Part shown: piece by piece, positions 1-64,000 of the stretch | How positions within the stretch are numbered: the first letter of the stretch is position 1 | Layout of the letters: every line of letters starts with the position of its first letter | Assembly: GCA_020634075.1 (NCBI GenBank) | Contig: JACKCJ010000009.1 | Location: forward strand, 31,997 to 95,996 | From: Dehalococcoidia bacterium | GTDB lineage: Bacteria > Chloroflexota > Dehalococcoidia > UBA2979 | Reading direction: 5' to 3' | DNA: 64,000 bases | Position numbers and translations under genes: made by a program | The notes under the pieces: generated by a model | What the model was told of the DNA's origin: nothing | The model's database searches: none | The model's input: the letters and a program-made list of their open reading frames with translations, nothing else

Positions 1-137
1 ACATCGACACGGCTGGACGAGCGCGAACTCCCGGAGCGCGCGAGGGCCCGAGCACGGATCACCCGACCCACGGGACGGGTGGCACGGACTCGGACGCCGG
101 GATCCGGGGCCGAACGCTGTAGAAGGAGACTGGTGCC

Positions 138-464
138 TTGGCCACGAACGTTGTCCCGATGACCGACCACATCGTCCTCACCCCCGTCGAGCAGGAGGAG
201 ATCTCCGCCTCGGGCCTCGTGATCCCGGACTCCGCCAAGGAGAAGCCGCAGCACGGCCACGTCGTCGCCGTCGGCCCCGGCAAGCGCAACGACAAGGGCG
301 ACCTCGACACGATCGACCTCGCCTCCGGCGACCGCATCCTGTACCAGAAGTACACCGGCCAGGAAGTCACGGTGGACGGCTCCGAGTACATCATCATCCG
401 CTTCCAGGACGTCCTCGCGAAGCTGGACGAGGGCGCCGCGCCGGCCAAGAAGGCGAAGAAGTAG
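138..464 (+). CDS. groES: co-chaperonin GroES (Cpn10)
   Basis: 108-aa ORF. TTG start at 138 with GAAGGAG SD at 123-129. Full-length Cpn10-like sequence (VLTPVEQEE..GLVIPDSAKEKPQHGHVVAVGPG..ILYQKYTGQEV). Directly upstream of groEL. Confidence 0.95.
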   Translation: MATNVVPMTDHIVLTPVEQEEISASGLVIPDSAKEKPQHGHVVAVGPGKRNDKGDLDTIDLASGDRILYQKYTGQEVTVDGSEYIIIRFQDVLAKLDEGAAPAKKAKK

Positions 465-528
465 AGCGGGCGAGAAGGAGCGCCGGGCACACGTCCGGAC
501 TGCCACGCCCGACCGATCGCTGATCGAC

Positions 529-562
529 GGCGTGCCGCACCACCCCTCCGGTGCGGCACGCC
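529..562 (+). other. perfect 13-bp stem / 8-nt loop hairpin inside the 154-nt groES-groEL spacer
   Basis: GGCGTGCCGCACC (529-541), loop ACCCCTCC, GGTGCGGCACGCC (550-562). The arms are exact reverse complements. No U-tract follows. Confidence 0.6.
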
Positions 563-615
563 GAATCCACCCGCCCTCCCGAGACCGGCAGGGCGGACCA
601 TCCCGAAGGGACTGA

Positions 616-2259
<1,644 letters not shown>

Positions 2260-2297
2260 GCCGATCACCTGTAGTCCCACCTGCTGGGCCACACACC

Positions 2298-2323
2298 GAG
2301 GGCCACCCGCACGGGTGGCCCTC
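2298..2323 (+). terminator. stem-loop downstream of groEL
   Basis: GAGGGCCACCC / GCAC / GGGTGGCCCTC, an 11-bp perfect stem starting 39 nt after the groEL stop. The tail GTCGTTCCCGTCGTT is T-poor. Confidence 0.55.
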
Positions 2324-2521
2324 GTCGTTCCCGTCGTTCGCGCTGTTCGCGGCATTCGCGCCGGCCACGCGCGGCCCGTGCTCCGTCGTACGGTCGACAA
2401 CGTTGTACGTTCGACGTCGCACGTTCGACGGTGTTCACGCGTGCGTGTTATCAACGGTGCCGGGCACCCAGTGACAGGCCGGAGGACTCCGGCGGCACGG
2501 GTGACCCAGGGTGGAGCTCCC

Positions 2522-3688
2522 ATGACCGCATCGAACTCGACCGCCGATCCCGCGAGCGCGGAGGCGCTACCGCCGCCCGAGGAGATCGTCGCGCCGAGCG
2601 GGGCCCGTGGCGCGCTCTACCGGCTGCGCACGCCGATGACCTCCACCGCGCTGCCGTGGGTCATGCCGTACGCGTTCGTCCCGCCGAGCTCGTCTGATGC
2701 GGGCGTGACGCTCTTCGACGCCGGCTACGGCACCGCCGAGGCGACCGAGGCGCTCACCGCCCAGCTGGAAGCGCTCGGCCGGACGCCGGCCGACGTGCAG
2801 CGGCTGATCGTCTCGCACTTCCACCCGGACCACGTCGGCATGGCCGGCTGGCTCAAGGAGCAGAACGCCGACCTCGAGCTGGTGATGCACCGCGCCGACG
2901 CCGCGATCTACTCCGGCATGGAGCGCGGCCACGACCACTGGGAACAGACGATGCGCCAGTGGGGCATCCGCCACGGCTTCGACCCGGCCGACCTCGACCA
3001 GGCCGAGGAGGAACGCCGCGAGCGGCGTGAGCGTGAGCGCGAGCACCGCCACCAGAAGTCCGAGGACACCTCCCGCGAGACCGAGAAGCGGCAGTGGGAG
3101 ATGCGTCGCGTGGAGCCGGCGCGACTGGTCGAGGACGGCGAGGAGATCGCCTTCGACGGATGGACGCTGGTCTCACAGTGGACGCCCGGCCACACGCCGG
3201 GCCACCTCTGCATCCACGTCCCGGATGAACGCCTGACCTTCACCGGCGACCACGTGCTGTCCCGGATCACCCCGAACGTGTCGTTCCACCCCGAGGACGA
3301 GGAGGGCGACCGAAACCCGCTCGCCGAGTTCCTCGCGTCACAGCAGAAGACCGCCGAGCTGGACACGCGCCTCGCGCTTCCCGCGCACGAAGCGCTGATC
3401 GACGACCTCCCGGCGCGCTGCAACGAGATCATCGAGCACCACGACCACCGCGCCGACGAGGTCATCGCGGGCATCGACACAAGCGACGGCGCCGCCGGCT
3501 CGACGGCCTACGAGATCGCCTCGCGCGTGACGTGGAACCGGCCGTGGGAGACCTTCTCGGTCTGGAAGCGCCGCTCCGCGATCGGCGAGACGCTCGCGCA
3601 CCTCCGCCTCGTCGAGACGCAGGGCCGCGTCCGCCGCGTCGAGGACCTCGACGGCGAGCACCCCGTCGTGCGCTGGATGCCGAGCTAG
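2522..3688 (+). CDS. MBL-fold metallo-hydrolase with charged insert and C-terminal winged-helix-like segment
   Basis: Metal-ligand motifs HFHPDHVG (HxHxDH), TPGHTPGH, FTGDHV, PAHE. The track ORF begins at 2315, but its first 69 codons are Arg-rich filler, so ATG 2522 (MTASNST) is preferred. Start uncertain. Confidence 0.85.
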   Translation: MTASNSTADPASAEALPPPEEIVAPSGARGALYRLRTPMTSTALPWVMPYAFVPPSSSDAGVTLFDAGYGTAEATEALTAQLEALGRTPADVQRLIVSHFHPDHVGMAGWLKEQNADLELVMHRADAAIYSGMERGHDHWEQTMRQWGIRHGFDPADLDQAEEERRERREREREHRHQKSEDTSRETEKRQWEMRRVEPARLVEDGEEIAFDGWTLVSQWTPGHTPGHLCIHVPDERLTFTGDHVLSRITPNVSFHPEDEEGDRNPLAEFLASQQKTAELDTRLALPAHEALIDDLPARCNEIIEHHDHRADEVIAGIDTSDGAAGSTAYEIASRVTWNRPWETFSVWKRRSAIGETLAHLRLVETQGRVRRVEDLDGEHPVVRWMPS

Positions 3689-3714
3689 CGCCGACCGTTC
3701 CCGTCGGCCGGCCC

Positions 3715-3739
3715 CAACCTCGGCGAATGGCCGAGGTTG
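3715..3739 (+). terminator. stem-loop after MBL gene
   Basis: CAACCTCGGC / GAATG / GCCGAGGTTG, a 10-bp perfect stem 27 nt after the stop. No U-tract. Confidence 0.5.
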
Positions 3740-3861
3740 TCGCGCAAGCCATCGACGGCGCGCGATGTCGCTACGCCTCCGCAACCCTCCTCGCCGCACG
3801 GTCATGAGTGCGGGGCGCGAGCCCTGCGCGACCGGTTCCGCGAGACCCGAGGAGGACCTCG

Positions 3862-4095
3862 ATGGCAGTGCCCCAGCGACAGCAGTGTGAACACTGCGGC
3901 GCGTCGATGATCGACCCCGCCGCATACGAGAAGCACCTGGCCGAGCACCAGCCACGCGGACGCCGCGAGCGCGGTCAGATCGCGCCCGGCCCCGAAGACC
4001 AGACCGAGGCGGCGGCGGCGGTACGCGAGGAACTCGCCGACCGCGCCCACACCCCCGGCGGCGCCGAACGCCTCCACGACGAGGCGCGTCGGTAG
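3862..4095 (+). CDS. small protein with single C2H2-type zinc-finger motif (77 aa)
   Basis: ATG 3862 with GGAGG at 3851-3855. Motif C-EH-C-GASMIDPAAYEK-H-LAE-H = C-x2-C-x12-H-x3-H. High GC3 throughout. The track ORF (3808) extends 18 codons upstream of the SD-linked ATG. Confidence 0.6.
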   Translation: MAVPQRQQCEHCGASMIDPAAYEKHLAEHQPRGRRERGQIAPGPEDQTEAAAAVREELADRAHTPGGAERLHDEARR

Positions 4096-4146
4096 CCCGG
4101 CCGAACAATCCGCGCGCCCCCGGTGCGCCAGCGAAGGAGCCCAGAC

Positions 4147-4335
4147 ATGGCCGAAGAGAACATGCAGTGCCCGGACTGTGGCATGAAGTTCGACGACGCG
4201 GAGCAGTACCGCGAGCACCGCGCGAAGGAGCATCCGCGCGCTGAGATCGAGGACACCCTCCAGGGCTCGACGAACACCGGCGCCTCCACGGGCGTCCAGG
4301 AGCCGGCCGGCCCGCGCCACGACGAGGGACGCTAG
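4147..4335 (+). CDS. small protein with single C2H2-type zinc-finger motif (62 aa)
   Basis: ATG 4147 with AAGGAG at 4134-4139. Motif C-PD-C-GMKFDDAEQYRE-H-RAKE-H = C-x2-C-x12-H-x4-H. High GC3. Confidence 0.65.
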   Translation: MAEENMQCPDCGMKFDDAEQYREHRAKEHPRAEIEDTLQGSTNTGASTGVQEPAGPRHDEGR

Positions 4336-4337
4336 CG

Positions 4338-4691
4338 ATGGACCCGTCGAACCCGCTCTCCGACGAGACGTACGAGTGCCTCGAGCACGGCCGGCGCTTC
4401 GAGAACCGCGCGGACTACCTCGCGCATCGCACCGCGGACCACCTCGACGCCCCGGCGGACGCCGCCGCGGACCGGGATGAGATCCCCCGCGCCGGCGATG
4501 CTGAGCCGGGCTCCGGCCCCCTCGCCGGCGCGGAGTCCGCGAAGGCGGAGCAGTCCGACGAGTCCGAGGGCCTCGAGGAGCGCATGGTCAGTTACGGCCA
4601 GACCGAGGATCACCCGGCGCGACTGGAGCACGACGACCGCCTCGAGCGGGACGTGCATCGTGCCCCGACGCCCTCGGACACGAACCGCTAG
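4338..4691 (+). CDS. small acidic protein with degenerate (C-H-H-H) zinc-finger motif (117 aa)
   Basis: ATG 4338, 2 nt after the previous stop; GAGGGA lies upstream. Motif Y-E-C-LE-H-GRRFENRADYLA-H-RTAD-H is paralogous to the two preceding ORFs. The tail is acidic and low-complexity. Confidence 0.6.
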   Translation: MDPSNPLSDETYECLEHGRRFENRADYLAHRTADHLDAPADAAADRDEIPRAGDAEPGSGPLAGAESAKAEQSDESEGLEERMVSYGQTEDHPARLEHDDRLERDVHRAPTPSDTNR

Positions 4692-4725
4692 CTCGGCTCA
4701 AACCGCCAGCTCCGCTCAAACCGCT
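4690..4725. repeat. 18-bp x2 tandem direct repeat abutting the stop of the third zinc-finger ORF
   Basis: AGCTCGGCTCAAACCGCC (4690-4707) and AGCTCCGCTCAAACCGCT (4708-4725), 16/18 identical. Confidence 0.8.
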
Positions 4726-4752
4726 CGCGCAGGGCGGTCGCGTCCTTCAGCC

Positions 4753-5508
4753 CTACATCGCCTTGAGGCGCTCGGCGACGAAGGCGCGGCCGGCCTTGCG
4801 GCCCTCCTCGGGCATCTCGGCGTGCGCGCCGAGGTAGGAGAGGAGCCGCTTGTCGCGGGTACCGAAGAGGTCGAACAGCGCGAGTGAGCCGTCGCGCGTG
4901 AAGCGCTCGTCGTTCCATTGCATGATGAAGACCACCGGGCAGCGGACGAGCGGCGCTCGGTTCACGAGCAGTCCGCCGATGCTGCTGCGTGACGGCGTCG
5001 AGCCGGCCGTGCCGCACAGACCGAGGGCGGCCACCTTGATGCGCGGCTCCGAGGCGACGTACGGGACGCCGATCAGCGAGCCCATCGACATGCCGGACCA
5101 GCCGACCCGCTCCGGGTCGAACCAGCCGGTCTCGAGCAGGGAGGTGAGGACGAGCGACCAGTCCGCGTTGGCGTTGTCGGTCATCACCTCGGAGTCCGCC
5201 CACAGCGCGTAGTACTCGGGAGAGCGTCCGGCGACGCCGCCGCGCTCACCGTGGCCGGGGGCGTCGATCGCCACCGCGGGGATGCCGTGCTCGAGGACGA
5301 AGCCACGCCCCGTCGGCACGATGCTCGGCGCCTTCTTGTTCCCACCGCCGCCGTGGCCGATGAGGACCAGTGGCGAGTTCGCGGGGACGCCGCCCTCCGG
5401 CGACCACATCACGCCGGTGATCGTGTCACGCGCCCCCTGGATCTCGAACTCACGCTCGCGGACACCGTCCGCCACCGTGCCATCGCCTCGCCAGTTGATG
5501 TCCGCCAT
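4753..5508 (-). CDS. alpha/beta hydrolase (dienelactone-hydrolase-like)
   Basis: 251 aa. GHGGGGNKK segment and G-M-S-M-G-S nucleophile elbow (G-x-S-x-G). Coding-like GC3. Confidence 0.8.
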   Translation of the reverse strand: MADINWRGDGTVADGVREREFEIQGARDTITGVMWSPEGGVPANSPLVLIGHGGGGNKKAPSIVPTGRGFVLEHGIPAVAIDAPGHGERGGVAGRSPEYYALWADSEVMTDNANADWSLVLTSLLETGWFDPERVGWSGMSMGSLIGVPYVASEPRIKVAALGLCGTAGSTPSRSSIGGLLVNRAPLVRCPVVFIMQWNDERFTRDGSLALFDLFGTRDKRLLSYLGAHAEMPEEGRKAGRAFVAERLKAM

Positions 5509-5596
5509 CAGGGGCTCCTCTCGCCGCTGTCGTTCTGCGCCGCGAGAGGGTTCCGACTGCCCGGGCGGGATCTGGGACTACCCGGACGGGACTGGA

Positions 5597-6202
5597 TCAG
5601 TCGAGAAGCGCGACGCCGTCGCGGAAGATAGCGCGTTCGAGGTCGGTCGCGAGCGCCGCCTCGGCCTCGTCGGCCGAGAACGCCTCGAACCCGACGAAGA
5701 GCGCGTCCGCCTCCGGCTCTCCGGTGACCTCGACGGCGACGGCACGCAGCAGGCCCATGCTCGGACCGCCGGTGTACGGATGCCCCATCCGCGCCGGACG
5801 TCGCATCTCAGCGAGGCGGGGGGCACCCTCCAGGCGAACCGAGAGGTGCGTCCGCAGCAGGGAGGCGAGTCCGGCCTCGAGGCCTTCGTCGGCGTGGGGC
5901 GGCCAGGTGGAGAGCAACGTCGGTGGCGAGTCCTCGCGGCGGACGAGCAGGAAGCGACCGTCCTCGCGACGGCGGACGACGAGGAGGTACCACTCGGCGG
6001 GCTTGAGCAGCGCCGAGTCATCGCGCGCGGCACCCGGTTCAAGCGGGGTCGGAACGAAGGCGCCCTCGGCAGTCGGCTCGGGCGCGGCGTCGTCGAGCAG
6101 CGTCACGGCATTGTCCCCACGGTCGGCGCTGTCCGCCTCGGCCCTGTCGCCGGCGTCCGCCTGGGGGTCCGTGCTCACGTCCGTCGTCTCGTCGGCGCTC
6201 AC
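5597..6202 (-). CDS. hypothetical protein, acidic N-terminus, translationally coupled to M16 peptidase
   Basis: GTG at 6202 forms a GTGA overlap with the stop (6199-6201) of the upstream peptidase gene. High GC3. No confident family assignment. Confidence 0.65.
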   Translation of the reverse strand: MSADETTDVSTDPQADAGDRAEADSADRGDNAVTLLDDAAPEPTAEGAFVPTPLEPGAARDDSALLKPAEWYLLVVRRREDGRFLLVRREDSPPTLLSTWPPHADEGLEAGLASLLRTHLSVRLEGAPRLAEMRRPARMGHPYTGGPSMGLLRAVAVEVTGEPEADALFVGFEAFSADEAEAALATDLERAIFRDGVALLD

Positions 6203-7488
6203 GCGGAGCACCCGAGCGCGCGCTCGAGGTCGCCGGCGTCGACCGGCCCCACTGCCGCGAGGTGCCACGACTCCGGGACGATGACGCGACGTGCCACCTC
6301 CGTGACCTGGTCGAGCGAGACGGCCGCGGAGATCGCGAGCGCCTCCTCGGGCGTCCGGAGCGGCATCTCGAGGATGAGCTGCGAGCCGTAGAGCGCGGAC
6401 ACGGCTCGCGTGTCCTCCAGTCGGAGTTGCGTGCGTGAGCGAGCGACGGCCTTGGCGCGCTCCAGCTCGTCGGCGGTGATCGGGGCCTGCACCTTGCGAA
6501 GCTCGCGCCCCATCTCCGTGACGGCCTGCAGGATCCGCTCCGGGTCGACGCCGGAGTAGACCCCGAACATGCCGGTGTCGGTGAGCGTCGCCATGTACGA
6601 GTGGATGTCGTAGCAGAGCCCGAGGTCCTCCCGGAGCCGCGAGAAGAGCCGCGACGACATTCCCTCCCCGAGGACGATCGACAGGAGGTCCAGCGCGTAG
6701 CGGGCGTCGTCGTGCATGGAGACGGCGCGCATCCCGATCGAGACGTGGATCTGCTCGAGGTCCTTCTCGATCGTCTGCACGAGCGGGCCACGTGGCTCGT
6801 CGTGGTGCGGGATCAGCGACAGCGGCGTGCCGGGCTGCCAGTCGCCGAAGTGGCGCTCGACGAGCGCGAGGCCTTCGCCGACGTCGATCGCCCCGGCGAG
6901 GGAGACGACCGTCGCGTTCGGCACGTACTGGCGGCGGTAGTACTCGCGGATGCGGTCGTTTGGCATCGCGGTGACGGACGCCTCGGTGCCGGCGATGTCG
7001 CGGCCGTGCGGCTGGCCCGGCCAGAGCATCTCGTCCAGGAGGACGCCCACCTGCTCACTCGGCGAGTCGTCGACGGCGGCGAGCTCCTCGAGGATCACCC
7101 CGCGCTCGCGCTCGATCTCCTCGTCGATCAGGACCGAGTTGCGGAGCAGGTCGGCCAGCAGGTCGATCGCCTGAGCCACGTACTCCGGCGTGACCTTCGC
7201 GTAGTAGACGGTCAGCTCGCGGTTGGTGGCGGCGTTCATGTTGCCGCCGATCGCGTCGATCTCCATCGAGATCTGGAGCGGCTTCGGGCGGCGCTCGGTG
7301 CCCTTGAAGCAGAGGTGCTCGAGGAAGTGCGACAGGCCGGCTTCCTCGGTCGTCGCCTCGTAGCGGGAACCGGCGCCGACGTAGACCGAGAGCGACACCG
7401 AGCGTGCGTACGGCATCGGCGTGACGGCGACTCTCAGCCCGTTGTCGAGCGTGTGCACCGAAGGCGCCGCGAGCGCGTCTACCTGCAT
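6199..7488 (-). CDS. M16 family (pitrilysin/insulinase-like) zinc peptidase
   Basis: Inverted zinc motif HFLEHLCFKG (HxxEH). ATG 7488 (MQVDALAAPSVHTLDNG) chosen over track start 7782, whose 98 extra codons look non-coding. Confidence 0.9.
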   Translation of the reverse strand: MQVDALAAPSVHTLDNGLRVAVTPMPYARSVSLSVYVGAGSRYEATTEEAGLSHFLEHLCFKGTERRPKPLQISMEIDAIGGNMNAATNRELTVYYAKVTPEYVAQAIDLLADLLRNSVLIDEEIERERGVILEELAAVDDSPSEQVGVLLDEMLWPGQPHGRDIAGTEASVTAMPNDRIREYYRRQYVPNATVVSLAGAIDVGEGLALVERHFGDWQPGTPLSLIPHHDEPRGPLVQTIEKDLEQIHVSIGMRAVSMHDDARYALDLLSIVLGEGMSSRLFSRLREDLGLCYDIHSYMATLTDTGMFGVYSGVDPERILQAVTEMGRELRKVQAPITADELERAKAVARSRTQLRLEDTRAVSALYGSQLILEMPLRTPEEALAISAAVSLDQVTEVARRVIVPESWHLAAVGPVDAGDLERALGCSA

Positions 7489-7645
7489 ATGCGTCCGTGT
7501 CCGTGGACCCGCCGGGAGGGGAACCCGCGGATCGCCGCCGCCTGACGGATCGTGGTCGCGCGCTCGAAGCCCCTCGCGCGCGTTTCGCGACATCGTATCG
7601 CACGGCCCGGAGCGGCATACAGCCTGCACGCCTACCCTCGTCCCC

Positions 7646-8632
7646 ATGCCGCCGGCCCGAACGTCCCGACCATCCGCGAGCGCCACGCCGGCGCCCGATG
7701 TGCCGCCCGCGCGGGCGAGGGCGATCCAGCGCCGCCTCCTCGCCTGGTACGACGAACACGAGGAACCGTTCCCCTGGCGCACGGCGCGGGATCCCTACGC
7801 CGCGATGGTCGCGGCGGTCGCCGCGCAGCAGACGCAGATGTCCCGAGTGCTCCAGATCTACGACCGCTGGATGGCTGCGTTCCCCAACGTCCCGGCCCTC
7901 GCCGCAGCGGGTCGCGCCGAGGTGCTCCGGGTGTGGGCACGCGCCGGCTACCCCCGGCGCGCCGCGAATCTGCACGAGGCGGCGCGGGTGTGCGTCGAGC
8001 GATACGACGGGAAGCTGCCGCGCGACCGCGAGGCGATCCTCGCGCTGCCCGGGGTGGGACCGTTCACCGCGGCGATCATCCAGACCTTCGGCTTCGGCGA
8101 CGACGCGGCGGCGGTGGACACGAACATCGTCCGCGTCCTCGGACGGGTCGTGACGGGCGACCTCCAGCCGGCGAAGGAGACGCCGGCCGCGACGATTGCC
8201 GCGCTCGCCGAGCGCCTGTTGCCGCGTGGCGAGGCGTCGCGATGGAACCCCGCGCTCATGGACTACGGAGCGAAGGTCTGCCTCCCTCGGCCCCGATGCG
8301 AGGAGTGCGTCGTCGCATCACTGTGCGCGGCGCGGCCGCGCTTCGCCGGCGGCGAGACGGCCGAGCCGGTGCGCGCGCAGGGCGCGTGGCACGGATCCGA
8401 TCGGATGTGGCGCGGTCGCATCATGCAGGTGCTGCGTGACCTCCCGGAGGATCGAGGGCACACGACGACGATCGCGGCGCTCATGCGGCGCGTGCAGCCC
8501 GGGGACGAGCGTGCCCGCGTGCGCGCCCTCCTCGACGGCCTCGCGCGAGACGGGCTCGCGTGGGTCGAAGGCGCGAGGTGTGGCCTCGGATCGGCGCCGC
8601 CGCGTGATCGACTCGGCGAGGCGTCGCGCTAG
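7646..8632 (+). CDS. HhH-GPD base-excision DNA glycosylase, MutY-like N-terminal domain with non-canonical C-terminus
   Basis: LLAWYDEHEEPFPWR..DPY..QQTQ, LPGVGPFTA (HhH), AVDTNIVRVLGR (catalytic Asp), and four-Cys cluster CLPRPRCEECVVASLC. ATG 7646 preferred over track start 7421. Confidence 0.85.
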   Translation: MPPARTSRPSASATPAPDVPPARARAIQRRLLAWYDEHEEPFPWRTARDPYAAMVAAVAAQQTQMSRVLQIYDRWMAAFPNVPALAAAGRAEVLRVWARAGYPRRAANLHEAARVCVERYDGKLPRDREAILALPGVGPFTAAIIQTFGFGDDAAAVDTNIVRVLGRVVTGDLQPAKETPAATIAALAERLLPRGEASRWNPALMDYGAKVCLPRPRCEECVVASLCAARPRFAGGETAEPVRAQGAWHGSDRMWRGRIMQVLRDLPEDRGHTTTIAALMRRVQPGDERARVRALLDGLARDGLAWVEGARCGLGSAPPRDRLGEASR

Positions 8633-8675
8633 TCTGGAATCCCCCGCGGAGGCTCGCACCCGAGAGGACAGGCGC

Positions 8676-9323
8676 ATGGCTGAGATCGCTTACCAGGACC
8701 AGGACGTGATCGTGGAGGCGTACCTCGGCCTCGGGCGGATGGGAAACAACTGCTACGTGCTCCGCCCCACCTCGGACGGGCCGGTCACGATCGTCGACGC
8801 GCCGGAAGGCATCGAGGAAGTCATCAACGCCCTCGGCGGCGCGGCGATTGAGCGCACCGTCGTCACCCATTCCCACTTCGACCACTGGCTCGGCTTCGAA
8901 GTGCTCGGGACCGTCACCGACGCTCCGGTCTACGTCGGCGCGGACGAGGCCAACCTCGAGCCGTCGTGGAACGCACGACCGCTGGACGACGGCGAGACGT
9001 TCAGCGTGGGCGACGCACAGGTGCAGGTCATCGCGACGCCCGGCCACACGCCCGGCTCGATCTGCCTGCTCGTCGGCAAGGCCGTCCTCACCGGCGACAC
9101 GCTGTTCCCCGGCGGCCCCGGCCGGACGAAGACGCACGATGACCTCGAGACGGAGATCGAGTCGATCACGACGCGCCTGCACACGCTCGATCCGGAGACG
9201 GTCGTCCTCCCGGGCCATGGCCCCGGCACGACGGTCGAGGCGTCCCGCGCGGAGTACGAGGTCTTTGCCGCGAAGGACCACGACCCGGACCTGCACGGCG
9301 ACGTGCTCTGGGCGGAGTCGTAG
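8676..9323 (+). CDS. MBL-fold metallo-hydrolase (glyoxalase-II-like size)
   Basis: 215 aa from ATG 8676. Motifs THSHFDHWLG, TPGHTPGS, LTGDTLF, PGHGPGT. The track ORF (8196) is over-extended. Confidence 0.85.
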   Translation: MAEIAYQDQDVIVEAYLGLGRMGNNCYVLRPTSDGPVTIVDAPEGIEEVINALGGAAIERTVVTHSHFDHWLGFEVLGTVTDAPVYVGADEANLEPSWNARPLDDGETFSVGDAQVQVIATPGHTPGSICLLVGKAVLTGDTLFPGGPGRTKTHDDLETEIESITTRLHTLDPETVVLPGHGPGTTVEASRAEYEVFAAKDHDPDLHGDVLWAES

Positions 9324-9353
9324 CCACAGCGCCCTCGGAGTCACCCCATCGCG

Positions 9354-9378
9354 CCCCTTCCCCTCGAGGGGGAAGGGG
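9354..9378 (+). terminator. stem-loop after MBL gene
   Basis: CCCCTTCCCC / TCGAG / GGGGAAGGGG, a 10-bp perfect stem 31 nt after the stop. No U-tract. Confidence 0.5.
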
Positions 9379-9579
9379 ACCGGAATGTCCTCGCGCCTAC
9401 CTCAACCACATCGTCCGTCACCGCTCACCCTGAGCCTGTCGAAGGGGGAGCCATCGGGATGCCCGAGCGTCGGCGCGAGGCCGCGGTCGTTGTCGGAGCC
9501 CCACCACACCGCCGAAGCGCGCACACACTTCCTCCACACGCCACGGCGACGCTGGAAGCCTCAACGAAGGAGGCAACCA

Positions 9580-10056
9580 ATGGGCCGAGGACCGTGGAGG
9601 GGGATCGCCCTCTTCCTGCTGTTTGGCATCGTGATCGCCGCCGTCGCCGGCGTCGCCTACAACGTGGGCGTGGACCACGGGACGACGGTCGAGGTAGTCG
9701 GAGACGGCGAGGTCGTCCGGCAGTGGGGACCGTGGCGACACGGTGGGTTCTTCTTCCCAATCGTGCCGATCCTGTTCTTCCTGCTGTTCGGCTTCCTCTT
9801 CCTCAACGTGCTGAGGTTCGTCTTCGCGCCGCGGCACTGGGGCCTTGGCCCCGGTGGCTGGGGCGGGCCGCCCTGGGCCTACGGCGGTCGTGCATGGTCG
9901 CCGGACGAGGTGCGCGAGATGCGTGCGACGAGGTTCGACGAGTGGCACCGACGGGCGCACGAGCGGGCAGACGCCTCGACGCCGGCGGGCGATCAGCCGC
10001 CTGCCCCGGGTGACGGAGCTACAGGGGCGACGGAGCCACAGGGTGACGGAGCCTAA
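9580..10056 (+). CDS. small membrane protein with Trp/Gly/Pro-rich segments, first gene of the two-component operon
   Basis: ATG 9580 with GAAGGAGG at 9566-9573. Two hydrophobic helices. GPGGWGGPPWAYGG and DEWHRRAHE segments. The track ORF (8848) is an upstream out-of-context extension. Confidence 0.7.
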   Translation: MGRGPWRGIALFLLFGIVIAAVAGVAYNVGVDHGTTVEVVGDGEVVRQWGPWRHGGFFFPIVPILFFLLFGFLFLNVLRFVFAPRHWGLGPGGWGGPPWAYGGRAWSPDEVREMRATRFDEWHRRAHERADASTPAGDQPPAPGDGATGATEPQGDGA

Positions 10057-10066
10057 GATCCCGGCG

Positions 10067-10756
10067 ATGAAGACCATCCTCGTGGTCGACGACGAACCCC
10101 GCATCGTCGACATCGCCCGGGACTACCTCGCCCGCGCCGGCTTCCAGGTGACCGCTGCGGCCGACGGCCCGGCGGCGCTGGAAGCGGCGCGGCGCGACCG
10201 CCCGGACCTCGTCGTGCTGGACCTCGGGCTTCCGGGGATGGACGGGCTCGACGTGGCACGGAGGCTTCGCGAGGACGGCGACGTGCCGATCGTGATCCTC
10301 ACGGCGCGCGACGAGGAGGTGGACCGCATCCTCGGCCTCGAACTCGGGGCCGACGACTACGTGACCAAGCCGTTCAGCCCCCGCGAGCTCGTCGCCCGCG
10401 TGCGTGCCGTCCTGCGGCGCGGCGAGCGCGCGCAGGTCGAGCCGGGCGAGGTGCTGCGCGCCGTCGGCGTCGTGGTGGATGTTCCGAGGATGCGCGTGAC
10501 GGTGGGCGATCAGCACGTGGAGCTCACGCCGACGGAGTTCCAGCTCCTCCAGACGCTCGTCGCGCAGCCCGGCCGGGTCTTCACCCGCGCGCAGCTCCTC
10601 GACGCGCTGCATGGCATCGCATTCGAGTCGTACGAACGTGCGATCGACACGCACGTGAAGAACATCCGCCGCAAGCTCGAGCCCGAACCGCACCGGCCGA
10701 GGTACCTCCTCACCGTGCACGGCATCGGCTACCGCTTCGCCGACGGGAACGACTGA
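10067..10756 (+). CDS. OmpR-family response regulator
   Basis: MKTILVVDDEPRI.., receiver Asp in LVVLDLGLPGMDG, winged-helix output (LTPTEFQLLQ..GIGYRF). ATG 10067. Confidence 0.92.
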   Translation: MKTILVVDDEPRIVDIARDYLARAGFQVTAAADGPAALEAARRDRPDLVVLDLGLPGMDGLDVARRLREDGDVPIVILTARDEEVDRILGLELGADDYVTKPFSPRELVARVRAVLRRGERAQVEPGEVLRAVGVVVDVPRMRVTVGDQHVELTPTEFQLLQTLVAQPGRVFTRAQLLDALHGIAFESYERAIDTHVKNIRRKLEPEPHRPRYLLTVHGIGYRFADGND

Positions 10757-11880
10757 TGCCGCCGCCGTGGGGCCCGGGAGGTCGGCCGCTGCACCGGGAC
10801 GTCAACACCGAGGAGATGTGGGCCGCCGAACCGCCGGGATGGTGGCCGGAGGGCCACGGCTGGCCGCCCCGGCACGACGGGCGGACGTTCTTCCGGCGTC
10901 TCACGCGGGTGTTCCTCACGGTCGCGCTGCTGGCGCTCGCCGGGCTGGCGTTCATGGCGTTCACCTGGCACATCGGCACCACCGGCGTCCTCCTCCGCAT
11001 GGCCGTCGTCGCGGGCCTCGGCTTCCTGCTCGTCGGCGGGCTGATCATGACCGCGGGAGCGAGGAAGTTCGGCGGCCCCCTCGCGGAGCTGGTCGATGCT
11101 GCGGCCCGCGTCGAACGCGGCGACTACACGGCGCGCGTCGCGGAGCGTGGCTGGGGGCCACCCGCTGTGCGCCAGCTGATCACCACGTTCAACTCCGCGA
11201 TCGCGCGCCTCGAGGCAGACGAGGACCAGCGGCGCCGCCTGCTCGCCAACACCAGCCACGAGTTGCGGACGCCGCTGACCGTCCTCCGCGGCGAGATCGA
11301 GGCGATGCTCGACGGCGTCCACCCGGCGGACGAGGAGCACCTGGCGCTGGCGCTCGACCAGACACAGCTGATGGCGCGGCTGATCGAGGACCTCCGCACG
11401 CTTGCCCTCGCGGAGGCCGGGACGCTCGAACTGCATCCGGAGCCAACCGATCTCGCCGCGCTCGTGCGGGATGTCGCAGCGGCCTTCGGGGCGGTGGCAG
11501 GCCGCGAAGGCGTAGGCATCGAGGTCACCGCACGTGACGACGCGGTCGCCGAGGTCGATCCGGTGCGCATCCGCCAGGTGATCGACAACCTCGTCGCGAA
11601 CGCAGTCCGCTACGCCCCCTCCGGCTCCGCCGTCACCCTCGAGGTCCGAGAGGCGCCCGACGGCATCGGAGTGGCGGTGGTCGATCGCGGCCCCGGCATC
11701 CCTCCGGATCTGCTCCCTCACCTCTTCGACCGCTTCCGGAAGTCCGACGAATCGCGCGGGTCCGGGCTCGGCCTCGCGATCGCGAAGGAGCTGGTCGAGG
11801 CGCACGGAGGCGCGATCCATGTCGAGAGCACGGTGGGCCTCGGCGCGCGGTTCGAGGTCACGCTTCCCCGCGACCGCTGA
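10756..11880 (+). CDS. sensor histidine kinase (two closely spaced TM helices, HAMP, HisKA, HATPase_c)
   Basis: ATG 10756 overlaps the regulator stop by 1 nt (TGATG). H-box TSHELRTPLT; N/G boxes (DNLVANAVRYAP, DRGPGIP, GSGLGLAIAKE). Confidence 0.92.
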   Translation: MPPPWGPGGRPLHRDVNTEEMWAAEPPGWWPEGHGWPPRHDGRTFFRRLTRVFLTVALLALAGLAFMAFTWHIGTTGVLLRMAVVAGLGFLLVGGLIMTAGARKFGGPLAELVDAAARVERGDYTARVAERGWGPPAVRQLITTFNSAIARLEADEDQRRRLLANTSHELRTPLTVLRGEIEAMLDGVHPADEEHLALALDQTQLMARLIEDLRTLALAEAGTLELHPEPTDLAALVRDVAAAFGAVAGREGVGIEVTARDDAVAEVDPVRIRQVIDNLVANAVRYAPSGSAVTLEVREAPDGIGVAVVDRGPGIPPDLLPHLFDRFRKSDESRGSGLGLAIAKELVEAHGGAIHVESTVGLGARFEVTLPRDR

Positions 11881-11996
11881 CGCCTCCACCGACAGCGGCC
11901 CGGGACACCTCGAGCAGCGGCGCCCCCGGACGCGCGGGCTCGCGCTACCATCCCCCGACCTGCCCGACGCACGAGTGCACCCGAGGAGGGCGCCCC

Positions 11997-13112
11997 ATGG
12001 CCAAGAAGTCGGACGCGCGCAAGGCCGTCACCAAGGCCTCGAAGAAAGCGGCTGAGAAGGCGAGCAAGACTGCCTCGAAGGCGGCTGCGACCGTGGTGAA
12101 GGGCGCGAAGTCTCGCGGCAAGGGCAAGGGGAAGGCGGCCAAGACGGACGACAGCCAGCCGAAGGTCGAGACCTTCGCGCGCCCCATCAACGACAACCTG
12201 CTGCAGCACGTCGTCACCGTCCGCCAGTTCTCGAAGACGTTCCCCACCTCGAACGTCTGGCTCCTGCACGACGGCAACGACGCGGCGCTCATCGACTCCG
12301 GCTTCGGCGACGACCTCTCGATCGACGCGCGCCGGAAGTTCTTCGAGGGCGACGGCTCGAACTTCAAGGTCGGCACGATCGCCTTCACCCACCACCACTT
12401 CGACCACACCTCGGGCGGGCGCAAGCTGCGCGAGCTCCTGCGGGCGAACACGGCGATCAACCCGATCGACGAGGCACTCCTCCACACGCCGGTCGACCCG
12501 AAGCAGACGGGGAACGACGACCTTCCGGACGACAAGGAACTGCAGGAGCGCGCCGCCGTCTGGCGCGAGGAAGCCCTGAACACGCCGATCGACGTCCCGC
12601 TCGCGGACGGCGAGACGTTCAAGGTCGGCGGCCTCACGGTGCGGGCCGTGCACACGCCCGGGCACACGGCCGGGCACAACTGCTACTTCGTGGAGGAGAC
12701 GCTCACGCTCTTCACCGGTGACAACGTCCTCGGCGTCGGCACGAGCGCCATCGGCGCGCCGCCGCACGGGGACATGCAGGCGTACCTCGACTCACTCGTG
12801 CGGATGCGGGAGCTCCAGTCGAAGCTGTTCGCGCCGGGCCACGGCCCAGTGGTGACGGCGACGGACGCGAAGATCAAGGAACTGATCGACCACCGGGCGA
12901 CGCGCGACCGCCAGATCATCGACCTGATCGACCACGGCTACACGACGGACCGCCAGATCCGACGCGCGCTCTACCCGGAGATCCAGAAGGGTCTCCGCCG
13001 CGCCGCGGCGGGCCAGGTCCGCGCCCACCTCGCCCGCATGGTGGGCCAGGGCATCGTCCGCGTGGACGAAGCCGACGAGGGCAAGACCTGGAGCGTGGTG
13101 CTGACGAAGTAG
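11997..13112 (+). CDS. MBL-fold metallo-hydrolase with Lys/Ala-rich N-terminal tail
   Basis: ATG 11997 with GAGGAGGG SD. N-terminal ~52 aa AKKSDARKAVTKASKKAAEKASKTASKAAATVVKGAKSRGKGKGKAAK. Motifs THHHFDHTSGG, TPGHTAGH, FTGDNV, PGHG. C-terminal segment AHLARMVGQGIVRV parallels that of the 2522-3688 paralog. Confidence 0.85.
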   Translation: MAKKSDARKAVTKASKKAAEKASKTASKAAATVVKGAKSRGKGKGKAAKTDDSQPKVETFARPINDNLLQHVVTVRQFSKTFPTSNVWLLHDGNDAALIDSGFGDDLSIDARRKFFEGDGSNFKVGTIAFTHHHFDHTSGGRKLRELLRANTAINPIDEALLHTPVDPKQTGNDDLPDDKELQERAAVWREEALNTPIDVPLADGETFKVGGLTVRAVHTPGHTAGHNCYFVEETLTLFTGDNVLGVGTSAIGAPPHGDMQAYLDSLVRMRELQSKLFAPGHGPVVTATDAKIKELIDHRATRDRQIIDLIDHGYTTDRQIRRALYPEIQKGLRRAAAGQVRAHLARMVGQGIVRVDEADEGKTWSVVLTK

Positions 13113-13134
13113 CGCGATCCTCGGACGGAACGAC

Positions 13135-13160
13135 ACGAGGCGCCCTCGCGGGCGCCTCGT
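13135..13160. terminator. bidirectional stem-loop between convergent genes
   Basis: ACGAGGCGCCC / TCGC / GGGCGCCTCGT, an 11-bp perfect stem followed by TCGATCTC. It lies between 11997-13112(+) and 13191-14003(-). Confidence 0.6.
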
Positions 13161-13190
13161 TCGATCTCGGAAGCGGAGTTCCGGTCGGGG

Positions 13191-14003
13191 CTAGTGGAAC
13201 GGGCCCTTGAGCTCGATACCGGCCTTGTTCAGCAGGTCCTTGTCGTACGCGGACTGGCCCGTGTACTTGTCCGCCGGCTGCTCACAGATCCAGACCGCGG
13301 CCTGGCCCATGTCGTCGGCCGTCTCGAAGTTGGTGTCCGGGTTGTCCCGGTCGTTCGAGGCGAACATGTTGCCGGCGGTCGCGACGCGGCCCTCGGGCGA
13401 GAGCACGTTCACGGAGATGCCCTCGTCCTGGTACATCGCCGCCATGCGCTGGGAGAAGTGCTCCAGCATGGACTTCTCGCCGCCGTAGAAGATGTCGCCG
13501 CCGCGCTTCTTCTGCTCATCCGTGTAAGGGCCGGGGCCCAGCGGGATCGCGCCGCGCGACGAGATGTTCAGGATGTGCCCGCCGCCGGCCTTCCGCATGT
13601 GCGGGACCACCTCGCGCATGGTGAGGATGTACGAGCGCACGTTGACCTCCAGCGAGAGGTCGATGTGGTTCTCCTTCACCGTCTCGAGGTTGCCCGGGAC
13701 GAAGATGGCCGCGTTGTTCACAAGGATGTCGAGCCGACCAAAGTGGTCGACGACCTTGGCGACGGCGTCCTTGATGCTCTGCGGGTCGCGCATGTTGAGC
13801 ACGATCGCGACGGCGTCCCCGCCCTCGTCCTTGATCTCCTGCGTGACCGAGTGAATCGTCCCCGGCAGGCGCGGGTCCTTCACTTCCTCGGTGCGCGCGC
13901 AGACGGCGACCTTCGCGCCGGACCGCGCGAGGTACTTCGCGATGTCGGCGCCGATGCCGCGGCTCGCGCCGGCGACGAGCGCCACCTTCCCGTCGAGTGA
14001 CAT
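13191..14003 (-). CDS. SDR-family oxidoreductase
   Basis: 270 aa from ATG 14003. VALVAGASRGIGADIA (TGxxxGxG-type), NNAA, and Y-x3-K region (YGGEKSMLE). The track ORF (to 14462) is over-extended. Confidence 0.9.
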   Translation of the reverse strand: MSLDGKVALVAGASRGIGADIAKYLARSGAKVAVCARTEEVKDPRLPGTIHSVTQEIKDEGGDAVAIVLNMRDPQSIKDAVAKVVDHFGRLDILVNNAAIFVPGNLETVKENHIDLSLEVNVRSYILTMREVVPHMRKAGGGHILNISSRGAIPLGPGPYTDEQKKRGGDIFYGGEKSMLEHFSQRMAAMYQDEGISVNVLSPEGRVATAGNMFASNDRDNPDTNFETADDMGQAAVWICEQPADKYTGQSAYDKDLLNKAGIELKGPFH

Positions 14004-14142
14004 GTCTCTCCCCCTCGCACTCACCCGCGCGCGTCGGCGCCGCGGGACGTTTCTGCTCCCTACCCCATCCGTCGGGGTCGGGCGGCATGGTAGCCCTCCG
14101 GGGAAGCATCGCGAGACGGGATCGTGTACATGTATTAGTCGT

Positions 14143-14859
14143 ATGCGAGCCCGAGCACTCTCCGTCGCTGCCTGCCTGCTCCTGCTCCCCGGGCTCGTCG
14201 TGGCGTGCTCACATGAAGCTGCGACGTCCGCCACGCCGACGCCCACGCCATCGAAGCCCGTGCCCGTCACGACGGAGCCGCGATCCACGCCCTCCCCGCT
14301 CCCGACCGTGACACTCCTGGAGGCGTACCCCGAGCTGTGGAACGCCCTCGTGCGCCCCGTGATCGAGGGCGATCCGGAAACGGTCGTGCGCCTCGCGGCG
14401 ACGGTGCCGGCGCTCTGCTCGTTCCACGGGTCGCTCCATGAGGTCTGCGAGCGGCGAGGCATGGGCCCCTACGACCACTTCGAGGGCATCGTCTTCAGCG
14501 ACGTCATGTTCTGCGAGGGATGCGCACAGGCTCCCGAGGAGGCGATTGCGACGCTGGAGCCGATCTACGCACTCGGACGGATCGAGCTGCAGGGCGTCTG
14601 GCGGGTCACACCGAACATCGGTGCGAAGCTCGCGGGGTACCGCGAGGGTCTGACGGCAACACTCGCCATCGCCCTGGTGGTGCCCGGGGCCGGAGATGCA
14701 GATCGCCCGACCGGCTTCCTCCTCTACGTCGACCCGACGGTCCTCGGAGACCCCGAAGCCACGCCGATCTCCGCGATCGAGCTGCTCACGCCTACCTGGA
14801 CCGGCTTCCGCGCCGCCGAATACCTCGGTGCATGGGAGCAGCTCTACCCGTCGCCCTGA
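14143..14859 (+). CDS. putative lipoprotein, unknown function
   Basis: MRARALSVAACLLLLPGLVVAC: signal peptide plus lipobox-like VVAC, then a Pro/Thr linker. ATG 14143 sits 5 nt after an AT-rich TATTAG. Confidence 0.65.
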   Translation: MRARALSVAACLLLLPGLVVACSHEAATSATPTPTPSKPVPVTTEPRSTPSPLPTVTLLEAYPELWNALVRPVIEGDPETVVRLAATVPALCSFHGSLHEVCERRGMGPYDHFEGIVFSDVMFCEGCAQAPEEAIATLEPIYALGRIELQGVWRVTPNIGAKLAGYREGLTATLAIALVVPGAGDADRPTGFLLYVDPTVLGDPEATPISAIELLTPTWTGFRAAEYLGAWEQLYPSP

Positions 14860-14942
14860 GGGGCTCCAGAGCCCTCCGCACCCCCGATTCACTCCTGAGC
14901 GTTGACCCGCCGGGAGGTGCCTGCGTACAATCGACACAGCGG

Positions 14943-14969
14943 TTAGCAGTCTCAGGCTGAGAGTGCTAA
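14943..14969 (+). promoter_or_regulatory. CIRCE operator (HrcA binding site)
   Basis: TTAGCAGTC-N9-GAGTGCTAA versus consensus TTAGCACTC-N9-GAGTGCTAA (1 mismatch). It ends 15 nt upstream of the hrcA GTG. Confidence 0.85.
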
Positions 14970-14984
14970 TGGAGGTTTCGAGAG

Positions 14985-16019
14985 GTGCTCACCGAACGTC
15001 AGGCGGCGATCCTGAGCATGGTGGTCGACGAGTACGTCCAGACCGCGGAGCCCGTGAGTTCCAAGGCGCTGGTCGACCGACGCCGGCTCGAGGTGTCGAC
15101 CGCGACCATCCGGAACGAACTCGCCCGCCTCGAGGCGGAGGGGTTCGTCACCCACCCGTACACCTCGGCCGGCCGGGTGCCGTCCGACCGCGGGTATCGC
15201 TTCTACGTCGAAGCCCTGATGGCCGAGGAGCCCGTGGGCATCGAGGAGCGCCGGACGGTGGAGCACCAGCTCCACCAGGTCGCGGGTGACCTCGACGACT
15301 GGCTGAGCCTGACGGCGACCATCCTCTCCACCCTCGTCGGCAACGTGGCCGTGGTGACACGTCCCCGCACGACGAGCGCCCACCTGCGGAACGCCCAGCT
15401 CGTGGAGCTGAGCCGCGAGGCCGCCCTCCTCGTCGCCGTGATGGACGACGGGCGCGTGCGCCAGCGGATCATGCCGATGGCGGAGCCGTCCTCGCAGGAG
15501 CAACTGAACGACCGCGCCCGGCGCCTGAACCAGATGCTGGGCGGGAAGGATGCGCAGGGCATCCGCGGGACGATGGCGGACCTCATCGACGCCGATGACA
15601 TCGCCACCGCCGACGTGCTGGCGGACATCCTGCGCGAGCAGCGCATTGCTGAAGAGACATTCGTGGAGGGCCTGAGCAACGCCCTCCGGCAGCCGGAGTT
15701 CTCCGACGTCGACCGGCTCCTCGAGGCCGTGGGGCAGTTGCAGGCGTACCGCCTGCGCGCGCTGCTCGAACCGGCGGTCGAGGGACACGCGGGAGCCACC
15801 CAGTTGGGCTCGATGCGCGTGGTGATTGGCGCGGAGAACGGTGACACCGGCATGCAGGACTGGAGCATGGTCGTCGCCCGCTACGGCGAGACCGACGCGA
15901 GCGGCGCGGTGGCCGTGATCGGCCCGACGCGCATGGCGTACCAGCGGACGATCCCGCGCGTGCGGTACCTCGCGTCGCTGATGAGCCAGCTCCTCCACGA
16001 CGTGCGCCAGGAACGCTGA
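14985..16019 (+). CDS. hrcA: heat-inducible transcription repressor HrcA
   Basis: GTG 14985, GGAGG at 14971-14975. LTERQAAILSMVVDEYVQTAEPVSSKAL, typical HrcA N-terminal wHTH. Sits in the hrcA-grpE-dnaK context. Confidence 0.92.
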   Translation: MLTERQAAILSMVVDEYVQTAEPVSSKALVDRRRLEVSTATIRNELARLEAEGFVTHPYTSAGRVPSDRGYRFYVEALMAEEPVGIEERRTVEHQLHQVAGDLDDWLSLTATILSTLVGNVAVVTRPRTTSAHLRNAQLVELSREAALLVAVMDDGRVRQRIMPMAEPSSQEQLNDRARRLNQMLGGKDAQGIRGTMADLIDADDIATADVLADILREQRIAEETFVEGLSNALRQPEFSDVDRLLEAVGQLQAYRLRALLEPAVEGHAGATQLGSMRVVIGAENGDTGMQDWSMVVARYGETDASGAVAVIGPTRMAYQRTIPRVRYLASLMSQLLHDVRQER

Positions 16020-16101
16020 CGCACACGAACCGAGGACGCGGCGCCCTGCCTGCCGGCCACGATGCCGGCGCGGATCGCCGCCCCGATCGAAAGCTGGACG
16101 A

Positions 16102-16644
16102 ATGACCGACGCGACGAACCCGACCGACGAAGTGGCGCCCGAAACCGGCGACACGACGGACAACACCGAGAGCGTCGAGTCGCTGCGCGCCCAGCTCGAG
16201 GAGGCACAGGCCGCCCACGCGCGAGCCCGCGCGGACTACGCCAACCTCGAACGCCGCTCCCAGGAGCAGCGGCTCGAGGTCGGGCGCGCGGCCCTCACGG
16301 ACGCGGTGCGGGGCTTCCTCCCGGTGCTGGATGACCTCCTGCGCGCCATTGAGGCGGCCGAGACGAACGTGACCGAGGGCGAGGCGGCCTGGCTCGAAGG
16401 CGTCCGGCTCGTCGCGCAGAAGTTCAAGAACGTCCTGGACCAGCACGGGGTCGAGGAGATCCACGCGCTGGGCCAGCCGTTCGACCCGACGAAGCACGAG
16501 GCGGTCGGCGCGGCGCCGGGCCCCGAGGGGATGGTGGTCCACCTCCTCCAGCGGGGCTACACGCTGCGCGACCGCGTGATCCGGCCGGCCATGGTGATGG
16601 TCGGCAATGGCGAGGGGACGGCGCCACAGTCCGGGCAGGGCTAA
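16102..16644 (+). CDS. grpE: nucleotide exchange factor GrpE
   Basis: 180 aa. RARADYANLERR...FLPVLDDL...FDPTKHEAV pattern, between hrcA and dnaK. Confidence 0.92.
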   Translation: MTDATNPTDEVAPETGDTTDNTESVESLRAQLEEAQAAHARARADYANLERRSQEQRLEVGRAALTDAVRGFLPVLDDLLRAIEAAETNVTEGEAAWLEGVRLVAQKFKNVLDQHGVEEIHALGQPFDPTKHEAVGAAPGPEGMVVHLLQRGYTLRDRVIRPAMVMVGNGEGTAPQSGQG

Positions 16645-16757
16645 GTCCTGGCAGGGCTGATTCCGTCCGCGAGCTGCCCTCGGGCAACTCACACGAATAA
16701 CGAACCCAACAGCCGCGACACGGCAGCGTTGCCGGGGCGGCGAGGAAGAGAGCAATC

Positions 16758-18680
<1,923 letters not shown>

Positions 18681-18704
18681 CCTCCGAACGCGCTGAGCAT
18701 TCAA

Positions 18705-18740
18705 CCGACGCCCCGGCAGCAACCGGGGCGTCGGCATTTC
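18705..18740 (+). terminator. intrinsic terminator after dnaK
   Basis: CCGACGCCCCGG / CAGCAA / CCGGGGCGTCGG, a 12-bp perfect stem followed by CATTTC. Confidence 0.7.
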
Positions 18741-18752
18741 GGGGAGGGTCCC

Positions 18753-19526
18753 GTGGGCGTCATCGAGGACTTCGAGCAACGTCACGTGCCGTTCGAGCAG
18801 TGCTGGAACTTCCGCGACGTCGGCGGATACCCGACGACTGACGGACGGGCCGTGGCGTGGGGCCGCTACTTCCGATCGGGCGCGCTCGAGGACATGCACG
18901 ACGCCGACCGCTCCCGCTTGCGCGGGATGGGCGTCCGCACGATCGTCGACCTCCGCCGGCCGGAGGAGGCCCGTGACCGCGGCGTGCACCCCGCGGCCGA
19001 GATCGGGGCGCGCTACCTCCACCTCCCGCCGCTCCCGGACGGGGCGAGCGCTGAGCTCGATGCACGCTTCGGGCGCGCGATCTCGGGGGAGCGCTACCTG
19101 GGCTACCTCGACTACGCCGCCGAGAACATGCGCCGGCTGTTCGAGGTGCTCGCGGATCCGGCGTCGTACCCGCTCGTCATCCACTGCACCGCGGGCAAGG
19201 ACCGGACGGGCGTCACCACGGCGATGGCGCTCGACCTCGCCGGCGTCGACCGGTCGATCATCGAGGCGGACTTCGAGCTCACCAACCGTGACACGGCGCG
19301 CTGGGTCGCGTGGTTCGAGGCGAACGGGCGCATCGAGACGCAGTCGAACCCGGACGAGGCGCGCCGTCGCTTCGGCGTCCCACCCGAGGCGATCGGCGTG
19401 TTCCTCGACGGCCTGGACGAGCGCTACGGCGGCGTCCGCGGCTACCTCGCCTCCGTCGGCCTGACCGACGCCCACGTTGCCGCGATCCGCGACAACCTCC
19501 TGGCGACCGACCCGCCCCTGCGCTGA
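18753..19526 (+). CDS. protein-tyrosine phosphatase (Y_phosphatase3-like)
   Basis: GTG 18753 with GGGGAGGG SD. CX5R P-loop HCTAGKDRTG. Confidence 0.85.
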   Translation: MGVIEDFEQRHVPFEQCWNFRDVGGYPTTDGRAVAWGRYFRSGALEDMHDADRSRLRGMGVRTIVDLRRPEEARDRGVHPAAEIGARYLHLPPLPDGASAELDARFGRAISGERYLGYLDYAAENMRRLFEVLADPASYPLVIHCTAGKDRTGVTTAMALDLAGVDRSIIEADFELTNRDTARWVAWFEANGRIETQSNPDEARRRFGVPPEAIGVFLDGLDERYGGVRGYLASVGLTDAHVAAIRDNLLATDPPLR

Positions 19527-19610
19527 ACGCGTACCGCGGCAACGACAGAAACGGCCCCCTCTGAACGAGGGGGCCGTCGTGCGCCAGGGTGGCGGGCTGT
19601 CGGGTGTGGC

Positions 19611-20324
19611 CTACCGCCGGGCGGTGCCGGGTGCGCCGGCTGCGTCCTCGCCCATGTACGCCTCGCGCAGCAGGGCGCGGGCGACGAGCACGCAGCCGAC
19701 GGCGATGAGCACGCCGTGCGCGACGCGCACCGGCTGCGGCGTGCCGAACTGCGGAATGAACAGCGCGAACGCCACCGCGAGCGGGATGCCGCTCCAGCGC
19801 GCGAGCCGGCCGGAGCGCCAGATGGCGGCGGCGGTGAGCGCCACGCCCACACCGAGGACGGCGAGCCCGACCAGGATGAACCAGATGCCCGCTTCCCAGC
19901 GGATCGAGTCGGTGATGGACATCAGCGAGACATCGCCGCGCTCGACGACTGCCTGGCCAACGGCGTGGAGGCCGAAGACCTCGGCGCCGTAGTACGGCAG
20001 CGTCAGGCCGATGCCCACCGCGCCGAGGATCGCGCCCCACCGTGCGGCCGCCTCGCCACGCGTTCCGCGCAGTCGCACCGCCACGCCGAACAGCGAGAGC
20101 GACAGGACGAGGAAGCCGATCATCGCGGCGGTGTGAGCCCAGACCCACTGCGTCGAGGCGAACGCCCGGGCGCCCTCGAGCGAGACCTCGTCGGAGAAGG
20201 GGCGCAGCGCCGGGTAGATGACGAAGAGCGCGCCGGCGACGAGCAGGCCGGCAGCGGTGGGGATGACGCCTCGGGTTCGCGGGATCGCGAACGGGCTCGT
20301 GGCGGTGTGAGGCATGGCAACCAT
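19611..20324 (-). CDS. integral membrane protein (about 6 TM), unknown function
   Basis: 237 aa, multiple hydrophobic helices, high GC3. Lies 50 nt downstream of the TetR gene on the same strand. Confidence 0.7.
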   Translation of the reverse strand: MVAMPHTATSPFAIPRTRGVIPTAAGLLVAGALFVIYPALRPFSDEVSLEGARAFASTQWVWAHTAAMIGFLVLSLSLFGVAVRLRGTRGEAAARWGAILGAVGIGLTLPYYGAEVFGLHAVGQAVVERGDVSLMSITDSIRWEAGIWFILVGLAVLGVGVALTAAAIWRSGRLARWSGIPLAVAFALFIPQFGTPQPVRVAHGVLIAVGCVLVARALLREAYMGEDAAGAPGTARR

Positions 20325-20374
20325 GGGGAATGGTCCTTCCGTGGTGGTGGTGAGCGGTCAGCGTTCTGGGAGGT

Positions 20375-21037
20375 CTACGTGCGTCGTCGTTGCGATGCGC
20401 CCTCCAATCCCCGGAGGTAGGCGCGGACCGAGAACTCGAAGCTCGCCTCGATCGACTGCGGCATGCCGAACGATCCGGCGAGTTCCTGGCTCACGAAGCC
20501 GTGGATGACGCTGCGCAGCCCCCGGATCGCATGCACGAGGTCGTCGTCCCGCAGCCCGAACGGCTCCAGGGCCGCACCGATCACGTCGAGGGTGGTCTGC
20601 GCCGCGGCGATGCGGCGCGTATCGGCCTCACCGGGTGCGCGGAGGGTGCTCTGGTAGAGCCCCGGGCGCTCCTTCGCGTAGGCGCGGTAGGCGTACGCGA
20701 TCGCCATGCAGGCGTCGTCGCCGCTCTTGCCGACGGCGGCTCGCGTCAGGCGCGCCGCCATCTCCTCGGACCCGAGTGCCGCCAGTCCGCGACGCAGGCC
20801 CTCGAGACCGTCGACGTGGTTGTAGAGCGAGGGGGGCCGGACGCCGACGCGCTGGGCGACGGCGGCCAGCGTGACCGCGTCGAGGCCGGCTTCGTCCGCG
20901 ATGGTCGCGGCGGCGTCGAGTACGGCGGCCTCGGAGAGCCCTGCCCGCGGCGCCATCAGCGGGCGTCCGGGGCGGGAGCGGCGAGCGGGTGGGCTGGGCG
21001 CATTAGCTACCTCCAGTAGCCTTTTAACTACTGTCAT
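20375..21037 (-). CDS. TetR/AcrR-family transcriptional regulator
   Basis: HTH LDAVTLAAVAQRVGVRPPSLYNHV preceded by RRSRPGRP. The first 12 codons from ATG 21037 are AT-rich, so ATG 20956 (MAPRAG) is an alternative start. Confidence 0.85.
   Translation of the reverse strand: MTVVKRLLEVANAPSPPARRSRPGRPLMAPRAGLSEAAVLDAAATIADEAGLDAVTLAAVAQRVGVRPPSLYNHVDGLEGLRRGLAALGSEEMAARLTRAAVGKSGDDACMAIAYAYRAYAKERPGLYQSTLRAPGEADTRRIAAAQTTLDVIGAALEPFGLRDDDLVHAIRGLRSVIHGFVSQELAGSFGMPQSIEASFEFSVRAYLRGLEGASQRRRT
21014..21033. promoter_or_regulatory. candidate operator: CAGTAG-N8-CTACTG inverted repeat in an AT-rich patch
   Basis: 6-bp arms at 21014-21019 and 21028-21033, inside the unusually AT-rich 21001-21050 at the 5' end of the TetR gene. 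Arms are short, so chance occurrence is possible. Confidence 0.3.
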
Positions 21038-21181
21038 TAGTTTTACGCCTCACCACGGGAACCGGCAAGCCCTGCCTGCCGAGACCTCACCGAATCTCGT
21101 GCTACGCCGGACGGCGGAGGCTCGAGGTCAGTGAATTCCCGGCCTGCGTGCGACCGGGGGTGACTGGTAAGATCGACGCTC

Positions 21182-22303
21182 ATGACCACTGACAGCGCCG
21201 ACCTCTACTCCGTCCTGGGCATCGACCGGAGCGCGTCACCCGACGAGGTGAAGCGTGCGTTCCGCAAGCTCGCGATGGAGTACCACCCGGACCGAAACAA
21301 GGCCCCGGACGCCGAGGCGAAGTTCAAGCAGGTGAACGCCGCCTACGAGGTGCTCTCCGACCCGGAGAAGCGCGCCCGCTACGACCGCTACGGCGCGGCC
21401 GGTGTCGGCCAGGGCGGAGCCCAGGGCTTCGCGGGCCACGAGGGCTTCGGCGGCTTCGGCGACATCTTCGATGCGTTCTTCCGCGGCACGGCCGGACGCC
21501 GTGCCGGGCCGCAGCCGGGCGCGGACCTCCACGCCACCGTCGTCATCGATCTCGAGGATGCCGTCCGCGGCGTGGAGCACGAGATCGCCTACGAGCGCGT
21601 CGAGCGCTGCCCCGAGTGCAAGGCCACCGGCCAGGAGGGCGCCGCGCCCAAGCCGACGTGCCCCGAGTGCGAGGGCCGCGGCGAACTGCGTCGCGTGCAG
21701 CAGTCGCTCTTCGGTCAGTTCGTGAACGTGACCACCTGCCCGCGCTGTCGCGGCGAGGGTTCCATCGTCGACAGCCCGTGCAAGAACTGTCGCGGCCAGG
21801 GGCAGACGCGCGTGAAGGTCTCGCGCGTCGTGAAGATCCCCGCCGGGATCGACACCGGCTCCCAGATCCGCCTCACCGGCGAGGGCGACCACGGGCCGCG
21901 CGGCGGTCCGCCGGGCAACCTGTACGTGGAGCTGCAGGTGCGCCCGCACGAGGTGTTCAAGCGCGTCGACAACGAGCTGGTCTACGACCTGCCGCTGAAC
22001 ATCGCGCAGGCCGCCCTCGGCGTGGAGACGAAGGTTCCGACGATCGACGGCGAAGAGGTCGACCTGAAGCTCAAGCCGGGCACCCAGACCGGCGAGGTGC
22101 ACATCGTCCGCAACAAGGGCGTCCCGCATCTCCGCGGCAACGGGCGCGGCGACCTCCTCGTCCGCACGCATGTCGTCACGCCGACGAAGCTCACGAAGGC
22201 GCAGAAGGAGCTGCTCGGCAAGCTGGCCGAGACGCTCGGCACGCCCGAGGTGCCGGACAGCGACCCGTCCGTCTTCGACCGCATCCGCAACGCCTTCTCG
22301 TAG
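21182..22303 (+). CDS. dnaJ: molecular chaperone DnaJ (Hsp40)
   Basis: J-domain with HPDRN, G/F region, and four CxxCxGxG repeats ([32 protein letters not shown]). Confidence 0.97.
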
Positions 22304-22330
22304 CGCGCGCCCACTCGCACCGAGGTATCC

Positions 22331-23269
22331 ATGCCCACACCCGACGACCGCTGGTTCGAGGCGGTCGCGCGGGTCGACGCGCGTGACGCCGACCTCGTGG
22401 CGGACATGCTCACGGACGCCGGCGCGACCGGCGTCAGCATCGAGCCGGCGATCCACGTGCAGGACAACGCCGACTTCGCGTACGAGGAGCTCATGGACGA
22501 GCCGTGGACCGTGCGCGCCACCTTCGTCGAGCCGTTCGACGAGGCTGAGCAGGCCGCGGTCCGCGCGACCATCGAGGGCCTCGAGCTCGCCGGGACGCTG
22601 ACCTCGTTCACCATCGCCGAGGCCGAGCCGGTGGACTGGGCGGAGGAGTGGAAGAAGTTCTACCGCCGCCAGCGCATCGGCGAGCGACTCGTGATCGTGC
22701 CGTCGTGGGAGGAGTACCAGCCCGCCGAGGGCGAGGTCGCCGTGCTCCTCGACCCCGGGGCCGCCTTCGGCACCGGCGAACACGAGACGACGCGCCTCTG
22801 CCTCGCCGCACTCGAGGCGCGCGTCCAGCCCGGCCAGCGCGTGCTCGACGTGGGCGCCGGCTCAGGGATCCTCGCGATCACCGCTCGACTCCTCGGCGCG
22901 GGCGAGGTGCACGCGATCGATATCGACGCGGAGACGGTGCGCGTCGCCGTGGAGAACGCCGAGACGAACGGCGTAGCGCGCGACATCGAGTTCGCCGCCG
23001 GCTCCGTCGGCGACCTCTGGCCGTGGAAGGACCGCGCCGACCGAGCGCCCGAGGGGTACGACATCGTCCTCGCAAACATCTCCTCGACGGTGATCGGCCT
23101 GCTTGCCGACGACCTCGCGCGGGCCGTCGCGCCCGGCGGGCTGCTCATCGCGAGCGGCTTCATCCTCCGCGACGCCGACGAGGTACGCGGAGCGCTGACC
23201 GGGGTCGGCCTCACCGAGGTGAACTACCGCACCGAGGGCAACTGGGGCTGCCTGGTGATGAGCCGCTAG
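22331..23269 (+). CDS. prmA: ribosomal protein L11 methyltransferase PrmA
   Basis: 312 aa. DPGAAFGTGEHETT and VLDVGAGSGILAI SAM motif. Directly follows dnaJ. Confidence 0.92.
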   Translation: MPTPDDRWFEAVARVDARDADLVADMLTDAGATGVSIEPAIHVQDNADFAYEELMDEPWTVRATFVEPFDEAEQAAVRATIEGLELAGTLTSFTIAEAEPVDWAEEWKKFYRRQRIGERLVIVPSWEEYQPAEGEVAVLLDPGAAFGTGEHETTRLCLAALEARVQPGQRVLDVGAGSGILAITARLLGAGEVHAIDIDAETVRVAVENAETNGVARDIEFAAGSVGDLWPWKDRADRAPEGYDIVLANISSTVIGLLADDLARAVAPGGLLIASGFILRDADEVRGALTGVGLTEVNYRTEGNWGCLVMSR

Positions 23270-23332
23270 CCTGTCGCTCGCCGTCAGTCGCCTGACGGCA
23301 AGTCGTTGCATCGTCACGTATGCTCCGACGCG

Positions 23333-24976
23333 ATGAGGGCCCTCACGACCCTGCTGTTCCTCGCCGCGACGGTGATCGCCTGCGGCGGCGGGGAGTCCGC
23401 GGAGCCAGCCGACACGACCGCGACGGCGACCGTCGCGGCTGCCACGCCCGACCTCGACGGGGTCGGCGACGTCGAAGCGACCGCGCTCGCATTCCTCGAC
23501 AGCTCCCTCGGCACGACGCTCGCGATCTCGGTCGCTGAGAACGACGCCGGCCTCCAGTGGATCGATGTCGCGCTCGACGAGGCAGGCGACATCAAGCTCC
23601 TCACCGCTCAGACGGAGGACGGCCTCCTGGCGATCAGCCTCGAGGGTGACGCTTTCACCATCACCGCACCCGAGCATGATCTCGTCGTCCGCGGAATCGT
23701 CGGAGCGAGCGAGGTGACGGTCATCCGCGGCGGCGAGGCGACGGCCCTCCCGGTCGACGCCACCGCAGGCCGGGACGGCCACACCGGCGGATGGTGGCCG
23801 ACCTCGTACGACCCGCCAGCGACGATCGATCCATCGGTCCGCCGGCAGGAAGCGAACCCGCTCGAATACGTCATCAATCGCCCGACGAGGATCACCTCGG
23901 AGGTGGTCGTCGACGTTGCGACGGAGACGGCCGACGGCTTCCTCGACCCGATCGCCGACGCGATCGGCTTCGGGCTGACGGCCGGCTGTGCGGCCGATAC
24001 GTCCGGGCTCGGCTCGCTGTACTACAGCTGCCAGCCGATCAGCGACTCGCAGGTCACCGTCACGACCCAGGTCGAACTGCCGACGCCCGAGAACTGGCAG
24101 GGCCGCAACCAGGTCTTCGCCAGCAGGGAGCGCTGCGAGGCCTGGGTCTCGTACATCAACAAGCACCGCTCGGCGTGGTCGTTCGTCGGACTCGCGGTCG
24201 CGCCGGCGCTCGGCCTCGCCGACCCGTGGGCGGCGATCTCCACGAAGGTGACGGCCGGCGCGATGGGGTGGGTGCTGAACCGCTCCGCCTCGGTGCCGTG
24301 CGGCACGATCACGGTCGCGGACGAGTACGTGAACGAGCAGATCGCCGCGCACCGAGGACTCACGATCCGCCTCGACGTCAGCGCGGTCGCGTACGAGTGG
24401 TCGTTCAGCACCGACTCGGGCGATGTCCGTCCGTTCGCACCCGTGAACAAGGCGGACGGCCCGCTGGTGCTGGTCGCAACGCCGATCGACGGGGCGACGC
24501 CCGAGGCAACCGGGTCCACGTCGAACGGTGACTTCGACGGCCTGTACCGCGGGTCGGCAGGGCTCTACGAGTACGAGGAGGGCGACGGCACCATCGTCGA
24601 GCGCGATGGGTTGGAGCTGGTCGTAAGCAACGGACGGGTCGTCGACCTCCGCGGCGGGACCGACGTGAAGGACACGCCTACGGAAACCGGTGGGGGCAGG
24701 GTGCTCTGCCGCTCGGACGTCTCGCTCGACCTCCAGCTGATGGAGCCGGTCGACCTCGTGGACGGGGCCGCCGAGGCGGCGATCGAATGGCGGGTCGAGC
24801 AGTCGATGGGGCGACCGACCGCCGCCGCCAACGAGGGCTGCGACCCCGATCTCGCCGGCAACCAGACCTTCCCGCCGCTCCAGGCGCGGATCTCGATCGA
24901 AGGCGAGATCGCGTTCGTCGAGGTCTTCTTCAACGGCCAGTCCCTCGCGCCGCCCTTCGTCCTCGTCCGTCAGTAG
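23333..24976 (+). CDS. putative lipoprotein, unknown function (547 aa)
   Basis: MRALTTLLFLAATVIAC signal plus lipobox. No recognisable domain by eye. TTG 23306 is an alternative start. Confidence 0.7.
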   Translation: MRALTTLLFLAATVIACGGGESAEPADTTATATVAAATPDLDGVGDVEATALAFLDSSLGTTLAISVAENDAGLQWIDVALDEAGDIKLLTAQTEDGLLAISLEGDAFTITAPEHDLVVRGIVGASEVTVIRGGEATALPVDATAGRDGHTGGWWPTSYDPPATIDPSVRRQEANPLEYVINRPTRITSEVVVDVATETADGFLDPIADAIGFGLTAGCAADTSGLGSLYYSCQPISDSQVTVTTQVELPTPENWQGRNQVFASRERCEAWVSYINKHRSAWSFVGLAVAPALGLADPWAAISTKVTAGAMGWVLNRSASVPCGTITVADEYVNEQIAAHRGLTIRLDVSAVAYEWSFSTDSGDVRPFAPVNKADGPLVLVATPIDGATPEATGSTSNGDFDGLYRGSAGLYEYEEGDGTIVERDGLELVVSNGRVVDLRGGTDVKDTPTETGGGRVLCRSDVSLDLQLMEPVDLVDGAAEAAIEWRVEQSMGRPTAAANEGCDPDLAGNQTFPPLQARISIEGEIAFVEVFFNGQSLAPPFVLVRQ

Positions 24977-25018
24977 ACTCGACCTCGGTCACATACCCAC
25001 CGCCGACCGAGGGACGCC

Positions 25019-25399
25019 GTGCGCAACCGCTGCCTGTCCGACTGGGTGCTCATCGCGATCGCCGTCGAGAAGGCGATCCAGCACGTCTTCATCACCTATG
25101 GCTTCGCGTTCGACCGGTTCGAGCTGCGCGACCAGGTCGCGCCACCGTGGGAGATCCTGCTCGTCACCGGCGGGATCGTCGCCGTCCTGTTCGTCGTCGC
25201 GCTCATCGGGCTCCTGCGATGGGAGCCGTGGGCGCCGAGGCTGCTCGTCGGGCTGGCGGTCTTCGACATCGTCGGGGAGTTCGTCGGGCAGGGGACGATC
25301 ATGATCGAGATCGTCGTGTCGTTCCTCGTGGCGGTCGTGCTGCTGATCCTCGCGCTGCGGGCGATTCCCCGGTACCAGCGCGGTACGGCGGCGGCCTGA
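25019..25399 (+). CDS. small integral membrane protein (about 4 TM)
   Basis: 126 aa, GTG start, hydrophobic helices. Function unknown. Confidence 0.6.
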   Translation: MRNRCLSDWVLIAIAVEKAIQHVFITYGFAFDRFELRDQVAPPWEILLVTGGIVAVLFVVALIGLLRWEPWAPRLLVGLAVFDIVGEFVGQGTIMIEIVVSFLVAVVLLILALRAIPRYQRGTAAA

Positions 25400-25400
25400 G

Positions 25401-26450
25401 CTACTCCGGCAGGAAGGCTCGCTTCGTCCACGTCATCGGGTCGACGTTCACGCCGTAGATCGTCATCTCCCAGTGCAGGTGCGGCCCGGTCGAGAAGCCC
25501 GTCGAGCCCATCTTCGCGATGACGTCGCCGGCGTCGACGATCTGCCCCGGCGTGACGTCGATCTCGAGGAGGTGGTGGTAGCCCGTCACCACCCCGGCGC
25601 CGTGATCGAGGAGCACCGAGTTCCCGCGGATCGGCATGGCCCCCGTCCACGCGACGCGGCCCGCCGCCGCGGCATGGATCGGCGTCCCCGCGTCGGCGGC
25701 GAGGTCCACGCCGGAGTGCTGACCGGTCACCGGCCCACCGTTGATGGACCGGCCCTGCCCGAACGCGGTGGTCTGGATGAACTTGTCGACCGGGATGCGG
25801 AGCTCGCCGTTCCACCTCGGGAGCGCCTGGAACAGGTTGAACTGCTCGTACGTGCGGAGGGCGGCCTCGATCTCGGCGGCCTCGGGCGTGAGGACCGCGG
25901 TCACCTCGGGACTTGCCGTGAGGTAGTCCACCGGCCGATCGACGACGACCACGTTGAACGGCAGCTCGACCTCGGAGAGCGCGCGACCGGCGTCGTCTCG
26001 CGTGTCGATCGTCGCCGTCGCCGGACCGAGCGGCTCGAGGAGCCCCGCACCGACGACGCACCACAACAGCCCGTCCCCCGTCGCGAGGAGGGGGATGCGC
26101 TGGCCCAACATGCGCGCGCTACCGGAGGCCGCACCCTCCTGCTTCACGCGCAGGATCGCGGTCTCGCCCTGCCCGACGTCGGGCGGGTCGAGGGTGACCT
26201 CGGGCGGTTGCGGGGCCACGGGCGTCCCGGTCACGGAGGCATCGGGCGAGTCGGTGGGGACGGGTGTCTCCGGCGTGGGGCTCGGCGTCGGCGTCGCCGT
26301 GCCGAGGATGCTCAGGCCACCATCCGTGGGGTCATCCTCGATGAGGCCGCACGCGGCGAGGGGCGCAGCGAGCGCTGCCATTGCGGAGGCGCGGAGGGCG
26401 CGGCGCAGCACGGTCCGGCGGGAGATCCGAGGACGCGGCGCGTGCTCCAT
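25401..26450 (-). CDS. M23 (LytM-type) metallopeptidase, Tat-signal lipoprotein
   Basis: RISRRTVLRRAL...LAAC signal. HSGVDLAADAGTPIHAAAAGRV and GPHLHWEM zinc-ligand motifs. Confidence 0.88.
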   Translation of the reverse strand: MEHAPRPRISRRTVLRRALRASAMAALAAPLAACGLIEDDPTDGGLSILGTATPTPSPTPETPVPTDSPDASVTGTPVAPQPPEVTLDPPDVGQGETAILRVKQEGAASGSARMLGQRIPLLATGDGLLWCVVGAGLLEPLGPATATIDTRDDAGRALSEVELPFNVVVVDRPVDYLTASPEVTAVLTPEAAEIEAALRTYEQFNLFQALPRWNGELRIPVDKFIQTTAFGQGRSINGGPVTGQHSGVDLAADAGTPIHAAAAGRVAWTGAMPIRGNSVLLDHGAGVVTGYHHLLEIDVTPGQIVDAGDVIAKMGSTGFSTGPHLHWEMTIYGVNVDPMTWTKRAFLPE

Positions 26451-26538
26451 GCAGACCCGTCTGCGCTGGTGGTCGGGAGCCCCATCTTACCGCCCGTGCC
26501 GGTGTGGGCCTTGCAGCGGTCGTGCCGCGCCGAGCGAG

Positions 26539-28095
26539 TCAGCGATCGAGGTCGATGTGGGAGAGGTTGTGCACCGCCGGGCCGTGCAGCACGTCGCCTT
26601 CACGGGAGAACGAGGACCCGTGGCACGGACAGTCCCACGTCCGCATCTCGGCGTTCCAGCCGACGACGCAGCCGAGATGCGTGCAGATCGCGGACACCGC
26701 GTGCAGCGTGCCGTCCTCGTCACGACTGACGGCCGCGCGCTCACCGTTCAGCTCACCCACGGACGCTGTCCCCGGCTCGATCGCGTCGAGGTCGAGGATG
26801 CCGCCGGGGAGGTAGCGATCGGCCAGCGACTTCGCGGTTTCCACGACCTCACCGGCCGTCGTTCGGGCCGACGCCAGGGGCGTGAATCGGGTCGTGCTGA
26901 ACAGCTCACCGATGGGGTTCGGCCGCCCGAGGATTGACGACACGAGGATCTCCGCGGCGACATGGCCGTTGGTGATCCCCCATGCGCTGAAGCCCGTGGC
27001 CACGAGGACACGGTCGCGCCCTGGCAGCGCTGGCCCGACGAGCGGCAGGCCGTCCACCGAGTCGAAGTCCTCGTTCGTCCAGCGGTAGCGGACCTCGGTG
27101 ATCGGGAACCGCTCGCGCGCCTCGGCTTCCAGGTCGTCGAAGAGCGCGGCGGTGTCGCGCGAGCCGGGGGTGAACGAGTCGCCGAGGAAGACCAGCCAGC
27201 GGCCTCGCTCATCCTCGAACGAACGGAACGAGCGGGTCGGAGCGTCCGCCGCGATGTACATGCCGTCGAGCCGTGGGCCGTCCACACGCGCCGCGAGGAC
27301 CGCGTGCGTGCGGGGCTTCGTCCGTGCGAAGTAGAGACCGCGATCGAGGAACGGCAGGTGAGTCGCGACGATCACGTGGCGCGCGAGGAGGGTGTGGCCG
27401 CTGTGCGTGGTCACGCGACACGGGTCGCCGTGGTCGACATCCGCGGCAACCGTGTCCTCGAAGATCGCTCCGCGCTCGGCGACGCGCGCAGCGAGTGCCT
27501 CGAGGTAGGCGTACGGGTCGAACTGCGCCTGCTCGTCGAACGCGACGGCGCCGACGTGCTCGTACGGGATGTCGAGGTGCGACTCGAACCGAGCCGGGAG
27601 GCCCGCCTCGCGCGCCGCCTCGACCTCCTGCCGCACGTCGTCGAGCGACGCGCGCTCGGTCGCGTAGGTGTAGGCCGGTTGTGCCTCGAAGTGGACATCG
27701 GCGTTCAGGCGCGCAGCGCGCTCGCGGATCGCGACGACTGCCGACTGGTTCGCCGTCGCGTACAACCGGGCGGCCTCGGCGCCATAGGTCGAACGCAAGG
27801 ACGCGTACTTCAGCGCGTGCTGCGACGTCACCTTCGCGGTCGAACGCCCCGTCACCTGCCGTCCGACGCGGCGGGCCTCGATGACGGCAACATCCAGCCC
27901 GGCATCCTGCAGCATCAGCGCCGCGGACAGACCAACGATGCCCCCGCCGATGACGGCCACGTCGAGCGTGCGCTCGACGCCCCCGTCGCCATTTCCGTCA
28001 CCCAGGCTCGAGTAGCGTCGCGAGGGCTCGGCGGCTGTCCAGAGGCTCGGCGGCTCGTCGTGCGGGGGCGGAGGCGGCTGCGATGGTTGAGTCAC
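26539..28095 (-). CDS. FAD-dependent oxidoreductase fused to a C-terminal Rieske [2Fe-2S] domain
   Basis: VAVIGGGIVGLSAA dinucleotide fold. CTHLGC...CPCHGS Rieske motif at the C-terminus. Confidence 0.88.
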   Translation of the reverse strand: MTQPSQPPPPPHDEPPSLWTAAEPSRRYSSLGDGNGDGGVERTLDVAVIGGGIVGLSAALMLQDAGLDVAVIEARRVGRQVTGRSTAKVTSQHALKYASLRSTYGAEAARLYATANQSAVVAIRERAARLNADVHFEAQPAYTYATERASLDDVRQEVEAAREAGLPARFESHLDIPYEHVGAVAFDEQAQFDPYAYLEALAARVAERGAIFEDTVAADVDHGDPCRVTTHSGHTLLARHVIVATHLPFLDRGLYFARTKPRTHAVLAARVDGPRLDGMYIAADAPTRSFRSFEDERGRWLVFLGDSFTPGSRDTAALFDDLEAEARERFPITEVRYRWTNEDFDSVDGLPLVGPALPGRDRVLVATGFSAWGITNGHVAAEILVSSILGRPNPIGELFSTTRFTPLASARTTAGEVVETAKSLADRYLPGGILDLDAIEPGTASVGELNGERAAVSRDEDGTLHAVSAICTHLGCVVGWNAEMRTWDCPCHGSSFSREGDVLHGPAVHNLSHIDLDR

Positions 28096-28257
28096 GCGGG
28101 CACCGTACGGACGGGCGCATCGTGAAGCTGTGGCGGTAGCGCGACGGGAGTGCCGAAGGCGCGTCAGGCGGACACGCGGGATGTACGGAGGAGGAATGCC
28201 GGAGTGTCCGGACCCCGCTTGCAGGCTCCGAAACCGTCAGGTGGCGCCTTCCGAAAT

Positions 28258-28266
28258 TGCTATACT
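28258..28266 (+). promoter_or_regulatory. candidate extended -10 element (TGcTATACT) upstream of MoxR operon
   Basis: TGC TATACT at 28258-28266, about 115 nt upstream of ATG 28383. No good -35 hexamer is seen. Confidence 0.35.
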
Positions 28267-28382
28267 CCGCGAGAAGTAGGGGTGCGGCGGAACCCCGGTC
28301 AGTCTCCCACCTCTTCGGCACGAACCACGGAAAGACGGCTCCCTCAACGGGGGCGGTCTGGCTGTCAGTCTCCGGAGGCTCC

Positions 28383-29339
28383 ATGGAAGACCCCCGAATC
28401 GTCGCCGAACGAGTGCTCGCCAACGTCGAGCGCGTGATCATCGGGAAGAACAACGAGGCGCGGATCGCCCTCGTCACGCTGCTCTGCCGCGGTCACCTGC
28501 TCATCGAGGATGTCCCCGGCGTGGGCAAGACGATGCTGGCGCGCGCCCTCGCCGTCTCCACGGGGTGCCGCTTCTCCCGCATCCAGTTCACCCCGGACCT
28601 GCTCCCGACCGACGTCACCGGCGTCTCGATCTACCAGCAGAACACCGGTGAGTTCAGCTTCCGCCCGGGCCCGATCATGGCCGAGATCGTCCTCGCCGAC
28701 GAGGTGAACCGCGCGACGCCGAAGACACAGTCCGCGCTCCTCGAGGCGATGGAGGAACACCAGGTCACGGTTGATGGCATCACGCACCGGCTGCCGCAGC
28801 CGCACATGGTGATGGCGACGCAGAACCCGATCGAATACGAAGGCACGTTCCCGCTGCCGGAGGCGCAGCTCGACCGCTTCCTCATGCGCATCCACCTCGG
28901 CTACCCGTCCCCCACGGACGAGGTGCTGATCATGGACGCGCAGCAGGAGCGCCACCCAATCGAGACGCTGGAGCAGGTGATCACCCCCGCCGAGGTGACC
29001 GAGCTGCAGGCCGAGGTCGGCAAGATCTACGTCGACCCGCTGATCAAGCAGTACATCGTGAGCCTGTCGAACGCGACGCGTGACCACGACGCGGCGTACC
29101 TCGGCGCGTCGCCGCGCGGTTCGCTCGGCCTCATGCGCGCGGCGCAGGCGTTCGCCATGCTCGACGGCCGCGACTTCGTCCAGCCGGACGACGTGAAGGT
29201 GCTCGCCTACCCCGTGCTGGGGCACCGCGTGATCGTGAGCCCGAGCGCCCGCGTCCGCGACATCGACAGCCTCCAGATCGTGGAAGAGGTCCTGCAGCGC
29301 GTCGCCGTCCCCGGCGTGCGCGCGCGAGGCGGGGCGTAG
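28383..29339 (+). CDS. MoxR-family AAA+ ATPase
   Basis: 318 aa from ATG 28383 (GGAGG at 28374-28378). Walker A DVPGVGKT, Walker [31 protein letters not shown]. Confidence 0.92.
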
Positions 29340-29342
29340 GCC

Positions 29343-30611
29343 ATGCCCGAGGAGCACCGTCTCCTCGATCGGCTCCGACGTCACACGAACGTGACGGTGA
29401 CGGCGCTCGTCGCCGTGCTGTGCATCATCGTGGGCTTCGCCACCGGCTTCTGGCTGCTGTTCCGCCTCTCGTACGTCATCCTCATCGCGATCCCGCTCGC
29501 GTGGTTCTGGACGCGGGAGATGGCGAAGGGCCTCGAGGTCGAGGTGCAGCGCACCGACCAGCGGGTCACACAGGGCCACCCGATCGAGGGCCGCGTGTGG
29601 ATCCGCTCACGCTCCCTGCTCCCGAAGGTGTGGCTGGAGATCGAGGACCCCTCGACGCTCCCGGGGCACGCCGCGCGGCGTGTCCTCACGCTCCCGGTGC
29701 GCGGCAGCGCGTCGTGGTCGTACCGGACGCGGACGCGGCTGCGTGGCGTCTACCAGGTCGGCCCGGTGACGGTGACCGCACGCGACCCGTTCGGGTTCTT
29801 CCGTGTGACGAGGACGTTCGGAGACTCGGCGTCGATCCTCGTCTACCCCTCGGCGCCGGAGTTGCCGAACTTCTACGTCCCCCCGGCCAACCTCCCCGGC
29901 GAGGGGCGCATCCGCCGACGCACCCACAACGTGACGCCGAACGTCTCCGGCCTGCGCCAGTACGCCCCCGGCGACTCCTACAACCGCATCCACTGGCCCT
30001 CCACCGCCCGCATGGGCCAGCCGATCGTGAAGCAGTTCGAGCTCGACCCGGCGTCCGACATCTGGCTGGTCCTGGACCTCGAGCGGACGGCGCATGTCGG
30101 CGAGGGCGAAGAGTCAACCGAGGAGATGGCGGTCTCGGTCGCCGCCTCGGTTGCCCGGTACTTCATCCAGCAGAACCGCTCGGTCGGGATGATCACCTTC
30201 GGCGATCGCCTGCGGGTCGACGAACCCGATCGCGGTCAGAACCACTACACGCGGATGCTCGAGTCCCTCGCCCTCGCGCGAGCCGTCGGTGACGCGCCGC
30301 TTTCGAACCTGCTCCTCGAGGAATCTCGACGCTTCGGCCGCCACACGACCGTGCTCGTGATCACGCCGTCGACCTCGGAGGAGTGGCCGCTCACGCTGAT
30401 CTCACTCGCCGGGCGCGGGGTGAAGGTCGCCGCGATCCTCATCGAGGCGAACACCTTCGGCGACGCGCCCAGCCCGCTCGACGTGTACGGGACGCTCGCG
30501 TCCGGCGGCGTACACACGCTGACCGTGAAGCGGCGCGACGACCTCGGGCGCGTGCTCAGCGCCGGCGCCGATACCGACCTTGCGCCGGCGCGGACCGGGG
30601 GAGGCGCCTGA
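29343..30611 (+). CDS. DUF58-family protein (vWA-like, N-terminal TM)
   Basis: Starts 3 nt after the MoxR stop. GLRQYAPGDSYNRIHWPSTAR signature typical of DUF58. Confidence 0.85.
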   Translation: MPEEHRLLDRLRRHTNVTVTALVAVLCIIVGFATGFWLLFRLSYVILIAIPLAWFWTREMAKGLEVEVQRTDQRVTQGHPIEGRVWIRSRSLLPKVWLEIEDPSTLPGHAARRVLTLPVRGSASWSYRTRTRLRGVYQVGPVTVTARDPFGFFRVTRTFGDSASILVYPSAPELPNFYVPPANLPGEGRIRRRTHNVTPNVSGLRQYAPGDSYNRIHWPSTARMGQPIVKQFELDPASDIWLVLDLERTAHVGEGEESTEEMAVSVAASVARYFIQQNRSVGMITFGDRLRVDEPDRGQNHYTRMLESLALARAVGDAPLSNLLLEESRRFGRHTTVLVITPSTSEEWPLTLISLAGRGVKVAAILIEANTFGDAPSPLDVYGTLASGGVHTLTVKRRDDLGRVLSAGADTDLAPARTGGGA

Positions 30612-32998
30612 TGGCCTCGGCGCCAACGTTCGACCAGCTGCTCGCCCGCACCCCCCAGAACGAGGTGGCCCCCGAGACGCGCGCGTCCGCCTGGCGCTCG
30701 TGGGAATCGTGGATCACGTTCGCCCTGATCGTGTTCGTGCAACTTCCGGTCGTCGGCTCGCTCCAGTCCTCGGAGTGGGTCCGTGAGATGCCGAATCTCA
30801 TGGTCCCCGCGCTGGCCGGTCTGCTCCTCGCGTGGACTGTCGGACATAGCCGCCTCGGCGGTCTCGCTTCCGCAGCCATCGCCACCGTCGCCGGCGCCGC
30901 GCTCGTCGTCGGCATGGTCATGCACACCATGATCCTCGCGCTGCCGACCTCGGCCGGGCTGTCCGGTCGCTGGTACGAGCTGCGGCTCCGCCTGTGGGAG
31001 TGGGGCAAGGCGCTCATCGGCGAGGGGATCTCCGCCGACCCGCTGCCCTTCGTCGTGATGCTCGTCTCCGCGGTCTTCCTCGTGGGGTTCATCTCGACGT
31101 GGGCCGTCGTGCGGTGGAAGAACCCTTGGGTCGCGCTCATCCCCGGCGGCTTCGTCCTGCTGACCAACATCTCCTACCTCCCGGGGCAGCCCTCCTTCTC
31201 ATTCGTCGTGTTCCTCGTCGCCGCGATCCTGCTCGTCGCGCGGCTGACGTTCCTCCAGTCTGCCTCGGTGTGGCGCAGCCAGGGCGTCGCGCCGCGCGAG
31301 GGCATGTCGCTGGAGGTGCTCTTCGTCGGCGCAATCGTGGCGTCGGGTCTCATCCTCGCCGCGTGGCTCATCCCGACGGCGAACAACTTCGGGCCCGCCG
31401 CCGATCTGTGGGGACGCGCCTTCTCGCCGGTCGCCGACCGCGTCGATGTCCTCGGGCGGCTGTTCATCGGCGTCGGCTCGAAGAAGCCGATCCCCGTGCA
31501 CTCGATGGACGCGGTGCTGCCCCTGCAGGGCCGCGTCGGCCTCGACGAGGTCGTCCTGTACGAGGTCGTCGCGCCCGAGGAGCTCAACCTCCGCGGCGCG
31601 GTCTACGACGAGTACACGGGGGCGGGCTGGCGGGTCTCGCGCGCCTCGGCGGTGCCGCTCGTCGGGACGACGGTCGAGGCCGCGCAGCTCGGGACGCCCT
31701 CGAGCCGCGCCCAGGTCCGCGACGCGGTGCGGGTGGACATCACCGTGGTGGACGAGTCGGCGCCCGGGAACGTCCTGCTGAGCGCCGGCGACCCCATCGC
31801 CAGCGACCAGGACGCGAACCTCATCGTCGACGACGTCGGCGGGCCGCTTCAGCTCCGCCCCGACTCCGGCATGACCGAGGGCGACACCTATTCCACCGTC
31901 GGGACGCGTTCGGCCGCGGCGGAGGACACGCTGGCCACCGCCGGCACGGTCTACCCGGCGGATATCCTCGACCGCTACCTCGACCTCCCGAGGGACGTGC
32001 CACCCGAGGTGGGCGACCTCGCCCGCGAGGTCGCGGGCAACGCGGCAAACCCGTACGAGGCGGCGCGCCTCATCGAGACCTACCTGCGCCAGAACTACAC
32101 GTTCAGCTACGACATCCCGACGCCGCCCGCCGGGCGCGACGCCGTCGCGAACTTCCTCTTCGAGTCGAAGACCGGGTACTTCGACATCTTCGCGTCCTCG
32201 ATGGCCGTGATGCTGCGCGAGCTCGGCGTTCCGACGCGCGTGGCGGTGGGATTCGCGCTCGACGACTCCGACTACAACTCGGCGACGAAGGCGTACAGCG
32301 TCACCGAGGAGCAGGCGTGGACGTGGCCCGAGGTGTTCTTCCCGGGCCTCGGCTGGGTGGAGTTCAACCCGACGCCGAGCCGTGACCTCCTCGCGCGCCC
32401 CGGCGATGACAGCGAGGCGCGCGCCGCGGCCGCGAGCGAGTTCGATGACCTGCCGTTCAGCGACGACGAGCTGTTCGCCGAGGTCACCAGCGACGGCGTC
32501 CCGGCCGAGCTCGACTTCGACACCGCGGCCTCCGAGGAGAGCGCATGGGTCGGCCTGGTCGCGAAGCTGATCGGCTGGGCGCTCGTCGCCGCCACCGTGC
32601 TCCTCGTCCTCGTCGTCGTGGTACGCCTGCTGTGGAACCGCATGTTCCGCCACCTCGATGTCCCCGCACGCCGCTGGGCGAAGGTGCAACTGCTCGCGAC
32701 GATCGCCGGCCTGCGTCCCGCCGAGGACCGCACACCCATCGAGGAAGCCGACGACCTCGCCACGCGGGTGGGACACCCCGACGCCCTGCGCGCCCTCGCC
32801 CGCTCATACACGCGCTCGCGCTACGGCGGCCCCGAGGCTGCGACCGAGACCGACGAGGAAGCGACCGCGCTGGACGATCACTACCGCGCGGTACGCGGTG
32901 TCCTCTGGCGTCGGATATTCACGCGGGTGCGCCGGCTCGGGCGCGTCGAGGGCGGCCCGCTAGCGCGGCGGCGTGCTGCCGTTGGGACCGCTCGGTAG
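30611..32998 (+). CDS. transglutaminase-like multi-pass membrane protein (TgpA-type architecture), catalytic residues substituted
   Basis: ATG 30611 overlaps the DUF58 stop by 1 nt. Multiple N-terminal TM helices. Transglut_core-like segment GYFDIFASSMAVMLRELGVPTRVAVGF...QAWTWPEVFFPGLGWVEFNPT. Confidence 0.85.
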   Translation: MASAPTFDQLLARTPQNEVAPETRASAWRSWESWITFALIVFVQLPVVGSLQSSEWVREMPNLMVPALAGLLLAWTVGHSRLGGLASAAIATVAGAALVVGMVMHTMILALPTSAGLSGRWYELRLRLWEWGKALIGEGISADPLPFVVMLVSAVFLVGFISTWAVVRWKNPWVALIPGGFVLLTNISYLPGQPSFSFVVFLVAAILLVARLTFLQSASVWRSQGVAPREGMSLEVLFVGAIVASGLILAAWLIPTANNFGPAADLWGRAFSPVADRVDVLGRLFIGVGSKKPIPVHSMDAVLPLQGRVGLDEVVLYEVVAPEELNLRGAVYDEYTGAGWRVSRASAVPLVGTTVEAAQLGTPSSRAQVRDAVRVDITVVDESAPGNVLLSAGDPIASDQDANLIVDDVGGPLQLRPDSGMTEGDTYSTVGTRSAAAEDTLATAGTVYPADILDRYLDLPRDVPPEVGDLAREVAGNAANPYEAARLIETYLRQNYTFSYDIPTPPAGRDAVANFLFESKTGYFDIFASSMAVMLRELGVPTRVAVGFALDDSDYNSATKAYSVTEEQAWTWPEVFFPGLGWVEFNPTPSRDLLARPGDDSEARAAAASEFDDLPFSDDELFAEVTSDGVPAELDFDTAASEESAWVGLVAKLIGWALVAATVLLVLVVVVRLLWNRMFRHLDVPARRWAKVQLLATIAGLRPAEDRTPIEEADDLATRVGHPDALRALARSYTRSRYGGPEAATETDEEATALDDHYRAVRGVLWRRIFTRVRRLGRVEGGPLARRRAAVGTAR

Positions 32999-34786
32999 CG
33001 GGTTCAGCTCGTTCGCTCGCTGCGACAGCTCGAGGATCCGAAGCGCTTCCTCCAGCGATACTTCCGGCCCCAGCTCGCCCAGCGCCTGCTCCAGCGCGCT
33101 CTGGACTTCCTCGAGCGTCGTGAGGCTCGACCCGGCCGGGGAGTCCTGCGCCTCGCCGGGACCGGTACCGGGCTGGGCCGGCTGCTGGGTGTCGCCGTCG
33201 CCGCCGGGCTGGTCGCCCGACTCGCCCGGTTGACCGTCGCTCGGCTCGCCCGCGCCCGGCGTGCCCGGCTCGTCGCCTTCACCGGGCGGCTGGTCGCCGC
33301 CGCCATCCTCGCCCTGTTCGGTGTCGCCCGAGCCCGGCGGAGGGGGCTCGTCTGGAGCGTCCGGCGGCGCGAGGAGCTGCATCACCAGCTCGAGATTCGC
33401 CTTCGCGTCCTGGTCCGACGGATCGATGCGGAGCGCCGCGCGGTAGGCGTCCCGCGCCCCCTCGAGGTTGGACTGTCGGAAGTAGGTGTTTCCGAGCGTG
33501 TACAGGGCAAGCTTCGCGACTTCGCCGTCGCCTGACTCCTGCGCGATTGCACGCGCCTGCTCGGCAGAGGCGATCGCCTCATCCAGGCGGCTGAGGCTGT
33601 GCAGCGCGATCGCGATGTCGTAGTTGATCGCGGCGTCCTCGGGCTGCGCGCTGCCGGCCTGCCGGTACTCGTCGAGCGCCTCCTCGAACCGATCCGCCTC
33701 GTAGGCATCGTTGCCGGCGCGGACGTGCTGCCACGCCGCCGACCCGCAGCCGACGAGGAGCAGTGCGACGAGGGAGGCGAACGCAGCCGTGACGAGCCCA
33801 CCCCGCAGCTGAGGCCGCCGCGTCCCGGCACCCTCGCCGAGCATCGTCGCGACCAGGAGCAGCGCCGCGGCGGCGCCGGCGAACCACGCGAAGCGGTCGA
33901 TCGGCTGGCTGCGCGTGCCTTCGGCGAACTGGGTCTGCTGCAGCCGCCGGAAGTCGACGGCGAGCCCGGGGATGCGCTCGCTCGTACGGAACGAGGCGCC
34001 CGTCTGCTCGGCAATCGCCTGCAGCACGTCGGGCTGCGCGACGCTCACGTCGGTGCCGCCGCTCGCCTCCGGGAGCGCCGTGGGATTCGAGGTGCCGGCG
34101 AAGACGGTGTAGACGCGGATGCCTCGACGCTCCGCGAAGTCGACGGCGTCCTGGAAGTCGCTGCTCAGGTCCTCGCCATCGGAGACGAGGAGGATGGCCT
34201 GTGCCTGCGCCGCGTCCTCCACGTCGAGCAGCCGGAACGACTCCGCGAGCGCCTCCCGGAAGTTCGTCCCCGGGCGGACGAGGGGCGCCTCCGCCTGCGC
34301 GCGCGCGATCAGCGACGTGACGACCGGGAGGTCGACCGTGAGCGGGGCGCGCGGGAACGCATCCCCCGCGAACACGACGAGCCCGACGCGGTTGCCGGTC
34401 ATGTGCGTGAGCATCTCCGCGAGACCCGCCGCCGCGGCACGAGCACGGCTCGGCGTGACGTCCTCCGCTTCCATCGAGCGGGACACGTCGAGCGCGATGA
34501 TCACGTCGATGCCCTGCTGCGGGACCGCCTCCTCGTCCTCGCCCCACTGCGGACGCGCACCCGCGAGCACTGCAAGCGCAACGGCTGCGACCGCGAGCAC
34601 ACCCAGCGACAGACGGAGACGCTCACCCTGGCCACCTCGGAGCGCCGACGCGCCGCCGAGCAGTCGCGAGACGAACCGACGCCGGCGCGCAGCGAAGATC
34701 ACCGCGACGAGCGCCAGGACCGGCATCACCAACCCGGCGAGGAGCCACGGCTGCCCAAAGCCGGCGCCGGCGAGGAGTCCGCTCAC
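32960..34786 (-). CDS. vWA-domain membrane protein fused to TPR repeats (BatB/BatC-like)
   Basis: GTG 34786 in a GTGA overlap with the upstream stop. MIDAS DVSRSM. TPR region (NDAYEADRFEEALDEYRQA...ARDAYRAALRIDP). Acidic Pro/Gly tail. Confidence 0.85.
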   Translation of the reverse strand: MSGLLAGAGFGQPWLLAGLVMPVLALVAVIFAARRRRFVSRLLGGASALRGGQGERLRLSLGVLAVAAVALAVLAGARPQWGEDEEAVPQQGIDVIIALDVSRSMEAEDVTPSRARAAAAGLAEMLTHMTGNRVGLVVFAGDAFPRAPLTVDLPVVTSLIARAQAEAPLVRPGTNFREALAESFRLLDVEDAAQAQAILLVSDGEDLSSDFQDAVDFAERRGIRVYTVFAGTSNPTALPEASGGTDVSVAQPDVLQAIAEQTGASFRTSERIPGLAVDFRRLQQTQFAEGTRSQPIDRFAWFAGAAAALLLVATMLGEGAGTRRPQLRGGLVTAAFASLVALLLVGCGSAAWQHVRAGNDAYEADRFEEALDEYRQAGSAQPEDAAINYDIAIALHSLSRLDEAIASAEQARAIAQESGDGEVAKLALYTLGNTYFRQSNLEGARDAYRAALRIDPSDQDAKANLELVMQLLAPPDAPDEPPPPGSGDTEQGEDGGGDQPPGEGDEPGTPGAGEPSDGQPGESGDQPGGDGDTQQPAQPGTGPGEAQDSPAGSSLTTLEEVQSALEQALGELGPEVSLEEALRILELSQRANELNPLPSGPNGSTPPR

Positions 34787-35727
34787 GGGTGCCTCCTCAG
34801 CCACGTGGAGCGCAGCAGCAGCTCTCCCAGCACGAGCCCGGCCGCGACAAACGCCAGCCACGGCCCGTACTCCCGCCACGCGATGAACTCGCGCTCGCCG
34901 ATCCGTGAACGCTCGAGGGCACCGATCTCGGCGTAGGCCTCCTCGAGGTCCTCGGGCGTCCGTGCGTCGAAGTACGCACCGTCAGTCAGGTCCGCCATCT
35001 CCTGCAGCGCGGGGACGTCGACGTCCTGCGAACCGGGGCCCGCGAAGCCGATCGTGTAGACGCGCACGCCGAGGGCCTGCGCGACGCGCGCCGCGGCAAA
35101 CGGCTCGATCTCGCCGGCGTTGTTCTCCCCGTCGGTCAGGAGCACGATCACGCGACTCCGGGCCTGCGAGTCCTCGAGCAGCGACACGCCCTCGGTGATC
35201 CCGAGGCCGATCGCGGTGCCGTCCTCGATCAGCCCGGGGCCGAGGCCGTCGATGCGTCGCTGGATCGCATCGACGTCATTCGTCAGCGGCGAGAGCGTGA
35301 GCGCACGCGCCTGGAAGGCGACGAGCCCGAGCCGGTCGCCCTCGAGCGTGCCGGCGAAGTCGTCGAGGACGCGGCGGGCCGCCTGCAGCCGGGTCTCCTC
35401 CGCGCTCGCGGACTGCGACATCGAGCTCGACACGTCGACGACCGCGACGATGTCGATGCCTTCCTCGGGCAGCGAGGTGACGGCGAGGCCCTCGCGGGGA
35501 CGCGCGGCAGCGAGGATCAGCAGCAGGATCGCGAACGCGCGGATCACGTCGGGGAGGCGGCGAAGCCGCGTCCGGAGCGTCGCGGCCGACGCGGCGGCCA
35601 GCGGCCCGGCGTCCGCGACGACCGCCGCGGGCCGTTCCTGCAGGAACAGCGACGCGAGGATGCCGACGGCTGGCACCACGGCCAGCAAGACGAGCGGCGT
35701 CGCGAACTCGACGGCGGACCAGTTCAC
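34783..35727 (-). CDS. vWA-domain membrane protein (BatA-like)
   Basis: GTG 35727 preceded by GGGGGAG; ATG 35760 is an alternative start. N-terminal TM pair. MIDAS VVDVSSSMSQ. Confidence 0.85.
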   Translation of the reverse strand: MNWSAVEFATPLVLLAVVPAVGILASLFLQERPAAVVADAGPLAAASAATLRTRLRRLPDVIRAFAILLLILAAARPREGLAVTSLPEEGIDIVAVVDVSSSMSQSASAEETRLQAARRVLDDFAGTLEGDRLGLVAFQARALTLSPLTNDVDAIQRRIDGLGPGLIEDGTAIGLGITEGVSLLEDSQARSRVIVLLTDGENNAGEIEPFAAARVAQALGVRVYTIGFAGPGSQDVDVPALQEMADLTDGAYFDARTPEDLEEAYAEIGALERSRIGEREFIAWREYGPWLAFVAAGLVLGELLLRSTWLRRHP

Positions 35728-35740
35728 GCCGCTCCCCCGC

Positions 35741-36730
35741 TCACGAGGCCACCCGCTCATCCTCGGTGGCGCCGTCGACGGCATCGCCGTCGATCCGCGG
35801 ACGGGACAGCTCGACGATCTCGAACGCGACGGTGAGGTCGTGGTCGGCGGACGCAGGATCGGGGTACTGCCGCGCGTAGACCGCGCGGTCGCAGCGATCG
35901 AGGAGCCCGCTCACGAGCCGCGCCTGCCAGCGGTCGACGCCGTGCGAGGTCATCCGTGCCTCGAGCTCCCTCGAAGTGAGCGCGGTCGCGTTGAAGCCGA
36001 ACCGCGCGGCGAGGTACTCGCGGACGACCGCTGCGATGGTGCCGTAGAAGCGCTGGAACTCGGCCTCCTCGGGCAGTCGGGCGTGCTGGACCGCGGCCAG
36101 CCGCTCACGGGCGGACTGCTCAGGGGTATCGACTGGACGCTCCTCCGCCTCAGGCTCCCCTCGACGCAGGCGGCGCACGCCGAGCACGGCCAATGCGACG
36201 AGCACCAGGGCCCCGAGGAGAATCGCGCCGGGCAGGAGCCACGCCGGCGGCGCGCCCTCGATGGCGAGGGGCGGCTTCAGCGGCCGCAGCGCCTCGTCGC
36301 CCGGCTGACGCACCGAGAGCACGGTGATCTGCGCACCCGGCACAGCGAACTCGCCGCCGGTGCCGTCCTCCTGGATCCAGCGCACCGGAACCGGCCCCGA
36401 CTCGATCGGCCCGAGGTTGAAGAGCTGGTAGAGGAACGTCGTCTCGGTGGCCTGGCGTCCGTCGGGCAACGTCGAGGTGATCGTTTCGCCGTCGTTGAGG
36501 ACCTCGGCATCGGCGATCTCGGGCAGAGGCACCGTGACGACGATGCTGTCGGGGTGCTCGATGCGGACGACGAGCGTGGCCCGATCGCCGATGGTGGCGT
36601 TGCTCTCCGTGAAGCGCACCACCGCGGTGACGCCGTCGGGCGCTTGCTGCGCCGACGCCGCGGCCGGCATGCCGGCCAGGGCGAGGCCCGCCACGAAGCT
36701 GAGCACGAAGGCGAGACGCCGGGCGGTCAC
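35741..36730 (-). CDS. BatD/DUF4381-like membrane protein (signal peptide, one internal TM)
   Basis: GTG 36730 in a GTGA overlap with the DUF58 stop. Family call is based on architecture and operon position; sequence similarity was not tested. Confidence 0.6.
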   Translation of the reverse strand: MTARRLAFVLSFVAGLALAGMPAAASAQQAPDGVTAVVRFTESNATIGDRATLVVRIEHPDSIVVTVPLPEIADAEVLNDGETITSTLPDGRQATETTFLYQLFNLGPIESGPVPVRWIQEDGTGGEFAVPGAQITVLSVRQPGDEALRPLKPPLAIEGAPPAWLLPGAILLGALVLVALAVLGVRRLRRGEPEAEERPVDTPEQSARERLAAVQHARLPEEAEFQRFYGTIAAVVREYLAARFGFNATALTSRELEARMTSHGVDRWQARLVSGLLDRCDRAVYARQYPDPASADHDLTVAFEIVELSRPRIDGDAVDGATEDERVAS

Positions 36731-37659
36731 GCGGACACCTGTGCGCGTCGGCGGAAGAACGACGCCACCGGCTCGACGACATCGCTGTCGGGGTCGCCAT
36801 CGAGGTGGATCGCGATGCGGTCCACTCCGGCGCGGCTCAGCCGCAGGTCGCGGGCGGCGGCGCGCTGCGCCGCGGCCTCGCGATACGCCTCGCGCACCCG
36901 CCGGCTACCGCTGTCGACGACGAGACGCCGCCCGGTCTCGGCGTCGAGGACATCCAGCAGCCCCACATCCGGCAGTTCGAGGTCGAGCGGATCGATGAGC
37001 GTCAACGCGATCACGTCGTGGCGACGCGCGAGCGTCTGGAGGGACTGCGCGTAGCCGCTCGTGAAGAAGTCTGAGATCACGAACACCACCGACCGCCGCC
37101 GCAGCACCCGGGCGAGGTGGTCGAGCGCGGGAGCCATCGCTGTGCCGCGCCCCGGGGCGATGTCCGCGAGGAGCACGTCGCGGACCTGTCGCAGCACGTG
37201 CCGGGTGCCACGTCGCGGTTCCACGTAGGCGTCGACGCCGTCGCTGAATGTGAGCAGCCCCGTGCGGTCGTTGTTGTACGCAGCGGAGAAGCCGAGCAGC
37301 GCGACCAGTTCGGCGGCCGCGCCAAGGCGCCCGCGCTCGGGGGTCGCCGCCAGCATCGAAGGGGAGCGATCCACGACGGAGATGACGGAGAGGTCGCGTT
37401 CCTCGACGAACTCCTTCACCCACGGCGTCCCCATGCGCGCGGTGACGTTCCAGTCGATGCGACGCACATCGTCGCCCGGCACGTACTCGCGCGCCTCGGC
37501 GAACTCGATGCCGGAGCCACGGAAGACGGAGCGATAGTTCCCCGCGACACCGGAGGCCGCGAGCTTCCTCGTGCGGATCTCGATGCCGCGCACGCGGCTC
37601 ATGAGTCCGGGGGTGATGAGGCCCGGCGGAATCGTCGGCTGGGAAGCAGGGGAGGCCAT
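36727..37659 (-). CDS. DUF58-family protein (vWA-like)
   Basis: REYVPGDDVRRIDWNVTAR signature and a DRSPSM MIDAS-like motif. Starts 9 nt after the MoxR stop. Confidence 0.85.
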   Translation of the reverse strand: MASPASQPTIPPGLITPGLMSRVRGIEIRTRKLAASGVAGNYRSVFRGSGIEFAEAREYVPGDDVRRIDWNVTARMGTPWVKEFVEERDLSVISVVDRSPSMLAATPERGRLGAAAELVALLGFSAAYNNDRTGLLTFSDGVDAYVEPRRGTRHVLRQVRDVLLADIAPGRGTAMAPALDHLARVLRRRSVVFVISDFFTSGYAQSLQTLARRHDVIALTLIDPLDLELPDVGLLDVLDAETGRRLVVDSGSRRVREAYREAAAQRAAARDLRLSRAGVDRIAIHLDGDPDSDVVEPVASFFRRRAQVSA

Positions 37660-37668
37660 GGCTCGGCC

Positions 37669-38670
37669 CTAGGGGATGCCGACGCCCTCGAGGAGGCGCG
37701 TCACGACCTGGTCGGCGCTCATGCCCTGCGCCTCCGCCTCGTACGTCAGCACGAGGCGGTGCCGCAGCACATCCGGCGCGATGGCCTTCACATCCTCGGG
37801 GGTCACGTAGTCACGGCCGGCGATGAACGCGTACGCCTGCGCGGCGCGTGCGAGGAACACGGCGGCACGAGGCGACGCGCCGAACTCGATGAACGGCGAC
37901 AGGTCATCGAGACGATGGCGCTGCGGCTCACGGCTCGCCTCGACCAGCCGCACGATGTACTCCCGCAGCCGTTCGTTCAGGTCGACGCGTTTCACCGCCT
38001 CGCGGAGCTGCTCGATCTCGCCGATCGAGATGACGGCACGCGGCTGGTCCCCGTCGCCATCGAGCGCCTGCGCGAGGATGGCGCGCTCCTCGTCCCGCTC
38101 CGGGTAACGCACGACGATCTTCATCATGAAGCGGTCGAGCTGCGCCTCCGGCAGGGGGTAGGTGCCCTCCTGCTCGATCGGGTTCTGAGTGGCGAGCACG
38201 AGGAAGGGACTCGGGAGGTTCAGCGTCTCCCCGCCGATCGACACCGTGCGCTCCTGCATCGCCTCGAGCAGCGCCGACTGGACCTTCGCCGGCGCGCGGT
38301 TGATCTCGTCAGCCAGTACGACGTTCGCGAACACCGGGCCGCGGCGGACGTGGAACTGCCCATCCTGCGGGCTGAAGATCAACGTGCCCGTGACGTCCGC
38401 GGGGAGGAGGTCAGGCGTGAACTGGATCCGCGCGAACGAACACTGGAGGGCCCGCGCGAGCGTCGAGACGGTGAGCGTCTTCGCCAGTCCCGGGACACCC
38501 TCGATCAGCGCGTGGTTGTTGGTCAGCAGCGCGATCAGCAGGCGGTCCACCAGCGCGTGCTGCCCCACGATCACGCGCGCCACCTCGGCGCGGATCGCGT
38601 CGACCTCGCGATGTTGCTGAACCGCGGATGGGGCCTCGAAGGAGTCCGCTGACTCGGCGGCCTGGGCCAT
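37669..38670 (-). CDS. MoxR-family AAA+ ATPase
   Basis: ATG 38670 (MAQAAES). Walker A GVPGLAKT, Walker [31 protein letters not shown]. Confidence 0.92.
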   Translation of the reverse strand: MAQAAESADSFEAPSAVQQHREVDAIRAEVARVIVGQHALVDRLLIALLTNNHALIEGVPGLAKTLTVSTLARALQCSFARIQFTPDLLPADVTGTLIFSPQDGQFHVRRGPVFANVVLADEINRAPAKVQSALLEAMQERTVSIGGETLNLPSPFLVLATQNPIEQEGTYPLPEAQLDRFMMKIVVRYPERDEERAILAQALDGDGDQPRAVISIGEIEQLREAVKRVDLNERLREYIVRLVEASREPQRHRLDDLSPFIEFGASPRAAVFLARAAQAYAFIAGRDYVTPEDVKAIAPDVLRHRLVLTYEAEAQGMSADQVVTRLLEGVGIP

Positions 38671-38810
38671 GAGCGTGTACCTCGGGGTCAGGGTGGGTGA
38701 CCCGAGTGTACCGAAAGCGCGTGCCGCCTGTTGCATCGGCAACGGCCGATCGCTCCGCCATGTCGCGCGGAGCGATAATCATCAGACGAACCGCGCCGAA
38801 GGAGACCGAC

Positions 38811-39203
38811 ATGGCGATGCCCGACTTCGCGACACCGGAGGACTACCTCGCCTCCCTGCCGGAGGCGCAGCGCGCGGGCCTCGAGGTGCTGCGTGAGCGC
38901 ATCCGCAAGGTGCTCCCGAAGGCGACCGAGCGCATGTGGTACAAGATGCCGACCTTCGTGACCGACAAGCCCGTCCTCGCCTACGCGGCGAGCAAGAGCC
39001 ACTCCGGGCTGTACGTCATGAGCACCTCGGTCCTGCCGTCGGTCGCCGATGCGCTGGAGGGCCAGGACTGGGGTGGCGGCACGCTCCGCTTCCCGATCGA
39101 CCGGCCACCGAGCGTCGCGCTCCTGCGGACGATCGCGAAGGCCAAGCTGGCCGAGCTAGAAGCAGCCGCAGAGGCGAAGACCGAACGTACGAAGAAGCGC
39201 TAG
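38811..39203 (+). CDS. DUF1801 (YdhG-like) domain protein
   Basis: ATG 38811 with GAAGGAG SD. PEDYLASLPEAQRAGLEVLRERI...MPTF pattern. Confidence 0.75.
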   Translation: MAMPDFATPEDYLASLPEAQRAGLEVLRERIRKVLPKATERMWYKMPTFVTDKPVLAYAASKSHSGLYVMSTSVLPSVADALEGQDWGGGTLRFPIDRPPSVALLRTIAKAKLAELEAAAEAKTERTKKR

Positions 39204-42200
39204 CCGCCGACGGCGGCGAGCTGGCCGGCCTGGACCGTCGAACCAGCCTCGTGCGCGCCGCCGAGGACGCCGAGGATCGGGCGCAGCCGGGCGACGATTC
39301 GCTCGAGTTCTGCCCCGTTCACAGCGCCACGGGCGAGCGAGACGACCTGCCCGCCGCGCGTCTTCACCCTGAGCTCGACGGGGAGGTCTCCCGCGAAGTC
39401 ATCGAGCACGGCGCAGACCCGGCGCACGCGGCGCAGGTCCGCAGCCTCGTCCGTGGTCTCTTCCATCTCGACCACGAGCCGGTGGTCGCCGGTGTCTTCG
39501 ATCGGCACGCGCGACGGCGGCGGTGCGTCCTCGTCGTCCGTGCGGGCGACGACCGACAGGTGCGAGGGGCGCGCCGCGGGCGCCGTCTGCCTCGAACCAC
39601 CGTTGGGGCCACCCGGCCCGGATGGGGGCGGAGTCGACGGCGGCGTTGGGTTCGGACGGTACGGCGCGGGGGCCTCGGCGACAGCGCGCTGTTGCCAGCC
39701 GCCACGCGAGGCGGAGCGCGCCTGGAACTTGTTCTGGTCGAAGTTCACCAGCCGGTCGGCTTCCTGGTCGTAGGCGCACGCCTCGAGGACGCCCGCCGAC
39801 ACGCGGTCGCCGCGCATCCGCACGTTCGTCTTCATCAGCAGGATCGTGCCCTCGGCGAGGATGCCCTGCTCCTTGAAGCGCTCGTACGCGTCCGACCAGA
39901 TCATGACCTCGACCTGCCCGGAGAGGTCCTCGACGGTGACGGCCGCGAACGTCTTGCCCTGCTTCGTCTGCAGCGGCCGCACCCCGACGACGAGGCCCGC
40001 GAGGATCGCGTCCTGCCCGGCAAGGTCCGCGCCCACCTCGGCGCAGCGGTGCGACGTGTAGCGACCGAGGGTGCGCGCAGCACGAGAGAACGGGTGCTCC
40101 GAGATGTACGTCCCGAGCAACTCCTTCTCCCACGCGAGGAGCTGCGGCTGCGGGATCCGCACGGAGTCCAGCTCGAGCGCCGGGAGCGGCGTGTTCACCT
40201 CGTCGCCGAACATGTCGAACATGCTCGTCTGGCCGGTCTCGCGGAGCTTCTGCTCCTGCTGCGCCAGTGACGCGAGGCGGTCCACGCCGGAGACGATCGC
40301 GCCGCGGTCACCGAGGCTGTCGAGGGCGCCGGCCTTCGCCAGCGCGTCGAGCACGCGCTTGTTCACGTCGTGCGGGTTGATGCGGCGCGCGAAGTCCTCG
40401 ATCGACTCGAAGTCGCTCGACTCGCGCTCCGCGATGAGACCCTCGACGCCGCCCAGGCCGACGTTCTTGATCTGCGCGAGGCCGTAGCGGATCGCCTCGG
40501 CGCCGTCCGGGCCTACCTCGATGGTGAAGTTCACGCCGCTGCGGTTCACGTCGGGCTGGAGGACGGCGATGCCGAGGCGGTTGCACTCCGCGATCGCCTG
40601 CGCGATGCGGTCGGAGTTGCCGTTCGCGGCCTGCAGCACGGCCGTCATGTACTCGGCCGGGTAGTGCGCCTTCAGGTAGGCGGTCTGGTAGGCGATCGTG
40701 CCGTAGCAGACGGCGTGCGCCTTGTTGAACGCGTACCCGGCGAACGGCTCGATGAGGTCGAAGAGCTGGTTCCCGAGATGCTCGTCGTTGCCCTGCTCGC
40801 GCACGCCGGCGAGGAAGCGCTCGCGCTCCTCGACCATGATCGCGGCGACCTTCTTGCCCATCGCCTTCCGCATCACGTCGGCCTGGCCCAGCGAGTAGCC
40901 GGCGAAGGCGCGCGCGATGTGGAGCACCTGCTCCTGGTAGGTGATGACGCCGTAGGTCTCTTCGAGGATCGGGCGGAGCTTCTCGTGCGGGTAGAACGCC
41001 TCGGCGCGCCCGTGCTTCACATCGATGTACTTCGGGATCTGCTCGAGCGGGCCGGGCCGGAAGAGGGCGACCATGGCGGAGAGCTCGCGGATGTTCTGCG
41101 GCTTCAGCTCCATGACGTACCGGCGCATGCCCGCCGACTCCATCTGGAACACGCCGAACGTGTCGCCGTTCCCGAGGATGTCCGCCGTGGCGGGATCGCC
41201 GTCCGGGATATCGAGCAGGTTCAGCCGCTCACCGCGACGTTCCTCGATCAGGTTGAGCGCCTTCTCGAGGATCGTGAGGTTCGTCAGGCCGAGGTAGTCG
41301 ACCTTCAGCAGGCCGATCTTCTCGATGTCGCCCATCGGGTACTGCGTCGTCGGAACCGAGGTCTCCTCGTCCGCGTCCTTGCTCGTCGCGCGCTGCAGCG
41401 GCACGACGTTCGTCAGCGGTTCCGAGGAGATGACGACGCCGGCAGCGTGCGTCGACGAGTGCCGAGCGACGCCCTCGAGGGCCTGGGCCGTGTCGACGAG
41501 TTCGCGGACGGCGGGCTCTGCCTCGTACGCGGCCTGCAGCTCGGGCGACTGCTTGAGCGCGTCGGCGAGGGTGATGTGCAGGGCATCCGGCACCATCCGC
41601 GCGACGCGGTCCGCGGCGCCGAAGTCCATGCCCAGCGCGCGACCGGAGTCGCGAAGGGCGGCCTTCGCCCCCAGCGTCCCGAAGGTGCAGATCTGCGCGA
41701 CGCGGTCGCGGCCATACTTCTCGACGGTGTACTGGATGATCTCGCCGCGGCGCTCGTCCGCGAAGTCGAAGTCGACGTCAGGCATCGAGATGCGCTCGGG
41801 GTTGAGGAACCGCTCGAACACCAGCCCGTACGAGAGCGGTTCGATGTCCGTCACGTCGAGCGTGTACAGGATGATCGAGGACGCGGCCGAGCCCCGGACG
41901 CCCATGCGGATGCCCGCCGACTTCGCGAACTTCGCGATGTCCTGGACGATCAGCATGTACTCGTCGAACCCGGTCTGAGCGACGACGTCCAGCTCGTAGT
42001 TGAGCCGGTCGCGGTGCATGTCGGTCACGTCCGGGTAGCGGCGGTAGAGGCCTTCCTCGCACTGCTCGCGGAGCCACTGGCGCGCGGTCTTGCCGTCCGG
42101 GATCCCGGGGTTCGGGAGCTGGGTGCGCCCGAACTGAATGTCGATGTTCACCCGCTCCGCGATCGCCGCCGTATTGTCGGCCGCCTCCGGGTGGTCCGGG

Positions 42201-42952
42201 AACAGCGACCGCATCTCCTCCTCCGAACGGAGGTAGAACGTGTGGCCGTCGAGCTTGAAGCGGTTCTCGTCGTGGATCGTGCTGTTCGAGCCGATGCAGA
42301 GCAGCACCTCGTGCGCGCGGACGTCGTCCGGGCCGGTGTAGTGCGAGTCGTTGGTGACGACGGTCGGCAGGCCCATCTTGCGGGCGACGTCGAACACGCG
42401 CGGCATCAGCGGCGTGAACTCCGCGATCCCGTGCTCCATCACCTCGAGGTAGTAGCGGTCCTTGAAGACATCGCGGAACCAGCCCGCGACCTCCATCGCC
42501 TTCTGCTCGTCATCCTCGCGGAGGGCGGACATGAACTCGCCGGACGGGCAGCCTGAGAGGACGATCAGCCCCTCGGAGTGCGCCTCCAGGAGCTCCTTGT
42601 CCATCCTCGGGCGGTAGTAGAAGCCCTCGAGGTGGGCGGCGGAGGAGAGCTTGAGGAGGTTGCGGTAGCCGGTCTCGTTCTCGGCGAGCAGGGTCAGGTG
42701 GTGGGGGAAGCGCTTCTTCGGGTCCTTCTCGAACCGCGAGTCGGGCGCGACGTACCCCTCCATGCCGATGATCGGCTTGATCCCGTGCTTCTTGGCCGAC
42801 TGGTAGAACTCGATGGCTCCGTAGAGGGCGCCATGGTCCGTGATCGCGAGCGCTTCCTGGCCCAGGGACTTCGCGCGCTCCAGCAGCGGGTCGATCTTCG
42901 ACAGGCCGTCGAGGAGCGAGTACTCCGTGTGCGTGTGGAGGTGGGCGAACAT
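39200..42952 (-). CDS. dnaE: DNA polymerase III alpha subunit DnaE (1250 aa) with extended C-terminus
   Basis: PHP domain MFAHLHTHTEYSLLDG, a palm/fingers region conserved by eye, an OB fold, then a Pro-rich linker and an extra module of about 90 aa. Confidence 0.97.
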   Translation of the reverse strand: MFAHLHTHTEYSLLDGLSKIDPLLERAKSLGQEALAITDHGALYGAIEFYQSAKKHGIKPIIGMEGYVAPDSRFEKDPKKRFPHHLTLLAENETGYRNLLKLSSAAHLEGFYYRPRMDKELLEAHSEGLIVLSGCPSGEFMSALREDDEQKAMEVAGWFRDVFKDRYYLEVMEHGIAEFTPLMPRVFDVARKMGLPTVVTNDSHYTGPDDVRAHEVLLCIGSNSTIHDENRFKLDGHTFYLRSEEEMRSLFPDHPEAADNTAAIAERVNIDIQFGRTQLPNPGIPDGKTARQWLREQCEEGLYRRYPDVTDMHRDRLNYELDVVAQTGFDEYMLIVQDIAKFAKSAGIRMGVRGSAASSIILYTLDVTDIEPLSYGLVFERFLNPERISMPDVDFDFADERRGEIIQYTVEKYGRDRVAQICTFGTLGAKAALRDSGRALGMDFGAADRVARMVPDALHITLADALKQSPELQAAYEAEPAVRELVDTAQALEGVARHSSTHAAGVVISSEPLTNVVPLQRATSKDADEETSVPTTQYPMGDIEKIGLLKVDYLGLTNLTILEKALNLIEERRGERLNLLDIPDGDPATADILGNGDTFGVFQMESAGMRRYVMELKPQNIRELSAMVALFRPGPLEQIPKYIDVKHGRAEAFYPHEKLRPILEETYGVITYQEQVLHIARAFAGYSLGQADVMRKAMGKKVAAIMVEERERFLAGVREQGNDEHLGNQLFDLIEPFAGYAFNKAHAVCYGTIAYQTAYLKAHYPAEYMTAVLQAANGNSDRIAQAIAECNRLGIAVLQPDVNRSGVNFTIEVGPDGAEAIRYGLAQIKNVGLGGVEGLIAERESSDFESIEDFARRINPHDVNKRVLDALAKAGALDSLGDRGAIVSGVDRLASLAQQEQKLRETGQTSMFDMFGDEVNTPLPALELDSVRIPQPQLLAWEKELLGTYISEHPFSRAARTLGRYTSHRCAEVGADLAGQDAILAGLVVGVRPLQTKQGKTFAAVTVEDLSGQVEVMIWSDAYERFKEQGILAEGTILLMKTNVRMRGDRVSAGVLEACAYDQEADRLVNFDQNKFQARSASRGGWQQRAVAEAPAPYRPNPTPPSTPPPSGPGGPNGGSRQTAPAARPSHLSVVARTDDEDAPPPSRVPIEDTGDHRLVVEMEETTDEAADLRRVRRVCAVLDDFAGDLPVELRVKTRGGQVVSLARGAVNGAELERIVARLRPILGVLGGAHEAGSTVQAGQLAAVGG

Positions 42953-43281
42953 CGGACCGCCGGAGCTGAGTTAAACCGCGAATTCGTATAGGCCACTGCG
43001 CGAACGGGCGTTCGTGACCCCGGGAGGGCAACGCTACCACTCCGGCCAACCCCCTGCCACCCCGAACCGCCCTCGGCGGACTCATCCCGACTCCGGAACG
43101 CCTCCCGGCAGGCGGAAGAGGTTGGGAGAGGGGTTTCACTCCGCGCCAACCTCGAGGTGGGCGACGTCGGCCGCCGGACAGTTCCGGACATGCCCTGGCC
43201 TCCCCTCGCATTCACGCGCAGGAGGCGTATCGTCCGTCCCTTCTTCCCGGCGCACGCGGCCGGGAGTAGCGGGGTTCGGCC

Positions 43282-44211
43282 ATGCGCCCGATCCACTTCG
43301 CCGTCCTCCTCACCGTCGCCTCGATCTGGGGCGCCTCCTTCATGCTCATCAAGGTGATGTCCGAGGAGCTGTCGCCGCTCGCGATCGTCTGGGTGCGGCT
43401 CGGCGGCGGTGGCATCGTCATCACCGGCGTGCTCGTCGCCCTGCGGGTGCGTGCGCCGAGGGAGCTGCGCTACTGGGGCCACGCGGTCGTCGTCGCGGCG
43501 CTCGGTACGGCGATCCCGTACGTGCTCATCTCCTGGGGCACGGGGCAGATCCCCTCGAACCTCGCCGCCGTGCTCAACGGCGCGATGCCGTTCTGGGTGG
43601 CGATCCTCTCGACGGCGTTCCTCCCCGCCGAGCGCCTGACGACGAACAAGACGATCGGCGTCTCGCTCGGCTTCGTGGGGATCGCGCTGATCATCGGACC
43701 GGACGCGCTCGACCTTCGCGCGGGCAGCACCCAGGGGCAGTTCGCGATCATCCTCGCGGCGTTCTCCTATGCCGCCGGCGCCGTGTACCTGCGGAAGTTC
43801 CTGCTCGGCACCAGCCCGTGGTTCCTCGCCGGCGCGCAGAACTGGATCGCGTTCCTGATGGTGACGCCGCTCGTCATCGGCGCGAGCGAGGTGCCCGACT
43901 TCCCGTCGCTCCAGCGCGACACCCTGCTCGCGGCGGGCGCAGCCGCCCTGCTCGCCCAGGGGACCGCCATCCCGCTCTACTACTGGCTCGTCTCGAACGT
44001 GGAAGCGACGCAGGCCTCGTTCGTGACGTACCTCGCGCCCGTGACTGCGCAGTTCTGGGGCTGGCTCGTCCTTTCCGAGGTGCCCGGCGCAGCCCTGGTC
44101 CCCGGCATGGCGCTGGTGATCCTCGGGATGCTGTTCCTGAACCGCCGCGCGAAGGTGCCCGAAGCTCGCCTTGCGGAAGCGGCGGCCGTCATTTCACGCA
44201 CTGATCACTAG
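43282..44211 (+). CDS. DMT-superfamily (EamA-like) transporter
   Basis: 309 aa, about 10 TM. SIWGASFMLIKV and two EamA-like halves. Confidence 0.85.
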   Translation: MRPIHFAVLLTVASIWGASFMLIKVMSEELSPLAIVWVRLGGGGIVITGVLVALRVRAPRELRYWGHAVVVAALGTAIPYVLISWGTGQIPSNLAAVLNGAMPFWVAILSTAFLPAERLTTNKTIGVSLGFVGIALIIGPDALDLRAGSTQGQFAIILAAFSYAAGAVYLRKFLLGTSPWFLAGAQNWIAFLMVTPLVIGASEVPDFPSLQRDTLLAAGAAALLAQGTAIPLYYWLVSNVEATQASFVTYLAPVTAQFWGWLVLSEVPGAALVPGMALVILGMLFLNRRAKVPEARLAEAAAVISRTDH

Positions 44212-44276
44212 GCAGAGTTGTCCGCTGGGCTGCGGGAGTCGATCCTGTAGTTCCCCCACCGACCCCGGAGGCCCAC

Positions 44277-45254
44277 GTGACCCGTCGATTGCTGCGCCAG
44301 TTCGTCACCCTCGCGATCCTCGGTGTGGGAGGCGTCGCCCTCCTCGCCTGCTCGAGCGGTGGAAGCGACGAGCTGACGTGGGACGCGCGCAGCATCCAGG
44401 ACTCGACGGATGGTGCCCCGTTCGTCCCCTCGATCCTCCCGACGAGCGTCGGCGTGGGCGACAGCCGCATGCTCTTCGCGCTGATCGACCGCGAGACGGG
44501 CACGCTCGTCTCAGACGCAACCCTCGAGGCGCACTACTACCGCCTCGCCGAGGATCCCGAGGCGGAGCCGAAGACCTCCGAGGAGGTCGCCACGCTGGAC
44601 GTCGTGAAGCGCGTGCTCGACCTGCGCGGCGTGGTCAGTGACGGCACCCCCGCGGCCGACTCGGACCTCACCACCGTCTACTCCTCGACGCCGTCGTTCG
44701 ATGCAGCCGGCTACTGGGGCGTCGTGCTCGACATCGAGTACCAGGGCAAGACCTACCACCCGCGCATGAAGTTCTGGGTACTCCAGGAGACGCCCGAGAT
44801 CGGCATTGGTCAGCCGGCGCCGGCATCCACGCAGCTCACCCTCGCGGACGTCGACAGCGCGTCGGCGATCAGCAGCATGACGAACCCGAACGAGGACATG
44901 CTGGACGAGACGGTGGCGGACGCCCTCAAGACCGGGAACCCGATCGTCGTGGCGTTCGTGACGCCGACGTTCTGCCAGACGCGCTTCTGCGGCCCGGTGA
45001 TGGACGCCGTCGTGCAGCCGGCGTGGGAGAAGTACGGCGACCGCGTGGAGTTCATCCACATCGAGCCCTACGACCTCGCGAAGGCACGCGGTGAGGGCGT
45101 CCTCGAGCCGGTCCCCACGATCGCCGAGTGGGGGATCCGCCAGGAGCCGTTCATCTTCGTGATCGACCGCGAGGGAATCGTGCGCTCGAAGCTCGAGGGC
45201 GTCACCGACGTCAACGAGCTTTCCGACGCGATCGAGAAGGTCCTCGCCGAGTAG
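44277..45254 (+). CDS. lipoprotein with C-terminal thioredoxin/redoxin-like fold carrying a C-x4-C motif
   Basis: GTG 44277 with CCGGAGG SD. Lipobox LLAC. C-terminal GQPAPAS...IVVAFVTPTFCQTRFCGPV...FIHIEPY. Confidence 0.7.
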   Translation: MTRRLLRQFVTLAILGVGGVALLACSSGGSDELTWDARSIQDSTDGAPFVPSILPTSVGVGDSRMLFALIDRETGTLVSDATLEAHYYRLAEDPEAEPKTSEEVATLDVVKRVLDLRGVVSDGTPAADSDLTTVYSSTPSFDAAGYWGVVLDIEYQGKTYHPRMKFWVLQETPEIGIGQPAPASTQLTLADVDSASAISSMTNPNEDMLDETVADALKTGNPIVVAFVTPTFCQTRFCGPVMDAVVQPAWEKYGDRVEFIHIEPYDLAKARGEGVLEPVPTIAEWGIRQEPFIFVIDREGIVRSKLEGVTDVNELSDAIEKVLAE

Positions 45255-45278
45255 CGCTTCGGCGGCCTGCGCGGAGCG

Positions 45279-45632
45279 CTAGTCCGCCGCCATCGCGCGG
45301 CGCGCGAGGCCGACCGTCAGCAGATCCACCCCGGAGTGCTGTCCTTCGGCGACCGCCTCCACGTCGAACAACTCGTGCGTCGGCAGCGTGCCAGTGATCT
45401 CGACGACGGGGCTCTGCGGCAGATGGTCGATGACCGCCTGCGCCTGGTCGCGCGTCTCGAAGAGGTAGAGGGCGCCCCAGCGCCGTGACTCGGGGCTTGA
45501 GATCCACGTCTTCTGACGGAGCCCGGGCATCTGCTCGAAGCGCGCGATCGATCGCTCGACGAGGTAGTCGCGGAGTTCCTCGAACGTCGCGGGTGAGTCG
45601 GTCAGATCCCAGAGGACGAGCAGTGCGTGCAT
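45279..45632 (-). CDS. YdhR-like (ABM/dimeric alpha-beta barrel) putative monooxygenase
   Basis: 117 aa. LLVLWDL..FEELRDYL...MPGLRQKTWIS...WGALYLFETRDQAQA pattern. Confidence 0.7.
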   Translation of the reverse strand: MHALLVLWDLTDSPATFEELRDYLVERSIARFEQMPGLRQKTWISSPESRRWGALYLFETRDQAQAVIDHLPQSPVVEITGTLPTHELFDVEAVAEGQHSGVDLLTVGLARRAMAAD

Positions 45633-45667
45633 GGCCGCATGCTAGCGCTGGGAGCCGTCGCTGCGCG

Positions 45668-47503
45668 CTAGCAGCGCCACTTCAGGTACGTGGTGATCAC
45701 CGAGCAGTAGTGGGAGTCGTAGGACTCGTACGCATTGCCGACCACGGTGAGCTGCGCATCCACGACGCTCCATGACACCTGGCCCAGCGAGTACTGCGAG
45801 AGCAGGCTGTACAGGTTCACCTTCGCGTTCCAGTACTGGAGCCCGGTGGAGTGCAACACGCCCAGCTCCGGCTGCGTGAGCGCGGGGTGCGAGTTGTACC
45901 CCTGGAGCGCGGTCAGCATCGCCCGAGCCGCGTCCCCGGCGCCCATCGCGTACCCGTTCAGCAGCTGCGAGGGCGGGTCGATGTAGTTCGCCGCGAAGGT
46001 CCATTGCAGCAGGTAGTCGCTGATCTGGTCGTCCGCATCGAGCCACAGCGCGTCCACCTCGACGACGTAGTTGGCCACGTCGGCGGTGGCGCCGGTCGCG
46101 AGCGTGACGGTCTCCGTGTGCGAGCCGATGGTCCGCGTGCCACTGATCACCGTCAGGGAGTAGGTGGCGGACTTCATGACCGGCGGCCGGCACGCGAAGA
46201 AGAGATCCCCGTCGATGACCTCCCGGGGGATCACGGAGGTGCGGTCGCAGACGACGACGCCGTCCTGTCGCCACACCATGTTCACGGTGATGCCCTCGAG
46301 CGTGGACGGGAAGTTCGCCTGCAGGCAGAGCCCGACCATCCCGACCGCGCCGCTCGCCGTCCCGCCCTCGTCGGTACACCCGATGCCGTCATTCGTCTGA
46401 ACGGCAGCCATGAAGTGCATCCCGGTGAGCGTGGCGCCGGCCGGCGCAAACCGCTCGCCCGTGTCCTTCACGCCCCCGATGACGGCCGCGACCTCTTCAG
46501 TGTGGTCAGCGAGGCTCAGGGCGAGATTCAATCCGCTCTGGCTCAGGCCCGAGCTTCCGAGCAGGTTCGCGGTGATGATTCCGACCACACGACCGCTCTC
46601 GGTAAGGAGCGGGCCACCGCTGTTTCCAGGGTGAACGTCCGCCGTCGTCTGGATATAGGTGACGCCATCCGAGGTCTGGTACTGGGAGATGATCCCGTTC
46701 GTGAGCGTCGGCCGGACGTTCTCGCCGAAGGCCGCGACCGTGCTGCCCGGGTAACCCCAGGCCCAGACGTCGGTGCGAATCGCCTCGCGCTTGCTGTTGT
46801 TCCACTCGAGCCGCCTCGCGCTCGCCGGCGTGGTCGCGCGGATCGCGGCGACATCGCGACGGACATCGAAGCCGATCACGGTGCCCTTGGACTCGGTGCC
46901 GTCTGCGAAGACGACGGTGATCGAGGTGGCTCCGTCGATCACGTGCTGGTTCGTGAGCAGGATGTCCCGGTCGACGATGAAGGCCGAGCCGGAACCGTAC
47001 GGTCCGTACTCATCCGATACCCGGACGAGAGCCATCGCGTTCTCGGCCTCTTCAACGCTCGTCGCAGCGGCGATGCGCTTGATGACGGTGAAGCGGCGCT
47101 CGCTGAACTGGAGCGTCGAGCCATTCACCCGGACCGTCACGGTGAAGTAGAGCGTGGTCGCATCCGCGGGCACCTGGACGGTGTCCGTGAAGGTCTCAAT
47201 CGCCTTCTTACCCGTGAAGTGACGGCTCTGGTTACGAGGCGTTCCGGCGCTGCTGGACCGCGTGTCCCACGCGACCCAGGTCTCGGAGCCCTGGATGTCC
47301 CTCAAGCGCCACGAAATCGCGAGGGGGCTGCCCTGCGTTGGCTTCGGCGCGGTGAACTGGATGAGTTTCGGGGTAGCGGCTTCCGCGACATCGAGCGTGA
47401 CCAGCCCGATACCGAGTCCGAAGACAACCGCAATCAGCGGCAACAGCCGTCGAAGAACCCCGCCCACATCGGAGACCGTACACGAGCCCGAGAGTCCGTG
47501 CAC
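45668..47503 (-). CDS. membrane-anchored trypsin-like (S1) serine protease with unknown N- and C-terminal domains
   Basis: GTG 47503. TM helix LLPLIAVVFGLGIGLV. Triad contexts TNQHV / RRDVAAI / GNSGGP. No PDZ domain. About 270-aa C-terminal region with 6 Cys, ending KWRC. Confidence 0.85.
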   Translation of the reverse strand: MHGLSGSCTVSDVGGVLRRLLPLIAVVFGLGIGLVTLDVAEAATPKLIQFTAPKPTQGSPLAISWRLRDIQGSETWVAWDTRSSSAGTPRNQSRHFTGKKAIETFTDTVQVPADATTLYFTVTVRVNGSTLQFSERRFTVIKRIAAATSVEEAENAMALVRVSDEYGPYGSGSAFIVDRDILLTNQHVIDGATSITVVFADGTESKGTVIGFDVRRDVAAIRATTPASARRLEWNNSKREAIRTDVWAWGYPGSTVAAFGENVRPTLTNGIISQYQTSDGVTYIQTTADVHPGNSGGPLLTESGRVVGIITANLLGSSGLSQSGLNLALSLADHTEEVAAVIGGVKDTGERFAPAGATLTGMHFMAAVQTNDGIGCTDEGGTASGAVGMVGLCLQANFPSTLEGITVNMVWRQDGVVVCDRTSVIPREVIDGDLFFACRPPVMKSATYSLTVISGTRTIGSHTETVTLATGATADVANYVVEVDALWLDADDQISDYLLQWTFAANYIDPPSQLLNGYAMGAGDAARAMLTALQGYNSHPALTQPELGVLHSTGLQYWNAKVNLYSLLSQYSLGQVSWSVVDAQLTVVGNAYESYDSHYCSVITTYLKWRC

Positions 47504-47530
47504 TCGATGACAGGTAAAGGATCGGAGAAG

Positions 47531-48112
47531 TCAGACCTCGGAACGAAGGTACGCCGTCGACAGAGCGTCCGCGTATTCGTTCCACAGCGAGCCGTCGTGG
47601 GCCTTGATCCAGCGGATGCGCACGTTCGGGCGTTCGAGGAAGAGCTCGTACGCGAGCCGGACGAGGTCGAGGTTCTTCACCTCGCCGTCGCGGCGCTTCC
47701 AGCCGTTCCGCTTCCAGCCGGCAGCCCACTGGGTCAGCGTATTCACGACGAGCTGCGAGTCTGTGTAGACGTCCATCTCCTCCGCCGGGCCGAGCATCTC
47801 CAGCCCGTGGATCATCGCCGTGAACTCCATGCGGTTGTTCGTGGTCGCGGGATCCTCGCCGTGGTCGGACGCGAGGATGCGTCCGTCCATGACGTAGACC
47901 ACGCCCCACCCACCGGGACCGGGATTGCCGGAGCAGGAGCCATCCGTGAACACACCGGTCTGAGGCCCATCGGCGTAGCGCTCAAGCACCTGCGCGACGG
48001 TGATCGGCGACGATGGGCGCGTCGAGCCCCCCTGGGGGCGTCGGTAAGACGACCGGACCGGCGATGGGCGGCGCGAGGGGTCACCTCGGCCGCCGCTATT
48101 CCAGCGAGACAC
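47531..48112 (-). CDS. rnhA: ribonuclease HI
   Basis: TDGSCSGNPGPGGWG, NNRMEF, YTDSQ and NEYAD acidic-residue contexts. GTG 48112 gives a 41-aa Arg/Pro/Ser-rich extension and a 17-nt overlap with the upstream gene. In-frame GTG 47989 would give about 152 aa. Start uncertain. Confidence 0.85.
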   Translation of the reverse strand: MSRWNSGGRGDPSRRPSPVRSSYRRPQGGSTRPSSPITVAQVLERYADGPQTGVFTDGSCSGNPGPGGWGVVYVMDGRILASDHGEDPATTNNRMEFTAMIHGLEMLGPAEEMDVYTDSQLVVNTLTQWAAGWKRNGWKRRDGEVKNLDLVRLAYELFLERPNVRIRWIKAHDGSLWNEYADALSTAYLRSEV

Positions 48113-49637
48113 CGTTGTAGAGCATCACTGGGTCACCATCGAAGACGTCACTCTCGAGGTTGGCGACCACCACCACCGGGCGATCCGACACGACGACGGC
48201 GCTCCCTACCCAGCCATCCGGCAGCGATCGGTTCTCCCACTGGCGGAACGTCTGCGCGCCGATCACCGTCTGGGGTGCCGGTGGAAACAGGCCGTCCGGG
48301 AACTGCTTCGAGTAGTAGATGACGTAGACCCGCGCCGTCGAGCCGTCGAAGGTCAGGACGCGGAACCATGAGTTCCAGCCCTTGTTCCCGCCGAACGGGC
48401 CGTAGTTCTTGTTCACCACCGGCAGCACCACCTGCGTGGACGCCTCCTCGGCGGTGAACCCTCGGTAGTCCGCGAGCGAGCCATCGTTCGAGACGCGCTG
48501 GGCGACGACGGCGACCGGCTCGACCGACTGCATGCGGACGGTGCCCGAGAACTTGTCGGGGAGCGACACCCCGTCCGGCAGGCAGGCCGTGCTCCCGCTC
48601 GACCGCTGGTCACACGTCCGGTTCCCGAACACGGTCACCGTGTGCTCGACCTCGAACTCCTCGCCGCCGTCGGTGACCCCGGAGAAGAGCAGGGTGACGT
48701 CGTTCGCGATCGCCGGGTTCGCGCTCATGATCCGGAACCGCGTGCTGAAGGAGGACTGCCCCTCCGAGTGGTTCCGGTCCACCAGCGGCAGGAGGACCAC
48801 CCGGCTCGTCTCGTCGTCGGCGAACGAGCGGTACGTCGAGAGCCCCGCCGCGGTGCGGTCGCGCGTGTCGACGATCACCTGGAGGTTGCCGCTCGTCGGC
48901 CCGCCGGACACCGGGCGCGTCGTGACGAGCGCACTGCCGTCGAAGCCGAGCTTGAGCGGCGTCGAGGTCTCGTCACGCACCCACGAGGCATTCGGGGCGA
49001 GGTAGTAGCCACCGCCCGAGCACTGCTGGGAGGGAGTCTGCGGGTCGACGAGCGTGGGCTGCGTCTGGCCCTTGTCGTAGTAGACGATCTGGACGCACGT
49101 CGGACTGTCCGGGTTCGTGTTCTGCACGACGATCCGCGAGGAGTAGAAGTTCGAGTTCACGACCCACGGCAGGACGTGCGAGGACGCGCCGGGACCGAGC
49201 CGGAGCGCGTCACCCGAGATCTGGAACTCGCCGTCGCTCCGGAGCACGTCGCGGGCCAGCATCGCGACGAACGGCTGGTCGGCGGAGATGAACGCGGAGC
49301 CTCGGTAGCCATCCGGCAGCGACGGGAGCGTCTGCTGGAAGAAGGAGCGTCCGAATCCCGGCTCGAGTGGGCCGCACACGTCCGCCTTCGGACACGTGTC
49401 GGTCGTCACGAGGGCGCCGTTGTTGTTGTAGAAGTCGATGTCGATGGCGGACGGCGACGTGCCGACGTTCTGGATGCGGATCCAGGAGTTCTCGTCGCCG
49501 AGGCTCAGCGCCTGCGAGGCGGCGGGGTCGCCATCGATCGCGAACACGGCGAGCGCGAAGACCGCGAGGAGCCCCGCAGCGAGGTTCCGACGGCGGCGCA
49601 GCGCAAGCAAACGCGGGGCGATACGCGGCACCGCCAC
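48096..49637 (-). CDS. secreted protein built from four repeats of about 120 aa, unknown function
   Basis: GTG 49637 preceded by GGGGAGAGAGG. Signal-like LAAGLLAVFALAVFA. The track ORF (to 50036) is rejected upstream of 49637 because it runs antisense through tRNA-Pro. Confidence 0.7.
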   Translation of the reverse strand: MAVPRIAPRLLALRRRRNLAAGLLAVFALAVFAIDGDPAASQALSLGDENSWIRIQNVGTSPSAIDIDFYNNNGALVTTDTCPKADVCGPLEPGFGRSFFQQTLPSLPDGYRGSAFISADQPFVAMLARDVLRSDGEFQISGDALRLGPGASSHVLPWVVNSNFYSSRIVVQNTNPDSPTCVQIVYYDKGQTQPTLVDPQTPSQQCSGGGYYLAPNASWVRDETSTPLKLGFDGSALVTTRPVSGGPTSGNLQVIVDTRDRTAAGLSTYRSFADDETSRVVLLPLVDRNHSEGQSSFSTRFRIMSANPAIANDVTLLFSGVTDGGEEFEVEHTVTVFGNRTCDQRSSGSTACLPDGVSLPDKFSGTVRMQSVEPVAVVAQRVSNDGSLADYRGFTAEEASTQVVLPVVNKNYGPFGGNKGWNSWFRVLTFDGSTARVYVIYYSKQFPDGLFPPAPQTVIGAQTFRQWENRSLPDGWVGSAVVVSDRPVVVVANLESDVFDGDPVMLYNGVSLE

Positions 49638-49772
49638 AAGCCTCTCTCCCCGCCAGTGTTCGAGGATAGGGAGCGACCTCGAACTGTGCGAGCGCTCTCG
49701 ATCGTGCCGAATCCCGGTGCTACGCTCCGAGGCCCGGCCCGCTCGCAGTCTGCGAACGCCGCCCGGATGCCT

Positions 49773-49849
49773 CGGGGTGTAGCTCAGCTTGGCAGAGCGC
49801 TTCGTTCGGGACGAAGAGGTCCCCAGTTCAAATCTGGGCACCCCGACCA
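49773..49849 (+). tRNA. tRNA-Pro (anticodon CGG), CCA encoded
   Basis: Manual cloverleaf: acceptor CGGGGTG/CACCCCG; D arm GCTC/GAGC; anticodon arm CTTCG-TTCGGGA-CGAAG; T arm CCCAG-TTCAAAT-CTGGG; discriminator A; CCA. Confidence 0.95.
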
Positions 49850-49961
49850 CCTTTTCCTCCTCCGTCTCCTCGACGAACGGCGCGGCACGCGCCGATCGTG
49901 GTTTCACGTGGTTCGAGGTCTGGGACGTGGTGGACGACGGGTGTACGTTCCGGTCGAGGCC

Positions 49962-50651
49962 ATGAAGCCAACCGCCGTTGAAGGCCGGATACTCGCGGTC
50001 GACGATGACCCGTCGATCAGGGCGCTGCTGGAGCACGAGCTCAGCGACGAGGGCTTCGACGTGCGCACCGCAGCCTCCGGTGACGAGGCGCTCCGCCTCG
50101 CGCGCACCGAGCTACCAGACCTGGTGATCCTCGACATCATGATGCAGGGGCTGGACGGCATCTCCGTCTGTCGACGCCTGCGCGAGCGCGATCCCGACCT
50201 CGCGATCCTCCTGCTGACCGCGCGCCACGCCGTCGACGACGAACTGGCTGCGTTCGCGGCCGGCGCCGATGACTACGTCCGCAAGCCGTTCTCGCTGGAC
50301 ATCCTCGCGGCGCGCATCCGCTCGCTGCTGCGCCGGCACGGCCACCCGACGCAGCACGTGGTCCGTTACGCCGATCTCGCCATCGATGTCCGAGGACGCA
50401 CCGTGCAGCGGGGGGCGCGACCGGTGAAGCTGACCGCGACCGAGTTCGACCTGCTCGAACTCCTCGCGCACCACGCCGGGCAGGTGCTGACGAAGGAGCA
50501 GATCCTCGAGCAGCTCTGGGACTACGACTTCGGCGGCAACGCGAACGTCGTCGAGGTCTACGTGCACTCGCTCCGCCAGAAGCTCGAGGCCTGCGGTGAG
50601 CCTCGCCTCATCCAGACCGTGCGCGGCGCCGGGTACGTCCTGCGCGAGTAG
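49962..50651 (+). CDS. OmpR-family response regulator (no adjacent kinase)
   Basis: ILAVDDDPSI, LVILDIMMQGLDG, winged helix LTATEFDLLE..GAGYVLRE. ATG 49962; the rest of the track ORF 48642-50651 is an artefact. Confidence 0.9.
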   Translation: MKPTAVEGRILAVDDDPSIRALLEHELSDEGFDVRTAASGDEALRLARTELPDLVILDIMMQGLDGISVCRRLRERDPDLAILLLTARHAVDDELAAFAAGADDYVRKPFSLDILAARIRSLLRRHGHPTQHVVRYADLAIDVRGRTVQRGARPVKLTATEFDLLELLAHHAGQVLTKEQILEQLWDYDFGGNANVVEVYVHSLRQKLEACGEPRLIQTVRGAGYVLRE

Positions 50652-50666
50652 TCGACGGCTCGAGCA

Positions 50667-50843
50667 CTAGCGGTCGAGCGAGAACCCGGCCTCGAACAGC
50701 AGCAGTCCGACGACCAGCGCGACACCGTCGCCCAGGGCCGGGTGCCCCCGTAGCCATCCCGCCGCGGGCACGCGCACAGCGACCGCCATCGCGAGCAGCG
50801 CCAGGCCGACGAGGAACGCGCCGCCGTACCAGACCACGCTCAT
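50667..50843 (-). CDS. possible small 2-TM membrane protein (58 aa)
   Basis: GC3 is high only from ATG 50843 onward, and two hydrophobic helices are present. No homology recognised. Weak SD. Confidence 0.35.
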   Translation of the reverse strand: MSVVWYGGAFLVGLALLAMAVAVRVPAAGWLRGHPALGDGVALVVGLLLFEAGFSLDR

Positions 50844-51136
50844 CACCAGCGCCCGCAGCGAAATCGCCGAGTTGGCGCGGCCCCGCCATCGCGGACCCTC
50901 GGGCGGAAGGAAGGAGTTCACACCCTCCACGCTCCGACCGCCAGATGAGCGTCGCCTGAGCCGTTGCTGAGCGCTCGCTGAAGACCCGAGTCGGGCCGGC
51001 ACCGATACGGGTCGGTGCAATCTTCAGCGCACCTTCAGGTAAGGCTCGGAGCATGGGCCTGTACCAACCGCACTTGCGCGCCGAACAGTGAACCGGCCCG
51101 GGCGCCGGCTCCTGCCGACGGTCATCCGCCTCGCGG

Positions 51137-53698
51137 GTGCGGTCGAGGAGTGGGAGCGCTGCGGTGTCTACGGATCTGATCGAGCCTGCACAGCCGGGTG
51201 GCTTCGGCGAGAGGGTCGAGCAAGCACGCGACTGGCTCCTCGGGAACTACCTCCGCAAGTGGGTCTTCCTCGGCATCCTGATCGGCGTCGTCGCCGGCCT
51301 GGGCGCCATCCTCTTCTTCGTCGCGATCGACGTCGCCACCAACCTCTTCCTCGGCCACCTCATCGGATACGACCCGCCGGGCCCGCGGGGCGAGGGCGTC
51401 ACCGAGGTCACGGACATGGCGCGTCCATGGCTGCTCCCGATCGTCGTCGGGATCGGCGGACTGATCAGCGGCCTCATCGTCTTCACGCTCGCGCCGGAGG
51501 CTGAAGGCCACGGCACGGACGCGGCGATCGAGGCGTTCCATCAGCGCGGCGGCCGCATCCGCTCGCGCATCCCCGCCATCAAGCTCATCGCCTCGGCGGT
51601 CACGATCGGCAGCGGCGGCTCGGCCGGCCGCGAGGGCCCGACGGCGCAGATCGCCGCCGGCTTCGGCTCCTGGTTGGGTGACGCGTTCCAGCTCACTCCG
51701 GAAGACCGACGGATCGCGGTGGCCGTCGGCGTCGGCGCCGGCATCGGCGCGATCTTCAAGGCGCCCCTCGGTGGCGCGCTCCTGAGCGCGGAGATCCTCT
51801 ACCTGCGCGACTTCGAGCTCGAAGCGATCGTGCCGGGCTTCATCGCGTCGGTCATTGGCTACACGATCTTCGCGTCGTGGTCGGGCTGGGAGCCGGTCTT
51901 CGGCACGGCGCTCGGGTTCCAGTTCGACGATCCCGCGTCGCTGGTCTGGTACGCGGCGCTCGGACTCCTCGCCGGGATCGTCGGCGTCATCTACGTCCGC
52001 GCCTTCTACGGGACGCGCGACGCGTTCCACAAGGTGCCGGTCCCGCCACACGTGAAGCCCGCGATCGCGGGTGTCGTCGTGGGCCTCATGGCCATGCAGT
52101 TCCCCGAGGTCCTCTCGATGGGCTACGGCTGGCTGCAGTTCGCGATCGAGGACAACACGGCGCAGCTGGCCGTCGGGACGATGGCGGCGCTGGTCGCGCT
52201 GAAGATCATCGCGACGTCGCTCACGATCGGCTCGGGCGGCAGCGGCGGCGTCTTCGCGCCGGGCCTCTTCATCGGCGGCATGCTCGGCGGGGCGATGTGG
52301 GGGATGCTCCACGGCCACGTGCCCGGCATGCCTGCCGAGGCGGAGCCGTTCGTCGTCGTCGGGATGGGCGCGCTCTTCGGCGGCATCGCCAAGGCGCCGA
52401 TCGCCGTCATGCTGATGGTCACGGAGATGACCGGCGAGTTCACGATGATCGTTCCCGCGATGATCGCGACGTCGATCTCCTACCTCGTGAGCGGCAACGT
52501 CACGATCTACGAGAGCCAGGTCCCGACGCGGGGCGACTCACCCGCGCACCGGGGCGAGTACACCGTGCCGCTGATCCAGACGCTGACCGTCGGCCAGGCG
52601 ATGCACCCCGCGACACCGCTCGCGCCCGAGGTGCCGATCGCGCAGGCAACCACGCAGCTCCGCGAGGCCCAGATCGAGCGCGTCCCGGTCGTCGACCACG
52701 GGCGACTCGTCGGCGAGCTCGCGGCACTCGACCTCGACGGCAACGCCGAGAGCAGCGCGCCGGTCGGGTCCGTCATGACCGAGGTCGGCCCGGTGATCTA
52801 CCCCGGCGACACACTGCACACCGCGCTGCAGCAGATGATCAACAACGCACGCAACGAGATCTTCGTCGTCTCGCGCGACGGCGCTCATGGCGCCGCTGCC
52901 GGCGTCGTCGGCGTGATCTCGCTGCGCGACATCGCGCGGCTGCTCGACCTGCAGGTGAGCCAGCTGGCGACACGCCCCGAGAACATCCGCGCAGCGAGCA
53001 ACGACCCGCTCCGCTTCGTGACCGTCGAGGAGACGATGAGCCGCAAGTTCCGCGCGGTGCCGGTGACGGCGACCCTCGGCGAGGTGGCGACGCAACTCGC
53101 GCGGCACGGCGACCACGCCGCCCTCGTCGTCACCGAGGACAACGACCTCGCCGGGATCGTCACCGTCGATGACCTCCAGGCCGCCGCCGCGAGCGAAGTG
53201 GCGTCGGAATCCTCGGTCGTCGGGGACATCGCGACGCGCGACGTGATCGTGGCGCAGCCCGGCCAGTTCGTCGCGGACGCGCTCGCCCAGACGGGCGCGG
53301 ACTCGGCTCGCCAGCTCCCCGTCGTCGAGGAGCGCGGTGGGCGCCTGGTGCCCGTCGGACTCCTCCGCCGCAACGACGTGCTGGTCGCCTACCTCCGCGG
53401 GCGCGAGCGCCTGGCGATGAGCGCGGCACGTTCGCGCCCGGCCGGCGATGGCGGGGAGCTCGAAGAGGTCATCTCGACGGAGATCGCCGTGGAACGGGCG
53501 AGCCGGGCGAACGGCGTCACGCTCGCCGAGCTCGGTCTGCCGCGCGACGCAGTGGTCACGGCCGTGGAGCGCGACGGGCACCTGATCGTGCCGCGCGGCC
53601 AGTTGCGCCTCCTCGCCGGCGACCGGCTGCGACTGCTCGGCTCCCGGAGCGCGCTGGCCGTTGGGCTCTCCCGCTTCGAGGAAGCGCCGCGGGCCTAG
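51137..53698 (+). CDS. ClC-family chloride channel/antiporter with four CBS motifs and a C-terminal RCK_C (TrkA-C) domain
   Basis: GSGGSAGREGP (gating Glu context), GGVFAPGLFIG, four CBS-like units, and terminal TrkA-C-like VTLAELGLPRDAVVTAVERDGHLIVPRG. Start is GTG 51137 or in-frame GTG 51164 (better SD). Confidence 0.92.
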   Translation: MRSRSGSAAVSTDLIEPAQPGGFGERVEQARDWLLGNYLRKWVFLGILIGVVAGLGAILFFVAIDVATNLFLGHLIGYDPPGPRGEGVTEVTDMARPWLLPIVVGIGGLISGLIVFTLAPEAEGHGTDAAIEAFHQRGGRIRSRIPAIKLIASAVTIGSGGSAGREGPTAQIAAGFGSWLGDAFQLTPEDRRIAVAVGVGAGIGAIFKAPLGGALLSAEILYLRDFELEAIVPGFIASVIGYTIFASWSGWEPVFGTALGFQFDDPASLVWYAALGLLAGIVGVIYVRAFYGTRDAFHKVPVPPHVKPAIAGVVVGLMAMQFPEVLSMGYGWLQFAIEDNTAQLAVGTMAALVALKIIATSLTIGSGGSGGVFAPGLFIGGMLGGAMWGMLHGHVPGMPAEAEPFVVVGMGALFGGIAKAPIAVMLMVTEMTGEFTMIVPAMIATSISYLVSGNVTIYESQVPTRGDSPAHRGEYTVPLIQTLTVGQAMHPATPLAPEVPIAQATTQLREAQIERVPVVDHGRLVGELAALDLDGNAESSAPVGSVMTEVGPVIYPGDTLHTALQQMINNARNEIFVVSRDGAHGAAAGVVGVISLRDIARLLDLQVSQLATRPENIRAASNDPLRFVTVEETMSRKFRAVPVTATLGEVATQLARHGDHAALVVTEDNDLAGIVTVDDLQAAAASEVASESSVVGDIATRDVIVAQPGQFVADALAQTGADSARQLPVVEERGGRLVPVGLLRRNDVLVAYLRGRERLAMSAARSRPAGDGGELEEVISTEIAVERASRANGVTLAELGLPRDAVVTAVERDGHLIVPRGQLRLLAGDRLRLLGSRSALAVGLSRFEEAPRA

Positions 53699-53725
53699 CG
53701 GCAGAGCACTCGCTCCCTTTCTCCT

Positions 53726-53752
53726 CCCGCCGGATCGCGGCGATCCGGCGGG
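53726..53752 (+). terminator. palindromic stem-loop after the ClC gene
   Basis: CCCGCCGGATCGC-G-GCGATCCGGCGGG, a 27-nt perfect palindrome 28 nt after the stop. Confidence 0.55.
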
Positions 53753-53883
53753 GAACTGTTACGCGGCTGACAGTCACTCAGCGGGAGCGCGACGCTTCGC
53801 GCATGCCTCCGATGTCAGCCTGCGCGGACTACTCACCTCACACGAGAAGGTGCACTGCGAGGTGCACCTGGGGAGGTCCGCTC

Positions 53884-54045
53884 ATGGTCGCCTTGCTCTG
53901 GTTCATCCTTCTGGTCGTGCTCGCCGTCTGGCTGGTCGGCTTCCTGCTGAACATCGCCGGCGGGTTCATTCACATCCTGCTCGCCGTCGCCCTGATCATC
54001 CTGATCTGGAACCTGTTGTCCGGGCGCAGTTCCAGCAGGGCCTGA
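53884..54045 (+). CDS. Lmo0937-family small membrane protein (53 aa)
   Basis: ATG 53884 with GGGAGG at 53871-53876. MVALLWFILLVVLAVWLVGFLLNIAGGFIHILLAVALIILIWNLL matches the family pattern from memory. Confidence 0.7.
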   Translation: MVALLWFILLVVLAVWLVGFLLNIAGGFIHILLAVALIILIWNLLSGRSSSRA

Positions 54046-54177
54046 CCGACCCGCTCAAGTCGCCTCGGGTGACTGGCACTCGCCCTCAACGCCTCCTCCC
54101 CTCGCCGTGCCGCGCGGTTCGTACGATCGCCGCGCTCGCCCACGGGCGAGGGGGGCCGGCGGATCGCGAGGTGCGAC

Positions 54178-54594
54178 ATGGCGAACGAGGCTCACGCCGG
54201 AGGCATGCAGGGGATCGGACGCGCCGTCCAGGCGCTCGGCATCGGGGAGAAGCTCGCGGTGCTGGGGGCCGCAGGCGTCCTGGCAACGTGGCTGGTCTTT
54301 GACCTGCTGATGGCCGAGTACGGCATCGGGCACCTGCCGTTCGTGCTCTCAGCGCTGACCGTCTTCGCGGCGTACCGCTTCCACATCCAGCACCAGGACG
54401 GCTGGCCGGTGCGCTACGACACGATCGTGATCGTCCTTGCCGGCGTCATCGGGCTCGTCGGGCTCCAGGAACTCGCCACGGACCTGCGCTACGAGATCTT
54501 CGACCGCGACAACGCGACGATCATCGGCGCGCTCGCCTTCTGGGCGGCGGCGATCGTCGCGGGCGTGGGTGCGGTGCGGATGGCGAGCCGCTAG
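54178..54594 (+). CDS. integral membrane protein (about 4 TM), unknown function
   Basis: ATG 54178 with GAGGTG SD. Hydrophobic helices and high GC3. Confidence 0.6.
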   Translation: MANEAHAGGMQGIGRAVQALGIGEKLAVLGAAGVLATWLVFDLLMAEYGIGHLPFVLSALTVFAAYRFHIQHQDGWPVRYDTIVIVLAGVIGLVGLQELATDLRYEIFDRDNATIIGALAFWAAAIVAGVGAVRMASR

Positions 54595-54633
54595 GCGCTG
54601 CGCGAAGGCAGACGCGCCGTCGGGCGCGCGACG

Positions 54634-56427
54634 CTACTCCGGCTCGAACGGGATCACCTCGATGCCGCCGGAACCGCCGACGAGCATCACGCGCGGGCGT
54701 GACGTCGACCCGATGCGCGCAAGCAGCGCCTCGAGCTGGTCATCCGCCACCGCGACCGGATCGCGGTCCGCGCGGCGCCACGTCCGGACACGGGCCCCCG
54801 CGTCCTCGAGGCCCCGGCGGAGCCGGTCGTCATCGGCGACGCCCACGAGGATGACCTCGCGCAGGACGGAGACCGGGCGCTCCGCCTCGGCGCGTTCCGC
54901 GACTTCCTGGTGCTCCCGGAGGACCAACCAGTAGTAGACGGAGATGGCGCCCGCCGTGAGGAGCATCGCGATGCTCCAGCGGACATCTTGCAGGGTCTGC
55001 GCCGTGAGGCTGCTCGAGAGGATCGAGTCGAAGAACTCGTAGAGCAGGATCACGAGGTTCACCAGCGCGACGAGGATCGACACACCGAAGACGCCGAACA
55101 GGAAGACGCGCCGCGAGGGCGACTCCACCTCGGCGGCTCCGCCGGCTTCCGCCGCGCGCTGCGCCGCGAACCAGTAGCGCACCCACAGGGGCGCACCGAC
55201 CACGAGGAACGTGATCGCCGTGACCAGTTCGTTTCGCCACCACTCCGCCTCGCGGAACGTCCCGGCACCCTCGGGCGTCAGCACGTCCACTACGAGGGCG
55301 AACAGCGTGGTGAGGCCGACCGCGAGGGTGACGAGTCCTGCCGCCGCGACGAGGTAGCGGTAGACGCGCTCCGGCTCGGAGCGCGGAAGGCCACCTCGGG
55401 CCTCGCGCTCTTCGTCGAGGACGAGGCGGTGGTACATCCACGAGGCCGCGCCGACGAGGAGGAAGCCGGCGGCGGGGATCGTGTCGCGGAAGTGCGCGGC
55501 GGCCGTCGTCTCCCCGGGGTCACCGATGAGCCACTGCAGGGCGATGTAGAGGATCGTGCCCGCGGCCCCGACGCTGGCCGCAACGCCGGTGAGGACACCG
55601 AACAGGAACACGTACGTGTCCCACAGCGTCGAGGGCGCGTCGCGCCGCACGCCGACCAGCCAGTGATAGGCCCATGCCAGGCCGCCGAGCAGCCCGACGG
55701 AGATCGCTTCTCCAACGTGCCAGCCGCCCCGCACCATCAGTGGGTCGGCCGCGATGGCGTCGTACGCGCGGAGCGCCGGGATCGTGAGCGTGGCAATGAG
55801 CCCCATCCCGAACATGAAGAGCCCGACGACGGCGGCGAAGTACCGGTAGAGCCGGTCGAAGAACCTCGAGCCGTAGGTGGTCGCCGGGGCGCTGCGCACG
55901 AGGAGTTCGTGGAGCACCCAGATCGCGAGCCACGTCAGCGCCCAGCCCCATGAGCCGCCGTCGAACTCGCCCGTACCGAAGACCACCGGGAGCGCCGTCG
56001 CCCCCTGCCCGAGCGCGACGCTGATCGCGATCCCGCGCGCGAGCCCGAGGTAGAGCCAGCGCAGATGGGCGCGCCCCTCGGACGGATGCTGGTTCACGGC
56101 ACGCTGCGCGAGCGCGGCGAAGATCACCCAGGCCGGTACGCCCACGACGGTGAACGAGAGGGCGATCGCGAGGTCGGCGTCGCTGTCCGCGATGACGCGG
56201 TCGCCTGCCAGCGCCTCCAGCACACCACCGAGCAGCATCGAGACGCCGACCCCCGCGAAGATGAGGGAGACCAGCGCGAGGCCGTAGATGAAGACGCGGC
56301 GGACCGTGCCGATCCCCTCGTCATCCTCGTGCTCGTCGGCGTCCCGCACGCGGCGGATCAGCAGCACGATGCCGACGATCACCGCGATCGGAACGGTGAG
56401 GCTGAGCAGCGGCCCGAAGATCACCAC
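54634..56427 (-). CDS. 12-TM membrane protein made of six 2-helix repeats (DUF5671-like) plus a soluble C-terminal domain of about 90 aa
   Basis: GTG 56427. Recurrent R-x-[VL]-[FY]-x-[YFL] helix starts and W-x-Y-[HRY]-[WR]-L-V helix ends. Confidence 0.75.
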   Translation of the reverse strand: MVIFGPLLSLTVPIAVIVGIVLLIRRVRDADEHEDDEGIGTVRRVFIYGLALVSLIFAGVGVSMLLGGVLEALAGDRVIADSDADLAIALSFTVVGVPAWVIFAALAQRAVNQHPSEGRAHLRWLYLGLARGIAISVALGQGATALPVVFGTGEFDGGSWGWALTWLAIWVLHELLVRSAPATTYGSRFFDRLYRYFAAVVGLFMFGMGLIATLTIPALRAYDAIAADPLMVRGGWHVGEAISVGLLGGLAWAYHWLVGVRRDAPSTLWDTYVFLFGVLTGVAASVGAAGTILYIALQWLIGDPGETTAAAHFRDTIPAAGFLLVGAASWMYHRLVLDEEREARGGLPRSEPERVYRYLVAAAGLVTLAVGLTTLFALVVDVLTPEGAGTFREAEWWRNELVTAITFLVVGAPLWVRYWFAAQRAAEAGGAAEVESPSRRVFLFGVFGVSILVALVNLVILLYEFFDSILSSSLTAQTLQDVRWSIAMLLTAGAISVYYWLVLREHQEVAERAEAERPVSVLREVILVGVADDDRLRRGLEDAGARVRTWRRADRDPVAVADDQLEALLARIGSTSRPRVMLVGGSGGIEVIPFEPE

Positions 56428-56461
56428 GGCGATTGCCCCTCGTCCGTCGGGACGTCGGCGG

Positions 56462-56917
56462 TCACTTCACCGGCTCCGGCGGGCAGTACACGGGCCACGA
56501 GGCATCGACGAAGCGCCAGGCGCCATCCTCTTCGGTCAGCGAGAACACCTGGCTGAACGACGAGCTGTTGCCCAGCAGGTCACCCTGGTAGCGCTGCGTG
56601 ATCTCGACGAACACGTCGACGGTGCCGTCGCGCGGCACGACCTCGTTGAGCTGGGCGCGGAAGTCCTCCGGGCCGTACTGCAGTGCATCCCGGACGTTCG
56701 AGATGCGGCAGCGATCCTGCAGGTCCGAGGAGAACCACGCGTAGGCCGCCTCGGCATCGCGATCGGCTACGGCGCGGAGGTACGCCTGCACGGCGCCCTC
56801 GGGCGTGCCGGGATCGAGCTCGTCCTCGCCGGTGGTGAGGGCGATCGCGACGGCGACGACCGCGAGGACGGCGACGACGGCGATGACAGCCAGCAGCCAG
56901 CGGGTAGATCGGGTCAC
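56462..56917 (-). CDS. membrane-anchored NTF2/SnoaL-like (DUF4878-type) protein
   Basis: GTG 56917 with AGGAGG SD. N-terminal TM, then PEGAVQAYLRAVADRDAEAAYAWFS, typical of NTF2-like folds. Assignment is tentative. Confidence 0.6.
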   Translation of the reverse strand: MTRSTRWLLAVIAVVAVLAVVAVAIALTTGEDELDPGTPEGAVQAYLRAVADRDAEAAYAWFSSDLQDRCRISNVRDALQYGPEDFRAQLNEVVPRDGTVDVFVEITQRYQGDLLGNSSSFSQVFSLTEEDGAWRFVDASWPVYCPPEPVK

Positions 56918-56951
56918 GCGGATCCTCCTGCGCGAGGCGAGCGGTGCGACG

Positions 56952-57170
56952 TTAGCGCTGTCGCCCCACCGTGAGGTAGGCGATCGGACCGAGGAAGTTC
57001 ACGAACAGCGCCGGCAGCCAGAAGAGCTTGCGCCCCCGGATCTGGTCGGCGGGACGGCGGAACCAGTCACGCAGCGCGAACAGCAGGAGTCCCGCCTGGA
57101 TCAGGCCTCCCAGCCCGATCCCGCGCTTCTGCCCTGACGAGAGGGTGTTCCAGCCACGTCGCTTCATCAC
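56952..57170 (-). CDS. PLD-nuclease-N-terminal-domain (PLDc_N) small membrane protein
   Basis: 72 aa. LIQAGLLLFALRDWFRRP...WLPALFVNFLGPIAYL pattern. Confidence 0.65.
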   Translation of the reverse strand: MMKRRGWNTLSSGQKRGIGLGGLIQAGLLLFALRDWFRRPADQIRGRKLFWLPALFVNFLGPIAYLTVGRQR

Positions 57171-57259
57171 GGTCTCCTCAACACATGAACGCTCGTGCCG
57201 ACACCCCGGTTCCCACTCGTCTCGACTGTACGCGCCCCCGGCGACGCTACGATCCCCCC

Positions 57260-58018
57260 ATGCCTGCCGACGTACCCGAAGAATCCCGGCCCATCGTCCT
57301 GATCACTCGCGCCGAGGAGGTCGTGGGCGAGGACTGGGAGGACTACGCGCGCTGCGTCCAGCGGGCGGGCGGCGAACCGGTGGCCCTCGACTGCGGCACG
57401 TTCACGGGTGTCGACGACCTCCCGCCGCACGACGGCATCCTCGTGACCGCCGGCGTCGACATCGACCCCGCGCGCTACGGACAGCAGCGGACGGACCGTG
57501 TCCCGACGGTCGATCCCGATCGCGACACGGTGGAGGGCATCCTCATCGAGTACGCCCTTGCGTCGGGGCTTCCGCTCTTCTGCATCTGCCGCGGGTTCCA
57601 GCTCCTGAACGTCACGCGCGGCGGGTCGCTCCTCCAGCACCTCGAGGAGCGCGAGCCGCATCGGGCGCGCCGTGGCGCGGACGGGGTCAGCATCGAGTCC
57701 GGCTGGCACGAGGTCACCGTGCGGGGCAACTCCCTGCTCGCCGCCATCACCGGGTCTGACGAGATCCGCGTGAACTCGCGGCATCACCAGGCCGTCCTGG
57801 CGTCGGGCCTCGGGCCGGACGTGCTGGCGACGGGCATCGCCCCCGACGGCGTCATCGAGGCGATCGAGGTGCCCGGACACCCGTGGGCGCTCGGCGTGCA
57901 GTGGCACCCGGAGCGCGTCGAGATGAGCGGTGTCGCCGAGTTCCAGGACGCCTCGACGGCCCTGTTCGAAAGCTTCGTCGCGGCCTGCCGCGAGCACGCG
58001 GAGGCGCTGCATGCCTGA
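57260..58018 (+). CDS. peptidase C26 / class-I glutamine amidotransferase-like gamma-glutamyl hydrolase
   Basis: FCICRGFQLLNV (nucleophile Cys) and VQWHPE (His/Glu). ATG 57260 preferred over track start 57185. Confidence 0.85.
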   Translation: MPADVPEESRPIVLITRAEEVVGEDWEDYARCVQRAGGEPVALDCGTFTGVDDLPPHDGILVTAGVDIDPARYGQQRTDRVPTVDPDRDTVEGILIEYALASGLPLFCICRGFQLLNVTRGGSLLQHLEEREPHRARRGADGVSIESGWHEVTVRGNSLLAAITGSDEIRVNSRHHQAVLASGLGPDVLATGIAPDGVIEAIEVPGHPWALGVQWHPERVEMSGVAEFQDASTALFESFVAACREHAEALHA

Positions 58019-58541
58019 CACCGAGGCCGTCTACCCGACGCCGGAGGACCCCGCCGGGCCATTCCTCTACTTCGCCTACGGCTCCAACCTCGATGAAGCT
58101 CGTGTCCGCATGCACGCCCCCTCGGCGCGCCTTGTCTCGATCGCCCGCCTCGAGGGGTACCGCGTCGCGTACAGCATCGAGTCCAAGCGCTCGTGGCTCG
58201 GCGGTGTCGGGGACGTGGTCGAGGAGCCGGGCTCCGAGGTCTGGGGCGCGCTCTGGCTGATCGACGCCGCGGACTCGCGCGCGCTCGATGAGCAGGAGGG
58301 CGTATTCCGCGATCCACCCGCCTACCGGCGCATGACAGTCACGGTGACGACGCCCGCCGGGGACGCCATTACATGCCGGTCGTACCAGGTCGTCACGCCT
58401 GACCCGGAGGGCTTCCTCCCGTCCCCCGCGTACAAGGACACGATCCTCCGAGGTGCCCGGGCGCTCGGACTACCTGCCGCCTACCTCGCGGGGCTGGAGG
58501 CGACTCCTGACAACAACCGGCAAGGTGGCGCAGCCCACTAG
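58011..58541 (+). CDS. gamma-glutamylcyclotransferase (GGCT/AIG2-like)
   Basis: ATG 58011 overlaps the upstream gene by 8 nt. YFAYGSNL motif and ALDEQEG (catalytic Glu context). Confidence 0.8.
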   Translation: MPDTEAVYPTPEDPAGPFLYFAYGSNLDEARVRMHAPSARLVSIARLEGYRVAYSIESKRSWLGGVGDVVEEPGSEVWGALWLIDAADSRALDEQEGVFRDPPAYRRMTVTVTTPAGDAITCRSYQVVTPDPEGFLPSPAYKDTILRGARALGLPAAYLAGLEATPDNNRQGGAAH

Positions 58542-58622
58542 CGCGGAACCGCGCGACGATGGTCAGCGTCCTACTCACCAGGCGGCCGCCAGGGGAACCG
58601 CCCGCAACGCTGTGAGGTCTTC

Positions 58623-59621
58623 ATGCTTCGACGAATCCTGATGCTCGGCTCGGCCACGGCGCTCCTCGCGCTGGGCGTCGCGTGCACGAGTGAAGACGAC
58701 GCCACGGCGGAACCGAGCGCGTCACCGGAGACGACGCAGTCATCGAACGTCGAGCCCGTCACCGACGCCACGCTCCGCAACGCCACGATCCGGACTGACC
58801 TCCTGCCAGCCGGCGAGGTGACGCTCGAAGACGGCACACACTCCGAGCCGGCGGCCCCCGGCTCCGCGTCGATGGTGGAGTTCAACGTCGACAGCACGGT
58901 GGTCGACGACTTCAACGACGACGGCGTCGACGACGGCGCCATGATCGTGCGCTCCTCGGGCGGCGGCTCCGGCACGTTCTACGACCTGTACGTGTTCCTC
59001 GCCTCCAAGGACGGGCCGGAACTCGTGGCCTCGCAGGGCCTCGGCGACCGCATCCAGGTGCTGGGCATCGAGTCCGGCCCCGGCGGCGTCACCGTGGTCT
59101 ACCTCGGCCGCGACACGGAAGCACCGATGTCCGAGCCGCCCACCATCGAGACGACGGTGACGGTGAGCGTCGACAAGGACGGCTCGGTCAGCGTCGAGGG
59201 CAGCGCGTCGGCCGAGGGCACCGCGGTCGCGACCGCCGTCGCCAGCGAGACCGCAACCGAGACACCGATGGCCGGCGACGCCTGCTCCGACCTCGCCCCC
59301 GAGGCGGCGGATGCCTCGTTCACGTTCGTCACGAACGTCGGCTCGGGTGATGTCCTCGAGAGCGGCGCCACCGTCGAGGGCTGCTCGCGCACATTCGAGT
59401 CGAACGTGCCGTGGCGACTCGAGGACCGTGAGGGCAACGTCATCGCGCAGTCGAACACGATGGGCGGCGGGGTGGATGGGCCGGCGCCGTTCGAGTTCAC
59501 CGTGGACTACTCGGTGAGCGAGGCGCAGATCGGGCACCTGTTCGTCGGCGGCGAAGACCCGTCGGACGGCGCGGGCTTCCCGCCCGTCCTCAACCAGATC
59601 CCCGTGGTGCTCCAGCCCTAG
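58623..59621 (+). CDS. lipoprotein with C-terminal Gmad2 immunoglobulin-like domain
   Basis: LLALGVAC lipobox. C-terminal FESNVPWRLEDREGNVIAQS...GPAPFEFTVDY pattern. Confidence 0.7.
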   Translation: MLRRILMLGSATALLALGVACTSEDDATAEPSASPETTQSSNVEPVTDATLRNATIRTDLLPAGEVTLEDGTHSEPAAPGSASMVEFNVDSTVVDDFNDDGVDDGAMIVRSSGGGSGTFYDLYVFLASKDGPELVASQGLGDRIQVLGIESGPGGVTVVYLGRDTEAPMSEPPTIETTVTVSVDKDGSVSVEGSASAEGTAVATAVASETATETPMAGDACSDLAPEAADASFTFVTNVGSGDVLESGATVEGCSRTFESNVPWRLEDREGNVIAQSNTMGGGVDGPAPFEFTVDYSVSEAQIGHLFVGGEDPSDGAGFPPVLNQIPVVLQP

Positions 59622-59801
59622 CAGCTCCCGAGCTGCGTCGCGCGCAGATAGCTCGAAGGCCGCCCCGCTTCGCCTGAGACGAGCGGGACGGCCCTCGAGT
59701 TGGACAGAGGGAAGAGCCCTCTACCTCGGATGTTATTGGATTCAGCAGCGCCCGAGGTTGCCCAGAACTGACGCTTTCGTCGTTGGACGCGCCCTCGCTG
59801 G

Positions 59802-60758
59802 TCAGGCTCGCGGCACCACCGGGCAGTTCACCACGAGCGGCGTCTGCACCACCTCGAAGCCCCCGTCCGCGACCGCCTGCGCCGAGGTGATCGAGTTCGC
59901 CTCGTACGACTCGTCCACCATCACCAGGCGGACGTGCCAGAAGTCCGAGTAGCCCTCGTCGCCCGGGATCGCGTCGATGATGTTGTGCTGGCCGTCCACG
60001 AAGACCGGGTCGCCGTTCGCGTCCATCCCGGTCGCGAACACCCAGATCGGGATCGCCACCGCCGGGTTCATGCCGAAGTCCGGGTAGTAGACACGTGCGC
60101 CCTTGTACCAGCCCTGCGTGAGCTCCACGCCCGACTCCAGGGTGGAGCCGGCGGGGACGATCGGGCAGTTCACCATGATGCCCGGCTGCATCGTCTCGTA
60201 GCTCATCGCCTGCAGGTCGGCCGCCGACGTGATCGAGTCGGGCTCGTAGTCCTCGGGCACCACCACGAGGTTCACGAGCCACAGGTCCGAGTAGCCATCG
60301 TCGCCGGGAGCGACGTCGACGATGTTGTGCTGGCCCTCGACGAACATCGGGTTGCCGTCGGCGTCCATGCCGTGGATGAACGCCCAGATCGGGGCCGGCA
60401 CGACGGCCGGTGGATTCACCGTCGAGTTCATCCCGAAGTCGTAGTAGGTCACGTCGTCGCCGCGGTGCCAGCCGTGGACGAGCTTGAAGTCCTTCGCCTC
60501 GCCCACGTCGTGGTCGTGGACCTCCATCATGCCGTCGTCCGACATCGCCGTGCCGGTGGGCGTCATCGAGCCCTCCGCCATCGCCTCCTCGGTCGGCGTC
60601 GCGGTCATGGACTCTTCCATCATGGCGTCGTCTTCGCCGTCGTCGTCGCTGGAGCAGCCGAGGATGGCCGCGGCCGCGACCCCCGCCCCGCCGATCGCGA
60701 ACGTGCGCAGCACACTTCGCCGGTCCAGCCGTCGTTCCGTCAGTTCGTCCAGGCGCAT
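59802..60758 (-). CDS. Tat-signal lipoprotein with Met/His-rich linker and an internally duplicated domain of about 115 aa
   Basis: ATG 60758 with GGAGGTG SD; ATG 60779 is an alternative start. DRRSVLRTF...ILGC. Two repeats share GW-x-G..V-YY-DFG-N..P-IW-F..GMDA-G-P-FV-GQHNI-D..PGD-GYSD-W-V-LV-V...Y.SITSA...VNCP-VP. Confidence 0.75.
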   Translation of the reverse strand: MRLDELTERRLDRRSVLRTFAIGGAGVAAAAILGCSSDDDGEDDAMMEESMTATPTEEAMAEGSMTPTGTAMSDDGMMEVHDHDVGEAKDFKLVHGWHRGDDVTYYDFGMNSTVNPPAVVPAPIWAFIHGMDADGNPMFVEGQHNIVDVAPGDDGYSDLWLVNLVVVPEDYEPDSITSAADLQAMSYETMQPGIMVNCPIVPAGSTLESGVELTQGWYKGARVYYPDFGMNPAVAIPIWVFATGMDANGDPVFVDGQHNIIDAIPGDEGYSDFWHVRLVMVDESYEANSITSAQAVADGGFEVVQTPLVVNCPVVPRA

Positions 60759-60981
60759 TCGCGTCACCTCCGTCGTCATCGACCCTCTGAGGCGACGGAA
60801 GCTACGCGCGAGACCTTCCCACCTCGTGACGCTTCTTACGGATGTGACGGGACCGGACCGGGGACGTTCGGCCCTTGTCCGGAATGCCGCGCAAGTCACC
60901 CTTACGGTGACCCGTTCATGTTCCAAAATTTGGGACCTCCGGCCGGCGTCGGGTGAAACCAGGTTCCCCGTGGTCGGCCGA

Positions 60982-62673
60982 ATGGCATCGATCCTTCCCC
61001 TGCGGGAGATTCCGCAGAACGTCGCCTCAGGCATCGTCGTCGGCCTGATTGCCTTCCCACTCTCGATCGCGCTCGCGGTCGCCGCGGGCGTGCCACCCAT
61101 TGCCGGGCTGTACACGGCTGTATTCGCCGGCGGGGTTGCCGCGGTCTTCGGTGGATCGCGATTCAACATCACGGGCCCCACGGCCGCCCTCGTCCCGCTG
61201 CTCCTGCACCTCGCGGTCACCGAGGGCATCGAAGCGCTGGCGTTGGCCGGGATGCTCGCGGGGTTGATCCTCGTTGCGATGGGGCTGCTCCGCTTCGGGC
61301 GCGCCGTGCGCTACATGCCGCAGCTCGTGATCGTGGGGTTCACCGCCGGCATCGCCGCATCGATCGCCGCCGGCCAGCTCAACAACCTGCTCGGCCTCAG
61401 CGGGACCGATCCTCGGCTCGAACACTTCCACGAGCGCATCGCGGACACCGTGCGGCACCTCGGCACCGTCGAGCCGGCATCGCTCGCGATCGGGATCGCA
61501 TCGATCGCGTTCCTCGGCGTCTACCAGGCGCGGCCACGCCGCATCCCGGGCGCGCTCCTCGTGGTCGTCGGGGCGACGGCCGCTGCCCGCCTGCTCGACC
61601 TCGACGCCGTCACGGTCGCCCAGCGTTACGGCGATCTGCCCCGATCCCTGCCGACTCCCACGCTCGCCTTCTTCGACCTCGGGAGGGCGATCGACCTGCT
61701 CCCACAGGCCGCCGCGATCGCTGTCCTCGGCGCTGTGGAGTCGCTGCTCTCCGCAGTGGTTGCGGACGGAATGGCCGGCGACGGACACCGACACGATCCC
61801 GACCGCGAACTCATCGGGCAGGGACTCGCGAACCTGGTCGCGCCGGTCCTTGGCGGCATCCCTGCCACGGCGGCGATCGCCCGCACCGCGGCCGGCATCC
61901 GCAGCGGCGCAACCTCGCGGCTCTCCGGAGTCGTGCACGCGCTCACGGTGCTGGTGCTGGTCCTGGCGCTCGCGCCGCTGGCGGGCGACATCCCCCTCGC
62001 CGCGCTGGCGGGGATCCTCGTGGTCGTCGCGTGGGGGATCGCGGACGTGCCCGAGCTCGCGAAGCTCATCCGCACCGCGCCACGGCTGGAGCTGCTGGTC
62101 CTCGTCGGCACGATCCTCGTCACCGTCGCGTTGGACCTCACGTTCGCGATCGCGCTCGGCGTCGTGACCTCGCTGTTCCTCCTCATGCGCGAACTCGTCC
62201 GCATCCCCGTGGCCGCCGAGATCCTCCCGGACGACCGCGACGCCGAGGGCGTTCCGAGCGACATCGTGGCGCTCGCTCGCCAGCACCCGGAGGCGCTGTT
62301 CTTCAACGCGCAGGGCATCATCTCGTTCCACAGCGCCGCGGCATTCGAGGCGACCCTCCCGAGGCACGACCCGCGGCCGCTCATCCTGCGCATGCGCGAC
62401 ATCCGCCACATCGACTCGTCCGGCCTCATCACCCTGGAGGCAGTGATCGAGCATCGGCACCGCTCGGGCGGCGACACGATCCTCACGGACGTCCGGCCCG
62501 ACGTCGCCTCGGCGCTCAGGCGCTTCGGCATCGCGGACCTCGTCCTCGACCCGGCGCTCGACCAGACGACCGAGGGCGCATTCGGCTCCCTCGAGCGGCC
62601 GCCCACCTCCTCGTCCGCCCGTGCGAGCGAGAGTGTTTCGCTAGGCCCAGAGGCCCGGAAGCCGCTAAACTAG
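60982..62673 (+). CDS. SulP-family anion permease with C-terminal STAS domain
   Basis: ATG 60982. GIVVGLIAFPLSIALAVAAGVPPIAGLYTAVF signature. STAS-like tail (LILRMRDIRHIDSSGL). Track start 60484 is rejected. Confidence 0.92.
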   Translation: MASILPLREIPQNVASGIVVGLIAFPLSIALAVAAGVPPIAGLYTAVFAGGVAAVFGGSRFNITGPTAALVPLLLHLAVTEGIEALALAGMLAGLILVAMGLLRFGRAVRYMPQLVIVGFTAGIAASIAAGQLNNLLGLSGTDPRLEHFHERIADTVRHLGTVEPASLAIGIASIAFLGVYQARPRRIPGALLVVVGATAAARLLDLDAVTVAQRYGDLPRSLPTPTLAFFDLGRAIDLLPQAAAIAVLGAVESLLSAVVADGMAGDGHRHDPDRELIGQGLANLVAPVLGGIPATAAIARTAAGIRSGATSRLSGVVHALTVLVLVLALAPLAGDIPLAALAGILVVVAWGIADVPELAKLIRTAPRLELLVLVGTILVTVALDLTFAIALGVVTSLFLLMRELVRIPVAAEILPDDRDAEGVPSDIVALARQHPEALFFNAQGIISFHSAAAFEATLPRHDPRPLILRMRDIRHIDSSGLITLEAVIEHRHRSGGDTILTDVRPDVASALRRFGIADLVLDPALDQTTEGAFGSLERPPTSSSARASESVSLGPEARKPLN

Positions 62674-62762
62674 GGGCACTCCCCAACCACGGCTGAGCCG
62701 TTTCGCAGACGTGCCCACCGAGGCCGTCATGCGCGAGCTATAGCCGCGAGAAGGTCGGACCC

Positions 62763-64000
<1,238 letters not shown>

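Follow-up and report, generated by a model that had tools for sequence, protein, structure and literature searches.

The question raised by this locus is whether three small ORFs lying back to back in a 64,000-nucleotide stretch of DNA (hereafter the window) are genuine genes for single C2H2 zinc fingers and, if so, what such proteins could be doing in a bacterium. To our knowledge, classical C2H2 fingers with a spacer of 12 residues are essentially eukaryotic, with few examples in archaea and hardly any in bacteria, whose characterised type, Ros/MucR, differs from them in both spacing and fold. Our search of the literature turned up no publication about zinc fingers of such kind in Dehalococcoidia. 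The explanation that we favour, and hold to be somewhat more probable than its contrary, is that the ORFs belong to a bacterial microprotein family restricted to one lineage, whose members each have one classical C2H2 finger and an acidic disordered tail and may serve as protein-docking adaptors.

Table 1. Features of the locus, in positions of the window
Feature	Position	Strand	Remark
MBL-fold metallo-hydrolase, 388 aa, highly charged ER-rich insert	2522..3688	+	Pfam Lactamase_B E=1.4e-25
Hairpin after the MBL gene, perfect 10-bp stem, 5-nt loop	3715..3739	+	
Conserved non-coding block 5' of the first finger gene	3730..3806	+	Alignments of 6 and 8 lineages
ORF1 (77 aa), type-A microprotein	3862..4095	+	Finger encoded at 3886-3948
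ORF2 (62 aa), type-B microprotein	4147..4335	+	Finger encoded at 4168-4233
ORF3 (117 aa), type-B microprotein, His at ligand 2	4338..4691	+	Finger encoded at 4377-4442
18-nt tandem repeat, 2.4 copies, overlapping the ORF3 stop codon	4683..4725	+	
Alpha/beta hydrolase, 251 aa, convergent, usual downstream neighbour	4753..5508	-	Pfam Hydrolase_4 E=2.7e-7

Three small genes under purifying selection

The gaps measure 51 nt between ORF1 and ORF2 and 2 nt between the stop codon of ORF2 and the start codon of ORF3, and these distances, as well as the strand, positions and lengths of the ORFs (Table 1), agree with those of the initial annotation. Direct reading places the SD-like sequences GAGGAGG, AAGGAG and GAGGGA 8-9 nt 5' of the ATG codons of ORF1, ORF2 and ORF3, respectively. 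The coding-like GC3 reported for all three was also recovered, with values in the annotated frames of 0.83, 0.92 and 0.92. Comparisons with orthologues yielded dN/dS values of 0.09-0.45 for ORF1, in which third-position changes were in excess, of 0.18-0.23 for ORF2 and, against close orthologues, of 0.12-0.17 for ORF3, and these values (about 0.1-0.3) are similar to those of the adjacent MBL gene (0.11-0.39). Because dN/dS against orthologues lies at 0.1-0.3, the three ORFs are, on the pattern of their substitutions, real genes under purifying selection in the annotated frames. ORF2 is also called as a gene by gene callers in public assemblies, and 42 blocks of the sequence collection index exactly this protein.

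A classical C2H2 finger in each protein

That each ORF encodes one finger motif was confirmed by direct reading and by a six-frame scan. The motifs CEHCGASMIDPAAYEKHLAEH (ORF1), CPDCGMKFDDAEQYREHRAKEH (ORF2) and CLEHGRRFENRADYLAHRTADH (ORF3) stand exactly as first described, their ligands being arranged as C9-x2-C12-x12-H25-x3-H29, C8-x2-C11-x12-H24-x4-H29 and C14-x2-H17-x12-H30-x4-H35, respectively. Scanning all six frames of the window for C-x2-[CH]-x12-H-x3-5-[HC] retrieved these three and one other match, an unrelated, relaxed chance match on the minus strand (44023-44091); with a single further match in 64 kb, three motifs within 560 nt are far beyond chance. ORF1 and ORF2 satisfy the classical ligand spacing (C-x2-4-C-x12-H-x3-5-H), and ORF3 keeps this spacing but has His at ligand 2, where its orthologues in L010 and L018, two genomes without ORF2, have Cys (CADCG). 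Across 19 family members ligand 1 is always Cys, ligand 2 is Cys in 15 and His in four, ligand 3 is His in all but one, and ligand 4 is His throughout; among the ORF1 orthologues (55-78% identity) the four ligands are intact with the sole exception of L023, in which ligand 3 has been lost. Gly directly follows ligand 2 in ORF1, ORF2 and ORF3, with M, F and F, respectively, four residues after that ligand, and the hydrophobic core positions (M/F four residues after ligand 2; Y, or F in L020, three before ligand 3) are kept in 18 of the 19 members. The four ligand residues are conserved under purifying selection and would form a tetrahedral Zn(II) site.

Family and fold searches pointed in the same direction. 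Pfam returned C2H2 matches at E<=0.1 for 13 of the 19 members, the best being zf-C2H2 for ORF2 (E=1.8e-4; 22.2 bits vs a cut-off of 25.2), and ORF1 gave a sub-threshold match to zf-C2H2_4 (E=0.03); none of the 19 reached a Pfam gathering score. Since NCBIfam, PHROGs and PADLOC gave no match to the ORFs and Pfam only sub-threshold ones, the earlier statement that no described family matches them holds. A sequence search of the PDB found classical C2H2 matches only. AF2 models ORF2 as a beta-beta-alpha unit at residues 6-28 (pLDDT about 80) and ORF3 with the elements E12-14, E19-21 and H24-35 (pLDDT about 87), both with a disordered tail and with pLDDT of 80-88 over the predicted hairpin and helix. 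In Foldseek the top matches of ORF2 were all C2H2 fingers (rmsd 0.4-1.5 A over 24-28 columns), as were all matches of ORF3, at E-values that, for so short a domain, do not reach significance; the two models can be superposed on solved C2H2 fingers with deviations of 0.4-1.8 A over 24-28 columns. AF2 may draw a zinc-finger fold even without ligands (PMC11241148), so that the predicted fold is no proof of metal binding, especially at the CHHH site. Spacing, Pfam, PDB, AF2 and Foldseek nevertheless concur with the original assignment to a 12-spacer beta-beta-alpha finger distinct from Ros/MucR, and on this evidence the N-terminal segments of ORF1-3, of about 25 residues, would be classical (eukaryote-type) C2H2 fingers.

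Duplication, ligand replacement and loss in one subclade

Profile comparison substantiated the proposal that the three single-finger microproteins are paralogues (hhalign E=1.4e-6 for ORF2 against ORF1 and 1.7e-5 for ORF2 against ORF3) and located the paralogy in the finger. Word-indexed searches with ORF1-3 reached only close relatives (65-100% identity), and a profile HMM of ORF1 run against 1.84 billion representatives recovered its own cluster, the distant orthologue P0022 and P0014, a probable chimera, the rest of the matches being eukaryote-like multi-finger proteins. A metagenome scan with the ORF3 profile gave no match, the alignment that includes the CCHH forms of this type being too divergent for profile use, and neither the scan of viral contigs (IMG/VR) nor tblastn against GenBank phages revealed relatives of the family. 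As far as these searches reach, the finger family has not been described before and occurs in a single lineage, a subclade of Dehalococcoidia MAGs, with a known fold in a bacterial variant.

Within this subclade the relatives carry one, two or three finger genes, the sets seen being the ORF1 type alone, the ORF1 type with a CCHH ORF3 type, and ORF2 with a CHHH ORF3, with or without ORF1. Such variation in copy number refutes the suggestion that the triplet is a conserved unit or an obligate three-part heteromer. ORF2 is nearest to the CCHH ORF3 type (44% identity vs 33-34% to others) and looks like a recent duplicate of that type (type B). The CHHH state of ORF3 is kept in L007, L008, L015 and L023 and was found only in genomes that also carry ORF2, in all of which it is fixed, and the 2-nt junction between the two genes is kept in five of five lineages. 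We propose that tandem duplication enlarged the cluster, in which an old type A (ORF1, H-x3-H) coexists with an old type B (the ORF3 type, H-x4-H), that ORF2 arose from a recent duplication of type B, and that the ORF3 copy afterwards fixed the Cys-to-His replacement at ligand 2. The deletion of ORF1 in L007, the frameshift of ORF3 in L008/L009 and the lost ligand of ORF1 in L023 suggest that the finger genes are dispensable, members having been lost or broken in some lineages.

Flanking DNA and neighbouring genes

The core of the conserved block upstream of ORF1 is CTACGCCTCCGCAAC (3771-3785), followed 10 nt further on by GCACGGTC (3796-3803), and the block is kept in front of ORF2 in L007, where ORF1 is missing. 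It showed no consensus RNA structure (alifold, -3.2 kcal/mol) and no Rfam match, and a scan of the upstream region for sigma-70 promoters and terminators found no consensus match; the block probably serves the finger unit as promoter or operator, with a predicted start near 3806. Its conservation in 8 lineages sustains the view that the finger genes form a transcription unit apart from the upstream gene. The hairpin first held to separate them is indeed present, with its perfect 10-bp stem, but it is not conserved in relatives (its 5' arm is not kept in L007 or L008); it lacks a T-tract and may be a terminator in the source strain. The tandem repeat at the other end, named earlier as a sequence to be tested for binding, is likewise real, yet the near-identical contig L002 has one copy of it, L004 has one copy bordering an N-filled gap, and L007, L018 and L020 lack it. 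Judged by these contigs, it is a strain-level duplication and hence not a credible binding target. A 17-nt inverted repeat on either side of the cluster (3821-3837 / 4719-4735) was considered as a sign of a mobile cassette and rejected, its upstream arm not being conserved in L008.

The MBL gene, which matches the NCBIfam Strvi_7410 family at E=5e-46, below the cut-off, is found next to the finger genes, on their upstream side, without exception (L001-L008, L010, L018, L020, L023, L026), and M16 peptidase genes lie near the cluster. Small paralogous ORFs in tandem, next to genes for an MBL hydrolase, an alpha/beta hydrolase and M16 peptidases, could be taken as coding for unfolded products, such as RiPP-like precursors or other unstructured peptides processed by the adjacent hydrolases or peptidases. 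We consider this extremely unlikely, given that the flanks hold no maturase (radical SAM, YcaO, lanthipeptide synthetase), that the classical finger core is complete, hydrophobic positions included, and that the C-termini are conserved rather than hypervariable.

The same neighbourhood could indicate that the proteins are buffers, sensors or chaperones of zinc or another metal for the neighbouring metallo-hydrolases, the CCHH and CHHH sites providing graded affinity or redox sensitivity and the tails additional metal sites. The constant company of a zinc-type MBL-fold hydrolase with M16 peptidase genes nearby, the fixation of the Cys-to-His swap, always paired with a CCHH copy, and the abundance of H, D and E in the tails (ORF3 of L023 has 10 His, including an N-terminal DHHGGH) are consistent with such a role. 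It is unlikely all the same: adjacency is its sole basis, the tail motifs do not resemble typical His clusters, Pfam and NCBIfam show no homology to known metallochaperones, and MBL orthologues that lie outside the subclade and are more remote (53-62% identity) have no finger genes. Similarly unlikely, in our opinion, is that a translationally coupled pair of ORF2 (Cys2His2) and ORF3 (Cys1His3) makes up, together with ORF1, a zinc- or redox-graded microprotein switch, in which fingers of unlike ligand chemistry would fold and unfold at different metal or oxidant levels, and folding would expose or hide tail motifs that regulate a partner, for example the adjacent MBL-fold hydrolase. If true, bacteria would here be using eukaryote-type C2H2 fingers for regulation in a way that has no described counterpart.

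Acidic fingers, conserved tails and a proposed role in protein docking

The initial annotation had envisaged a metal- or nucleic-acid-binding module, and C2H2 fingers are typically readers of DNA. Small DNA-binding transcription regulators like Ros/MucR or AFV1p06, possibly autoregulated through the upstream block, would fit the conservation of that non-coding block and find a precedent in AFV1p06, a DNA-binding single finger with disordered termini (PMC3541406). The whole proteins, however, have pI values of 4.5-5.9, and their finger segments carry a net charge of -1 to -3 vs +1.9 for a Zif268 finger. Helix positions -1, 2, 3 and 6, as read from the sequence, are D/A/A/K in ORF1, D/E/Q/E in ORF2 and N/A/D/A in ORF3, so the recognition helix offers mostly D, E or A. 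The acidity of the proteins, fingers included, argues against nucleic-acid binding; the basic flanks that single-finger DNA binders need are missing, there is neither Ros/MucR spacing nor a Ros/MucR Pfam match, and the 18-bp repeat is not conserved. Regulation through DNA is an unlikely role, although the least unlikely of the alternatives weighed here. Association with RNA or the ribosome was suggested by single-C2H2 proteins of the Thermococcales 70S: the best matches by sequence and by fold include 9qf4_Bk/9qf5_Bk (P. furiosus 70S) and 6skg_Bo (T. kodakarensis 70S), with 42% identity over 24-26 columns and rmsd of 0.5-1.4 A. These matches alone are not significant (E 0.09-0.6), an acidic charge is unfavourable for rRNA binding, and variation in copy number together with gene loss ill suits a ribosomal component, all of which makes this association very unlikely.

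The tails had been characterised as acidic, of low complexity and mutually unrelated. No relation between the families is detectable, tail-only profile comparisons of the three types being non-significant (E 0.13-0.21), but low complexity does not do justice to the family-specific motifs, whose conservation within each orthologue family is about equal to that of the finger. The ORF1 tail contains a conserved Q-I-APGPEDQTEAA and a C-terminal TPG-x-AER-x-HDEARR, the long acidic tail of ORF3 contains the block VSYGQTEDHPARLEHDD-x-LERDVHRAP, and the tail of ORF2 is acidic and disordered. For the recurring C-terminal P-x3-5-H-D-[DE] we claim no homology across the three types because the tail-only comparisons are not significant.

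Four members gave weak matches to the protein-binding UBZ finger. Together with the acidic proteins and fingers, the residues of the helix and the conserved tail motifs, these matches support protein docking, and charge and tail motifs seem to favour it over DNA binding. Under protein docking, the zinc-stabilised finger would serve as a small knob on which a protein partner docks and not as a reader of DNA, and the conserved tail motifs would provide functional contacts, making the proteins adaptor or regulator microproteins. Transcribed from its own promoter-like block, the unit would yield ORF2 and ORF3 by coupled translation, and the two might act as a pair. The partner may be related to the always adjacent MBL-fold hydrolase; adjacency is the one link between them, and the remoter MBL orthologues mentioned above have no finger gene.

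Comparison with known systems

What we describe is a clean family of single classical-type fingers that is bacterial, supported by selection and carried by a free-living lineage of Chloroflexota. Its datable tandem duplication, its fixed Cys-to-His ligand swap and its acidic tails with short conserved motifs make it a natural system for the roles of isolated C2H2 fingers beyond DNA recognition and for the evolution of ligand chemistry after duplication, with an impact limited by its restriction to a few uncultured genomes.

Among known systems, the haloarchaeal C(P)XCG proteins (HVO_2753, HVO_0758) are of the same size class and are, likewise, one-domain zinc-binding microproteins (zinc binding being putative in ORF1-3). 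The resemblance first noted for CPDCG of ORF2 extends to a single half-site, whereas the haloarchaeal definition requires two C(P)XCG motifs, which form C4 zinc-ribbon-like sites (PMC11241148); ORF1 (CEHCG) and ORF2 have one such motif each and ORF3 none, the second half-site in ORF1-3 being H-x3/4-H on a helix. Matches in BFVD were generic C2H2 folds; small tailed-phage proteins annotated as "C2H2-type domain-containing" and otherwise uncharacterised were among the best of the fold matches. These phage proteins and the Thermococcales 70S proteins (9qf4_Bk, 6skg_Bo) are, like ORF1-3, prokaryotic or viral single classical-type fingers, of 47-90 aa, but have no significant sequence relation to them. 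With Ros/MucR (family definition from PMC9779718) ORF1-3 share the bacterial origin, the small size and a single Cys2His2 zinc site, putative in their case, and they differ from it in the spacer of 12, the acidity and the predicted extent of order, about 25 residues in ORF2 and ORF3; no family member gave a ROS_MUCR Pfam match at E<=1. AFV1p06 (PDB 2LVH), compared by its description, is of archaeal-virus origin and binds DNA, unlike what we propose here, but it also consists of one classical-type finger between disordered termini and tolerates a non-canonical ligand, Glu for His-4 there and His for Cys-2 in ORF3 (PMC3541406). The TFIIIA/Krueppel-type C2H2 fingers (PF00096 / PF13894) occur in arrays, are basic and are joined by TGEKP-type linkers, whereas ORF1-3 are bacterial, single, acidic and without such a linker, score below the Pfam gathering cut-off and, in ORF3, have His at ligand 2; what they have in common with the classical fingers is the ligand spacing, the Gly after ligand 2, the M or aromatic residue four positions after ligand 2, the aromatic residue three before ligand 3 and the predicted beta-beta-alpha fold.

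Coding status of the three finger genes

The initial annotation had described three small ORFs with one C2H2-type finger each, and we found them on the plus strand, with both the coordinates and the three motifs exactly as reported. ORF1 and ORF2 are separated by 51 nt and ORF2 and ORF3 by 2 nt, with the SD-like sequences GAGGAGG, AAGGAG and GAGGGA located 8-9 nt upstream of the respective starts. Searching the entire 64 kb in six frames for the pattern C-x2-[CH]-x12-H-x3-5-[HC] returned these motifs and only one other, relaxed match arising by chance, so their clustering is not accidental. GC3 in the annotated frames (0.83, 0.92 and 0.92) is similar to that of the neighbouring MBL-fold metallo-hydrolase (MBL) gene (0.94) in a window of 70% G+C, which upholds the coding-like composition claimed earlier. 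Gene callers predicted all three ORFs in the public assemblies inspected. In the sequence collection, 42 indexed blocks contain the identical ORF2 protein, which NCBI attributes to a Dehalococcoidia MAG.

Orthologues were taken from independent Dehalococcoidia assemblies (loci L007, L008, L010, L014-L016, L018, L020, L023 and L026). The low dN/dS values estimated by the Nei-Gojobori method, together with third-position substitutions two- to four-fold commoner than those at first and second positions, demonstrate that ORF1-ORF3 are real protein-coding genes under purifying selection. The long minus-strand ORFs overlapping them are the usual shadow frames of high-GC DNA.

Features of the window and selection on its genes
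Feature	Position	Strand	Size	dN/dS	Remarks
MBL hydrolase gene	2522-3688	+		0.11-0.39	comparison gene
12-nt perfect inverted repeat	3679-3690, 4686-4697
Hairpin	3715-3739				5' arm not conserved in relatives
Conserved upstream block	3730-3806		about 75 nt		cores 3771-3785, 3796-3803; eight lineages
17-nt inverted repeat	3821-3837, 4719-4735				16/17 complementary
ORF1	3862-4095	+	77 aa	0.09-0.45	across 7 lineages
11-nt identity	3999-4009, 4598-4608				common to ORF1 and ORF3
ORF2	4147-4335	+	62 aa	0.18-0.23
ORF3	4338-4691	+	117 aa	0.12-0.17	versus close orthologues
18-nt repeat	4683-4725				2.4 copies
Alpha/beta hydrolase gene	4753-5508	-			convergent
Fourth pattern match	44023-44091	-			relaxed, by chance

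A classical finger with an acidic tail

The predicted fold of ORF1-ORF3 is the known classical C2H2 finger, as the initial annotation had proposed. All Pfam matches of ORF1 (zf-C2H2_4, E=0.03) and ORF2 (zf-C2H2, E=1.8e-4) were of this class and ORF3 had no match in that search; 13 of 19 family members matched zf-C2H2 at E<=0.1, but none reached the Pfam cut-off (ORF2 scored 22.2 bits against 25.2). Classical fingers were the sole matches of the family profile among PDB sequences, including Aart (1e-14) and the 1mey consensus finger (2e-9), whose values are sums over repeats; single fingers such as ZNF524 ZF4 aligned through ...H-x4-H-P. The hydrophobic signature (M/F at the fourth residue past ligand 2 and an aromatic residue three positions ahead of ligand 3) is present in 18/19 members. 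AlphaFold2 predicted a hairpin (6-15) and a helix (18-28) in ORF2 at pLDDT about 80, and strands 12-14 and 19-21 with helix 24-35 in ORF3 at about 87, the remainder of both being disordered. The top Foldseek matches of both models were C2H2 fingers throughout (0.4-1.8 A over 24-28 columns), with non-significant E-values, as expected for a finger of only 25 residues. We infer that these fingers bind zinc; AlphaFold2 can produce finger folds whether or not the ligands are present, and some predicted zinc-finger microproteins have been found metal-free (PMC11241148). That the proteins serve to buffer, sense or chaperone metal, a reading that covers the "graded" binding suggested in the initial annotation, appears quite improbable.

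The tails are acidic, as had been noted, and predicted to be disordered, but they are not random, since motifs are conserved within families. The tail of ORF1 orthologues is invariant at about half of its positions, comparable to the finger, with Q-x-APGPEDQTEAA and a C-terminal TPG-x-AER-x-HDEARR invariant or nearly so, and AEQSD...VSYGQTEDHPARLEHDD-x-LERDVHRAP is conserved among ORF3 orthologues. All three proteins have a short P-x3-5-H-D-[DE] motif close to the C-terminus. Tail-only profile comparisons between ORF types were non-significant (E 0.13-0.21), so any homology across types is regarded as unproven. That such proteins are RiPP-like precursors is scarcely credible.

Distribution and history of the gene cluster

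Word-indexed searches found homologues at 65-100% identity only. An exhaustive HMM search with the ORF1 profile against 1.84 billion representatives returned the family's own cluster, the divergent orthologue P0022, the probable chimera P0014 and otherwise eukaryote-like multi-finger proteins, and no relatives were found in virus or phage collections. Reading the flanks of the MBL gene in GTDB genomes, we found the finger genes invariably between it and the convergent alpha/beta hydrolase gene, but copy number differs and the full triplet occurs in some loci only, which refutes the obligate form of the proposed heteromeric three-finger module. No finger gene lies beside the MBL orthologues of L021 and L022 (53% identical), nor was the motif found within the 2.3-kb contig of L019 (62%).

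Finger-gene complement of the surveyed loci
Locus	ORF1 type	ORF2	ORF3 type
Window	yes	yes	CHHH
L023	yes, ligand 3 degenerate	yes	CHHH
L008	yes	yes	CHHH, frameshifted
L007	absent, promoter-like block fused to ORF2	yes	CHHH
L015	region outside contig, which begins inside ORF2	yes	CHHH
L010, L018	yes	no	CCHH (CADCG)
L020, L026	yes	no	no
L014, L016 (short contigs)	alone visible

Ligand spacing is H-x3-H in ORF1 types (type A) and H-x4-H in ORF2 and ORF3 types (type B), and the ORF2 finger shares 44% identity with that of the CCHH ORF3 type, its closest match, and 33-34% with the others. The ligand-2 His of ORF3 and the 2-nt junction are both retained in all five lineages with ORF2, and the junction would imply translational coupling of ORF2 and ORF3, which may form a functional pair. 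In the simplest history, types A and B are old, ORF2 arose by a recent tandem duplication of type B, and the Cys-to-His change at ligand 2 became fixed afterwards in ORF3, the other copy.

The ORF3 orthologue shared by two assemblies (L008:2478-2809 and L009:288-633) carries indels summing to -31 nt, so that its finger (73-aa ORF) is out of frame with its conserved tail (56-aa ORF, a called gene), and the Gly that follows ligand 2 has changed as well (CLEHA); it may represent a split gene or a recent pseudogene. P0022 (L023:6001-6222, GCA_050250415.1), of ORF1 type, no longer has His ligand 3 (H to G) and shows a new Cys one residue, and a new His three residues, before that position (CERCGASMTDAATHRCGLADH); its APGPEDQTEAA and HDEARR motifs are gone, and the copy has either decayed or acquired a re-wired site. 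In P0006, a 118-aa protein on a 606-nt ENA contig, an ORF3 N-terminus (up to ...VSYGQTE) continues as an ORF1 C-terminus (AAAAVREEL...HDQARR), with the switch exactly at the 11-nt identity CCAGACCGAGG; it arose either by genuine unequal crossover or as a chimera of the assembly. P0014 (L025, a 762-nt contig of coverage about 1), a 142-aa ORF whose Exo_endo_phos-like N-terminus is followed by the final 42 residues of a tail of ORF1 type, is most likely chimeric.

Flanking DNA and neighbouring genes

The upstream block is kept before whichever finger gene comes first, and we read it as a putative promoter or operator of the unit; it gave no Rfam match, consensus structure or sigma-70 consensus. 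The hairpin said to separate the unit from the upstream gene is real in the window, but its 5' arm is not conserved. The 18-nt repeat is single-copy in L002, a near-identical contig, and absent from more distant relatives; it is a strain-level duplication and not a conserved site. A 17-nt inverted repeat (GCCCTGCGCGACCGGTT / AACCGCTCGCGCAGGGC) brackets the three genes almost exactly and is probably non-functional, because its upstream arm is absent in L008. GCTAGC palindromes contain the stop codons of the MBL gene (3686-3688, gaGCTAGCgc), ORF2 (4333-4335, acGCTAGCga) and ORF3 (4689-4691, ccGCTAGCtc), and the 12-nt repeat joins the MBL and ORF3 stop regions.

The MBL hydrolase has an unusual, highly charged Glu/Arg-rich insert at residues about 158-196 (DQAEEERRERREREREHRHQKSEDTSRETEKRQWEMRR), conserved in orthologues with finger genes downstream and far poorer in Glu/Arg in L021. 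In L014 (511-864) and L026 (3569-3871), the two ORF1-only lineages with downstream flank available, the next ORF starts M-x-DP-x-RRRVT-x-TLTLTD... and is followed by an opposite-strand HTH (Xre-type) gene; similar sequence (MTLTLTAEEAARF...) recurs about 600 nt beyond in L026.

Possible function and relation to known fingers

The proteins have a pI of 4.5-5.9, their finger segments a net charge of -1 to -3 (a Zif268 finger has +1.9), and the helix "recognition" positions are for the most part D/E/A. These properties point to protein docking and argue against the reading of DNA or RNA, so that a DNA-binding regulator seems unlikely and a ribosome or RNA binder very unlikely, even with Thermococcales 70S single-finger proteins among the best matches. 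Protein-binding C2H2 fingers such as UBZ exist, and UBZ was weakly matched by four family members. Taking charge, conservation pattern and adjacency together, we favour adaptor or regulator microproteins, in which the finger would be the anchor and the tail motifs may act on a partner, for which the MBL hydrolase encoded alongside is a candidate.

A very restricted distribution and the lack of a functional handle limit the significance of the family. No curated family covers ORF1-ORF3. Their novelty is also limited, because tailed phages and haloviruses have small proteins labelled C2H2-type (BFVD) and single classical-type fingers are already known in archaeal viruses. Classical fingers have been described as practically absent from bacteria (PMC3541406), and ORF1-ORF3 differ from the described systems in their bacterial host, in the combination of a single finger with an acidic tail and in their tandem paralogy with a fixed CHHH variant.
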